This document shows positions 1 through 64,000 of a stretch of 64,000 bases of DNA, in pieces. The stretch covers positions 1,116,001 to 1,180,000 of the forward strand of contig OZ025802.1 of assembly GCA_964019425.1 (NCBI GenBank). Reading direction: 5' to 3'. Under the pieces are notes generated by a model, which made no database searches, was not told where the DNA came from, and was given only the letters and a program-made list of their open reading frames with translations. A program made the translations under genes and the position numbers. Numbering within the stretch: position 1 is the stretch's first letter; each line of letters begins with the position of its first letter. Source of the stretch: Flectonema sp. DT1601. Taxonomy: Eukaryota.

Positions 1-132
1 ATCAGGAATCACGCAAATGGCGTTTATTTTAGTTAAACTCCGACACGATCCAGATATTTTAATTCTTTTTAAATATACTTTCAATGTTTTAATTTTCCCC
101 TTTCAGGAGATCACCCTAAAAGAACAACAACA

Positions 133-764
133 ATGGGTTTATTATCGATTTTGAAGAAAGTAAAATTGAAAGAAAAGGAAATGAGAATATTGATGCTTGG
201 ATTGGATAATGCAGGTATGCCATAATCTACTGTTGTTTATTTAGAACGAAAAAAAAAAACAAACAAAAAAAAAACAAAAAAAAAAAAACAGGGAAAACAA
301 CAATTGTTAAAAAGTTTAACAACGAAGACATAAACACAATAAGCCCTACTTTAGGATTCAACATTCAGAGCTTACAGTATAAGGAATACACTCTAAACAT
401 CTGGGACGTTGGTGGACAACAAACCCTCCGCTCATACTGGAGAAATTACTTCGAGCAAACAGATGCACTAATTTGGGTTGTAGACAGCCATGATGAAGCT
501 CGTCTGAGCGATTGCAAAAAAGAGCTTTATACATTACTTAGTGAAGAAAAACTTGCGGGAGCATCATTGTTGATATTTATGAATAAGCAAGACTTGCCTG
601 ATGCCCTTTCAAAGAATAAAATTATTGAACTTTTAGATCTTCATACCCTGAGCACTTCACGTCATATTAATATGGTTGCTTGCAGTGCTGTTACAGGAGA
701 TGGTCTTGAAGAAGGTATCTCATGGGTCGTTGATGACATAGCCTCAAGGATTTATATTGAGTAA
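133..764 (+). CDS. ARL2: ADP-ribosylation factor-like GTPase ARL2 (2 exons: 133-214, 292-764)
   Basis: Spliced protein reads [93 protein letters not shown]...NKQD...CSAVTG...DDIASRIY. It has the P-loop, WDVGGQ and NKQD motifs and the ARL2-type N- and C-termini. Intron 215-291 (GTATGC...ACAG) restores the frame. Confidence 0.95.
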
Positions 765-952
765 GGAAAAAAAAAAAGAAGACACCCAAATCCGGTAGAT
801 ATAAATATTATTTTCTTTTTTTTTTTTTTTTAAAACATAGAGTAATCAAGCCCCCCCTTGCCATAATTAATATTGCCATTGCAAATGTATCGTTTCTGGA
901 TTTGTGTTTATCTTTAACCTTTTTATTCTTTATCAGGTAAGGAGGGTCGGAG

Positions 953-3900
953 ATGAACTTACCATCAGACAATAATAACAATGTGAGTGAAATTACTATC
1001 GCAAGTGAGTACCGTTCACCTCAACCCCATACCTTAGATGCACTTGGGACTGGTATGAGCACGCTATTCGATGTGTCGCCGATGACTGAAAGAGAACGGG
1101 ATCAAGAGAATTCAGTAAATACGTCAACTGCGAGTACGGCAACTGTTAGGAGAGGCGCAAAGGCCGATTCGTCGTTTCCTCCGCCGTTGGCTGGTCCTGG
1201 TGGTGATAGGGAAGCTGTTAGGGCAATAAATATGAGAAATGCGGAAATAGCAACTCAGTGTTGGAGAAATCGATCGCTTCCTAAGAAACGACAGCCGTTA
1301 ACTGCGAAGGTATTGGCGGCAACAGTCGCAGCTGAGGAGTCAGATAAACCAGTACCATCACATCCTTTTCCAGATAATAGAGGAAATCCTTCTTTAACAA
1401 GTTATGATGAAATCCTACGTAGAGATCGTTCACAGATGCTTCGAAAACAGCGGCAGCAAAATCGTCTCTCTGATCCAAATGTCAGAAAGCAAGAAGTCCT
1501 CCGTCATCGAACTGAAGTCCGAAATCATTATTCGGACATTGGAAGGCGCCGAAGCTCTTCCCGCAGCGTTTCACCGGCATCTACATCACGAAGTAGCAAC
1601 CATCGTAAAAGGAAACAAAATGTTCCAACAGCTCCTTCTCAGGACTACATTCTTGACGATGGTCAGGATGGTCTATCAACAACACAATACGTTATTGATT
1701 CACAACACAAGGTAGCTTTACAATCAAATAAATTAAAACAATCGATCCAGAAAGACGACAGAAAACCCAAACAGAGTTTGCGGGCTGAACCAGATTTGAG
1801 GGTGAGCCTTGAAGAGCAGCATTCTAGTTCAGTTGTAAAAGAAGCTAAAAACAGCCCCCAGCGTAGTGAAAAACAATTTAAAAAAACCGTTGCGATAGCA
1901 ACGACGACATCACAAGTAGAGACAGAAGGTAGTCCTCGAAAACTACCATCTCGGGAAGCAGCAGCAAACATTCGATCAATTCATGAAAGTGTAAAGAACC
2001 TTCCTTTGATAACAAGCGCTGCTGCTATTCACATTGCTGGAGAGTTAAGCATACCGTTTAGCGGAGAAACTGATACCGATATTGATGCCGGCGGGAATCG
2101 AACTGCCCATATTAGATCGATTCATGAAAGTGTGAAAAATCTTCCATTAATAACAACAACTACTGGAGCACTCCCTCAACAGATTGAAGAAGAAGAATTA
2201 AACTGCTGGGTAGAAGGAAGTAGTGAAGACCTAACTCAGCTAACCAACTCTATAATAAAACAAACACGAAGTGTTCCAACGGATTCGACAGGCACAACCA
2301 TTCCATTGGCTTCTAAACCAGTAGAGGCTCTCACTCCTGAGGAAGTTAAATCTGCTGGTGAAGCAATGTGGAGATCGCAATATTTAGAAGAAAAAACTGC
2401 GCCAATTGATCTCGATCAGTCTTTGGAGGAGTCTGAAAAGAATGATGGACCGGATTCTCTGTCTACTTCGTATCTTATTCCGCGAACAGCAATTCAATTT
2501 CTTGCTGAACGAACGCTGTCTTCATTTGGAGATTCAACTACTGGAAGAATTGAAGGGGATTCTGAACACATAAAAGATGGCGTATCACCACTCGGTGTCG
2601 TCGCACAAGACGTTGAGGATCTTTATCAAATGTACAACGTTATTGATGAAACTAATCATCAAATACAAGAAGAGAATCTTATTAAGTCTACACATGTGAC
2701 CACTGAACTACAGGAGTCTTTATTTGTTACTTCAGAGAGTACATTACAACATTCAGCGACGTTACCAGTTGAGTCTGGTAGTACTTCGACGACGTTAAAA
2801 GACGTGTCTACTTCCCCTATTCCTGATAAGGAATTATTTCAAACCGCAGTTAGCAGTGTTGAGACGGTACCAGTCAGGTACGGATCACTTCAGGTAGCTG
2901 GTCAGGGTTATTTTTCTTTACCCAGCAGTACATTTTCTCCTGTCAAACACGACAATGAATTAACAACAGAAATTCCTGAATTGGCTCCTCTTCCTTCCGG
3001 ATCATTGCGAAGTACTAATTTCGCATCCGGCTATCAGTCGTCACCTGCGTGTTCTTCGATTTCGGTATCTTCATTAGAAAGAAGAGGTACAAAACCGCAA
3101 ATCCCAAGTGTGGGTACTTCGCCAGTGGATGCGTCTCCGGTTTCAGTTTCTCAGATGAGAAATTATTTATTAAAATCAGATTCTGACGGTCAAACTTCCC
3201 CAATTCAATTCCTCGGTGGATCGACGTCTCCAATATCGATGGAGGGTTCTGAGAGAGAATTGTACCTCTCGACTGGATCAGTTGTACCATTTAGTGGATC
3301 TCCTGTTTCTGTTTCAAGATTATCAACAATTGGAGTTCAACAGGAACCGGTTGAAGGATCAATATCACCACCTCTACTTCAGTCTTATAGTCATATCAGA
3401 CAGCAAGGTGTTGGTGTATCACCTATACAAACACATGATGACGGGACTTCACCTCTTCCAATGCATGTTGACGGTGTTGGTGTCGGCACCTCACCAATTC
3501 AGTTCTTTGATGGGTCGAGCTCGCCGATTCCTGTCGAGAGATATTCGAAAGAAGCTGGAATAACACCTGTAGGGAGACAGGATGGGGGAACCTCGCCTTT
3601 TCTACTGCAAGTTGACGGAGTCGGTGTCGGTACCTCACCAGTTCAGTTTTTAGATGGGTCGAGCTCACCATTTCCTGTGGAGAGACATTCGAAGGAAGTT
3701 GGAGTGACACCTGTTCGGAGACAGGATGGTGGGACTTCACCTCTTCCGGTGAATGGTGTGGGTGTCGGCACCTCACCAGTTCAGTTCTTTGACGGGTCAA
3801 ATTCTCCCATTCCTGTAGAGACACGTTCGAAGGAAGTTGGGGTAACACCCGTAAGGAGACAGGATGGCGGGACTTCACCTCTGGCTGTTCTTGTTGACGG

Positions 3901-6538
3901 GGTTGGTGTCGGCACCTCACCAGTTCAGTTTTTGGATGGGTCGAGCTCACCCATCCCAATAGAAAGACATTCGAAGGAAGTTGGGGTGACACCTGTACGG
4001 AGACAAGATGGCGGGACTTCACCTCTTCCAGTGAATGGTGTGGGTGTCGGCACCTCACCAGTTCAGTTTTTAGATGGGTCGAGCTCACCATTTCCTGTAG
4101 AGAGGCATTCGAAGGATGTTGGAGTGACACCTGTGAGGAGACAGGATGGTGGAACTTCACCTCTGGCTGTTCTTGTTGACGGTGTTGGTGTCGGCACTTC
4201 ACCAGTTCAGTTTTTAGATGGGTCGAGCTCGCCATTTCCTGTGGAGAGACATTCGAAGGAAGTTGGAATGACACCTGTGAGGAGACAGGATGGTGGGACT
4301 TCACCACTTCAAGCATTCGTTGACCATGTTGGTGTCGGCACCTCGCCAGTTCAGTTCTTTGATGGATCGAACTCACCGATCCCTGTGGAGAGGTACTCGA
4401 AAGAAGTTGGAGTGACACCCGTAAGGAGACAGGATGGTGGGACTTCACCGCTGGCTGTTCTTGTTGACGGAGTTGGTGTCGGTACCTCACCAGTTCAGTT
4501 TTTGGATGGGTCGAGCTCACCATTTCCTGTAGAGAGGCGTTCGAAGGAAGTTGGAGTGACACCTGTTCGGAGACAGGATGGTGGGACTTCACCGCTGGCT
4601 GTTCTTGTTGACGGTGTTGGTGTCGGCACTTCACCAGTTCAGTTTTTAGATGGGTCGAGCTCACCATTTCCTGTAGAGAGGCGTTCGAAAGAAGTTGGAA
4701 TAACACCTGTGAGGAGACAGGATGGAGGAACCTCGCCTCTCCCAATGCATGTTGACGGGGTTGGTGTCGGCACCTCGCCGGTTCAGTTCTTTGATGGGTC
4801 AAGTTCACCCATCCCTGTAGAGAGGCATTCGAAGGAAGTTGGAGTGACACCTGTTCGGAGACAGGATGGTGGGACTTCACCTCTGGCTGTTCTTGTTGAC
4901 GGTGTTGGTGTCGGCACTTCACCAGTTCAGTTCTTTGATGGATCGAGCTCGCCGATTCCTATCGAGAAACATTCGAAAGAAGCTGGAATAACACCTGTGA
5001 AGAGACAAGATGGAGGAACCTCACCACTGTTGGCTCATGTTAGCTCCTCTGTTGGTACTTCTCCAGTGGAAATGGCTGACGGGAGATGTTCTCCAATATC
5101 ACAGAAAGTAAGAGAGACGGGAACGTCGCCAACAGTTAGTAATTCCACAGCAGTGAAATTAGTTGACAGATCTAATTCTCCTTTTCTGATATCCAGAACT
5201 CCAACACCAGTTGGTTGCCAAGATGCGAGTAACTCTCCAATGTGCGATAATGTAACACCTCCAATATCAGAAACAACAATACCTGCGGGGTATCAAGTTA
5301 CACATCAAGTTATCGATAATAATGAGCTCAGCAACCAACCAGAGATATATGGAACAATAGAATATCCTCCGACATTAATGTTTTTAAATGAATCACAAAG
5401 GCCGAAGAGAATGCAACCAAGACCTTTTTCATATTATGCTATGCCTTCTGATTCACCATCACCATTGTCGACTAATTCAAACTCACCTCAGAGGGTTAAA
5501 TGTCAGTTTAATAAGTTGGCTGAAAGAGTTAGTTGTATCCTATCAGGAAAGGAAGACATCTCAGCCATCAGTTGTATTGATGTACACAACAGTGACATCG
5601 CAGAGAGAGTTCGAGTGAATCCGAAACCTCTTCCTATTCTTGACGATGAGTTCAATCAGGCTATTCAAAGTATGAAAAACCATTTATGTAATTCTGATAA
5701 ATTATTATTAACTTCTGTGTTTACAGAATGGAGGAATCGTTGGTCATTACAAAAAGCAACGAAAGTCTACCTGTTCAACAAGTTCAAGCAATGGAGAATG
5801 ATTGTAAACGCCCAGTACCACAACAGGTACAGAATCGCGAAATCTTTATTTACAAAATGGAAATCGTCAGTTATAATAAACAAACGCCATCGACGATATC
5901 TTCTGACTTGGAGATTAAAACTCGCATTGAAAATTGACGATCGAAAAGCAGATTGCATTCATAAATTATTCATCTTTAGAAGAATGCGAAAGTACACAGA
6001 ATTACTTCAAAAGGAAAGACATATCTGCAGGCAGTTCGATTCTCGGAGAGATAATCGAGCGATTTGCGTTGCCTTTTCTCACTGGAGGCATACATTAAGA
6101 ACAAGAAAGGAATTATCAGCTGCTATTCTACAGGAATCTCAGAGATCAGTTGTTGGTTTTACTCGTCCAGGTAGAATTAAAAAATTAAAAGACTCAAATG
6201 ATCTTTTAAAAACGAATCTTGAACGTGAACAACGTCAACGACGTATCCTCGAAGAGATAGTTGCGACGTATCGAAGAAGTGAAACTCTGAATAACAATAA
6301 ACCATCAGAGACTGGTGGTGTCAGCAGAGCTCTTTTTACTGATTCATCTCGCGCTGCTACTTCAACACCATCAGCCAAGGATCAACTGAATGACTACCTT
6401 GCTAGAGAGCTTCGCGCTGCAGGAGAGAGAACTCCAGGAATCGATTCCCCAACACAGTTAGCAAAATCCATGAAAGCCTTCGTGCATTCCTTACCAACAT
6501 CAAAACGCAGAACACGTTGTTCAGAAAAGAAAATATGA
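953..6538 (+). CDS. 1861-aa low-complexity protein with ~11 tandem 46-48-aa S/T-P repeats and C-terminal Sfi1-like (F/L-x-x-W-K/R) repeats; candidate basal body/centrin-binding scaffold
   Basis: Long uninterrupted ORF. Repeat block at ~3473-5045. FTEWR, FKQWR, FTKWK, LLTWR and FSHWR motifs at ~5700-6110. Confidence 0.75.
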   Translation: MNLPSDNNNNVSEITIASEYRSPQPHTLDALGTGMSTLFDVSPMTERERDQENSVNTSTASTATVRRGAKADSSFPPPLAGPGGDREAVRAINMRNAEIATQCWRNRSLPKKRQPLTAKVLAATVAAEESDKPVPSHPFPDNRGNPSLTSYDEILRRDRSQMLRKQRQQNRLSDPNVRKQEVLRHRTEVRNHYSDIGRRRSSSRSVSPASTSRSSNHRKRKQNVPTAPSQDYILDDGQDGLSTTQYVIDSQHKVALQSNKLKQSIQKDDRKPKQSLRAEPDLRVSLEEQHSSSVVKEAKNSPQRSEKQFKKTVAIATTTSQVETEGSPRKLPSREAAANIRSIHESVKNLPLITSAAAIHIAGELSIPFSGETDTDIDAGGNRTAHIRSIHESVKNLPLITTTTGALPQQIEEEELNCWVEGSSEDLTQLTNSIIKQTRSVPTDSTGTTIPLASKPVEALTPEEVKSAGEAMWRSQYLEEKTAPIDLDQSLEESEKNDGPDSLSTSYLIPRTAIQFLAERTLSSFGDSTTGRIEGDSEHIKDGVSPLGVVAQDVEDLYQMYNVIDETNHQIQEENLIKSTHVTTELQESLFVTSESTLQHSATLPVESGSTSTTLKDVSTSPIPDKELFQTAVSSVETVPVRYGSLQVAGQGYFSLPSSTFSPVKHDNELTTEIPELAPLPSGSLRSTNFASGYQSSPACSSISVSSLERRGTKPQIPSVGTSPVDASPVSVSQMRNYLLKSDSDGQTSPIQFLGGSTSPISMEGSERELYLSTGSVVPFSGSPVSVSRLSTIGVQQEPVEGSISPPLLQSYSHIRQQGVGVSPIQTHDDGTSPLPMHVDGVGVGTSPIQFFDGSSSPIPVERYSKEAGITPVGRQDGGTSPFLLQVDGVGVGTSPVQFLDGSSSPFPVERHSKEVGVTPVRRQDGGTSPLPVNGVGVGTSPVQFFDGSNSPIPVETRSKEVGVTPVRRQDGGTSPLAVLVDGVGVGTSPVQFLDGSSSPIPIERHSKEVGVTPVRRQDGGTSPLPVNGVGVGTSPVQFLDGSSSPFPVERHSKDVGVTPVRRQDGGTSPLAVLVDGVGVGTSPVQFLDGSSSPFPVERHSKEVGMTPVRRQDGGTSPLQAFVDHVGVGTSPVQFFDGSNSPIPVERYSKEVGVTPVRRQDGGTSPLAVLVDGVGVGTSPVQFLDGSSSPFPVERRSKEVGVTPVRRQDGGTSPLAVLVDGVGVGTSPVQFLDGSSSPFPVERRSKEVGITPVRRQDGGTSPLPMHVDGVGVGTSPVQFFDGSSSPIPVERHSKEVGVTPVRRQDGGTSPLAVLVDGVGVGTSPVQFFDGSSSPIPIEKHSKEAGITPVKRQDGGTSPLLAHVSSSVGTSPVEMADGRCSPISQKVRETGTSPTVSNSTAVKLVDRSNSPFLISRTPTPVGCQDASNSPMCDNVTPPISETTIPAGYQVTHQVIDNNELSNQPEIYGTIEYPPTLMFLNESQRPKRMQPRPFSYYAMPSDSPSPLSTNSNSPQRVKCQFNKLAERVSCILSGKEDISAISCIDVHNSDIAERVRVNPKPLPILDDEFNQAIQSMKNHLCNSDKLLLTSVFTEWRNRWSLQKATKVYLFNKFKQWRMIVNAQYHNRYRIAKSLFTKWKSSVIINKRHRRYLLTWRLKLALKIDDRKADCIHKLFIFRRMRKYTELLQKERHICRQFDSRRDNRAICVAFSHWRHTLRTRKELSAAILQESQRSVVGFTRPGRIKKLKDSNDLLKTNLEREQRQRRILEEIVATYRRSETLNNNKPSETGGVSRALFTDSSRAATSTPSAKDQLNDYLARELRAAGERTPGIDSPTQLAKSMKAFVHSLPTSKRRTRCSEKKI
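3473..5045 (+). repeat. Coding minisatellite, ~11 units of 138/144 bp
   Basis: Unit GVGVGTSPVQFLDGSSSPFPVERHSKEVGVTPVRRQDGGTSPLAVLVD starts at about 3473, 3617, 3755, 3899, 4037, 4181, 4325, 4469, 4613, 4757 and 4901. Confidence 0.95.
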
Positions 6539-6902
6539 TCAAAATGAAACCTTTCGCAGTAACCATTTATATTGGTACGGTTCAACCTATGAGTAGTGTT
6601 ATTGTAGTATTTGTTGTGTTTTTTGTTAGAATTTTACATTACTTTTTTTTCCTTTTTTTCTTTCATATCTCTTTGTATGAATTAGTTCAGTTCAAAAAAC
6701 ACCCCACAAAGTTATGCAATCCATCTAATTAGGTTTGCTTTCTAAACAAATTAATGCGCCTTCTTTCTGTTTCGTAAAGTGGATTGATTGTTGCTCAATA
6801 AAATACCTTTTGTACCTGATTCTTTTTTTTTTTTTTTTTGTTGATTTCCGTGTACTTGGGTAAGTTAATTTACCCATGTGGAAAGGGAAGTTCATTTTTG
6901 AA

Positions 6903-7012
6903 CCGACGAAGTCGGAGAAGAACTATTTAGCAAATGTTATCTAATTTTCCCTATGCGGCTCAGTAATACTGTCTGTGAGGCTTTATGCATCTGAATGGTT
7001 TTTGCTCAGACT
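6903..7012. mobile_element. Short non-autonomous element, family A (terminal hairpin plus subterminal inverted repeats); this copy has an internal deletion
   Basis: CCGACGAAGTCGGAGAAG...TGCGGCTCAGTAATACTGTCTG...ATCTGAATGGTTTTTGCTCAGACT. Homologous copies at ~35364, 44352, 44487 and 46367. Confidence 0.7.
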
Positions 7013-7332
7013 TTTGTTTTTATTTCCACGGTACAAGATTCAAGTAAAAAAATGAGTAAATTAGTTGTCTTTTTTATCTATCTGAATGGTTTTTACATTT
7101 AAAAGGATAGAACAATCAAATACTTTCTATCTCCGTAAAAGGTAAGATAAGTTGCCTTATGAAATAGTTATGTTTCACTGTGTGGGTATCCCTACCGGTA
7201 TTTTATTAGATTCCTCGACCCTCTTTTGTTTGTTTGTGATGGATATGTTATGTTGGCCTATCGGTTGGAATTCATCTCAATTTTAAGTTAAATGAAACAA
7301 CTCATAATTCCCTCCCTTTCCCAAAACAGTAA

Positions 7333-10300
7333 ATGGTATCTAAAGAGTGTAATGTTATCACGTTGTCAGATCAAAGTGATGACGTAAAGGAAGTTCTGTT
7401 GGAATTATTATGTGAAAATGGTACTGATGGTCATTGGGTAGATGGGATGGTGGAATGTGACCTGATTCTAGATACTCAAGAAGCTGTGTCGTTAAGAGGG
7501 CTAATTGATGGTCAGTTTGAAAGAGTCGTTCCTTCTGAGCAGCAACCACAACAACAGCCACAACAACAGCAGCAGCAGCAGCAGCAGGTTGTTGTTGATG
7601 ATTCACTCTCCTCGTGTAGACCTCTTTCATGGCTTCTACGAATGTTGGATGATTATCACGCTCATAGGACGACAATATATCAGCCAATGTTGGGTCTTGA
7701 TCCTCAAAAGAAATCTCGTCTTCCCGCAACAAGAAACCGTCCACTCACAGCATTCGATTTCATTGAGCGAATGCTCCACGTTGGAGCCGAACACAATCCA
7801 CATTTAGGTGACGCAACCAGCAATCAATTATTTCAATATTTGGGAAAGAAGTTTGGACTCGATTCACTCGTTAAAAAGGTCGGAGGTGAGCTGCTCTCTG
7901 CGTTAAAATGCTTTCGAAAGGACTTGGAAATACTTCTATTCTCAGCCTTACTTACAACAGGAGAGTATGATGCAGCAGACTCTTTCTTTTATATTGCGGC
8001 TAGATCGAGTGTGTTATCGCTCTCTCACAACGTTTCGGAACAGCAGGGGGGTGGGCTACCACCCATCACAAGGAGAACTCTTCCAAACACACAGGTTTAT
8101 AAAGCAGTTAAGAAGGTTTTTCGTGACTACCCACATAGTCTCGCTAAACAAGCAAAACTATCTTGTACAGAGTATTGGAACCTTGGTGGTCCTTCGACCT
8201 TTTCAAACATGTCACAAGAGATGGCTTCAGTTCGATTCCTGTGTCCACCGTTTTCCGGTCATCCGCTCCTCCCTGAAAATGAAGTGGGAGGTGAAATTAG
8301 GAAGGGGATGTTACTGTCTCATTTCTTAGTTATTTGTACACTTGTATTTAAGAAGTATCGATGTCGTGAGAAGACTACTCCAGCAAAGAGTCAGACTGTA
8401 AAGACTGAAGTACCTTCTTCATTAGATAGTAGTCGGAAGTTTGATAAGATGACTTTACAATTAAACGAATTATCTACTAAGAGTAATGGAAGAGATCTCC
8501 GCAGTGAATCACCAGAAGATCCTTGGAATATCCCTCACGGAAAGATGTTTCACAAGGCTGAAAACTCTCCTCAGGACCATAGTCATGAAGGACGGAGAAG
8601 TGCCTCTCCCAGACAAATAGACGTATCACCACCGAGAGAGCTTGAGACGTCTCCTAGTTCTGACCATCGTGACTTTGGATATCAACAATCTGGTCATTCA
8701 GGAAATCCAAAACCTCAAATGTACCCACAGAAACTATTTGATCACATGGCTAAGTATAGCGATGCGTACAGTCAGTCTCCTATTCCTGCAAGTGAGCACT
8801 GGCCAGAACAGTTTCCGCAACAGCAGCCAACACTAAATCAACAATTTGATCAGCATGAGAGAGAATACTCTTATCCTAATCAAAGAAATCAAGGATTAGT
8901 TGAACAAGAAAGGTTCCATCAACACCCAATAGACGACAACCCCACTCAAAGGGCTGTCTCTAATCAACGTGACTTTGACTACGAGAGACAGTCAGGGTAC
9001 CCACAACAACAATCACAGCAGCAACAGTACATTTCAGATGATCAAAACCTTGTTAGCAATTCTGGAATCCCTCCTACTGGTAGATCACAGAGTGTCTACT
9101 CTTCTCAGTTTGATTCGCAGAAAGATTTAAGTGAATCAAGATACGAACAAAACCAAAGAGGGAGAAGACAAAGTGTTTCACAACATCTGAACTTGTCTGG
9201 CGGTGCGCAGCAACAAATCCCGATAATCACACGTTCTCACAGTCAGCAAGGAAGTCGGAGTTGTTCTCCATCAGTTGGGAATCATCCACAGCAGTACCAG
9301 TCACTTGATTTTGATAAACAGTACTCTAGATCACCTTCTGCAGGGTCTAGACCTCAAGATGGGAGATCACCTTCAATAAATGTTCCCTACTCGAGTGAGT
9401 CATCACCACCAGTAGTAAGTAATCAGGAGAATAGATATTACAGCAGACAACCTGAACATCATTATTCACATGAGAGTAGTTCTAACAACTATCACAGTTC
9501 ACCTTCTAATCAATATCAACAATCTCAATCAAATGGAAATCATAATCAATATAATAATGTTAATCAACAATATGGTAATCGACATCAGACTCAGTTAGGT
9601 GGTGATAGAGGTGAGCAACGACCTCATAATTGTGATGGGCAACTAGAAATGAACCAACAGCACATCAATAACTATCATTCTTCTAATGATCAATGTGAAT
9701 ATAATCATCAAATAGAAAGTCAACAACAACAGCAGCTACACTACCGACAGCAGGTGCAGTCAGGCGGAAACTACAGCGACCATCAACCACAAAATGGTAG
9801 TCAGTTTCAAGTAAATCAGCATCGTAGTCATCCTTCTAATGACCAATTCGGTGATGGTGACCAGCAGTTAGAAGTTCAGCAGCAGCGGAAACAACTGCAA
9901 CAGCAACAGCAACAGCAGCAGCAGCAGCAGCAACAACAACAACAGCAACAACAGCAGCAACAACAGCAGCAGCAACAACAACAGCAACAGCAGCAACAAC
10001 AGCAACAGCAACAACAACAGCAACAACAACAGCAACAACAACAGCAACAACAACAGCAACAACAACAGCAACAACAACAGCAACAACAACAGCAACAACA
10101 ACAGCAACAGCAGCAGCAGCAACACTCGCAATACAATAATCAATTTGGTGATAAGTTTAACCATCACAGACAGCAACCAAATTATTTTCAAAACCAACTC
10201 AGTGATTGTAACAACCAACAGCAGACATCACTTCATCAATCTGATAATCAGTTCGACTGTTCACCTCCTCAGTTAGATGTTGGTGAGAGTACTCTATATC

Positions 10301-10932
10301 AACATGAGGAGGTAGTTCAACAACAGTATGAACTCACTGAGATGACTACCAATCAGTTATCTGAAGTAGGTCATCAATTAGATCAAACTAGTCTTAGTAA
10401 TAACACTCAAGGTGTTGTTGATCAGCAAAACAAAATAAGACAACGAAGTCTTCAAAGCAGTAAATCTGATTCAGGAAGAAAAGCACTAAAACAACACGTT
10501 CGATTTAATGATACTGAAGATGTTGAGATCAGCCCTAGTCAGAAATTTCACTCAGCTAGAAGAAGTCCTGCGAAGAAGTCTCCACAAGCAGTGCCACCAC
10601 CAGAGTTGGGAGCTGGAATGAAGTTTATGATCTCTGAAGACACAGAACATGATACTACTCCGTTTGTAATGAGAGAATCTGGTAGTAGTTTTAATTTCAA
10701 TACTCAATCTAAAACATCAAATATTAAAAGTCCATCAGTAGGTCGTGACGGAGGGGCATCAGCTCCACTTTTTAAATCATCTCGTGAACGTGATCAACGA
10801 GAAATTGAATCACAGCTTCAAACATTAGAAGCTCAGGTAGCCGAAGCATCTGAACGACTTCGACTATTCGCTGTCTCTAGAGAAACAGACAAAGAAACAA
10901 GAGATGCGCTGGCTCCTATCATAAACAACTGA
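7333..10932 (+). CDS. 1199-aa protein with an N-terminal helical domain (weakly TSNAXIP1-like), a Q/S/N-rich disordered region with a 75-Q tract, and a C-terminal coiled coil
   Basis: Long ORF. Segment FQYLGKKFGLDSLVKKVGGELLSALKCFRKDLEILLFSALL; polyQ at 9898-10122; C-terminal REIESQLQTLEAQVAEASERL. Confidence 0.75.
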   Translation: MVSKECNVITLSDQSDDVKEVLLELLCENGTDGHWVDGMVECDLILDTQEAVSLRGLIDGQFERVVPSEQQPQQQPQQQQQQQQQVVVDDSLSSCRPLSWLLRMLDDYHAHRTTIYQPMLGLDPQKKSRLPATRNRPLTAFDFIERMLHVGAEHNPHLGDATSNQLFQYLGKKFGLDSLVKKVGGELLSALKCFRKDLEILLFSALLTTGEYDAADSFFYIAARSSVLSLSHNVSEQQGGGLPPITRRTLPNTQVYKAVKKVFRDYPHSLAKQAKLSCTEYWNLGGPSTFSNMSQEMASVRFLCPPFSGHPLLPENEVGGEIRKGMLLSHFLVICTLVFKKYRCREKTTPAKSQTVKTEVPSSLDSSRKFDKMTLQLNELSTKSNGRDLRSESPEDPWNIPHGKMFHKAENSPQDHSHEGRRSASPRQIDVSPPRELETSPSSDHRDFGYQQSGHSGNPKPQMYPQKLFDHMAKYSDAYSQSPIPASEHWPEQFPQQQPTLNQQFDQHEREYSYPNQRNQGLVEQERFHQHPIDDNPTQRAVSNQRDFDYERQSGYPQQQSQQQQYISDDQNLVSNSGIPPTGRSQSVYSSQFDSQKDLSESRYEQNQRGRRQSVSQHLNLSGGAQQQIPIITRSHSQQGSRSCSPSVGNHPQQYQSLDFDKQYSRSPSAGSRPQDGRSPSINVPYSSESSPPVVSNQENRYYSRQPEHHYSHESSSNNYHSSPSNQYQQSQSNGNHNQYNNVNQQYGNRHQTQLGGDRGEQRPHNCDGQLEMNQQHINNYHSSNDQCEYNHQIESQQQQQLHYRQQVQSGGNYSDHQPQNGSQFQVNQHRSHPSNDQFGDGDQQLEVQQQRKQLQQQQQQQQQQQQQQQQQQQQQQQQQQQQQQQQQQQQQQQQQQQQQQQQQQQQQQQQQQQQQQQQQQQQQQQQQQQHSQYNNQFGDKFNHHRQQPNYFQNQLSDCNNQQQTSLHQSDNQFDCSPPQLDVGESTLYQHEEVVQQQYELTEMTTNQLSEVGHQLDQTSLSNNTQGVVDQQNKIRQRSLQSSKSDSGRKALKQHVRFNDTEDVEISPSQKFHSARRSPAKKSPQAVPPPELGAGMKFMISEDTEHDTTPFVMRESGSSFNFNTQSKTSNIKSPSVGRDGGASAPLFKSSRERDQREIESQLQTLEAQVAEASERLRLFAVSRETDKETRDALAPIINN
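9898..10122 (+). repeat. CAA/CAG microsatellite encoding 75 consecutive Gln
   Basis: 225 nt of CAA/CAG codons in the ORF frame, partly as higher-order (CAA)3CAG units. Confidence 0.95.
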
Positions 10933-11127
10933 AATTAGTTGAGATAGAAGAAAACAGAATAAATGACTTTTGTAAAATAATTAGTTAACTGTAGATTTTA
11001 AAAAAACACAAACCTATCCATTAGAAAACATGTTTAGATTATAGAGTAGAATAATTTAATTTGTTTTTTTTTTTTAGTAGTTTTATTTTGTTTATTTCTT
11101 TATTACCCAGTTGAGTTTAATGAAATA

Positions 11128-12604
11128 ATGAACTACCACATCCGAGTCTGCTGTGGTCTTGGAAGTCAAACTGAATATGTTAACATAGTTGTGCCGTACT
11201 GTGGTGAACCAACACAAGGTATGAATTGTTTTTGTCTTTTTCTTCTTGGGGGAAAAAAAAAAAACAGAGCTCTTCCTAGACACTGTCAGAGAACATCTAC
11301 AATCAGACGCTGTCACATTGTCGGGTCTAGACTTTGATGGGTTGTTAATATTTAATGAAGTAGATTACACTTGGATACCACTACGTCATCCATCACAGTT
11401 ATCTGAAGACTGTCAGGTATACGTTCCGCGAGATGGACAACAACTGCCTGCAGAGTTCCCTCCAGTTGAACGCAAGTCTAACGAAACTGACTGGTGGAAA
11501 GTTGCCATGGCTCAAGAACCGAGTAAACTCATAGCAACTATATTATCAATAGAGTACGCTGGTAGTTTTGTTTTATCGTTTATGTCCACTGCTAATATTG
11601 TTTACGAAAACAGTCCCACGGTGACATTCCAGTCAGCCGGTATTATAAATGCCATTGTCATCCTCGTCATTCTTCTTTCATTCGGAGAGAATCATACTCC
11701 TCAACTAAATCCGATAGCAACCTTGGCGTTGTTATTAAGGAGGAAGATACCTATATGGTTAGCTGTACTGAGCTTTATAATTCAGATACTAGGATGTGTT
11801 GCTGGTGTTGCTTTGGCATTTGCTGTGACTGAGGGTGGATCTCCAGATGCTGATATTAGTTTTAGAACAGCTGCGTCAGTGGTACAGCCGGGATGGGCAA
11901 AAGGTCAGGCTGCGATTGTTGAGATTACGGCGTCGTTTTTCATATCATTTATTGTTTTAAAACATACGAAAGATCACGAAGATCCATTCAGACATTCTCG
12001 ACCTCGTTCATGTACTCTTCAGGGAGCTATTGCAATAAGTGGAAGTTACTATGTCCCTACAGCTGTTTTTAGTAGAGTCCATCCAAACACAGCACATCCA
12101 GCACGTGCGTTCGCTATGGCTATTGTGTTGCAGGATAGAAGTGAAGTTTGGGAAAATCTTTGGATCTTTATCGTTTTTCCTATCTGTGGGTGTCTTATAT
12201 CAGCTGTTGCTCACCAGTCTATTCCTTCAACGAGAGGTGTTTATAAATCTGTTGCTGATACTGTACAGTCAAAGCGTCATCATGCCTCTTCAACAACAAA
12301 ACAATATCAAGTGATTCAACCTGCGAAAACTATTTTTATTAATGGTGGTATGGATCAGAGAATTGGTGTTAAACTGACTAGTGATTCCCGTCATTTTGAA
12401 ATTATATCGAGTCTCTCTGAGTGGTCAGATAATCCACAATGCTGGGTAACTGACACAGACGGTACATTAGTTACACTTACTTATGACACCGTCACTGATG
12501 GAAGTGAGTATTCTATTAAGAAGTCTACAGTTAAAAACACAGTTCAATCTCCTGTAGTAAACGTGTTCGGAAGTGCTCATAGTCTTGTACGAACTCGACA
12601 CTAA
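11128..12604 (+). CDS. Aquaporin/MIP channel with an N-terminal BILBO1-N-like domain and a C-terminal small beta-grasp/KHA-like domain (exons 11128-11218, 11268-12604)
   Basis: A 49-nt intron 11219-11267 (GTATGA...AAAACAG) joins ORF 11128 to ORF 11246 in frame. MIP features: IEYAGSFVL, LNPIATLA, IIQILGCVAG, VEITASF, HPARAFA, WIFIVFPICG. The N-terminus contains WIPLRHPSQLSEDCQVY. Confidence 0.85.
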
Positions 12605-12850
12605 ACCTCCTTTTGATGTACTTAATCAAAGGGAGAAACAATATGGAACTTTCCGTATCTGTTTTGAATCGGTTTTGTATTTTTTATCTGTTCTGGGGTA
12701 GGTAGATGAACAATTATTTTATAATTTAATTAACAGAAATCCACAACCAAAATAGCGGGGAATCATAATAAATCTACCCAACCCATAAAATATATTTTTT
12801 CATAACTCATCCTTTAGGTAAAAAAATGTATTAAAAACAACAACTAAAAC

Positions 12851-15800
12851 ATGTCAGGTGGTCTCCAGAGAGCGATCCTAATCGACGGTACAACTGACGG
12901 GTATTTAGTGTCTTGGATAACACCCTATTGTAGTAAAGGGTTTATTGAATATAATAACAGTAGGGGTGTCAATAATATAAAATATCCTTCACAATCCACT
13001 CACGATGTTGGAGGATGGAGAGGTTGTGTAAACACCGCGAGATTAGATGAAATATTCCATCCATCAAACGCGAGTTATAAAATATTTGATGTTGGGGACA
13101 GCGGTAGTGATATTCAGCAGTTTAGTTCGATTCCGGCTGCAGGTGATTTTGATTTATTGAAATTTGCAGTCATATCGAGCACAGGTACATCTGAAGATGC
13201 GAATCTGTCAGTAAATCTACTCCTCACCGCTGACATCAATCTTCTTGTTGGTGTTGGAGATCTGAGTTATGCAGACGGCAATCCCGATGTGTGGAATGTG
13301 TTCGGTTCGTTGTTTGAACCAATTCTTAAGAAGATTCCTTTAATCGCAACACCAGGTGATCACGAAATAATGAATGACGGACGTGGGCATGCTATCCCAT
13401 TTAGGTATGCTAGACAGTAAATCATATTATCACAACCCGTAAACTAGAATGATTATATCATATAAACTACTAACAGATATCGATACACCCGAAGTAACAC
13501 AAAGTTCAGGTGGTATTCTGTCGACAAGGGACTGGTGCACTTTTGCCAACTGGACTCTGACTTATTGACTGAAAAAAACGAATCTGAATATCAAAAAAGA
13601 TCACGTTCCTGGAATCGAACTATCGACGATGTCCGAGAACAGTATCAACTTCTTGTTGTACAACAGCTGCGGTATGTGTCTGTGCGGCTTAATTTGACAC
13701 AACACGGGGAATTTTACTAGGTCAGGACAATGAAAGGATTGACAGATTGAGAGCTCTTTCTCGATCCATTGTGTGGTGGTGCATGGCCGCTCCTGGTTGG
13801 TGGAGTGATTTGTCTGGTTGATTCCGTTAACGAACGAGATCTCGACCCTTCAGTAGGGGCGCTCGTCGCTTAGGTCTTAGGCGTTCTACGTCCTTTTTCC
13901 AAGACAGTGCCGCCCTTCTCGGGAAAATAAAATAAAACTTCTCTCCCTCTATAGAGTCAGTTCCTGATCGCGAGCCCCTCTTTGCGCCTGACAGTGACAA
14001 GCACGTTTCTCCACCCTCTCTAACCCCTGTTGTATTAGATATGCCGTCTGTGTTCTGTGTTGTTGAGGTGGTAATGAAAATAGAACTCTTTATTACCAAT
14101 TAGCGACGCACATCCTGCTATTCCCTTTTACAATAGAACTCTCCGTTGTATATTTCCTACTCAAGTTTTTAGGATTCTCTTCCGTCCTGCAAGTATCACT
14201 AAAGATTGTCGATACCTAACCCCTTTCTGGGATGCGTTCTTAGGCCGTAGCATACTTGGGATTTTGTTTTTTTTTACAAAAAAAAAAAAAAAAAAAAAAA
14301 CAACACACACAGATGGTTGAATAACGACTTACAAAATGCAGTCAATAACCGCAACACCATTCCATGGATAGTTGTTAGTTGTCATTATCCTATTTATAGT
14401 AGTCTGAGTGACTCATATAACTTAGAGATCAGAACCGTATTGGAACCTTTGCTGCTCACTTATGCTGTAGACTTAGTGCTGTCAGGTCACAATATACACT
14501 ATGAGAGAACCTTTCCTGTTAGTCAAGGACTGGTGTTGCAACAACACTATAATTCACCGAAATTTCCGGTTTACGTAGTCGTTGGAAGTTCTGGAGGAGG
14601 AATCGCAATGCCCGTGGGAGATAAAAGTGATTTTACAGCTTTCATACGTTCAACTAAATCGGGATTCGTTCAGATTGCTGTGAACAAAACTGTGATGGAT
14701 GTCAGCAGGGTAGAGATGAAACAATCAACTATCATTGATCAATTTGTGATTATTCATAAAAACAGAACCAATGTACTACCAAGTACATCACCTATTCCAC
14801 CACGAACAAAGCTACCGATTTCACCTTTTAAATTTTATCAAATTTCAAGCAACTCTCTCAAACCATTTCAATGCACAACACCATTCTCAATAAGTAACAT
14901 CAGCATCCCTCACGAGCTAATTTTGATTGAACAAAATTCACTAAATAGCAAAATATTAACAACGTTAACCAGAATAATTTTAGAACAGAAACTAGGTGTT
15001 ACAGTAAAGGTCAAGTTCGAACCTGACCTGAATGACACTCTCCTGTCTGATTTACAAGAAGATACGGTATTTATACAGGCACAACCACTACCTAAATCCT
15101 TTAATAGTAAACCTGTAGGTAGGGAGTACGGTGCACGTGGATCTTGGACATGGCAGATACGAAACACTGGAAGTAATTCTGTCCAAGACTGGAAATATTT
15201 TCAAAGTGATTCTGGTGACTATAAACAGCTGTACTGTCCTTTGGAAAGTTGTGTGCAAGAAATGAAGAGTATTACATCGAAATATAGCCTGATGCTGCTC
15301 CCTGACTCAGCTGGTTCTGAAGAGGGTCTTATACTACGAGCTCTATCACAAAGTTCATCTGAAGACATGATGTTCCAATGGTGGACTCCGAACTTCATTG
15401 GTACCACTCTAGATAATTACACTGAAATATTAATACCAGAAATACGAATAGAGGAGTTCAAAGTATACTCAAAACTAGTTAGTGAACATCCTGCAACATA
15501 TTTTATTAATAATTTTCAACTCTCAACTGAAGACCTTAGTACTCTACTACACAACACGGAGGGTGATACTCGAAATGTTCAGTTAGTTGCTTGTAATTGG
15601 TTAATAAACAATCCGGTAAAGGTAAATAGATGGTTTCAAAAAGATAAATCATCGGACATACCAATGAACCTCTCTTTTGCGATATTCTCGTTTGTTACTC
15701 TTTTGTTAATTATTTTGTTAAGTTGCTATGTTAGAAATTTGTGGAGGCATTATAATCGTTTTCAGCTTGCTCCTCGTGAGCCTCCGTTTACTATTGGAAC

Positions 15801-16614
15801 GATTCAGATTTATGATGAGGAGATGATTAGTAGGGAATTTCCAAAAATATTTCCGAAAATTAAACAAACTTATGACAAAATAATCAAATCAAATGCCACT
15901 GTCTACAATGGATATATAGTCCCATCCACTACCGACGCTAACGACGTTGTCATCACTTGGATTGATGCTGATGATGCTGCAAAATGTTGCATCGAAATAA
16001 ACAAACAACTTTGCAAAGTAATTTGGCCAACAGAACTTACTAAAGAAAAATCAACGTCAATTCAGTTAAACTCTGATGGATCCGCCGCATTTGCTGGAAT
16101 AAGAGTTAAAATTGGTCTTGTTTTCGGTGATGCAACTGCTGTATGCAACAAAGACTTAGCTTTGCAATATAGCGGTTTGTCATTTGAGACTTCCGCGTAT
16201 TTATGTGAAGTTGCAAATGGTGGTCAAATATTGGTGTCGAGGAGTTTTTTTTCAGCCGTGACCCAGCCAGAGACTGGAGACCCGTTTGTGTTTCAGGAAC
16301 TTGCCTCAGTTGAGATTGACAATGTTGGTAAGTTAAATTTATATAATTTGGACGTGACGGGTCTTCAGCGTGTTTTTGGAGGAACTCAAACAGACTCGGA
16401 TTGCCCAAACAAAATTGCAACAGGAATATATCGATTTCTATCCAGTACCTCTGGTGGAAAAAATATTTCTGTCACCCGTTTGAGTGCCTGTTTGCAGAAC
16501 TCTTCTGCAATAGAAAAGGTAATTTCAACTCATCCGTCTCTGCCTTCGGAAGATTTCTTAACCAGGGAAGATATTTCCGCCCTTATGAGTAACACCATTC
16601 ATGTTAAAATATAA
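12851..16614 (+). CDS. Multidomain receptor: purple acid phosphatase-like + OpuAC/ProX-like periplasmic-binding domain + 1 TM + class III adenylate cyclase-like domain (exons 12851-13404, 13477-13671, 14313-16614; true start uncertain)
   Basis: Introns 13405-13476 and 13672-14312 (both GTATG...ACAG) give a continuous PAP sequence: GDLSYADG, PGDHE, WYSVDKGLVHFCQLDS, QLRWLNNDL, PWIVVSCHYPIY, DLVLSGHNIHYER. PBP-like motifs: IILEQKLG, FQWWTPN, FINNFQLS, ACNWL. TM at ~15670-15735. Cyclase-like GIRVKIGL...YSG...VANGGQILVS. Confidence 0.85.
13681..13850 (+). pseudogene. 18S (SSU) rRNA gene fragment inside intron 13672-14312; may extend to ~13923
   Basis: Conserved SSU blocks occur in order: TGCGGCTTAATTTGAC(A)CAACACGGGGAA, AGGATTGACAGATTGAGAGCTCTTTCT, GGTGGTGCATGGCCG, GGTGGAGTGATTTGTCTGGTTGATTCCGTTAACGAACGAGA. 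There is no flanking rDNA, and the normally invariant GACTCAAC reads GACACAAC. Confidence 0.92.
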
Positions 16615-16802
16615 CAGAAAGTTGTTGTTACGTGCTATGATTTGCTGCTTATTTATTTACACGAGAGGAAAGATTTTATTTTGTGAAGTGGGTGAGATGT
16701 TTCGAAACAATATTTATTTCAATTCGTTCCCAACAGCTCTCTGATATGGTGTAATCTGTGGTGCAGTTTGTATCTAATTTCTGTGGTAGTTTGTTGTTGT
16801 AG

Positions 16803-18280
<1,478 letters not shown>

Positions 18281-18901
18281 ACAGTCCTGCATTTGCACCC
18301 CGCGGAAGGTTAAACTTTATTATCTATTACTAATTATTTTATTATTGTTGCTTTCTAGCTTGTAGACCAAGCTGTGCAACATGTGCGACTTATCCTCACA
18401 ACTTTTCCCCATTTTATCTTTTATCGAAAAGTTCTTTTACCTTTTTCCCTCTTATTTTCATCCCTCACTAATTGTAAATGTTTTTATCTTTTTTGTTCAA
18501 TCACTTTCGGTGGTAGTCTGAGAGTCGGGCGTTGCTGGCTCTCGGTCCCCTTTTTGTTTAGCCTTCACGAAGTGTTACTAAGAAATAAATTATTAAATTC
18601 TCATGACAGGTAATGTGGTCTGTGACGAGTCGAAAAACTACTGCAGGACTCTCTTCGAAGTTCTTTTTAACACAATAAGTTTATTTCAGTACAGCTCCCC
18701 CCCCAGGGCATGGGATGCTCAACCGGTAGTGCGTGGTCCCCGGGTCAATTTGACTTGACAGCATTTCTTTCTCTGGTAGTTTATTTAAAGCATGCGATTT
18801 TGTGTGGACAGAATCCAGTTATAATGATTCATGTCTAATTTGTTGCGTGTTAACCTTGATTTATCCAAGTCCCCCCCCGATAGCAGGGAGAGAACAATAA
18901 T

Positions 18902-20926
18902 ATGACTCAGTCAGATTCTCTGGATATGTCAAAGTATGACCAAATACTAAAACCAATAAAACAACTGGAGGAAGTCTGGGGAATAGATTTAGCAGCGACA
19001 CTGCAGTCATATGCAGCTGAAATAACTGCATTGGATTTGGGAGGTCAGAATTTAAATTTTGCTCAGGCAGCTCTGTTGATCATGGGAGCCTCTGCGATTT
19101 ATGGAAAGAAAGTCGACTCACTGCAAGCACTAGTACAAGATACGTACGACGCAATTTTGCAACGTCGTAAGGAAAAGGAAGATGCTCAAGTTAAACGTAG
19201 AAAACGTTCTCGAATCCATCTTCGATCAAGTGTTAGATTTGTAGACGAGTCGACAAATATTACAAAGGGATCAAACCTGTACCGTGATGATGTTGCGGAG
19301 ACATTAAGAATGATTTTATCGGGAAATACTGAAAACATTGTCGGAAACAAAAGAGGATCTGCTTCGAGAGAAGCAGCGAAGATCTCAGAAGGAGAATTAA
19401 TCCCGTTTGAGAACACGCAAACTGGTGGATTTAATTTTCGAGTAAACATCTGTACAATTTCAGGAGAGGGTCTGCTATTACCAAACGTTCAACAAGAGTT
19501 AATGGGAAGCGCTTTTGAACTTGGTCAGGTCACACCAAGACGAAGTAATACAAAATATCAAATGCCTGCAACACCATCAACAGCAACATCAAAACAAATT
19601 ATGTCTGAAAGTTCAAAAAAAGGTGATGATGATGACCTAGACCAAGAATTAAAAGAAGCGATTGACAGAGACGAGAGAGAAAAGCTACTAACCCAATCAC
19701 AACCAGAACAAAAACTATCAAAAGTAAAAGATGAAGATGACAGTGATGGCGATGTAGAATCAGACGATAACGGAGATGACATCCCTGATATATGTGATGA
19801 GTACGAGTCATTTATTCAATGTTGTAAACAAGATCGATTTGCCGTAACAATCCAAGACCGCCCCTGGGAAAAACTTGACATAACTGAAAAAATAGCTGAA
19901 ATTGATCCGACTAAACAAATGATGGCCGACCTTACTTCTGAGAAACTGATCTCTTACAAACAACACCTACTCCGAAAAGTTGACAATCGCGGTAAACTCA
20001 TCTGGGATGATGAGCTATTGGGTAAAATAGGACACGCAAACACACAATACAAAGACTTACAATCATACACGGAATCTGCAAGAGAATTTCTTAAAAAGGG
20101 ATTAATGCATGAGAAAACTAATAACAAGCCTCAGGGAGGAGCATCTACCTTTGCTGATGAAGCTACGGAGGTGGAACCACCAGTGTGTGCGACTGACAGT
20201 TATTTCTTACCAGCTGTTGATGTTGATATGGATGACTGTGCGGATGATGGTTGTAGTGAACTCGCTTTTTGTGAACCAATATCCCCTGTTTATGAGGCTC
20301 GTGATGATCAAATGATTGTTGACACTAACCAAGACAATAGAATAGAACATCCAGAGCTAACGTACTATGCTGATAAAGCCAAATTTGATGATCTTTTATT
20401 CGCAACTAACAACACGGCGGAGATTGAAGCTCGTCTTAGTGGTGAAGAAGCAGCACTCTATCAACGTGTTTCAAAATGGCAAGATAGACTTGAACCTCTT
20501 CTTGAAGAACAAGCCCAACGACCAGCATTCAGCATTAGTGAATACATGGAGAGACTTCTCAACGTGTTCTCAGATGATGTAAAAAAAATATCATTCAAAG
20601 ATCTGACGGCATGTTGCTGCGCTGGTCACTGGGAAGTATCTCGTTTCTTCTTAGCGTCTTTGCAATTAGCCAACACTGGTAACATAAAATTAGATATAAA
20701 AAGGCACTACAACGGAGCAGTGTCGGATGAAGTTACGGTATGTTTTTTATTTTTTCCCGGGGGTACTGTGATTGTTGAACTTAAAAAAAAAAGAAAGAAA
20801 AAAAAAAGAAATTCAAAACAGCTCCATTTAGTCTCTAAAGTTTGTGTTTTTAACTTCGACGATTTAGACTCTGAAGCAGAACCGTCAAGGGGAAGAATTA
20901 ACAGTAAGAGGAAGGCAGGACAGTAG
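18902..20926 (+). CDS. NCAPH2: Condensin II kleisin subunit CAP-H2 (probable in-frame intron 20738-20821)
   Basis: N-terminal ILKPIKQLEEVWGIDLAATLQSY...LNFAQAALLIMGASAIYGKKVDSL and C-terminal RVSKWQDRLEPLLEEQAQRPAFSI...WEVSRFFLASLQLANTGNI match the CAP-H2 N and C motifs. Confidence 0.9.
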   Translation: MTQSDSLDMSKYDQILKPIKQLEEVWGIDLAATLQSYAAEITALDLGGQNLNFAQAALLIMGASAIYGKKVDSLQALVQDTYDAILQRRKEKEDAQVKRRKRSRIHLRSSVRFVDESTNITKGSNLYRDDVAETLRMILSGNTENIVGNKRGSASREAAKISEGELIPFENTQTGGFNFRVNICTISGEGLLLPNVQQELMGSAFELGQVTPRRSNTKYQMPATPSTATSKQIMSESSKKGDDDDLDQELKEAIDRDEREKLLTQSQPEQKLSKVKDEDDSDGDVESDDNGDDIPDICDEYESFIQCCKQDRFAVTIQDRPWEKLDITEKIAEIDPTKQMMADLTSEKLISYKQHLLRKVDNRGKLIWDDELLGKIGHANTQYKDLQSYTESAREFLKKGLMHEKTNNKPQGGASTFADEATEVEPPVCATDSYFLPAVDVDMDDCADDGCSELAFCEPISPVYEARDDQMIVDTNQDNRIEHPELTYYADKAKFDDLLFATNNTAEIEARLSGEEAALYQRVSKWQDRLEPLLEEQAQRPAFSISEYMERLLNVFSDDVKKISFKDLTACCCAGHWEVSRFFLASLQLANTGNIKLDIKRHYNGAVSDEVTVCFLFFPGGTVIVELKKKRKKKKRNSKQLHLVSKVCVFNFDDLDSEAEPSRGRINSKRKAGQ

Positions 20927-21456
20927 TATTTTATTTTATTTTTATTTTTCTGTTTTTTTTTGTATCGAAAAAAAAAAAAAAAAAAAAAAAATTACCGTCT
21001 CATGCGAGTTAGCTGGGGAAGCGGTAGTAGTAGTTCTTTGTGCTATATGAATGTGGGTTGTGAACAATTAAAATCGCATTACTTCGTAAATAAAGAAATG
21101 ACTCCACCTCATCCATCTCTGCAACACACACGATTTATAGAATAGATTCCTTCTTTTAGAATAGTAGACCCCCCTTTTTTTTTTCTACTCCCCAAAACTT
21201 TATTTTTTATATTTGCGGTAAATTTTAGATTTTAATTTTTTTTTTTTTTTATCACTGCAAATGTTATCTTTTTTTATTTTTTTAGTTTTTTAGTTTTTTT
21301 TTTAATTTTTTTTTTTTTACAGGAATTGTCCAACAGATTTGTTTATGCGGAAACCCGTATAAAGTAAATGAAGTGTTAACGTTACTGCTGCCACAATTCT
21401 GTTGTAAAAATATTATTATTTATTTTCTTTTCTTAGACGATTAATTATAGTAAACA

Positions 21457-21888
21457 ATGTTCTCATGGAAATTACAACAAGTCACGATTCCATTAAAGTT
21501 TACCGCAACTGTTTATCACTTGGTAGCTGTTTTGATGTGTTTAGATGGAATTGAATCAAACTTAAAAGCTTCACTAAGACCGGGGCATAGTCAATCTTCG
21601 TATGATACCATTGAAAGTAGTGGAACTTGGGCACTCTACATGAGTCTGTTGTGTATATTTTTTTGTATAGCTGGTTCATTTGCTGGCTACACTCTAACTC
21701 ATCCCGTCGCTACTTTTTTTCAAATTCCACTTCACGTAACAGCACTCGTTCTGTTATTAGTTGTTCACTACCAGTCTCTACACTACATCAGATTTTGGCA
21801 TATTTTCTTTAGCTGTGCGTTGCCTGCTGCTGTTTTAGAAGTAGTTATATTCTCGCATATAAAAACCAGCAAGAAGATAAGTTGGTAG
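21457..21888 (+). CDS. TMEM107: TMEM107-like ciliary transition-zone 4-TM protein
   Basis: 143 aa with IPLKF..TVYHLV, NLKASL, YD, GYTL..P...QIPLH and FWHIFFSCALPAAVLE; same size and pattern as the TMEM107 family. Confidence 0.8.
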   Translation: MFSWKLQQVTIPLKFTATVYHLVAVLMCLDGIESNLKASLRPGHSQSSYDTIESSGTWALYMSLLCIFFCIAGSFAGYTLTHPVATFFQIPLHVTALVLLLVVHYQSLHYIRFWHIFFSCALPAAVLEVVIFSHIKTSKKISW

Positions 21889-22009
21889 TAAAAAAAAACA
21901 TTTCTGTAAAACTGTTACGTTCATCTGGTCAGTCTGTCAGTCTATTTTATTGAACCTTTCACAAAGACATTAGAGAATAATAGAATTCCTTGCGTTCAAT
22001 TTAATTTGT

Positions 22010-22447
22010 AAGTCTGATTTGTGTTCCTTTAGCTAATTTATATTATTCCTCATCAGGGCATCATAGCAATAAATGAGATTTTAGTTAGTAAACAACGCTG
22101 CTTACTAATATAAAACAATGGGATACACAACCATTCATAGTGTGTGTTCGGTTTTCTGATTTCTGACCATTAAACTTCACTCTTCAGGCTCGTACTCACG
22201 GTACTAACCCCTGAAACGAGAAATCAGAGATTATGGATTCCGGGAGGGAGGAGTACATTACTTACTATCAGGCGTGGAGTATGCGGCGGGTTTTCTCTCT
22301 TTTTTTGAATCCCTTAAAGTCTGATTGTTACATGTGTTCCTTTAGCTAATTTATTCCTCATCAGGGCATCATAGCAATAAATGAGATTTTAGTTAGTAAA
22401 CAACGCTGCTTACTAATATAAAACAATGGGATACACAACCATTCATA
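22010..22447 (+). repeat. ~130-bp direct duplication (22010-22139 and 22317-22447) flanking a 177-bp insert
   Basis: Both copies read AAGTCTGATT...CCTCATCAGGGCATCATAGCAATAAATGAGATTTTAGTTAGTAAACAACGCTGCTTACTAATATAAAACAATGGGATACACAACCATTCATA. Confidence 0.95.
22218..22287 (+). pseudogene. Degenerate 18S rRNA-derived fragment
   Basis: GAGAAATCAGAGATTATGGATTCCGGGAGGGAGGAGTAC resembles SSU GAGAAATCAAAGTCTTTGGGTTCCGGGGGGAGTA. AGGCGTGGAGTATGCGGC resembles SSU AGG(A/C)GTGGAG..TGCGGC. The order is correct, and the intervening block is mostly deleted. Confidence 0.6.
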
Positions 22448-23003
22448 AGCTACAGTTGTATTGTATATTTATGATCGCTGTAACTGGTATTGAATGTGTT
22501 TTTTTTGTTGTGAAAATGGCGATGGATCCAATCACCATCATACAGCTTACGTTGATTGTCGCGTTGTTTATTATAATCTGTGTGGGTTACAATGCAACCA
22601 TAACGAGGAGTCCAAAGAAATCATTACTTTTTTATNNNNNNNNNNNNNNNNNNNNNNNNNNNNNNNNNNNNNNNNNNNNNNNNNNNNNNNNNNNNNNNNN
22701 NNNNNNNNNNNNNNNNNNNNNNNNNNNNNNNNNNNNNNNNNNNNNNNNNNNNNNNNNNNNNNNNNNNNNNNNNNNNNNNNNNNNNNNNNNNNNNNNNNNN
22801 NNNNNNNNNNNNNNNNNNNNNNNNNNNNNNNNNNNTACGTAGATCCGAGTGTTCTTCATGCGAATACCGATTATCGGGTTCCTCGTCCTGCTGCAGAAAC
22901 AACTATTCCACTTGCTGGGTCTGTAACAGACCAGACAGAATCTGAAACACTTATGAGCACTCTTGTTGCTGATCCTCAAAAAGACGATATTCAAGACTTG
23001 TAG
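22426..23003 (+). CDS. Small multi-TM membrane protein interrupted by an assembly gap
   Basis: ATG 22426 is followed by two hydrophobic helices. After the gap an open frame ends ...QKDDIQDL* at 23003. The frame across the gap cannot be determined. Confidence 0.55.
22636..22835. other. Assembly gap (200 N)
   Basis: Run of n characters. Confidence 1.
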
Positions 23004-23613
23004 CTTATCTGTTAATATAATTCTTTGATCCTTTTTGTTGCTGTTCTTTATTCAAGTTTTCTTTTTTTCAATCATCTGCATCGACACTTTTTTGCCGATA
23101 GCCTTTCTGTAGTACATCCAGTTCTTTTCCTTAACTGTTTTCAGAACACAGAAATGGATGTGTTATTTTTTTCATATTTAGACAGAAATATTGCATCATA
23201 CATAATTCGTGTTATTATTTTTAAAAAGGTTTTTTTTTTTTTTTTCAATCACGCAATCTGTCTGCCTTAGTCCCTGTGTGATAAACCGGACGGGGGAAAG
23301 AATAAAAAAGCACAGAGCCACTCGCGTCGATCTGTGCACTTGTGCACGAAATTTAAACTTTTAATTCGTCATAAATGATGTTTGCCAAGGTATAATGTTA
23401 AAAAAAAAAAAAAAAAAAAAAGAATTAAAAAAATATTATGATAAATTATTAAAATAATATGGAGGGGGGGAAAAAATAGAATTGATATTAAACTTAACCA
23501 TACAGTAAAATATTAATATAACACTGTGTTGTTTTGTTTTGTGACACGAAACTAAAGTGGCTTCCCTGGTATTTTTGATAAATAAAAACTACTTCAACAG
23601 CCATGCTCATACT

Positions 23614-25365
23614 ATGATAAAAAGACTGACCACAGATGTTCTTATCGCAGGTGGTGGTCCTGTTGGAAGAACACTTGGATGCCTTTTACAAAGAGAAGGT
23701 GTGGACACAATGATAATCGAAAAGATCCCAATTGCGAATCGAAAAAGACATCCGAAAGCCCACGCTTTAACCAGCAGAACAATGGAAATATTCAATTCAA
23801 TGGGGATAAGTGAGGATATCATGAAGCACTGTCCACCGGAATCTGAATGGGGAAAGGTTCAATACACCCACAGTCTACAAGGGAAATACATTGCTGAAAA
23901 GGATCACAGAACTGGATCTGCTTTCGAGACACTGATTCAGAAATCTGAGTGTCGGCCAGCTCATGTTGCTCAACCATATGTTGAGGATGCCTTGCAGAGT
24001 CTTTCAGCAAATTTAAATTTAAAAGAGCATGTCGGAACCTGTGTAACAATCAATGAGAATTACTCTCCAAATACCGTACTAACAACTGTTTCCACACCAA
24101 GTGAAACTTACGAGGTCGAGTCGGAACATGTTGTAGTAGCTGATGGAGCTAATAGTAGTCTGCGTTCAAATCTTGGCATTGCAATGAGTGGTCCAGGAAC
24201 TTTACAAAAGTTTCATTCAATTCATTTCAACTCTTTGAGTCTTGGTAGATATCTGATTGAACAAAATAGAACTGGAATGCTCTACTTTGTGTTTAACAGT
24301 GACATCATTGCTTGTGTCGTTGGGTTAGACATATCAAAGGGAGAATTCGTTATCCAAATCCCAAGTTATGACATTGCTCACAGTGATACAAATGAAGAAC
24401 AAGTTGTGAGGACAGCTATCAATGCTGCCGTGTATGGAACAGATTCAACTGAAAAGAAAGTAATAATCGATGATCTGATTGTACACGCAAGGCAGTCATG
24501 GATTATGTCTGCACAAATAGCGCAAAGTTTTGTATCAAAGTCGGGGAAATGTTTTTTGTGTGGTGATGCAGCTCATCGATTTCCTCCTTCAGGAGGATTA
24601 GGTCTCAACACAGGAATCGGAGATGCTCATAATATCGCTTGGAAACTATCAGCGTATCACAAGAGATACTCAGACAGTGAACTACTACATAGTTATCATA
24701 AAGAACGTCATTACAGTGGTACTGGACTTCTTAGTACTGCAATGACTTGTTTTCAAAGAGGGATGAATGTACCAAAGTCAATGGGTATGACTCAGTCTCA
24801 AGCATCGATACTTGAAACTGTCTGTTCTAACATCCCATACGTTGGAAGCCATCTATTCGACACTGGTATGAAATTAGGCAGAACAGCGACTACTAATAAT
24901 ACTTCAGGAGTTCAGAATATTCTAAATAACTGGAATGATATTCCGTTATTCTTCTCTTTTGATGATTTAGGTGTTTGCTATCCACCTGCTAAACGAACAG
25001 ATGAGATACGTCAGGGATCGTTACATTATACAGAGCAGTTTATGGCGGGTGTCCGCATGCCTTCTATTTCTTATAAAACTACTTCTGGAACATTCGAGAG
25101 ATATTCCATGCCCAGATCCCTAACTTGGGTATTACTGTCAAAAGATCTTAACATCAATATTCGATCTGTGAAAACCCCCTGTACACCCGGTGTATCTGTC
25201 ATCTATGTGGCCTCATCTTCACAGTGGGATGCTATTGACAGTGAAATAAAAAACATACTAGTAAGACCTGATGGGTACATTGCCTGGGTATCAGATAAAA
25301 AAACTTCACCGAGAGAGATTCGAACTGAACTGAGAAATATGTTATTTAGTAGTTCGGGGGGGTGA
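23614..25365 (+). CDS. FAD-dependent aromatic monooxygenase (FAD_binding_3; phenol/2,4-dichlorophenol hydroxylase-like)
   Basis: DVLIAGGGPVG, PKAHALTSRTMEIF, VVVADGANSSLR, FLCGDAAHRFPPSGGLGLNTGIGDAHNIAWKL and C-terminal ILVRPDGYIAW. ATG at 23614. Confidence 0.92.
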   Translation: MIKRLTTDVLIAGGGPVGRTLGCLLQREGVDTMIIEKIPIANRKRHPKAHALTSRTMEIFNSMGISEDIMKHCPPESEWGKVQYTHSLQGKYIAEKDHRTGSAFETLIQKSECRPAHVAQPYVEDALQSLSANLNLKEHVGTCVTINENYSPNTVLTTVSTPSETYEVESEHVVVADGANSSLRSNLGIAMSGPGTLQKFHSIHFNSLSLGRYLIEQNRTGMLYFVFNSDIIACVVGLDISKGEFVIQIPSYDIAHSDTNEEQVVRTAINAAVYGTDSTEKKVIIDDLIVHARQSWIMSAQIAQSFVSKSGKCFLCGDAAHRFPPSGGLGLNTGIGDAHNIAWKLSAYHKRYSDSELLHSYHKERHYSGTGLLSTAMTCFQRGMNVPKSMGMTQSQASILETVCSNIPYVGSHLFDTGMKLGRTATTNNTSGVQNILNNWNDIPLFFSFDDLGVCYPPAKRTDEIRQGSLHYTEQFMAGVRMPSISYKTTSGTFERYSMPRSLTWVLLSKDLNINIRSVKTPCTPGVSVIYVASSSQWDAIDSEIKNILVRPDGYIAWVSDKKTSPREIRTELRNMLFSSSGG

Positions 25366-25612
25366 TGACTCTTTACTATAGCTATTCCCACTGATGTGAG
25401 GTACAACCGAATATTTGTACGAGTTTATTTCAGGTAATGCTTTATACTACCTGACTCGTAACCTGCTATGGCTGAACGTTACCTTTTTTATTGACATTTT
25501 TTCATAGTTTCGGCAGGAGGTAATTAATATGAGATACTAAGTTACGCGAAGGAAGTGTATTAAGTTTTTTTTTACAGATTCCTTTTACAAAAAAAAAAAA
25601 AAAAAAAAAAAA

Positions 25613-26848
25613 ATGAAAGCATTCGTTCCTTTGTTTGCTCTAATTAGCAGCGCATCAGGAATGGCACCTCCATTTTCAACTTATGTGTTTCCTGCTGGAG
25701 CAGGTGCTGACATGGTTACTGACCCAATGTTGTCGCAGCTCCCAGTAAACACGAAGGCTGATTTTTTAGACAGGCTTAGCACGTTTAGAAGTGATCGCGG
25801 TGCATGCAGAAACTTAATTTATGACCCGCAGTTGGAGGATGACTTGTTTCTTGAGTACTCTGCTCTATTTGGTACAAATGGTAATCGATGCCCAGATATC
25901 AACAGTGGCAACCCAGCGACCTTAGTTACCACCTTCATCACTGTCTCAGAAACTGGAGTTCGGGACACTGCAGACCGAACTTTTTTTACCATCGATGAAA
26001 TATGGGATCGACTACTACTCGTGCATGCTAATTCTGAAACAATAATGCAGTGGTTCAGTGCAACAAGAGTTGGGTGCGTCTACTGTGAGCAAACACAGTG
26101 GGATGCTGCATTCGTCTCATTCTTTTATTGTACAATTGCCGAACAGAATGGACAAGTTGCCGACAACGTGTTTCCTCAGGGAACTACTTGTCAGGATTGT
26201 GTTGGTGTTACTTGTCCAGATTTAGAATGCAGGGAATCAGGTGTATGTGATCCTACATTAGGATCTTGTACATATGTTGACTCTGCTAATGGTCTTCCAT
26301 GTGGCACTACATCCGATACCGTTTGTTTTAATGGTGTCTGTAAACCAGCAGCAGACTTAACAAAATTTGGTGGCGTTCCTGTTGTTGGTGAGCTTGGTGG
26401 AGGTCGAACAACAATTGACAAATTTATGAGTATTCCTGAGTCCATTATATCCCCAGCTGGTGTCAAGGTTTTTATTCCAAATCAGCCACTCAGTGCTGGA
26501 AGTTCGATTTATATCGCGTGTGCTTCTTCATCAGGTGTTTGCGAACTTTTTATCTCATTCTCTCACTGTCCACCGTGTGAAGTAAACGGGGGCCTACCAA
26601 GTATCCTTACTCTTCTTGGTTGGGACAGTGCTTCATGCTCTCCGAGAACTTCAAAGTACCCAATGGTTACCTTTCATAAAACAGTCACTGTTGCTGACTC
26701 ACCTATCTTACTTCCTGATACAACAAAAATGACTGCTGACATTATTTTATTTAACAACCCTAACCCACTTGTTGATCCTGTTTGGTGCCCCAAATCATTG
26801 GGACCTCACAACCCTCAAGGGATTGACAGGAGGTGTATCTGCCATTGA
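25613..26848 (+). CDS. Secreted protein with a signal peptide, a degenerate CAP/SCP-like domain, a Cys-rich module and an unknown C-terminal domain
   Basis: MKAFVPLFALISSASG signal. CAP-like motifs FLDRLSTFRS..GA..NLIYDPQLE, QWFSATRVGC and FFYC. Cys-rich C...CDPTLGSC...NGLPC......CFNGVC. Confidence 0.65.
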   Translation: MKAFVPLFALISSASGMAPPFSTYVFPAGAGADMVTDPMLSQLPVNTKADFLDRLSTFRSDRGACRNLIYDPQLEDDLFLEYSALFGTNGNRCPDINSGNPATLVTTFITVSETGVRDTADRTFFTIDEIWDRLLLVHANSETIMQWFSATRVGCVYCEQTQWDAAFVSFFYCTIAEQNGQVADNVFPQGTTCQDCVGVTCPDLECRESGVCDPTLGSCTYVDSANGLPCGTTSDTVCFNGVCKPAADLTKFGGVPVVGELGGGRTTIDKFMSIPESIISPAGVKVFIPNQPLSAGSSIYIACASSSGVCELFISFSHCPPCEVNGGLPSILTLLGWDSASCSPRTSKYPMVTFHKTVTVADSPILLPDTTKMTADIILFNNPNPLVDPVWCPKSLGPHNPQGIDRRCICH

Positions 26849-27846
26849 TTCAAAAAGTTGTAGGGGTCGCAGAGTTTTTTGGCAAAGGAGAGTTGTTTTT
26901 TTTTTCAGATGATGTCTCATACAAAAAGAAAAGAGAAAAAAAAAAAAAATTAATAAAAAAAACAAAAAAATAATTTTAAAAAAAAAAAAAAAAAAATACT
27001 GTCACTGCGTTGCTTATGGCAACAGCATTATTTCCCCCGCTTTTCTTTGAGGGAGTTTCGCCCCTCTGTTTTATTTCCCAAAAAAGGGCTGCTTATCTTA
27101 GTGATAATGTATGCTATACAACGCTTCGTCATGTTGGTAGACTAGTAGTGATTTATTGTACTTCACGATGACTGATTGTCCCAACTATCTTTTTTGTCTC
27201 GAAGATCAGTTTGCTACCCCTAGCGGCTGGGGAGGGGCGTCTGCCAAGAAGACTGCGATTGGATTAAAACCTTTTTTTTCTTCTTCTTCTTCCAATCTTT
27301 TTTCATTGTTTTTGGACAGGACAGGCATGAATTCGCCTGTTCCAATTTGTCTACATTTATATCTATGTTCCCAGCGTCGCTTCAACCCTATGAAAGTGTG
27401 TCTGGTGGTACCCTCTGAGAAATCGATTTTAAATCGTTAGGTTTTGCTGATAGCTTTTCGTCCATTCGGGATGAAACAAACAAAAAAAAGAAAAGAAAAA
27501 ATCAAACAAAAGCAAAGCATAACCAAACACATTTATAAAGTAAAAGTATAATCCCTTCTATATTGCTGTGTAAAGTTTACAGTCGGTCGTCTGCTACAAG
27601 GCGAACCGTGTGTAGGGTTGTCACAGTGCCCCTTATCATCCTCCTTTGCGTGACTCACGCAACGGTCTATCCTAATTACACAAACCAATATGCCTACCAG
27701 GTACTACTAATTATTCACACCAGAGAAGGAGAAGGTTTTTTTCGGCACACTGAAAATTTACTTATTTTTATTATTTTTTTTTCTTTGCCGAAAAAAAATG
27801 ATGAAACTTTGGTGGACAATTTGATTCTGCTGCAATGCTCTTTCAA

Positions 27847-27887
<41 letters not shown>

Positions 27888-28764
27888 CAATGAAGGAAGC
27901 AGGCTGAATAGTAACCCTGGAGAGATCAAAAAAGCAATCAAAAATTAGAAATACAGTACTTTCTTGTTGTGTATTGTTTATTTCTATACATTTTTTTTTC
28001 TTCTTTTTTTTTGAAAATATTTTGTGTTGTTTTGTATTGTTATGGAAGAAAAAAAAAAAAAAAAAAAAAAAAAAAACTTATTATCTCAACGACACAAAGC
28101 AACCTGAGAAGCTTCAGTCTGTCGTAACCTATTATTTTTTTTTCTTTTTTTTTTCTTTTTTGTTTTGTTCCTGACAAAAAATGGCACAAATACCTGCCCA
28201 AGATAAATTTCGGATTCGTGAAATTGAGTTAGCAAATATCACCAACCGATTTTTTAAATTATTTATATTCTTTTGTATTAGCAATTATTATTTTTCAGAA
28301 GTTGTCGAGCAGCTTACATAAAAAAAAAAAAGGAATTACCACTAAACCTAACATGGTAATAAAAAAATAGCCTGCATTTGCCTCTCTTTCTAACAGTTTC
28401 CTCCCTATTTATTATTGTTATTTTAAACTACCCAATTTTAAAAAAATTTAAACCAAAAAAAAAAGGTGCCGAAGCGCAAGCTCGGTGATTCTCCACATGT
28501 GAAAGCTATAATGGACCCCTCTTGGAAGGTGCATGGCTGAAGTGGTATATATCTTTAGGTACGATTGTTATTATTTTTTTTTTTTTTGTTGTGTGAATGA
28601 AAAAGAAATTGTTTTATTTTTTCACACAGTTTAACAAAATCTTTTTTTTTTTTGTTTTTTTTTTTTTGATTCTCTCATTCCACCCTAATGATCGAATAAT
28701 GAAGAACTACTTTCCATGTCTTATCCAGCAGCTTTACTTTCTTCCGCAGGTAGTGTGAAGACAA

Positions 28765-30573
28765 ATGGTTACCCCCACAACACCTTGTGGGGTGGTGCAG
28801 TTCGATGAGGACGATGGAATGATGGAAACAATAAAATTAGATGTCGAGAGCTCATCAGCACTACGAGCGAATGGATGGTCTGAATCTAATAATAAAATAA
28901 CGTGGGAAGTTTTCTTTTGGTGGACTTGGGTAATTGGAACCTTAATATGGACTGTAGATCGATTAGCGTGGAACTGCTGGCCGAGAGAATCCTTCGGAGA
29001 AGGTTTCGGAAGTGACAAGAGCCCCCTAACAACAGAGCTCACATCCACAACAATCTACAATGTACTAATACGAGCAACAGGTAGACTCTGTACTTGTACT
29101 TTAAGTGGTCTTCTTGTTACTTCTTTTAGAGAGGTGTTTACTTTTTTGCAACGTTTGCAAGACAAGAGGGTTTTAAATTTCATAAATTTCTATGGTTGGG
29201 CGGAATCGAACTACAGGTCACACGTGATTCTCGGTAAGTTTATTGGTGTTTTAACAATAGTGCATGTTGTTGTTATATTCTTACCGGTTGTTTTATCAGG
29301 TTGGAGTCATGTTATTTATAGACGTGGGCCGACTACGTTACCTCTCAGCGAAACAAAAACGTGTCCTGATTTTGATTATCAACTACACGTTATCTGTTTA
29401 AGTACCGATGATATAATTCGTTTTGTTCTGACGTTGATCGTTTTTTTACTTATATTTCCAATGTCGCAATCGAAATTGATCAGTAATTCTAACTACAACA
29501 CCTCTCGATTTCTTCATCTATTTGGATCGCTTTGGTACTGTATTGACATAACTCGTAAAAAGACACATCCGCACACGTGGATAATTAATATTCCAATTAT
29601 TGTGTTACTTCTGATTGATAGAATCTTTAGTTGGTGGTTATCAAAACAAACTCGCGCAACAATTCTCCAACTTGATCACGATTACCTAATTTTAGAGTTG
29701 AATGACTTTAACGTGGACACCGAAACAGTTGCACCGACTATCAATCTCTCACTTACAGAACTTGGGAAGGCTGACTACTCACACAGACTAACTGTTGTAT
29801 CGCAGTGTTGTAAAAAGAAGAGAAGATGTTACAGTGAAAAGGAACACAAGTTTGATATCGCGGAGTCTTTTAAGGAGCCATTGATGCCTTCTGATGATAC
29901 GAATCCACTATCAGCTTCAACCCCATCTCGCATCCAGAGAAGGAATAGTGTTCTTCAGTGTGTTACTGAAGAGGAAAACCAAGTTTGGAATCCTGCTAAT
30001 CCTTTCATGATTGTGAGGGTATCGAAGAGTGAAACAGATCCTTCTTCGTGTACATTTCTGAATAAACGTTCAGCAACGGCAATACTTGCTTCGGGTAATC
30101 CTGTTAGGAATGTTTGTGTTGGAGTACCTGTATGCTCAGTGTATCACCAACTGTTGTTTATTGAAGGAATGCCTCCAGTTATTCTGATTGCATCTGGGAG
30201 TGGTGCCAGTATGCTACTTGACTTTATGTATTATGTTGTAAAGAATAAAATCTCGTTATTGAATAATGTTAAGATATTCTACACGAGTAGATCCCTTCCT
30301 CTATTTCAATTCGTCACCGACATGCTCTGCGAAGAATCGGTTCACAATCTAGAAGTATCAGCAGCACTGACTGCACCTGGATATGAATACTCACCTTCTC
30401 ACCCAACACGTGACATGCAAATCGGTAGAATGCACGTCTCTGACATGTTATCAGACGCTGATTCTAAAACACAGGTATTCTTTTGTGGATCATATTCTCT
30501 TCAAAAAGAATTAACCACGCTGTGTAATAAGTATTCTTTGAAGTTGAAACACTCCCATGCTTTTGAAGCCTAA
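28765..30573 (+). CDS. Ferric reductase/NADPH-oxidase superfamily membrane flavocytochrome
   Basis: TM region with SHVILGKFIGVLTIVH (His pair) and FLHLF; FAD-type SHRLT (compare HPFT); NADPH-binding VILIASGSG and VFFCGS. Confidence 0.75.
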   Translation: MVTPTTPCGVVQFDEDDGMMETIKLDVESSSALRANGWSESNNKITWEVFFWWTWVIGTLIWTVDRLAWNCWPRESFGEGFGSDKSPLTTELTSTTIYNVLIRATGRLCTCTLSGLLVTSFREVFTFLQRLQDKRVLNFINFYGWAESNYRSHVILGKFIGVLTIVHVVVIFLPVVLSGWSHVIYRRGPTTLPLSETKTCPDFDYQLHVICLSTDDIIRFVLTLIVFLLIFPMSQSKLISNSNYNTSRFLHLFGSLWYCIDITRKKTHPHTWIINIPIIVLLLIDRIFSWWLSKQTRATILQLDHDYLILELNDFNVDTETVAPTINLSLTELGKADYSHRLTVVSQCCKKKRRCYSEKEHKFDIAESFKEPLMPSDDTNPLSASTPSRIQRRNSVLQCVTEEENQVWNPANPFMIVRVSKSETDPSSCTFLNKRSATAILASGNPVRNVCVGVPVCSVYHQLLFIEGMPPVILIASGSGASMLLDFMYYVVKNKISLLNNVKIFYTSRSLPLFQFVTDMLCEESVHNLEVSAALTAPGYEYSPSHPTRDMQIGRMHVSDMLSDADSKTQVFFCGSYSLQKELTTLCNKYSLKLKHSHAFEA

Positions 30574-31309
30574 GAGATGTTTTTTTTCGTTGTGTTTTTT
30601 ACGGAGTATCGACTCTTCGCTTTTTGAAAAGTCGAGAAAATACTCAATTCTTATTTCCTCCTTTTTCTTATCATTTAGTTGATATGTACGTAGTAGTCAA
30701 GAAGTTATTTTCGGAATTTCTTGGAAACCGTTATTGTCCTGGTGAGTTGGGTATTTATCTGTTGCACACGATCACGGGACTGAAACAGTTTCGTGAATGT
30801 TTCTTTTTATCTCTGTCTCTCTTTTTTCTTAAAATCTTTTTGATATCTTGTCAACACTGCGGGTTTGCGGGTCATCTTTTTTTCTATTCCTCCCCCAGTG
30901 CAGTATAGACAGTTCGTTTTGGGCTGTTTTATTTTTATTATCAAAATCTAGACACGACAAAAAAAAAAAAAGGTTTCCTTTTTTTAATAATTTTTATTTT
31001 GTTTATTTTTAAATCGAGTGAACCGAATAAATAGAATCACGTAAGTGGTAAACTACTTCTATTCGGCATCGAATACTCTCAACGAACTTTAAAGAATTTC
31101 TTACTAAGAACTGAGAACATGTAGTGAATCGCTCTTTCAACTTCACTTAGTTGCCGATCCATACTACGTCTCTCTTAGTGAGATCATTGTCGGCGTGTGG
31201 ATATTTATTTTAAAAGATTGCGTGATTTAGGTTTTTATTTATTATTTTTTTTTTAAAAAAAAACAGTTTTCTTATTAACAAAAAACAAACAAACAACACC
31301 CCTCCGAAA

Positions 31310-32194
31310 ATGTCTTCAACAACCGCACCAACCACTCCAGAGCAGAACAACTCACGTGCTCCAGATGCCGAAGAAATGGAAGTTGTTGTTATTGACGATG
31401 TGAAGAAGGACAGCGGTAAAACAACCGCTGCCAGAGACGCTTTTAAAAATAAGGACGTCGAAGCCAGCAGAAAGGCACACATGGAAAAGGAAGACCACGG
31501 AGGTGCCGGCAGTGAATACGTCAAGAGTATCGTATTTGGTGGTCTCGACGGAATTATTACTACCTTTGCGGTGGTAGCTGCCGCCCAAGGGGCTGACGGA
31601 GAGTTGGAAGTCGCAAAAACTGTTTTAATTTTAGGATTTGCTAATCTTTTTGCAGATGGATTTTCAATGGGATTTGGTGAGTTCTTATCAAGCAGAGCTG
31701 AACTTGATTTTGCCAAGAGCGAACGCGAGCGTGAAGAATGGGAATTCGAGAACGCACCTGATCTTGAGAAGAAAGAGATGGTTGACCTCTACATGGAACG
31801 TGGAATTTCTGAAGAAGACTCCGAAACATTAGTTGCCATCCTTTCTAAAGACAAGAATCTATTCGTTGATACAATGATGGTTGAAGAACTCGGTATTCAA
31901 GTAGAACTTGAAGACCAGTGGGCTCCGTTCAAATCCGCCGTTGCAATGTTTGTCTCATTTATCTGTTTTGGAATGGTTCCATTATTTGTATACCTTCCTC
32001 AAAAAGACAGCATTGAAATCTTTATTATCGCTTGCAGTGCCACTGCCTTAACTCTATTCATTTTGGGTGCAGTCAGAGGAAAACTTACTAGACAACACTG
32101 GTTGAAATGTGGCTTATACATGGTCATGAATGGTGCTGTTGCCGCAGGTATTTCTTACTTAGTGGGATTCCTTGTCGGAAAAGCCGTAAACTAA
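31310..32194 (+). CDS. VIT1: VIT1/CCC1-family vacuolar Fe/Mn transporter
   Basis: YVKSIVFGGLDGIITTFAVVA, GFANLFADGFSMGFGEFLS, EREREEWE, MMVEELG and FVSFICFGMVPL. Confidence 0.95.
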   Translation: MSSTTAPTTPEQNNSRAPDAEEMEVVVIDDVKKDSGKTTAARDAFKNKDVEASRKAHMEKEDHGGAGSEYVKSIVFGGLDGIITTFAVVAAAQGADGELEVAKTVLILGFANLFADGFSMGFGEFLSSRAELDFAKSEREREEWEFENAPDLEKKEMVDLYMERGISEEDSETLVAILSKDKNLFVDTMMVEELGIQVELEDQWAPFKSAVAMFVSFICFGMVPLFVYLPQKDSIEIFIIACSATALTLFILGAVRGKLTRQHWLKCGLYMVMNGAVAAGISYLVGFLVGKAVN

Positions 32195-32422
32195 AAAAAA
32201 AATAAGTTTTTCGTGATTTGCGTGTGAGTTTTTTTTTTAAAAAAAAAAGAAGTCATTTCTTCTTTGACTTCGCAACACTTTACCGTGTTTTTCTCTCTCT
32301 TTTTCAATTCCTCTCTATTTGCATTACATTAATCTTGTATAAGTAATTGGCGGTCTCTTAGATCGCCGCATTTCTGCTTATCGACTTACTAACTTTTAGA
32401 GGCGCCAAAAGAAAAAAAGAAT

Positions 32423-32820
32423 GTGTGAACAACCGGGATGGAATAATATCACTCTTTTTTCTTTTTTTTCTTTTTGAGCGCCGTCCCCTTTTATTTACAG
32501 CTCGTCTGCTAGACCATCACAAATACATACTAAAAGTTTAAGACTTTTGTATATTATTGGGTTGGAGCTTGTTTGATAAGCCAAAATTGGATTAACTTTT
32601 TCTTTTTTTTTTTTTTTTTTTGAAACGTGTGAATAACCGGGAGGATAAACATCACAAACTAGTTTCTTGAAAAAAAAAAAAATTATTATCAAAATATAAT
32701 CCTTTTGGGCATCCTGGCCTACAAAATTATTATAATCTATCTCCTCATCCACCGTTCTACTTGAGGATAAGTTTTTTAAATGCAGTCAGCCGTGTGAACA
32801 ACCGGGAGGGGAAATATCAT
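32423..32820 (+). repeat. Three spaced copies of a ~28-bp motif GTGTGAAYAACCGGGA...ATCA
   Basis: Copies at 32423, 32627 and 32792; a weaker copy at ~23276. Confidence 0.75.
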
Positions 32821-33132
32821 AATTGGCTGCATTCATTTCTAAAGTCTGAAGAGAAAGAGAGAAAAAAAAGGGATCTTTAAATTTATTTTGTTTTAATAAC
32901 AGGTGAACAACATCATCATCATCATACAAGGACTTATCTCAGTTACATGTCTCCAGTGGGAGTATCCACCACCACACTGTATTGAGGAACATTGAGGGTC
33001 CATCCCTAACTAGTACTCGGTTGCCTGAATATAAATACTTTGATAGCATCGCATCATTACAACTGCTCTTAATATTTGTTATATTTTCTTCAACAGCCAA
33101 AGACAAGTTTTTTTAAAAAAAAAAAATAAAGA

Positions 33133-34871
33133 ATGTCACACGGACCAGATTCTACGGGAGACTCAAACCCACACGTTCAGGAGCAGATTGATAACGTGAA
33201 AGGAAATGCGAACAAATGGAAAACCCTCAGCGATTCAAAGAAATTAGAGTACTTGTATGATGCTAGGAGAGTATTAGACACAATGGTTGACGATTGGGGT
33301 TCAGCATGCAACAAAGCAAGAGGTTATACTGAAGCGCATTTAGAAGGAAATGGTTACGGTATCGGTCCAGGTCTCACTGGATTACATTTGAATGGATTAA
33401 TTCGAACATATGAGAGTTTGGCAAAAACTGGTCTTCCACCAACTGGAAAGAATGTTCGTAAAGTCGGAGATCAAACCGTTGTTACGGTCTACCCACTTAG
33501 CTTTATAGAACAGGTATTCCTTCCTATGACAGCTGAACTGTGGTTGGAACCAGGAAAACCCGACACCCAGGGAAAGTGCCGTGAGCGTTCTGGAGTCTGC
33601 GCTATTCTCTCACCGGGGAATTATGAAGCTCCGATGGATATTTTTACGAAAATGTTCGTTGAATCGAATGTTTGCATCTACGCTCGTCACAACAATATCG
33701 CTGTTTCGAACAGTTTTATTGAAAGGTTATTCAAAAAACTTATTAAAGACGGGTTCCTATCGATCGTTGAACCAGGTATGATATTATTCTATATAGGAAT
33801 GAACTGTTACAACAACAACAACAAAAACAACAAATAACAACAACAACAGGTATCCCTAACGCTGACTACTTGGTAAGATCAAAGGACCTAACAGAAATAT
33901 TAATGACTGGAGGATGTGCTACTTTTGATAAAATTGTGTGGGGTGATGATAAATCAAAAACTACTCGTCGAATCACAACACCAATCGAAGCAGAGCTTGG
34001 AGCTGTTAGCCCTTACATTATAGTGCCATCAGACGACTGGAGTGATAAGCAGATTGCGCATCACGCTAATGCTCTTGCGGGTTGGAAATGTTTGAATTCC
34101 AGCGCCGTGTGTGCCTCACCGCAACTTCTAATTACTTCAAAGGGATGGAAGCATAAAAAGGAGTTCATGAAATCATTGACTTCAGCATTAACAAACACTG
34201 CAGGATATCCAATCTTTTACAACGGTACTCAAGACAGAGTTGACCAGGCTGTAAATGCATACCCTGCTGAACAAGTTCAAAGAATTGCTTCAGCAAAGGG
34301 AGCCTTAAAACCTGTTATCATAAAGTCGTTGAATGAATCGGATTTGGGATCGTGGTCTACTCAGAATGAGGCTTTTGCTCCAGTTTTAGTAGATTTGGAA
34401 ATTGATGCTTCCGGAGTTAAAGATTTCATGAAAAAGACGTCAGAAATCGTCAACAGTAATAACGTATTTGGATCTCTTAGCTGCTCTGTAATGGTTCATC
34501 CATCAGCATCTACAGAGATTGGTAACGCTGCTCTTGACAAATGGCTTCAATCGATGGAGTGGGGTACTACTTCAGTAAATTCATGGGGTGGGAATGGGAC
34601 CTTATTCCCAACTGGAATGTGGGGTGCTTACCCAAAACACTCTCCAACTGATGTTCAATCAGGGATTGGTATTATTAGCAATGCTTTGATGTATGACTTC
34701 CCACGTAAACAAGTTCTCAGATCTCCTTTCATCGCTGACAATCATCCAAAAGCCGCAGCTCCATCCATGGCAGAATCAGCTCTCCTAAAGAAAATGTCCT
34801 ACTATGTTGCGAATCCTGGTTTCTGTAGACTCGCAAGCCTAATTGCTGCTGCAGTTCGTGCCAAGCTTTAA
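33133..34871 (+). CDS. Aldehyde dehydrogenase superfamily protein (exons 33133-33775, 33850-34871)
   Basis: PGNY, MTGG, AELGAVSP, catalytic AVCASPQ and NEAFAPVL. A 74-nt intron GTATGA...(CAA)nCAG joins the two ORFs in frame. Confidence 0.9.
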
Positions 34872-35363
34872 AATTATGATTCATTGTTCGGAACTTTTTT
34901 TTTTTTCTCTTTCCCCCCTATTTTGATAGTGATCACTGAAGAAGAAAAATAAAACAAAAAACCAGGTTCATCATCCAAAGATGCCAAGCTTTTAATTATT
35001 TTTCTCCTCTCTTCTTGATAACTCTTATAGTCACTTATATTACTATGATTAATTACTATGAAAATAAATTGAAAAAATACCCCCCTTTTCCTATATCATT
35101 TGGGATTCTTTTTTTTTTTTTTTTTTTTTTTCAGTGAGAAACTCACTTGAAAAGGTCCTTCTAGGACCTGGTGAGTGAGTCTCTCTAACTACGCATTATC
35201 ACTGGGTGAATAGATTCCAAACTGCAGTACTTCATGAAAAAAGACTTTCCGTACGTTGATGTTATTCAATAACAGTTCCATGATGGCAGTATTGCGTGCT
35301 GAATCACAGTTTTCAGTATTTATCACGTTAATAATGCTTTTTTGCATTGAAAGATTCTTACTG

Positions 35364-35456
35364 AAACTGTTCAGCTTTAAAAAGCTGTTTATTTCCTATG
35401 GTCACATGTTATCTGGCATGAGGCTTGATGTATCTGAATGGTTTTTTGCTCAGACT
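35364..35456. mobile_element. Family A element copy
   Basis: AAACTGTTCAG...TTATTTCCTATGGTCACATGTTATCT...ATCTGAATGGTTTTTTGCTCAGACT, matching the 6903 and 44487 copies. Confidence 0.7.
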
Positions 35457-35989
35457 TTTGTTTTTTTGCGTTGAACGATAGATTAAAAAAAAAAAAAAGG
35501 TGAATGGATTTGTCATGGTGGTTCGTGTTTCTTTTGTTTTTATTTTTGTCTATAATGTAATCGCGTAGTTGCATCAGACGATTATCAAAATGAACCCAAT
35601 TTTATAAAGTTTTGTGTAATGTCCTTTACGAAATGTGAAACTCTTTTTTTTTTTTTTTCGTAATTGTTGGAGTACAGTACCGATCTTCCCTGTACCAGAG
35701 GGCCAGATGGTTCTACACTTTGATGGTTTGGCCGTGTTCGTTTTTTTTTTTTTTTTTTTTTTCGGAAAAAGAAAATTAACAAAGCTGAAAATCTTACAGA
35801 GCATAAGAGTAAAAAGCATTTTCTCGATACGCGGAGATCTACTTGCCTATCTTCAGTACCGATCAACGGCGTGAACGCATGGCCCTACGATCTTTTTGGT
35901 CTCGCTACTATGTTCAAACTGTGATCATTAGTTTTCAATTTTCATTTTTTTTTCAGGGGGGGAGGAGGAAACCCTCAAACTAATTAAAA

Positions 35990-37162
35990 ATGTCGATCCC
36001 TTTGAAACATGTAAAGCACGTGACTCATACACACATATTGAAGACTTCTCGAGACTGGTACGAACACATGAAGTCAGCTGAGTCTTTCAGGGTCGATAAG
36101 CAGATGAAGATGAAAGAACGACTAGTACAAAGAAAAAAAACTTTAAAAATAGAAAAAGATTTAATTGCGACGTATTCTGGTTTAACAGAGAGATGTCCAA
36201 GCTCATTTGCTGGTGAATGGGCAATGGTTGGAATAAAGTTACAAAAAGTCCACAGAAGTCTACTACGACCAATGACACGAGTCTATCAAAATACATTCGT
36301 TAAACAATACCAAGATCTTTCATTAAGATTAACGACAACTCACATATATTTCGGATCCGCTGCCAGTATCGTTATCGCAACAAATACTTCCCCTAGGTAC
36401 GCATACGGCAAAATATATGCTGGAAGGGATGTACATGGATTTACTTTTTTTGGAGTTGACGGAGAGCGATACATTCCCGACAAGAAGTCACTAAAACACG
36501 TTCTCAAAGCACTCCGCCAAGTAGCTAGGAAATACTGCCTCAAGAGCTCACCGGTGGTTAATAATTTCAGACCCGGTAAAGCGATTGATGATACGCTTCG
36601 TGGAGATCTTTCGGGCAATGTCAGTTTTGCCGACTGTGATGCAGCTGGTGAGGGTGAGAATGACACTCCGGAATTCTTAGCGAGTACAACAGGTCCATTT
36701 CCGGAACCCCCGGCACCACCAGTCGTAATAAAGGAAGGCGATTCTGATGATGAGGATGTCAATTCTTTTGTAAGAACGATATTTGCAACTTTTATTGAAC
36801 CTTTTATGTGTTTTACTGTAAACGAAAACTTTTATACTGCCCTACCTGAATCAGCGTTCTGGGAATATCGCCCTGAGTACATTGGGCCATCGACTGATAA
36901 CATTCTTTCTGGAGAAGCTTATCTTGGTTCTTCTCTGAAGGTTGATAGATCTCCGTACCCTCTTCCACCACCAGAGATGGTTCGCACTCAGGAAATCAAT
37001 GGAACTGCCAGATTCAAGAGAGGAACAAAGTCTGTTGTAGTGTGGAACAACGATAGAGACACGTACTACGACAGAAAGATTGAGATCTCATGGAAGAAAG
37101 GATGGACTCCAAGTCTCTCAGCATCCGTAAACAGAAACGAAGATGGTGACATAGAGATGTAG
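35990..37162 (+). CDS. Hypothetical protein, 390 aa
   Basis: Long ORF with ordinary composition, preceded by a T-tract+AG at ~35955. No family recognised. Confidence 0.7.
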   Translation: MSIPLKHVKHVTHTHILKTSRDWYEHMKSAESFRVDKQMKMKERLVQRKKTLKIEKDLIATYSGLTERCPSSFAGEWAMVGIKLQKVHRSLLRPMTRVYQNTFVKQYQDLSLRLTTTHIYFGSAASIVIATNTSPRYAYGKIYAGRDVHGFTFFGVDGERYIPDKKSLKHVLKALRQVARKYCLKSSPVVNNFRPGKAIDDTLRGDLSGNVSFADCDAAGEGENDTPEFLASTTGPFPEPPAPPVVIKEGDSDDEDVNSFVRTIFATFIEPFMCFTVNENFYTALPESAFWEYRPEYIGPSTDNILSGEAYLGSSLKVDRSPYPLPPPEMVRTQEINGTARFKRGTKSVVVWNNDRDTYYDRKIEISWKKGWTPSLSASVNRNEDGDIEM

Positions 37163-37346
37163 ACTTAATCATTGTTTTATTGTTGTTGAACCTACTTTAT
37201 CAAAAGAACATATTTATTATATTATTCCCTTTTGAGGGATGCGAAGAGACCCAACCACATGTTAGGTTGTACTACTTCCTTACTTATGATTGAAAATATA
37301 TTGATATGTTATATTTATTATCTCAACACAGTTAAGTTTAGTTACA

Positions 37347-38378
37347 ATGAGTCGATGGCGAGGTCAGGCCACGCTTGAGAGTATTCGACGTGATTTGGGA
37401 ACTATTGCGAATGACAGAGGTTGGGGAAAGCATCATACTCCAAGAAATCTTATGTTAGCACTTCAAAAAGAAGTTAGCAATTTATCGAAAACAATTCAAT
37501 TGAATACTCAAGTGTCAGTCGGTTTAAAAGGATGGAATGAAAGTGAAAAATCAACTCTAGCTAATGAGATTGCTGAAGTTCTAGCGTACACAATAAGACT
37601 TGCTGACAAATGTGGTATCGATGCGGAAGCTTCCATAATGACAAAATTACAACCACCTGAGCCAGTTGAAGAAAGCACCATCGTGAATAACTCTGCTGCA
37701 GAGAGAAATTCTCAACTGAGATATAAAAGAACAGCGCCGACCTCACCGCTCTCTCCGAAATCATTAAACGATTTCCCGCAATTTGCTGGTATGTTGGGTG
37801 GTTCTGACCTCACTGAATTAGAAGTAATGTGGTGTGCTCCATACGATGGTCGAATTATTAACTTAATACCTGATGGTCGTAACATTCCAGTAAAGGCTGA
37901 GTATTTACCTCTCTTTGTAAAGTATGTTAATGAATTACAGCAAAAAGGGATGTCATACGTACCTCAACCAATGCCATCTATGTTAACAAAGGCAGCAGCA
38001 ATGCAAAGACGATCTACATCTCCAGTTGTTAAGAAATTTACTCGTTCTCTAAGTGTTCAGCTTCCACATGATAAGAAGGATGGTAGACCTGACAACGAAT
38101 GTTTTTCTCCAACACATTTTGAACATGGGTTGTTCAGTCCAGCTAATACGAAAACAGACTTTGGGTTTGACGACGACATTACACTTCCCGTTAAAAGTAA
38201 CAAAATCTCAGGCGACATTTCCCCTCGAAGCCCAGGCGTACGCCTTACACCAGTACGTAGACGAAACAGTGTCGCAAGCATAGGTTCTGAAGAAGAAGAA
38301 GGAGAATACAAGGGACTCGACTTGCTCATTGAAGTGGCAGAAGAAACTCGCACTGCAACTGCAACTGGTTGCAGATAA
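37347..38378 (+). CDS. DCTPP1/MazG-like domain (probably degenerate) + HECT N-lobe-like segment + disordered tail
   Basis: RGWGKHHTPRNLMLALQKEVSNL...GW...E...LANEIAEVLAYTIRLADKCGID, followed by DLTELEVMW...INLIPDGRNIPVKAEYLPLFVKYV. Confidence 0.75.
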   Translation: MSRWRGQATLESIRRDLGTIANDRGWGKHHTPRNLMLALQKEVSNLSKTIQLNTQVSVGLKGWNESEKSTLANEIAEVLAYTIRLADKCGIDAEASIMTKLQPPEPVEESTIVNNSAAERNSQLRYKRTAPTSPLSPKSLNDFPQFAGMLGGSDLTELEVMWCAPYDGRIINLIPDGRNIPVKAEYLPLFVKYVNELQQKGMSYVPQPMPSMLTKAAAMQRRSTSPVVKKFTRSLSVQLPHDKKDGRPDNECFSPTHFEHGLFSPANTKTDFGFDDDITLPVKSNKISGDISPRSPGVRLTPVRRRNSVASIGSEEEEGEYKGLDLLIEVAEETRTATATGCR

Positions 38379-38859
38379 AAAAAAAAAAAAAAAAAAAAAC
38401 GTGTTGTTTATTTTATTTTTATTTACACACCTGTTTTTTTCATTTTTATGTTTCTTGTCACCCTTATCAGTTTAGAGTTGTTTAACACTTCACACCTCTT
38501 ATGGATATTAGTGATGAAATAATGAGTGGGGAAAAACATAGCTTGGTACAGTGACGGTTTCACTTTTTTTTTTTTTTTTTTTTCGTTTTGCCTTACGTCA
38601 TTCTAATTGACATCTTTCTCTGAAAGACGTTTTCCTAATTTTTAATGTTCCTGCGGGAGAAAAAATGCGCAATATTTGTCGACCCATGTGATTGCTTGGT
38701 AACTGCACTTGAAAGAATGAAGATCCCCCCCTCTCACTGGAAAAAAAACTAATTTACAGCTGTTTTTCACTGTTACGGTAGCGTAGGCAAGAGGTGCTCA
38801 ACTACGTTCACGTGGCCTCCACTAAAGAAATCAGGCAAATGTTACAATGCCTCCTGTTT

Positions 38860-38952
38860 CATGGTGACAGTACTTTTATTGTTTTTATTTTTGTGAAAAG
38901 ACTCGCAGTATTCTTCCCAGATTGATCCTTTCGTATCGTAATAAATCCCCCC
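38860..38952. repeat. Dispersed repeat family B; second copy at 41545-41632 inside an intron
   Basis: Shared CATGGTGACAGTA...TTTGTG.AAAGAC..GCAGTATTCTTCCCAGAT....C.TTTCGTATCGTA...TCCCCCC. Confidence 0.85.
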
Positions 38953-39929
38953 TCTCACTGTGGGAATGAAGTCCCCAGAACTTACTGACTAAGGCCTAAG
39001 AAGGACAAGTAGTGGCTCCTGAAACTACGTATTCCACATGTGTTTTATGGAACAGCAGAACAATTGTGTTTATAATTTTTATTTTTATTTTTTTTTATAT
39101 TTTAATTTAGTGCACTATCTTATAATAAACTCATGTTCTAATAACTAATGGGTTGCAGCATTTTTGAGTTTTCTCAAATACAAGCGCAAAAAATACTTCC
39201 CCGCGTTTTTTTTTTTTTTTTTTTTTTTCCGTCTCTCTTTTGCCATACTAAATTTCCATTTTTGATTATTATTACTTTTTATTTTATTTTTTGAATACCA
39301 AAAAAAAAAAAAAAGGGGAGGGGATAATAAAAAATTATTTTTATTTTTTTATTTTAGGAAGCCAGAGCTGCCCTGCCTGTGGAGCAGCAGAGTTCACCGA
39401 AGCAGCCAAGGATGCAAGATGACTCCTGGAGCGTCAGGGTAAGTTTTCTTTCGAAGCCTCCTATCGTAAAATAAATTCAAAGTCAGGCTATCTGATTTCA
39501 TTAGGTCAATAGTTATATTTTTTTTTGTACATGAGCGTAATCCCACTTTTTTTTAATTTTAATTTTAATTTTTTTTTTTTTTTTTTAAATTGAAATTCTA
39601 CACAAGCGGTCTTTCTCGCCTCGTATAAGCGCCGCGGCTCCCCTGAGATCTACCAGTTGTGAGAGTCGAGAGATATTTATAAGAAACTCAGTCTACCGTA
39701 AGCATGACTTTCCAGGAATGCTATGTTACTCTTCCGAGATAGTGTATTAAAGCCATCACCATTCATTACAGAGTGTTACTATTTTTGTTACAGCATTCAG
39801 TCATAATATGAACATCAAGGGAATGGAATAAGATTAGTTGATGTTATTTTAATTTCCCCCCCTAATAATAACTTACCAAACAGGTACAATCACTAATTTC
39901 AATGTTGTCAGCGTAAAAGCGAGGACGTG

Positions 39930-42900
39930 ATGAGATTATTGTTGGTACTCCTTATGGCAACAGTCGTTGCCGGTAGGTTCAAGTTGGCTACAACAGGTCA
40001 GTGTGTAGACGCCGGTGCGAACCATGTCTATAATGAAGAACAATGTATTCGAGCAGCAGGAACACTAGCAGCAACAGCACAGACGCCGATTACTTTTGTT
40101 AATGAAATGCTTAATCCTCACGGTTGCTTATTGGACCCGATACGTAAAATAGCAGTGATGAACGTGAATCCTGGTGCAGGTGCTGCTTGTGGTGGTTCTT
40201 ACATCTGTGTGTGCACTGACGAGCCTTCCCTCATATGCGGAAAAGACGAGTTGTGCTATCACTTAAAGTTCGATGGTCCAGAAGTCGGAGACTCTGCACT
40301 TGGACACTACTTTGAAAACAGCAATGGCATTACTGTAGTCACTGACACTGCTGTTCACGGTAAGGGTGTCCGAGTAGATGATAGTACTGTAATGAACCAA
40401 AATGCAGATATGGGGACTGCGGTGCCATATTTTGTTCCCCCAACTCAAATATGGAATTCAGCAGGTCAACTATCTATGTCTGCATGGTTTAAGAAAGAGT
40501 CAAGCGGAATGCAAGACCCTGAGTATATAATACAAATGTCCCGAGCTACTTACGCTCCAATAGCAGGAATGTCAATAGAAGGAGGATTTCCTACTTGTTT
40601 TGCCAACGGATGTAAAGTATCATCTATGAACTCTTTGGTTATTGGTATCTGGACTTTTCTTTCTTGTTCATTCGACTTCGGAGGTACCACAAGTGTTTCT
40701 CTATACGTCGCTGATCACAATACTGGACTTCCGACTACACCAGATGTTTCAGCACCAACGTGTACCACCTTTACTGTTGGTACAGAACAAGTATACATCG
40801 GAGGGTGGAAACCTAATCCAATATTTACAGAGCATGCCTTTAACGGTGTTATTGATGATGTCAGAATATACAGAAAAGTATTAACACCTGACGAGGTGAG
40901 AAGTGCAGCGTGTTGCCAAGGAAAGTATACTCCATTATCAAACACTATGCCATCTAACGGAGTATGTCCAATGTGTGATACTAGTCCAACAGCTACAATT
41001 ACCATGACTGATATTATTCCTCCGACTGGAACAAAAACTTTTTCAAAATCTGTTTCTTCGTCGAAAACAGATCCGTTGCCGACTGCGACCAAGACTCGAA
41101 CTGGAACTGTTTCGTTAATTCCTCCATCTTTGACGAAGTCGTTATCGATGACTATTCTTCCGGATACTCCAACAGAGGAATTACCGACAGCAACAGCTAC
41201 CATTCAAATAGAATCCAAGACGGAGACTATTAAATCAAATACCTTAACATTGGTCAGTGTCCCGAGTAATACGAAAACACTTGCGACAGAGACAGTAGTG
41301 GTGACGCCGACTCTGTCGGTACTCCCTTCGTCAACAATGCAGCTTCCAACACCAACTTTGGGTACCCTTACCTTATTATCGTTCACTCCATCTGCTTCTT
41401 CTACTGTTGTTGCAGCCGTGGCTTTTCCGACGTTAACAGCTACTCAAAATGAAACAGTAACTGAAACAGCTACTCTTACCGGCTCGATTACAAGTAGTAG
41501 AACGTTTTCTTTGGTTTGTTGTTGTTCACTCTTTATTGCCCCCCCATGGTGACAGTATTTTTATTTTTTTGTGCAAAGACCTGCAGTATTCTTCCCAGAT
41601 AAATCTTTTCGTATCGTATCAAAGGTCCCCCCTTGATTTATTTATCCAAGTCCCCCCTTCCCTAATAAAAAAACTTCTGGATACTTATACTAAAATATGA
41701 GTAATCCACCTACTCTAAAATGAAGCTTAACTTTATTTGTTATTACAAACAGATTCCTCCGTCTCTATCGATCGAAGCAGTTTGTGAAAGGAACATCAAA
41801 GCTGAAGTCTTAGCGAATGTTGGTATTATCTGCACGGTGAGTGTGACGTCAAAAGGTATGTAAGTTTTGCTGTTATTGGTATTGTATAAAACCCAATCAA
41901 CTAAAACTAAACTTGTTCACACACAGAGGGTAAGTTCCGTTCTGAAATGATTGATCAAATGGAATGGCAGGCAGACGTTGCAATCGATAACGGTTTTAAC
42001 TGGGCTATGGAAGAACACAGAAGTGATTTCTTCGTAGCAGAGTTACTAAATGATAGACAACTTAAAGTGAAAGTTGGTCCTTTTAAAGATTATTGGCCAT
42101 CAGGAGATGAACAAGTCAATCTAAAATTTGAAAACTTATTGACCACCAGCACTGAGGTCACAGGAGACAAGAATATCACTCTCACGATACAAAGCAGAGA
42201 GCAAATCCCCCAGGTAGGAGAGGTGACAACTGTTGCAAAATCACTTGCTCTATCACCTGGTGCGGCTAAATCAGCTTTATTACTTGGACTGAACTGCAAA
42301 CAACGAGGTAATGGAACAGTAGAAGAACTTATGGATTGGACTATGCATCCAATTGGTTTAAAGGTCGGAGGATCAATTCATGTAGGTGCTCTCATATTCA
42401 ATGGATTATTAACTTTATCATTCGTAGCTGTTCACGCTGCTGTAGCAGCGCTTTTCTATTTCTCATGCAGCCCGAGTGTCGTATCAGATCCACTTGCTTC
42501 TAAATGGGTTCACTCAATGGGAGCTGCGAGGTTTCCATCTTTAATATTCCTACCCGCATCATTTCTATTTCAAGGAAATGCTTTTGCTGCTATCAAGCTT
42601 ATTGCAGTGGCAGAAACAGCAGCTGGAGTTGTTGCTGGTTGTTTTGGTCTTTCAGTTCTGATAGCATTCTTAGTTTTTGTTGTGTACTTAACATCGGGTG
42701 ATAGATTTCAGGCTACGTATGTACCAGACGAGCATCCACCGAGTCGATGCACTATTTTACACAAATTGTTTTATGGATTGGGAACGTGGGCTTCAACCAG
42801 CAGCTGTTTCGTAGAGCGGTGGGGTGAAATATTTGACTGCTGGAAACCAAAATACAAATGGTTCATGGTTTTAGAACTGGGTCACATGCTTCCTTTAACT

Positions 42901-43632
42901 GCATTCGCGGTAAGAAACATGGACAGCAACGACGAGTGTGGAATCAATGCGTTATTTATGGCGGGGATACTATTTTTTTATTGGGTTGCGATAACTTTTA
43001 CGTTTCCTTTTAGTACTCCTTTCGAAGCTATTTGTATGTCTTTGGAAGCGTTATTTCAAATGATCGCAATGATATTTTTAGCGATTGGATTCTTTTCGGG
43101 TGAAGACAGACATCCAGGGTTTACAATCGCAGGACAATTCCTCGAAGGAGCGATGTGGTTGATGATAATAAAGACTGTTTATGAAGTCATAAGAACAATT
43201 CATGATCTCTGTACTGGTCGTACAAAACGACTTAAAGATGCATATGAAGAAGACCATAAACAGCTAACTGAAACTACTGATACTTTATGCCAAGAAATAG
43301 AACTGGAACGTGTATCAAGTCAACCGACTGAGGAGTCACTAGCGATGGATGAAACACAAGAATTGGACGATTTATATTCGTTCCTTGATAGAGCTGATAA
43401 ACTTGGTGTGCTGACACCAACACAAAACCTAACAGTTGGAACAACCATCACCCTCGCTGGTATTAAAAACAGAAATGGTTTTAGAGCCGTTGTTACCAAG
43501 CAATTGGAAGACGGAAGAGTCAGAGTTCGTTTAACTGATGGAACGATGTTGAAGGTAAAACCTGTCAACTGTACTATTGACAGTAGTTATAACACGTCTT
43601 TTGCCAGATCAAAGACTGCTGGAGTATGTTGA
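39930..43632 (+). CDS. Large surface receptor: signal peptide + LamG/pentraxin-like domain + Thr/Ser-rich stalk + multi-pass TM domain + cytosolic KOW/SH3-like end (exons 39930-41513, 41753-41855, 41927-43632)
   Basis: LSMSAWFK, WTFLS and VYIGG...FNGVIDDVRIYRKVLT (LamG3-like). Introns 41514-41752 (GTTTGT...ACAG) and 41856-41926 (GTATGT...ACAG) join the ORFs in frame. The last exon has many hydrophobic helices. Confidence 0.85.
41545..41662. repeat. Family B copy joined to the short motif CCTTGATTTA(TTTA)TCCAAGTCCCCCC (family C; also at 18854-18878 and 63148-63180)
   Basis: Direct sequence identity among the listed sites. Confidence 0.8.
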
Positions 43633-44351
43633 TATCGTTTATTATTGTTTTTAATAAACCAACAAAAAAAAAAAAAAAAAAAACAGGACTGGAATCACAT
43701 TATAAAACAAGCACATCAACTACAACATTCTAGAAGTGCTAATTTAGCATTTCCAGGGTCTCGGGAAGACATGTCGTACAATAAATGTTAAGCCTTACTT
43801 GAAGCTGCTCATAGCTACTTCAATTTTTATTATTAAATTTTTTTTTTCTTTTTTCTTTCATTCATTTCCCTTAAGTGCTTCACGTTAAATCATGAATGCA
43901 GGTGTGTGAGTTTATAAATAACTATAAGTAAATAAAAAAGCCCTCCCAGAACGTATGCTGTATTTGCGATTGCACCCTACTCAGAGAAATTACGGCTATC
44001 TGTAATGAATCGGAAAAAAAAAATAAAGAAAAAAAAAAAGATTTCGTATGTTTTGATGAATACACCTGAAATAAAGTTTCTTCCGACTATATTCGAAAAT
44101 GTTTCCCAAAGTCGACACAAAAGTGATGCAATTTCACCGATTTATTTTAATTCTTTTTTGCACCGATGAAGATCGGAGAATTTTTTTTTTTGCATTTAAC
44201 AAGTATTGTAAGAACGAAAAAGAATGTTGGCCAGCACACGTACCTCCTTTAGCTTTATCAGTTTAAGTCGGTTCACGGTTTCGTGCACAAACAAAAAATC
44301 ACAGTTGATCATTATTTTCTGTATAGTTGAAGATAAAGCCAATTCTTTTTT

Positions 44352-44580
44352 AAAACCTGTTCAGATTTAAAGAGCCGTTTATTTATTATTATCAAAATGT
44401 TATCTATTTTTCCCTGTGCGGCTCAGTAGTACTGTCTGCGATTAAAAAATAAATGGTTTTTTTCTTTTTTTTTTCTTTTTTTTGTACCGACGTAGTCGGA
44501 GAAGAAACCATTCAGATTAAAAGCCGTTATTTCTTATGGTCATGATTTGTTTCCCCCGTGCGACAGGATCTTGTCTGCAT
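44352..44580. mobile_element. Two tandem partial family A copies (44352-44460, 44487-44580); hairpin-only remnant at ~44163
   Basis: TTCAGATTTAAAGAGCCGTTTATT...TTCCCTGTGCGGCTCAGTAGTACTGTCTG and CCGACGTAGTCGGAGAAGAAACCATTCAGAT. Confidence 0.7.
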
Positions 44581-45544
44581 TCAACGAAATGTAAGGCTAA
44601 TCTGAGTGACTTTTTTTTGTTTATTCATCATAGTGTAGTTGTCTTGTGTGGTAAATCCTAAGTATATAAAATAGATGGGTTTTTCCGCACAAACAGAGAG
44701 AAAGTTTTTTGAAAAGAAAAAAAAATATATTATTCCCGTAGTAGTCGTCCATTACCTTTCTTTATGTTTTGGTTCATATTTACTTTTTGGTTTTTTTTTT
44801 TTTTTTTGGTTTGTTGCTTTCTTATTGTTGGATTTTTAAAAAAAATCAAAAAATCTGACTACTACCCTTTCAGTAAGTAAATGGTGATCCCTGATCCAAC
44901 TAGAAGAGGGGGGAATCATCCGTTATAGAAATTGATAAGGAACGAATGTTTATTAATTTACTTATCAATTGAATCCTTTCATTTTGGAAAACCACACTTT
45001 TCTTTTCAAAGAGGAAAAAAAAAAAAAAAAAAAGAGAGAGAGAGGAAAGTTTCCCACCCTTTTTTTAAATTTTTTTTTTTTTAAAAATATTTTTGCAGAA
45101 TTCATTGCCTGCGTAACATCAGCTTATGAATAAGCTTTTAACTTGAAAAAAATATTTTTGCGTTGTGCAAAGAGATGCAAATTTTTTTTAAATCACGCTG
45201 AAAAGTTGGTTTTTTTATATATATTTTTTTTATGTCTGACAAGCTTTACTATATTATTATAAACTCATATTCATACATCTTATTTAAGAGAAGCAGACCA
45301 AGTGGTCTGAGCTTCCCGGAATGACAAGCTTCGATCGACCCCTTGGTCGACGGGAGCACTAACCATTCTAATTCCGTCAGGCAGCAGTTTGTTTTTTAAA
45401 AGCTATTAAACTACAGCTAATCACGGTGGTCCCTATGTTCCCGTGATCTCTAATTTAACTGCTGTCTACGTTAGGTAGAAAGCTGGCGATGAAAGCTACC
45501 TTTTACTTACGCCGCTGCAACTTTGTAGTTTTATGGGGTTTCCC

Positions 45545-45610
45545 CGATGCTACGTAGTTTGCTGTTATCAGCGATGCGCAATTATGTATTGTAGTGGACT
45601 TGTAGTTATC
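45545..45610. repeat. Dispersed repeat family E; second copy at ~53817-53880
   Basis: CGATGCT...GTAGTTTGCTGTTATCAGCGATGC...TGTA.TGT.GTG.ACTT is shared. Confidence 0.75.
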
Positions 45611-46366
45611 CTTCTATATCTTGTTCTTAACTTCCTATTTATTTGATGTTAGTATACAATGGCAAAAAATGAAATTCACAAATGACCTTTTGTATTGTTT
45701 TGTTAGTGCCACCTATGACTCTACTTTGCTGATCGCCCCCTGCAAATTTCCCGTTTACTCGAGGAATTTGTTTTGTGTTTGGCTAAATCTATTTGAAGTT
45801 ACGGTTTACTTTTTGTAATCGTACGTCGTTGTAATTATGCCGATCCACTGTCGAGTCATTCATATTTTGTGAATAATTGTTATTGCTGTATTCAGATTCG
45901 ATATACGTGGTGATTGTTTTTTTTTTTTTTTTTTTTTTTTACACTACGTTCAATCAAAAAGGAAGATAAAATAAAAAATAAAAGCAAACAGCAGCTGTCC
46001 GATTCTTATATTGGTCTTATGAGGGATTTACTCCCGGACTTTTTCTTTTTTAAAAAAAACAGATGCTTGCGATTATAAATATGTATAAATGGAAGGTCGA
46101 AAAATAATAATAAATAGATCGATTTTTTTTTTTTTTTTTTTAATTGGACGATAGTAAAGCGTGTGTGTATTGTTTTTTTTTTGTTTAATAATTTGATCAT
46201 CTTACTGTTGTAGCATGCGTTGCTTGTTGTGGTTAGTCACTGGAGTTCTTTCCTTTTTCTTAGAATCCTCTACAACTACGGAAGAGGAAATCTTGTTGCT
46301 TAGAGAGGAACATCCACTTCCGTCGCAATGATGATAAACTTTTTTTTTTTTTTTTTTTTTTTTTGC

Positions 46367-46500
46367 CCGACAAAGTCGGAGAAAAAAACCTATTCAGTTT
46401 ATTTATAATGATCAAATGTTTTACCTATTTTTCCCCATTTCGGTTCATTGTTACTGTCTGATATCTTCAAAATACAAGACTGCATCTAAATGGGGGGTTT
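46367..46500. mobile_element. Family A element copy
   Basis: A poly-T tract is followed by CCGACAAAGTCGGAGAAAAAAACCTATTCAG...CAAATGTT...TACTGTCTG...CATCTAAATGG. Confidence 0.65.
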
Positions 46501-46897
46501 TTTTTTTTTTTTTATATGCACAAGAAAGGTGGTGTTTTTCTTTCTGTTGACAAAAAGGGGTTCTTCCTTAGCATCTTCAGATTTTTTTTTGTTTTATTTG
46601 ACAACTGCCTTTCTACATTGTGTATGAACGCATCGAATAAAAAAGAAAAAGAAGAATAAAAGAGCAAACATTATCAGTGGATGGTTTAACTACAGGGGCA
46701 TATCTCTGTTTGACTTTTCATGTATTTCTTCGTAGGTGGATTTCATAGCAAACTCTAGTTATCTTTCATTTCTCCACTTATTTTATACACCGTCTGTTAC
46801 ACCAGTAAAGGGGGAAAAAAAAAAAAAAAAAAGAATAAAGTTACTACTCCCCGCTAATTCAATGGAATAGAGGTATTTTGTAGTTGGACTGTCTTTG

Positions 46898-46938
<41 letters not shown>

Positions 46939-46990
46939 TTTTTTTCCCTCACCCGCTCATTTTTGGATTATGCAACCCCCTCAAGTTTTT

Positions 46991-47400
46991 TAACTGAATT
47001 CTGGATAACCCTACCATAATTTATTTAAGGTGAGTGTTCCGCTAGTAGTGTGCTACGAACTAGCAATTTTTGCTAACATATTTTTTTCAAAGAATTGTTG
47101 ATTTTAAGCAAGTAATTTGTAGGTGAAGCCTACACTCTGCCGTATTACATTATACCCTGGTTTTGGTTTCCCAGGGCTCACGATTAATTCAAAATTGAAT
47201 AACTCGATTCCGTACTGTACTGAATGACAACACGGAAAAAGAGACATGTATGCAGCTAAGTTAGAAACATTTATTATAATGTAAAGTATTTACGTCAATC
47301 GCAGAGTGTATACCTACACTAACATTACCTTTAGTCACTGCATCTCAGAACTAATGTTAAATTATGTTATGTTATTTATGATACAATACATTTGTATTTT
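46991..47400. repeat. Dispersed repeat family D (~350-400 bp); second copy at ~63610-63960
   Basis: Collinear shared blocks: TCCGCTAGTAG.GTGCTACGAACT; GTGAA.CCTACACTCTGCC.TATTACATTA; CCTGGTTTTGGTT(T)CCCAGGGCTCACGATTAAT; ACTGAATGACA; TTAGTCACTG; TGATACAATA. Confidence 0.9.
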
Positions 47401-47947
47401 ACGTACAAACCCGAACAGTTAACCCCCTAGTTTTTTTAGGAGGGGTGCTCAGAGAGGGAAAAGTTTGCACGTTTTATCAAGTTTATGTCCGACTAAAAAC
47501 GCGTGCTGAAAATCTCTTTTTTTTTCTTAAATCTTTTTATAGTATTTCACACGCAGCTTTTTCTGTTATATTCTTGGTAGTCATTTGCCCAGGAAAGTCT
47601 AAAGAGAGCTGTTGGACTATTAAAGGTTACAACCCGTTGTATCGACTTGTGCTCTCTCATGGCGGTAAGAGCCCCATAAGACCACCAATAGAAGACAACA
47701 CCTGCAAACATACCTAAGGAAACAAGAAAAGAAAAGAAAAAAAAAAAAGAAACAACGAACGATAAAGAGGCTATTTAAATTTGTTTTGTTTTGTTATGAT
47801 TCTGCAAAATCGTGAACGAGCTACCCACTCTGTTAAAAAAGAGAGGGAAAAAGAAAAAAAATTAAAAAAAAGTTTCTTGGCGGATACGTGCCTCGTTTTC
47901 ATTAACGAGCATTGCATGATCGTGCTCAGCTGACAACAGCTTTAAAT

Positions 47948-47980
<33 letters not shown>

Positions 47981-48222
47981 CCTTAACAACCTTTTTTTTT
48001 TTCCATTCTATTCTTTTTTCGTCTTATTGCGCTTCACTAGTGGATTGTTCTTTTGCGTATGATGACCTTTTTTTTTGTTCTATGTAGTTTTTTCAAACAG
48101 ATATTCTACACACGTAAATGAAACAGCGGAGCAATGATGTTATTTTCTTTTTTTGCAATAAACAAACTTCCCACAATTATTTTAAAAAAAAAAAAAAAAA
48201 ACAGTAAAAACAATGGTAGAGA

Positions 48223-49419
48223 ATGCGAAAAGGGTTTTGCTCAGAGATCCGAAATGCTATAAACGGTCCTCCACGGAAATCAGTGACAAAAACTGAACTG
48301 CGAAATATAAAAACTGACAAGCAAGCAGTTCAGGAACTTGGAAGGAAATGGAAAAATATAATTTCAGGAGATAAACACGCTAAGATGTTAGCTGACGTGT
48401 ATGAATTGGAGAAGTCGGGTGTCTTGGGACACAAAAGTTTGGAATTTAGTATTGAAAAACTGTTAGAAAAAAACAGAATAAGGCAAATAAGAAAGTTACT
48501 GTCAACTGTGAATGAGAATATAATAACACTACCGATCTTGAATACTTATATCAAAGCAGAATCGTTTTCTAGAGGGGATGATGATGTTCATTTTGAAACT
48601 GCTGTTAAGCAACTCCACAGACTTGGATATCAACCAAATATTCAAACGTATAATTCGATATTACAGTATCACTCAAACAGGGGTGATCGTGAAAAAGTTG
48701 ACCAGGTAATATCAATCATAAACAGTAATTGTGTTGCCAAGACTGAAAACACATACACTCACATGATTAGGGTCATGGAACCGAATTGGAAAAACTTTGA
48801 AGAAACGCTCCAAGACATGGCTGATTGCTATGTTTTCGCAACGCAGCCGACGCTGCATGCTTTGGTGGAGTCGTGTTCTAAGGATTATGATTTTCTATTA
48901 CAACATCAAGAGAGTGTAGTAAATGATTTACTGTCATTGGTAAGACAGTTCACTACTAAAGATACAACACTACAACTTAGTGAAGATAGCAACATCGTAC
49001 TGATGAGAGCCTTTTCATCATTTGAGATGTCATTCAGTGCCTTTGATCTGTACGACAAGACTGCTTCAGATATCCCCTCAACTGCTTTGACTCTAACGTA
49101 TTTACATATGTGTCAATCAATTCAGAGTTCAAAACACATTGAGAAGTCAAAGAAGATTCAGTATGTCGACAACGCTACTAACAAATTCATTAAACAACTA
49201 AATATCGGCACGAAAAGTCCTCTATTATGGATGGCAATGTACAACGTCTATGAGGCTGCTGGTGATGTGCAGCAACTTGTAGAGTTGCTCTCTCGTTGTT
49301 CTAAGTATGATACTCGCGGTAGTAAGGATAACCCTTCACATGGGACTTTGTTTAAAAAACTTCAAAATAAACACGTCGAGTATCTGAAAAGGGTAGAGGA
49401 ACTTAATAATAATAATTAA
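48223..49419 (+). CDS. Pentatricopeptide-repeat (PPR)-like protein, possibly mitochondrial
   Basis: ~35-aa helical repeats: ILNTYIKA...LHRLGYQPNIQTYNSILQYHSNRGD...TENTYTHMIRV...TQPTLHALVESC. Basic N-terminus. Confidence 0.7.
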   Translation: MRKGFCSEIRNAINGPPRKSVTKTELRNIKTDKQAVQELGRKWKNIISGDKHAKMLADVYELEKSGVLGHKSLEFSIEKLLEKNRIRQIRKLLSTVNENIITLPILNTYIKAESFSRGDDDVHFETAVKQLHRLGYQPNIQTYNSILQYHSNRGDREKVDQVISIINSNCVAKTENTYTHMIRVMEPNWKNFEETLQDMADCYVFATQPTLHALVESCSKDYDFLLQHQESVVNDLLSLVRQFTTKDTTLQLSEDSNIVLMRAFSSFEMSFSAFDLYDKTASDIPSTALTLTYLHMCQSIQSSKHIEKSKKIQYVDNATNKFIKQLNIGTKSPLLWMAMYNVYEAAGDVQQLVELLSRCSKYDTRGSKDNPSHGTLFKKLQNKHVEYLKRVEELNNNN

Positions 49420-49978
49420 TCATAACTATGCATCTCAAACTTTGAAATTATTATTTGTGTATTACTTATTCGAGATGCGCAACAATCTTTTTGAAAAAAA
49501 GAAAATAATAATAATAAATTCTGCCTAGTTTGCTACAGATATAAAAAAAAAAAAATAAAAAACCAATGCCGAAAAAGAAGGAGCAGTCGGCTGAGAAGGG
49601 ATTCTTCAGTAAGTCGGACTTGACATTGTTAGCGCTCCCTGAAGAAGATGAGGGTGAGATGGGAGACGGGAATATCATACCAGGACTCTCATGGAGGTTG
49701 CAGCATCCCTATGCCGGTGCACGTTCTCGTAGTGCATTTGAGAGCAGCACTAATTATAAACATCCTCATCCGTGAGTTGAGTTAAAACAAACTTCACAAC
49801 ACACGTCGATAGTTACACTTTTATAGATTACTACGTTATATTCTTATTAATTCAAGGCTTTCGGTTGTTGTTTTAATTATGTTTTTCCTTCTTATTCTCA
49901 TCAACTTAGTAGTCTTATTTATTACTTCCCTCCCTCCAGCCTAGTGCTCGAATAGCGATAAATAGTCGCTACTAAAAT

Positions 49979-52900
49979 ATGAAAGTAATGTTATTTTCTG
50001 TGGTGTTGGTCAGTTTATTATCAACGGCAGTTGGTCAGTCAGCGTGTGCTGCAGTATTATGTAAAGAGGGATACCTTTGTGAGGAGCTCGATATTAAATG
50101 CGAAAATGAATTGGATTGCGTGAACTTTATTTGTAAACCGATTTCCGAAATGAAATACTGCGGCGGAGCGGAGTGTCAAACTGGAGAGGTTTGTAAGTCA
50201 GTTGAAGTTCAATGTTTAACCACCCCATGCCATCCAGTTCCGGAATGTGTACCTGAGGAACAAGCACGATGCGCAAATGAAATATGTAAGTATCCAAGTT
50301 TCTGTTCTGAAAAAGCGGTACCTTGCTTTGCAGCTCCGTGTCCTGTTCAAAACGTCTGTGAAGAAGTGACCTATTCAGCTCCTCCAACCGCTGAAACTAA
50401 TAATTGTAACAACATGTGTACCTCTGATGAAGAATGTGTTGCTGTTCCGAATGCTTGTCCAGCTATGCCATGTCCTCCAGTACATGTTTGTCAACAGAAA
50501 GAAACCTGTGGAGGAAAGATCTGTGTTGATGGAACTGTTTGTACAAAGAATGATGATCATTGTACTAACCCTCTCCGTTGTGAACCAAAGCTTATTTGTG
50601 ATAGTAGAATTTGCTGTCTTGCTGTTGCAGTTTGTAAAGAAGGCTATGAATTAAGCTCTTCATGTTCTGAAGACGACTATGACTCAGGTGAGTGCCTCTG
50701 GGAACGCATGTGTTGCTCATCCATTAGCTGCAAGAAGTATGCGTTCCTTTTAATAAACTATTCCCTTGTCGTAGTGTTTGTAAAACTTTTAATTGACGTT
50801 GAGTACGATACATTACAAGGAAGCGATGGATTATCAGTAGTACCTCGTCTATCCTTATTACACTTTTAAAACAACAACAACAACAACAACAGGATTCCTG
50901 TGCAGTCTCCATCCAATCCACAAGATGCTTCTAAGATGTGCTCAATGAAAGAACAAGTTGACTACTGCGTGTCTAAGAATGTCGGTTGGAAGATACAAAA
51001 GGAGTGTAATAATAATTGTAAGCTTCCTGTTGGTATTTGTAGTATGAGTAACCCGCCATGTGGATCTCAAGAATGTATTGATAACGGACTACTTGGACAG
51101 TTCATGTGTGTCGCTGGATCAGTTGAAAAGATGGTATCAGATGACCCGTGTGCTGTCGGACCATGTTCAACAGATGAATTATGCAGAGTTACCGACGGTG
51201 AAGCCACTTGTACAAAAAGAAGTCAACTGGGCGCATGTTGTGAAGCTTTCGCAACCTGCGGTGCTGACGAAAGCATGCGAGAGAGTCCATGTACTCAGGC
51301 GGAACTGTTATCAAAAAGTTGTTATAGAAACTCCATCTGCTGTAATGAAGTATTCTGTATTACTGAGTCTGCTAAACCCGCAGTTTTTAACAATTGTGCT
51401 TCAAAGCCTTGTCCGGATGGTTTTGTTTGCAGCGGAGGACCTGAAAGCCTCACAAGTTCTTTTGTATGCACCAGTAAACCAACTAATTGTTGTGAAGCTT
51501 TGCCATCGTGTAAAGACTCTGACATTACTTCTAACACTCCTTGTCAACAAGGTGAGACTGGTTGCTACAGAGAACAGATGTGTTGTGAAGAAGTCTTTTG
51601 TAGAAAACCTAATAAAACTCATGAGATGAAACCGACTGCTGAAACTAATAATTGTAACAACATGTGTACCTCTGATGAAGAATGTGTTGCTGTTCCGAAT
51701 GCTTGTCCAGCTATGCCATGTCCTCCAGTACATGTTTGTCAACAGAAAGAAACCTGTGGAGGAAAGATCTGTGTTGATGGAACTGTTTGTACAAAGAATG
51801 ATGATCATTGTACTAACCCTCTCCGTTGTGAACCAAAGCTTATTTGTGATAGTAGAATTTGCTGTCTTGCTGTTGCAGTTTGTAAAGAAGGCTATGAATT
51901 AAGCTCTTCATGTTCTGAAGACGACTATGACTCAGGTGAGTGCCTCTGGGAACGCATGTGTTGCTCATCCATTAGCTGCAAGAAGTATGCGTTCCTTTTA
52001 ATAAACTATTCCCTTGTCGTAGTGTTTGTAAAACTTTTAATTGACGTTGAGTACGATACATTACAAGGAAGCGATGGATTATCAGTAGTACCTCGTCTAT
52101 CCTTATTACACTTTTAAAATAACAACAACAAACAACAACAACAACAACAACAGGATTCCTGTTCAGTCTCCATCCAATCCACAAGATGCTTCTAAGATGT
52201 GCTCAATGAAAGAACAAGTAGACTACTGCGTGTCTAAGAATGTCGGTTGGAAGATGCAAAAGGAGTGTAATAATAATTGTAAGCTTCCTGTTGGTATTTG
52301 TAGTATGAGTAACCCTCCATGTGGATCTCAAGAATGTATTGATAACGGACTACTTGGACAGTTCATGTGTGTCGCTGGATCAGTTGAAAAGATGGTATCA
52401 GATGACCCGTGTGCTGTCGGACCATGTTCAACAGATGAATTATGCAGAGTTACCGACGGTGAAGCCACTTGTACAAAAAGAAGTCAACTGGGCGCATGTT
52501 GTGAAGCTTTCGCAACCTGCGGTGCTGACGAAAGCATGCGAGAGAGTCCATGTACTCAGGCGGAACTGTTATCAAAAAGTTGTTACAGAAACTCCATCTG
52601 CTGTAATGAAGTATTCTGTATTACTGAGTCTGCTAAACCGGCAGTTTTTGACAATTGTGCTTCAAAGCCTTGTCCGGATGGTTTTGTTTGCAGCGGAGGA
52701 CCTGAAAGCCTCACAAGTTCTTTTGTATGCACCAGTAAACCAACTAATTGTTGTGAAGCTTTGCCATCGTGTAAAGACTCTGACATTACTTCTAACACTC
52801 CTTGTCAACAAGGTGAGACTGGTTGCTACAGAGAACAGATGTGTTGTGAAGAAGTCTTTTGTAGAGAACCTAAGAAGACTCGTTGGATGAAATCGACTGC

Positions 52901-53390
52901 TGGTTGTGCAACTCAGCCGTGTCGTTCTTCAGACTTCTGTGTTGAAGATGAGACGCAGTACAACTGTGTAGATGCTGTAGAGAGGTGTGGTGATGTACGT
53001 TGTTTAGCATTTAGTATTGACTGTCCTGTTGGAATGGAAGTATCAGAAAGACCCTGTGATGAAAATGATTATAATTTAGGAAACTGCATTAGACTTTCAA
53101 ACCCGTTGTGTTGTCAGGAAAGATTCTGTAAAGTAATTTGTAACAGTGAGAAGTCGTCATCTCTCGAATGGATTTGGATTGTGATTGGATCATCTATTGG
53201 AGTTATTGTTATTTCATTGATTGGGTTGTGTGTTTGGAAACTCTCTTCTGGTCATTCTGCATCATCTCCTTCAAAACAAACATCACTGTGTAGAGTATCT
53301 GTTGTGTCATCTCTTGGAAAAGGTGAATCTGGAGACTTTATGTATCCTTCTATCAAAGAAGTACCTATGCCTCCTCCTGTTGTAAGTTAA
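49979..53390 (+). CDS. Cys-rich type I membrane surface protein with an internal 1.25-kb tandem duplication (exons 49979-50736, 50893-51984, 52154-53390)
   Basis: Signal peptide; many CxxxC/CC modules; TM WIWIVIGSSIGVIVISLIGLCVW. Introns 50737-50892 and 51985-52153 (GTATGC...(CAA)nCAG, phase 2) join the three ORFs in frame. Confidence 0.88.
50390..52898 (+). repeat. Near-identical tandem duplication (50390-51637 and 51638-52898) including an intron
   Basis: Identical overlapping ORFs appear in the track at 50427/51675 and near-identical ones at 51060/52321. The offset is 1248 bp before the intron and 1261 bp after it. Confidence 0.95.
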
Positions 53391-54474
53391 GTTAGAAACA
53401 TTTATTGAGATTGTTGGGTTTTGTTCATAAGTATATTCAAATATTTCAGTTCCCTGATTGAGGATTCTTTTTTTTGATATAATTTTATTAGTGTTTCCCC
53501 GTTGAACAAATCTTAGATGATACCGCCCCGGCCGTATCAAGAGAGATGTCTTCTTTCATTGGGGGAACCGATATCCGTTTTTTATATTATGCCAGTAATG
53601 TGTGTTGTTCTGAATTTCAAACGAAAACATATTATTTTCTTCCGTTCCCTTTTTTTCTTTTTTGTAGCGGTAATCCTTTTTTATCTTAAGGCTTGCTACG
53701 TTATACTTTTATATACTTGTTAAATTATTACTCCCTACTTGTCCCGCTAACAATCCCAACAAGATTGAGGTCTACTTACGTTACCTGTTGCCCTCGTAGC
53801 TCTATTAGAGTAACTCGATGCTCTGTAGTTTGCTGTTATCAGCGATGCATACTTTGTAATGTGGTGTACTTCTTATCTGTCACCATACTTGTTGTTGCTT
53901 AAAGAAAAACAGAGCGAAGTCATCTACTGGGAAGAGGAAAACCATTCGATTTTTTGGAAAGTGAGTTTTTTTATTCACTTCTGAGATTCGCTATGGAGAT
54001 ATCTTTTTGAGTAGAATCGTTGAAATTGAGTTCTGATTTTTTTCTTTTTGGTTCTTCCTTCCTATTTTTTGATCTTTTTTTTTTTGTTGCTTTTTAAACC
54101 AGACAGTGAAAAGACGTATGTGATTTACACACAAAGGCTTGATGCACTTCTGAGGGACTTGTTATTTTTGTTTTTTTGCTCTATATCAGCGGAGGATAAT
54201 ATACTATTAACTGGGAATAAGCACGAGGCTGTTGTTTATACGATTAGGGATGAGGTCGTGATTGTCTTATCACCCCTTCCTCCTATAACGATGGTTCCTC
54301 GTGTAGACCCATCGCATTATAGTAATCTTTGTTTCCCTCTGTTCCTATCTTGATTCTTCAGGAAGAAAGAAAAAAAACCATTTCTATAAAAAAAAGTCTG
54401 CATCAAATGCTATAAAATTCGAGTGGCTGTAGTGATAAAACTCTGCTGAGATGTAAGTTCCTTCCCTCTCTTTC

Positions 54475-54507
<33 letters not shown>

Positions 54508-55065
54508 AGTAAAAAAAAAAATGAAATGTGAACAAAAAAAGACAAAATTGTACTGAACTGCAGTCTTTTGTTTTTTTTTATAATTTTAATTACGGGATGC
54601 ATTCCTTCTTACGATTTTATTTTACAAAAACACGAAGGGAAAAGAAGAAAAAAAAAAAAAAGAAGGTAATAATAATTAATGTTTGGTGACATGTTATGCG
54701 CCGCAACAAACATAGAAGACAGGAGATGGCACCATTTTGTAAAACCACAAACATAAGGCATGTACTCATCGGTTTGTGACTTTTGTCGGTGGTTGTTATT
54801 TCTCTATGTTAATATAAGCAATCCACTTCTTGCTCTCGGATTCAAAAAAAAAACATTAATATTTTTGGGATTTATCATTTATTTTATTTTTTTTTTTCAT
54901 TACAGAAAAAGATAAACAAATAACGGCAGTGTGACCATCAAACATTTTCTTTTTTTTTTTTTTTTTTTTTTTTTGTATTGGGAGAACAAAAAAAAAAAAA
55001 AAAAAAAAGAAGAAAATAAAATAAATAAATAAGTAAACGACAAGCAGAACAACACAACACAACTA

Positions 55066-57261
55066 ATGTATAAAAGCAATGCACATCCAGGGACCTCAGG
55101 TGCTGATCTAGTGGTAGAAGACGTTTATAAGAAACAAAAAGGACCATTGATGAAGGTAGGTGATGTTTACTCCCCGAGAGTACTAAAAGCTGATGTTACT
55201 GAAGCAGCAGAGAGTTTGAATTCAAAGGGAACCCCCCTGGAGGAAGCACTGAGGAAGAGAAAACAGCTACAAAAAAAAGACGAAGCAGATAAGTTAAAAG
55301 AACAAGTTGAGAAGCTTCGAGAACAACAAGACCTCAAATCAAAGTTAAATAATCTATTAATCCAGAAACAAGTCATCGACAACAACGGACTCGGTAATAT
55401 AAATCAAGTTGGTAGGCCGTTGCATCCACACGACCCAACACAAATAATTAATAGTATGCCTAATATACCATCTATTCCACCATCATATTTATCACCAATG
55501 ATAATGATGCCATCACAAAGAACCTATCCACCCATCGCAGTTGCTGATCATGAGCTTCACATAGAAGAAGAAGCTCTTGCTGCAATGTTAGTAGTCAGCA
55601 CTCGTTGGGAGTCAAACCCACGAGCGAAAGTTCTTCGAAGATACATGCAAGGTGGAATGCACTTCGCACTCAGTTTTCAAACAGCTGACAACAGAGGTGT
55701 TAAAAACAGCGACAGACCACCTGTTCCATCTCTTGCGACTCGAATAAAGAAGATTCCCATGGGAAAGTATGATTTGGATAATTGGATTAAGTTTTTCGAA
55801 GAGTGGGTAGAGTACACTCCACCTTACCAAGAAAAAACAGATTATTGCTGTACTGGAGCATCAATGCGACACACTACAGAACCAGAAAACTATACGAACG
55901 GTTATGAGACTGCTTCTAGAAAATGTGATATTTTTGAACTGTTTAAGAGAACAGGCTGTTGTGGAAAGGAACCGGCATTGCAAAACTGTGTTCAGTGTAA
56001 GAAACGTTTTTGCATTTCTTGTTCAGAAAAACACAGACATCACAAAACATATTATGTTCATTGTCCCTGCCCTCAATTGACAACAGATAAGAAAACACCC
56101 CCAACAGTAACACTTGATTTGACGACTGAGTTTTGGAAATGTCCGAAATGTGATAAAACAGTTTGCGCATACTGCATTGACAGGTACAGAGGTATGACGT
56201 TAGTTGAAAACATTCCTATGGAGTGGAGTGATGGTCAACTCATTGAGTCGTTGGAAATGTTTACCAGATCGAAGTTACTTCGCTATGAGAGATTAGCAAA
56301 AACCGGTCAGATGTACTTATTATTTAAAGATCAGGCAATCAGGTTGAGAACGCAATGCATCAAACTAACAGACAACAACTCTAGAATAACAATATTACTA
56401 AAACCCCCTCGAACTGGTAGAGAACTTCACACTCACGATCAGATAGTCATGCCTCTCGTAGTAGAGATAGCTAAGGAAATAATTGATGGAGGGCTTAACG
56501 TCCCTCACTTAGTTGCTTCCATGTTGCGGCAGGCGCAGATGGTACCAGCAGATGTTCGATTCGCGTGTATAAAAGACGCTAATAACTCGTCATCTGTAAT
56601 GCATTCAGTTCATGTCTTCTTTGTTGAAAGAAGGTGCCATACGATGATGATTATGAACCAATGTACTTACATGGGAAGGCTTATTCCTCTTTTAGTTAAT
56701 TTAATGCCAGTCCCAGTTATTACAGAAGCGTCGGTTGATGATGAATATACTTTTTACACTATGTTATGTAGAGAGTTTTATGAAAGAAATATTTTTGTCT
56801 CCGCACCAATGCGCAATAATCTTCCTGGTAGGCTGTCAGAAATCGCGTCTGTGAAAAATGAAACGCTGACGTCTGAAGCAGTAGATGTACCATCGCTGCA
56901 CGACGTGAGACGTGATCCTCCTCCTCCTTATGCGTTTTCGCAATTGCCACCAGCGCGTAAATCGGGGATTCATTTACCAAATCACCCTGAGCAGCTGTTG
57001 TTTATTCGTCCACCATCAGTTCCAGAGTCTTGTGTTACTGAAGTAAAACAAGAACCTACAATTGAAGAGCTGGGGGTGAAAGTTGATACATCTCTCGTTG
57101 ATACTGCTGATGCTGCATGGTTAGAAAATTTACAAAAACACATGGGTGCTGATTCACACATTCTGAAACTACTTACCAGACAATCAGACTCTAAGAGGAA
57201 ACAAGATAGTATTGAAGGCGCTGAAAGGGAGACGAAGCGGAGAAATCCTAATGAATTCTAA
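55066..57261 (+). CDS. 731-aa hypothetical protein with a coiled coil and Cys/His zinc-binding (B-box-like) motifs
   Basis: CVQCKKRFCISCSEKHRHH and CPKCDKTVCAYC; basic C-terminus KRK...KRRN (possible NLS). Confidence 0.7.
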   Translation: MYKSNAHPGTSGADLVVEDVYKKQKGPLMKVGDVYSPRVLKADVTEAAESLNSKGTPLEEALRKRKQLQKKDEADKLKEQVEKLREQQDLKSKLNNLLIQKQVIDNNGLGNINQVGRPLHPHDPTQIINSMPNIPSIPPSYLSPMIMMPSQRTYPPIAVADHELHIEEEALAAMLVVSTRWESNPRAKVLRRYMQGGMHFALSFQTADNRGVKNSDRPPVPSLATRIKKIPMGKYDLDNWIKFFEEWVEYTPPYQEKTDYCCTGASMRHTTEPENYTNGYETASRKCDIFELFKRTGCCGKEPALQNCVQCKKRFCISCSEKHRHHKTYYVHCPCPQLTTDKKTPPTVTLDLTTEFWKCPKCDKTVCAYCIDRYRGMTLVENIPMEWSDGQLIESLEMFTRSKLLRYERLAKTGQMYLLFKDQAIRLRTQCIKLTDNNSRITILLKPPRTGRELHTHDQIVMPLVVEIAKEIIDGGLNVPHLVASMLRQAQMVPADVRFACIKDANNSSSVMHSVHVFFVERRCHTMMIMNQCTYMGRLIPLLVNLMPVPVITEASVDDEYTFYTMLCREFYERNIFVSAPMRNNLPGRLSEIASVKNETLTSEAVDVPSLHDVRRDPPPPYAFSQLPPARKSGIHLPNHPEQLLFIRPPSVPESCVTEVKQEPTIEELGVKVDTSLVDTADAAWLENLQKHMGADSHILKLLTRQSDSKRKQDSIEGAERETKRRNPNEF

Positions 57262-57805
57262 ATCATGTCTGTTAAAAATAATAGTTCACCATCCTACCAT
57301 CATTCCTACCTTCGAAAGAAAATAAAAAAGAAAACAACCTTCATCACCTTCGTTAGTTTTTTAATAGAGCTTTTCATTTTGTGGACTGGCTTTATTTATT
57401 TATATTTTTTTTCTTTTTTTACTCTGACGCTGTTATTAAACTCCTGGAAACTGATTTTACCTTCTCTTTTGTGTTGTGATCTAGGAGTTTTTTATCTATG
57501 CGGACCTTCTTGCTGATTTTTTTTTCCCGTTGTGTACCTTCTGTTAGGTTCTTCTGGAAGTTTTTTTTTTTTTTTTTTTTTTTTTACCATCTTATCGGTT
57601 ACTGCGGTGACTCTATGTTCACAAAAAAACAGAAATTAGTGTACAAGTAAGATTTAAATGCGTGTGGTTAGTCTAACCGTTCTCTACATATTGTTTTTCT
57701 GCTTTCTTTTTTTTTTTTTTTTACTTTTATACCTTCTATCAATACCTCTATTAGTATCTGGATGAACGAAATAATAAAATGCAATTTTTTTTTTTTTCCT
57801 TCCCT

Positions 57806-57841
<36 letters not shown>

Positions 57842-58396
57842 CCCTCTTTTTTTTTTTCGTTGAATATAAAATAAAAAAAAACCATAATGTAATTAAGAAA
57901 GAAAAAAAAGAAAGAAAAAAAACAAAGTAAAACAGTATTTCTTTTTCGCAGAAAAACTTCAAACACTGTAGTTCTAATTTTCTCAAAGAAAAAGAGAAAG
58001 ATAGTAACAAGTTTTTTTTTAATTTGACCTTCTTGTTGAATCTCTTTTTTTAATTCAACAAAGTATAGTCGTTGAGTACCTTCTCTTGCTTTTTGGCGAA
58101 GACAGTCATTTTTTGGGACAAGTAGGAAGAACAAAAAAAAAAAAAAAAAGGAGAGAAACTGAGATTGATATGGGATTGGGGAAAGTTTTAATAAAAAAGA
58201 AATACTAATAATGCGACTCATCAAAATAGCAACACAACACATCAAATGTGTTATGTTATAATTTAGTTTGTGTTTCCGTATGACAGTTTCATAGGTACTT
58301 AAATAACCTTGGATTAATCTACATTGTCTTTATTATTTATTAAATGCAATGTTTTAGGATATTATTTCTTACAGATGGCGTAAACTAATAACTTTC

Positions 58397-58636
58397 ATGG
58401 AATCTCGTGCTCAAAGACCAGTTCCTGTTGCTGTAGTTGAAAACTCTGGTGAGAGAATGTTGTTAGCCCGTGGTGCTCCTGTTGTAACTCAGGGCCATCC
58501 ATTACCTTGTGCAACTGCTTATGTAAATAGCCCACCAGTAGCTCCAAATAATGCGAATTTTCGACCACGTGAAACCGGAAGGATGGAACTAGCTCGTTCC
58601 TCTTGTCAGCCAACAGAGCAGGATACTGGAAGCTGA
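58397..58636 (+). CDS. Possible small protein or terminal exon (79 aa)
   Basis: GC-richer, coding-like island in AT-rich DNA. The frame stays open back to the AG at ~58374. No homology recognised. Confidence 0.3.
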   Translation: MESRAQRPVPVAVVENSGERMLLARGAPVVTQGHPLPCATAYVNSPPVAPNNANFRPRETGRMELARSSCQPTEQDTGS

Positions 58637-59034
58637 TTATTGCTGACCTCGTTGTTAATGAGATATCTCGAATAGATACTTGTAAATCTATAATGTGACA
58701 CTTTGATTTACTTTTTTATTTTTTTTGAATCGAATTCGTATTCCGCCCACAATCTTCCAAACAAAAGAAGAGGGCCTGTCTTGTAAGTGAATGATATTCT
58801 TACTTTATATCATACAACGTAGAGGAGATAATTTGGAAAAAAAAAAAAAAAAAAAAAAAACTACTGCTGAAGTTGAGAAAAAGCAATGAAATCGTTGTAG
58901 CAAGGCGGAACAGACAAACAAATATTGTATTTAACTTTCAGTTAGAAAATTGTCTTAAATGAAAAATTAATACTAATTATTTTTATTCAGACACAGTACA
59001 CGCTTCCCCTCACCCTTTTACAATTAGATAAGTA

Positions 59035-59272
59035 ATGAGTATCACTGGCGTTGGTTATGTCCAACAGGAAGATGTGATAACAAAAATAGGTATCGACGCA
59101 CAGAGTAATGATTATAGTTTGAAGGAATATAAAACAAACATCTCAATCAATGATGATAAATCTATCATAAAGAATGTTGTTGAAGAAATTAATAATAAAT
59201 TATTGAGAGGAGAGACTGTCGATTTAGCTAAATATCCTAAATTATGTGTTGTGCACTACAGGGGAGATTTTA

Positions 59273-59304
<32 letters not shown>

Positions 59305-61452
59305 CAGAAACAGACATCACTGGATTCTGATGCCGTGAATCAGTTGATGGAAAGTTCACACTCTGAAGTTACGATTGGCGATGTGAGAAACCAAATTCAC
59401 GATGAGTTAATATTACTGAGAAACACTCGTTGTGATGACGAGTGCTGGTTTTCATGTAATGCTAGACAACACGATAATCAACTTTACAGACACTGCCAAA
59501 GATACATAAATGACAAAAAGCAATTTAAAAAGGAAAGCAAAGCAAAAAAACATCCATGCTACTCCACTCTAACCTTTTCTGATATTCCATACATCTCTAC
59601 CAGTGATACGGTAAAGGCTGCTATTTCAATTGCCCTAAGAACTATATCGGGTATGTGGTATAAAGATTCAAAGGTCAGTGTAACGATGCAGACAATAATT
59701 CAATCTCTCGACGATATAGTGACACAAAGCCCTTTGTTTACGTCATCTCTACACGCTTCGGATCGTATCGATATTAAAAATACACTTTCAAGGGATCGAG
59801 AAACCATATTCTTAGGCTCTATACCCAAAGAAAAAATTGTAGATACCGTTAGCTTCCCTTATGTAGACAGGTCTTGTTTACCTAGAGAAGTGTGTGATCG
59901 TTTTCAGAGTGAGCCGATAAATAGAAAAAACCTAATGAACATCGCGGAATGCCACTCCGAACGCATCGAAAATAACACTCGGAGTATAGTGAAATCATTG
60001 GGAGGATGTTTGGTTTATATTTTATTAGATGGGACCCTCTCTTTGAAACCTTTATCTGTATCTGACATGGACAGGTGTCGTAACACCAGAAAAGATTTTG
60101 ATATTAATTCGACGTTGAAATTATTTATTGATTCAAGAAAGAAGTCTTCGGTTGCTGTCTCTCGGAAAGCATTTAGCCGGGGAATTGGTAGACGAGGTCG
60201 AGGTCATCCATTATATCAAAATAACTCCTCAGTTCCAATGATAACATCTGGTCGAGGATCTACTCCAATTGGTAGAGGTGCTTTCTTTATGAGAAAAAGT
60301 TCTCATCCTCCAAATATAACTACAGGACGTCAATTGTTATTACCACGTCCAGAAATACTAAAACTGAGATTAGACGCCCTTCAACAAAAAGACATCATTG
60401 ATAATAATAAAAATGATTCCAACGACATACCTGACGACAGTACGATGCCTGAATTGGAAACTGAAGTACAAAGTGAATCCAACACATCTCATCCAAGATA
60501 TGCTCAACGAATAAAACAAATAAAGATTGGTAAGTGTACTGTTGGATATACTAATTATTTATCATCTGTTCCACTATGTCAAAGAATACCAAATATCCAT
60601 TTAGAAACTCCCAGGGTAAATTCTGAAACAATCATAAGTTCAACCAAACGAGTATTCGAAGCAGAAATGAAGATATGGAGAAGGTATCTTCACACTTATG
60701 ATGATCTAAACAATCTCCCACCAGAAGCTTTATTAAAGTTGAGTGTTCATTGTGAGCAGGTAGATCAAGAAGTTGAGGTTCAGAGTAGTTCCATTCCGTG
60801 TGTTTCAATTCCTCAAAACATACCAACCGAAGTATTGTTACAGAAATTAGAATTGGAAGTACAACAGGTATTTAATCAACTTCAGAGTCTATCATCTCAG
60901 ACTATGCCACAACAGGTATCGTTTGAACAGCAACTACGACAACTAAAACATCAACAAGATGCTGAATGTGAGAAATCTAATAAAATTGTTGCGGAACACC
61001 ATGCGAAGGAACAATTGTTACTTCAACAACAACACAGAAAACAGATGCTTCCGACAGTATATCAGCTATCACAGATCCAACAATTACAGATGAGACAGAA
61101 ATGCCAACTAATACAAATCCAAAAGCAGCAAGAAACAAAGCACCTCGCAGTCACATCTCAAGTTAAGCAACAATACGACGGTTTGATGAGAAGTATTCGA
61201 CACAAAGAACAATACTTCAAACAACAAATGTTGGTTATGGCTCATCAGCATGAGCAGCTTCTTCGAGGGACGGAGGTGCAAAAGTTATCTGAAAAACAAC
61301 AAGTTTGGAGACAGCAGCTTCAAGATTCGAAGGAAGCAGCGCCCGTAGTCCCTGAGAATGAAATACCTGAATCTATAATCTCTTCTGATGTTACCCATGA
61401 AGATTCTGACACTGATTCAGATGAAATAATCTTGGTATCTAATTTATTGTAA
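59035..61452 (+). CDS. 805-aa protein with an SLBP-type (histone mRNA stem-loop binding) RNA-binding domain, RG-rich segments and a Q-rich coiled coil
   Basis: 60490-60705 encodes RYAQRIKQIKIGKCTVGYTNYLSSVP..QR....HLETP......STKRVFEAEMKIWRRYLHTYD, matching the SLBP pattern R-QKQI-YGKNT-AY-Y--VP---R---HP-TP----S-R-W---K-W---LH-WD. Confidence 0.8.
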
Positions 61453-61776
61453 CTAATCTTTTTCTCGCTCTTTTTTACACGAAACGTTATTTATGGTAAC
61501 AGAAAACAGGAATACTTTCCATTTGAATAAGGGAATGTAATTTTTTTTAAATAAATTATTCGTGTTTTCTTTTTTTTTTTCTTTTCTTTTTGTTCACCTT
61601 CCCCTCTTTAAGAACTGAATTTAACTGAAAAACGATAAACTTAACACTATTCTTCTTAATCCAGACAACAACACCTTTTTGTATTCTAAATACCCATCTT
61701 TTGTTAAGTGTCTTCACGTTAAGTGTCATTTTATTAGTCTTTTTTTCTTTGATAGTTTATTCATATAACCAACGCC

Positions 61777-62358
61777 ATGTTCGAATTTTCAGACCTGGAC
61801 GATCTGCAACCGGTATCGGAGGGTGAGCTGTTGGGAAGTTTAAGAAAATGTAAAAACATGATAATGACACCGTACTGCGTTCAGGCAGTTAAGAAATTAA
61901 ACAGCAAATATGGTTCTGAGAATAGAGTGCTGTTGGTGGCTTCACTAGCAGGTGTGGTTGATAAAGAAACTGTTTTGTTCAGTTGTTGTGGAAAATCGAA
62001 TGTTAAAAGAGTAATATGGATTTATGATCTCAACAGGATATTATTACTACCTTCTGTGAATAAGAAATCCTCAATGAGAATAATTCTCGATCTGAATAAG
62101 GAAAGAGATTACGTGTTTGATACTCCTACATCAGATCCTAGTGAAGCATACAACTTCCTTAATATAGTAAATACACTTTGGAAACAACGAACTGAATCAG
62201 ACAAAGATCTAAAACTTGTTGACCTTCGAAAAGAAATAAATATAAAATACAAACGAGATAAGAATCCAAAACCAAAGTATAATATTGGAACATCTATCGC
62301 TAGAATGAGGTGGCCAAAACAAGGTTCCCTTGATGAGTTATTAGGCAAGGCTTCGTGA
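61777..62358 (+). CDS. 193-aa hypothetical protein, possibly PH-like fold
   Basis: VKKLNSKYGSENRVLLV...VKRVIWIYDLNRI...ERDYVF resembles PH-like beta-strand patterns (weak). Confidence 0.6.
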   Translation: MFEFSDLDDLQPVSEGELLGSLRKCKNMIMTPYCVQAVKKLNSKYGSENRVLLVASLAGVVDKETVLFSCCGKSNVKRVIWIYDLNRILLLPSVNKKSSMRIILDLNKERDYVFDTPTSDPSEAYNFLNIVNTLWKQRTESDKDLKLVDLRKEINIKYKRDKNPKPKYNIGTSIARMRWPKQGSLDELLGKAS

Positions 62359-63018
62359 ACATCTTTATTAATAATAATAAATAATTAAAAAAAAGAATGG
62401 GCTTTTATTCCTTAAGCTATACAGAAAATAAGTAATATGACGCTGTGATTTTTTTGTTTTGTTTTTGTGTCACGAAAACCGTGTAACCGACTTAAACTGA
62501 AAAACTAAAGGAGGTTTACAATACTTGTTAAATGCAAAAAAAAAAAAAAAAAAAAAAAAAACACCCAATCCGTACCATATACATGTTCGGAATATAATTT
62601 CTCTTATTTTGTTTTACTCTCTGACTTGTTAATAATGCCTCATCAATCTCTGAATGTTGAATCACTCAGATGGTGAATTTCACGATAAAAAATACATTTT
62701 TGATGAGATTTTTCTTAAGTAAAGACAGTAGTTTTTAGAGACTTTTTTTTGTGTTTTTTTTTTTCGTTTGTTTCTTACATACCTCTCCTACCTCTCCTAT
62801 TATATAACTGTTATTCTCAATTCTATTCTTGTAGAAAGGCAGTATTCTAAATATTAATTAATATTCACCCCACCCCTAGGTTTGGCCGAACCCTATTCTC
62901 GTTTTAGCCAGTTTCAAGTTGCTCTCCATTTAGTATAAATATCAAGTTACACCCCTTGATTTATAATACGAAATAACGGGTTCAACGACGTCTTTTCAGT
63001 AAAAACAAAAATATATTT

Positions 63019-63057
<39 letters not shown>

Positions 63058-63609
63058 ATTAACAACTACAAATATTTTTTCTAGTCAAAGTACTTGATAT
63101 TACTTTTTGTTTTCAATACCCTAACAGTTGTTACTATTTTTTTACATCCTTATTTATTTATTTATCCAAGTCCCCCTTCCTAGATGACAGTATCTAAAAA
63201 CTAATGTAAAATTATCCTTATGTTATTTTATGATACAATATATTTGTATTTTATTCTTTTTAACCTTGAATTCGGAGACATGCTCTCCCTAATAAAACTG
63301 TCACTGAATGAAAAAACTTACATAAGCTGGGATATAGAACATGTAGTTCTTTGAAGTTTACTTTTCTCATTTACATAAAGACATTTAAGAATCTATTATG
63401 CCTTACGTTTATTCTATTCCTAGTTACATATGGTAAACATTGAGGTAGCCCAAATCCCTTAATGTGAGAACCCTAACAGTCTCGTATAAGAACATGGAAG
63501 AACACGGTGGTGTTCCCCACTCTGGACTTCTATAAGAAAACTTCCTTAACTTCAGACCCGTTTAATGCCCCCAACATGTTGAACTTTTCAACTCTCCAAA
63601 GTCTATCTC

Positions 63610-63960
63610 TAACTTAATTCGGACATTGTTATCTCAATTTATTTCAAGTGAATGCTCCGCTAGTAGCGTGCTACGAACTGTCAATTATTACTAACAATTT
63701 TTTTTTATTTTTTTATTGTGAAGAATCTTGTTAAGAGATATGTTACATTTTATGTTTTTATATGAAGATTGTTTATTTCTATAAGTGAAACCTACACTCT
63801 GCCTTATTACATTAAATCCTGGTTTTGGTTCCCAGGGCTCACGATTAATAACTAGATTCTGTGCTGCACTGAATGACATATACGTCAGAAGGCTAAGCTA
63901 TGTTTTAATGTTATTAGTCACTGTGTCATTAGTTGACTTTATTATTTAACTTTGATACAA
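63610..63960. repeat. Family D repeat copy
   Basis: Collinear with 46991-47400; a partial related segment lies at ~63210-63280. Confidence 0.9.
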
Positions 63961-64000
63961 TAGAGAGGTTTATATTCGCTAACATCTTCGTATAAACCTA

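What the first reader, a model, noticed from the sequence alone, without database searches (positions are those of the whole stretch)
11128..11465. BILBO1-N-like domain fused to an aquaporin, hidden by a 49-nt intron
Seen: splicing 11219-11267 joins two separate ORFs into MNYHIRVCCGLGSQTEYVNIVVPYCGEPTQELFLDTVREHLQSD...FDGLLIFNEVDYTWIPLRHPSQLSEDCQVYVPRDGQQLPAEFPP, directly followed by a MIP channel. Known: the ubiquitin-like N-terminal domain of trypanosome BILBO1, the flagellar pocket collar scaffold, has the signature hydrophobic-Y-D/E...W-x-x-L-x4-Q-L-x3-C-Q-L-Y followed by a ..IPP tail, and this sequence follows it closely. Inference: this is a water/solute channel with a built-in cytoskeletal targeting module for the flagellar pocket, feeding apparatus or contractile vacuole. 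I know of no described BILBO1_N-MIP architecture.
Basis: partly seen in the sequence, partly recalled or inferred. Interest (0 to 1): 0.85.

Follow-up and report, generated by a model that had tools for sequence, protein, structure and literature searches.

The report
Aquaporin carrying a BILBO1-like docking domain
A gene of a diplonemid-like protist joins an aquaporin-family membrane channel to a domain resembling the partner-binding end of the trypanosome scaffold protein BILBO1, a pairing also present in a transcript-derived protein of a related species, which likely lets the channel dock onto a partner protein of the cell's feeding or flagellar skeleton.

Summary
The fusion is real. The BILBO1-like core and the MIP channel lie in one open exon (11268-12604). 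A transcriptome protein of the diplonemid Flectonema neradi has the same order (64% identical; core 40 of 41 residues). The match to BILBO1_N is significant but below Pfam's cut-off (E 3e-5), and the best PDB hit is the BILBO2 N-terminal domain. The 49-nt intron is probable but not read-confirmed: its ends match three other inferred introns in the window, one of which restores an ARF-family P-loop, and exon 1 has coding-like codon use. The Flectonema protein lacks exon 1, probably because of intron retention. 'Targeting module' is overstated: in trypanosomes this domain docks a partner peptide and does not set location, and one pocket Phe is Pro here. The pore motifs are atypical (NPI/HPA), and a conserved, unidentified C-terminal domain follows. 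Diplonema is reported to have 76 BILBO1-like proteins, so this is one recombination of an expanded domain. I found no description of the pairing, and no earlier finding of this scan matched it. Verdict: new variant of a known kind, function inferred.

The parts
11062..11110 (+). Pyrimidine-rich tract ending in CAG: likely spliced-leader trans-splice acceptor of the gene
   Evidence: 80% pyrimidine in the 20 nt before the CAG, like the site upstream of the ARF-family gene (85%) and unlike the A-rich cis acceptors; inferred
11128..11218 (+). Exon 1 coding part (30 codons + 1 nt); likely supplies the first two beta-strands of the BILBO1-like domain
   Evidence: Codon log-odds +9.9 bits in frame against -12.2 and -22.2 in the other frames; coding median 10.6; 3.9% of 4228 stop-free non-coding windows score as high. 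No family hit alone
11219..11267 (+). 49-nt phase-1 GT-AG intron (G|GTATG ... A12-CAG), inferred
   Evidence: matches the Diplonemidae consensus in PMC12621601 section 5; no read evidence
11268..11465 (+). Exon-2 part of the BILBO1_N-like domain (helix, strands 3-5, proline tail). Spliced residues F59, W66, Y82 align with BILBO2 aromatic residues; P84 replaces BILBO2 F88
   Evidence: Pfam PF18281 E 3.1e-5; PDB 7a1i; 56 of 67 identical to the Flectonema protein, core 40 of 41
11522..12220 (+). Divergent MIP/aquaporin domain; loop motifs NPI (11708) and HPA (12095); filter approximately N/T/N/R
   Evidence: PF00230 E 1.8e-18; best PDB hits are plant PIP2 aquaporins, E 3.5e-15; motifs; 148 of 233 identical to Flectonema
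12320..12517 (+). Conserved ~66-aa beta-rich C-terminal domain of unidentified fold
   Evidence: 42 of 66 identical to Flectonema against 12 of 33 in the preceding linker; no Pfam, PDB, Atlas or fold match
12518..12604 (+). C-terminal tail with a conserved terminal 14-aa motif, and the stop codon
   Evidence: 11 of 14 identical to Flectonema

Best explanation
The gene encodes a divergent aquaporin-family channel whose N-terminus is a BILBO1-like domain, completed by a likely 49-nt intron splice, that likely works as a peptide-docking pocket tethering the channel to a cytoskeletal partner protein. Shown: the domain order BILBO1_N-like, MIP, conserved C-domain in one frame, in two species, with the pocket-forming core the most conserved part. 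From established knowledge of MIPs: both termini face the cytosol and the channel is a tetramer, so it would display four pockets. Inferred: the pocket binds a short linear motif of an adaptor, as BILBO1 and BILBO2 bind FPC4, but a different ligand because the central Phe is Pro. Binding would hold or cluster the channel on membrane lining the cytopharynx or flagellar pocket rather than deliver it there. The non-aromatic filter suggests small polar solutes rather than strict water selectivity.
For: Single exon-2 frame with both domains. Transcript-derived orthologue with both domains, 64% identical. Core 40 of 41 identical against 148 of 233 for the MIP, as expected of a constrained binding surface. 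Three of four pocket aromatics and the proline tail are kept (pocket residues from PMC8360560). The two D. papillatum BILBO-like proteins that were tagged show signal around the feeding apparatus (PMC13615690). Intron signals match three other inferred introns in the window and published diplonemid consensus.
Against: No localisation, partner or transport data. The Pfam score is below the gathering cut-off. F88/F89, whose mutation abolishes FPC4 binding in BILBO2, is Pro. NTDs do not determine localisation in T. brucei. One of the two tagged Diplonema proteins gives mainly cytoplasmic circles. Only one orthologue was found in three word-based searches. The orthologue's first 22 aa do not contain a clear exon-1 equivalent.
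Confidence: 0.45

Rival explanations
1. The BILBO-like domain is a regulatory or trafficking input. It binds a soluble regulator, or the protein's own conserved C-terminal tail, to gate or sort the channel, with no cytoskeletal anchoring.
For: NTDs are not localisation signals in T. brucei. The domain is reported in 76 D. papillatum proteins, so it may be a generic interaction module. The pocket has changed. A conserved C-terminal domain and tail are available as a partner.
Against: The characterised ligand of this domain family (FPC4) is a microtubule-binding protein. The tagged diplonemid members show signal at the feeding apparatus.
Confidence: 0.25
2. The MIP part is a pseudo-channel used as a tetrameric membrane anchor that presents BILBO domains, linking a BILBO-type scaffold to the membrane.
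For: Second NPA is HPA in this gene (NPS in Flectonema), the first is NPI/NPT, the loop-B His is Gln, and the filter lacks an aromatic residue. The docking core is better conserved than the channel.
Against: The filter Arg and the helix 1 and helix 4 Glu residues are kept in both species. Functional MIPs with altered NPA motifs exist (TbAQP2 NSA/NPS). The His codon differs from an Asn codon by one base, and an assembly error cannot be excluded without reads.
Confidence: 0.15
3. Exon 1 is not joined. The AG at 11267 is used in trans-splicing or with another upstream exon, so the protein has a truncated or different N-terminus.
For: No reads. No database protein contains exon 1 joined to exon 2. 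The Flectonema protein has a different first 22 aa, with weak similarity to exon 1 (16 of 2000 shuffles score as high), so it could be a real diverged N-terminus. Many other GT-AG pairs also keep the frame open.
Against: The first in-frame ATG of exon 2 is at 11507, after the domain, yet the domain is 84% conserved, so an upstream coding exon is needed. The acceptor is A-rich like cis acceptors, whereas the likely trans acceptor lies at 11110. Exon 1 is coding-like, and its length puts the aromatic residues within 4-5 positions of BILBO1/2 numbering. Flectonema homology starts exactly at the acceptor, and its preceding residues (Lys-Thr) are what an AAAACAG acceptor gives when read in frame.
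Confidence: 0.1
4. The resemblance to BILBO1_N is chance, and the N-terminal region is some other small domain.
For: Below Pfam gathering cut-off; PDB E-values only 0.009-0.11; no confident structure model.
Against: E 3.1e-5 against 24736 families; the same family is top in Pfam and PDB searches; the shared residues are the family's pocket residues; the family is reported as expanded in this lineage.
Confidence: 0.05

Closest known systems
T. brucei BILBO2 / BILBO1 N-terminal domain (PF18281; PDB 7a1i)
   Same: 15 of 42 aligned residues identical to BILBO2-NTD (counted). Equivalents of F63, W70 and the strand-5 Tyr are kept, as is the proline-ended tail; similar spacing from the start Met once spliced.
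   Different: F88/F89 is Pro. The domain is attached to an integral membrane channel instead of EF-hands, coiled coil and leucine zipper (BILBO1) or a BILBO1-binding domain (BILBO2). FPC4 binding is untested.
Diplonema papillatum BILBOD family (76 proteins with a BILBO1-like NTD; PMC13615690)
   Same: Same domain, same lineage; this protein probably belongs to that expansion.
   Different: The paper's main text and two held supplements do not mention an aquaporin or MIP. Its File S1 list on figshare could not be seen and may include an orthologue.
MIP/aquaporin superfamily (PF00230); nearest solved structure spinach PIP2;1
   Same: Full MIP domain with hydrophobic helices, conserved Glu residues, filter Arg and two NPA-type loops.
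   Different: NPI/HPA (NPT/NPS in Flectonema), non-aromatic filter, and folded-looking extra domains at both ends.
T. brucei AQP2
   Same: Euglenozoan MIP with non-canonical NPA motifs, located at the flagellar pocket.
   Different: It is an aquaglyceroporin with an IVLL filter; no BILBO domain is mentioned in the passages read. Relationship not tested by a tree.

Membership tests
BILBO1_N (PF18281) | Profile score at or above the gathering cut-off (28.3 bits) | tested here: inconclusive
   24.6 bits, E 3.1e-5, from the exon-2 piece only, profile positions 47-88 of 92; the spliced domain was not scored
BILBO1_N (PF18281) | Ubiquitin-like fold with wrapped C-terminal tail | tested here: inconclusive
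   Only a pLDDT-35 model lacking exon 1; its Foldseek list has 7a1i at E 0.76, probability 0.84
BILBO1_N (PF18281) | Aromatic pocket residues Y64/F63, W71/W70 and Y87 | tested here: met
   F59, W66, Y82 in both species
BILBO1_N (PF18281) | Central pocket Phe (F89/F88) needed for FPC4 binding | tested here: not met
   Aligned residue is Pro in both species
BILBO1 orthologue | EF-hands, coiled coil and leucine zipper after the NTD | tested here: not met
   The domain is followed by a MIP
BILBO-family collar / feeding-apparatus protein | Localisation and partner binding | not testable with these tools
   Needs tagging and pull-down
MIP / aquaporin (PF00230) | Profile score above cut-off over the whole domain | tested here: met
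   67.6 bits against 25, profile 14-222 of 222; Flectonema 80.3 bits
Orthodox water-selective aquaporin | Two NPA motifs and an aromatic/Arg filter | tested here: not met
   NPI and HPA; filter about N/T/N/R, assigned by spacing from the NPA Asn using recalled offsets and the PIP2 alignment
MIP / aquaporin (PF00230) | Measured water or solute permeation | not testable with these tools
   Needs a swelling or stopped-flow assay
Canonical Diplonemidae cis-intron | G/GTATG donor, CAG acceptor, A- or CA-rich 3' tract, short length | tested here: met
Canonical Diplonemidae cis-intron | Split reads across the junction | not tested
Beta-grasp (PB1 / DCX / KHA-like) for the C-terminal domain | Profile or fold match | tested here: inconclusive
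   Resemblance recalled from memory only; no Pfam hit; model pLDDT 53 with best Z 4.2 to unrelated folds

The most novel reading that the evidence does not exclude
This is an integral-membrane member of the BILBO family: a tetrameric aquaporin-fold protein, perhaps with little or no channel activity, that presents four BILBO pockets and so rivets the BILBO/microtubule skeleton of the diplonemid feeding or flagellar apparatus to the membrane, with its C-terminal domain as a second cytoskeleton-binding module. It would supply a candidate for how such scaffolds attach to membrane, which as I recall is unresolved for the trypanosome collar.
Probability: 0.2. Interest if true: 0.75.

Novelty: new variant of a known kind. 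Interest (0 to 1): 0.52.

Why it matters
The BILBO proteins described in the papers I read are soluble or polymer-forming scaffold proteins, and aquaporins rarely carry folded extra domains (recalled). A channel with its own BILBO pocket links membrane transport to the euglenozoan feeding and flagellar cytoskeleton. It is directly testable, because D. papillatum can be tagged and depleted. It also shows that the 76-member diplonemid BILBO family has been recombined onto membrane proteins. The limits are a distribution of two species so far and no functional data.

Tried and rejected
No whole genome is held, so paralogues could not be searched; no second BILBO-like core lies in the window. Read evidence was unavailable. 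The full HMMER search of cluster representatives never ran, so distant orthologues are untested. Three word-based homologue searches gave only the window's own gene call and the Flectonema protein: 2 of 7097, 2 of 31 and 2 of 8000 candidates; they missed even known aquaporins, so they do not show absence. Two metagenome scans found no relative (0 of 138 and 0 of 358 pattern matches). ESM Atlas gave no usable hit for the N-domain and one 0.75 'hypothetical protein' for the C-domain. The AlphaFold model of the exon-1-less protein was unusable (pLDDT 35). The C-domain model (pLDDT 53) matched nothing: Foldseek no E<=0.001, VIA best Z 4.2 among 48161 chains. The C-domain is not a second BILBO copy by phmmer. 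Exon 1 alone had no PDB hit and only a weak unrelated Pfam hit. The scan's earlier findings held nothing relevant. PMC7008359 was not held. Rejected: that the fusion is an artefact of the splice call, since the core and MIP share one exon and an independent transcript has both; and that the domain is a targeting signal in the strict sense, given.

Full report
Setting. The window is eukaryotic. The long ORFs with Pfam matches all lie on the + strand, as in the co-transcribed gene clusters of diplonemids (PMC10161547, passages). The only relative found of the gene studied is a Flectonema neradi transcriptome protein, P0002. I therefore treat the organism as a diplonemid, by inference. No whole genome and no reads were available.

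The observation. Bases 11219-11267 are 49 nt, GTATG at the 5' end and twelve A plus CAG at the 3' end. Removing them joins 91 nt of exon 1 to exon 2 and gives a 475-aa frame ending at 12604; keeping them stops translation after 69 aa. An open frame alone proves little, since 69 GT-AG pairs in the tested range keep it open (counted). The case rests on four other points. (i) Signal: three other inferred introns in the window have a GTATG donor and an A-rich CAG acceptor (215-291, 13405-14312, 43624-43686). The first restores the P-loop of an ARF-family GTPase and the second joins a 951-aa phosphatase frame. A systematic scan for A-rich acceptors with open flanks gave 8 candidate pairs, of which 215-291 and 11219-11267 are the two short GTATG introns. 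Published Diplonemidae introns have G/GTATG donors, CAG acceptors, A- or CA-rich 3' tracts and medians of 41-107 nt (PMC12621601 section 5). (ii) Exon 1 is coding-like: +9.9 bits in frame, -12.2 and -22.2 in the other frames; 3.9% of 4228 overlapping stop-free non-coding windows score as high. (iii) Exon 2 has no in-frame ATG until 11507, after the domain, yet the domain is 84% conserved, so an upstream coding exon is required; a pyrimidine-rich CAG at 11110 is the better trans-splice site. (iv) With exon 1 the key residues fall at F59, W66 and Y82, against Y64, W71 and Y87 in BILBO1.

Evidence against, told fully. No database protein shows exon 1 joined to exon 2. The Flectonema protein aligns from exactly the exon-2 start, but its first 22 residues differ. 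I read these as a retained intron: they end in Lys-Thr, which is what 3 of the 4 window acceptors give when read in that frame, and begin with a Met that could be the ATG of a GTATG donor. This is inference without the nucleotide sequence. The 22 residues also show weak similarity to exon 1 (score 23; 16 of 2000 shuffles as high), which leaves a diverged real N-terminus open. Exon 1 alone matches nothing relevant. I put the intron as called at about 0.85-0.9.

Domain identity. The exon-2 piece hits Pfam BILBO1_N at E 3.1e-5, 24.6 bits, under the 28.3 cut-off, on profile positions 47-88 of 92; the Flectonema protein hits at E 2e-4. Among 177,635 PDB sequences the single hit at E<=10 is 7a1i, the BILBO2 N-terminal domain; a two-sequence profile puts it first of 5 at E 0.0091. 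Three pocket aromatics and the proline tail are kept, but the central Phe (BILBO2 F88, BILBO1 F89), required for FPC4 binding (PMC8360560 section 16), is Pro in both species. The BILBO2 numbering assumes a one-residue offset between chain and paper. A structural test failed for lack of alignment depth. The domain is thus BILBO1_N-like, and formal membership is not closed.

The fusion does not depend on the intron. The core and the MIP are in one exon, and the Flectonema transcript encodes both in one frame, 64% identical overall. Identity by region is: core 40 of 41, whole exon-2 part of the domain 56 of 67, MIP 148 of 233, linker 12 of 33, C-terminal domain 42 of 66, terminal motif 11 of 14. 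The pocket region is under the strongest constraint.

The channel. PF00230 scores 67.6 bits and the best of 42 PDB hits are plant PIP2 aquaporins. The loop motifs are NPI and HPA (NPT and NPS in Flectonema), and the filter is about N/T/N/R by recalled spacing rules. That is not an orthodox water pore. Altered motifs do not exclude function, as TbAQP2 shows (PMC8355241 and PMC6071061 passages). The His is one base from Asn and is unverified by reads. The C-terminal domain looked beta-grasp-like to me (PB1/DCX/KHA, from memory), but no search supported that.

Mechanism. In T. brucei the NTD is a pocket for a short FPC4 peptide and is not what localises BILBO1 or BILBO2 (PMC8360560 and PMC4810094 passages). 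The best reading is therefore docking rather than targeting: a MIP tetramer presenting four cytosolic pockets that bind an unknown adaptor and tether or cluster the channel, plausibly at the feeding or flagellar apparatus, where both tagged Diplonema BILBO-like proteins gave signal. Architecture and conservation are shown; partner, place and permeant are inferred (0.45). Rivals are regulation or gating (0.25), a pseudo-channel membrane anchor (0.15), exon 1 not joined (0.1) and chance resemblance (0.05).

What is known. D. papillatum has 76 proteins with a BILBO1-like NTD (PMC13615690; parts 1-2 of 6 read, whole text and two held supplements searched), so the domain in a diplonemid is expected. 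That text does not mention aquaporin, MIP, channel or transmembrane; its figshare File S1 was not visible and may list an orthologue. Literature searches: BILBO1 + aquaporin gave 3 papers, seen as listings only, none on such a fusion by title; diplonemid + aquaporin gave 2; BILBO1 + diplonemid gave 5, 4 listed; aquaporin + fused + ubiquitin-like domain + protist gave 0; one search gave 18, 12 listed, none on this by title. The Discoba MIP survey has no 'fusion' in its text and no 'BILBO' or 'Flectonema' in 12 of 15 supplements searched. PMC7008359 was not held. The library lacks most subscription papers.

Verdict. This is a real, conserved and apparently undescribed domain architecture built from two known families, with a probable but unconfirmed intron, an altered pocket, an atypical pore and an extra unidentified domain. 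It is a new variant of a known kind; interest 0.52.

Noticed in passing
window 12851-13404 + 14313-16614: A 908-nt GTATG...ACAG intron joins a 951-aa frame: purple-acid-phosphatase domains (Pfam), a weakly periplasmic-binding-like region (OpuAC E 0.12), a hydrophobic helix, then a region that resembles a degenerate nucleotide cyclase (recalled; no Pfam hit). An unusual receptor-like architecture.
   Followed up: partly
window 133-764: ARF-family GTPase (ARL2-like by recall) with a 77-nt intron inside the P-loop; used as positive control for intron signals.
   Followed up: yes
window 11120-11128: A two-codon upstream ORF (Met-Lys-stop) whose stop codon overlaps the A of the gene's start ATG.
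   Followed up: no
window 7333-10932: 1199-aa ORF without Pfam match, containing a poly-Gln run of several dozen CAG/CAA codons around 9890-10120.
   Followed up: no
window ~44180-44304 (+) and 62443-62575 (-): Two similar ~120-nt non-coding stretches in opposite orientation (seen output), probably a dispersed repeat.
   Followed up: no
window 49976-53390: ORFs of 297 and 415 aa in the same frame separated by a single stop codon, followed by an overlapping 433-aa ORF; none has a Pfam match. Possible broken gene, read-through or hidden introns.
   Followed up: no
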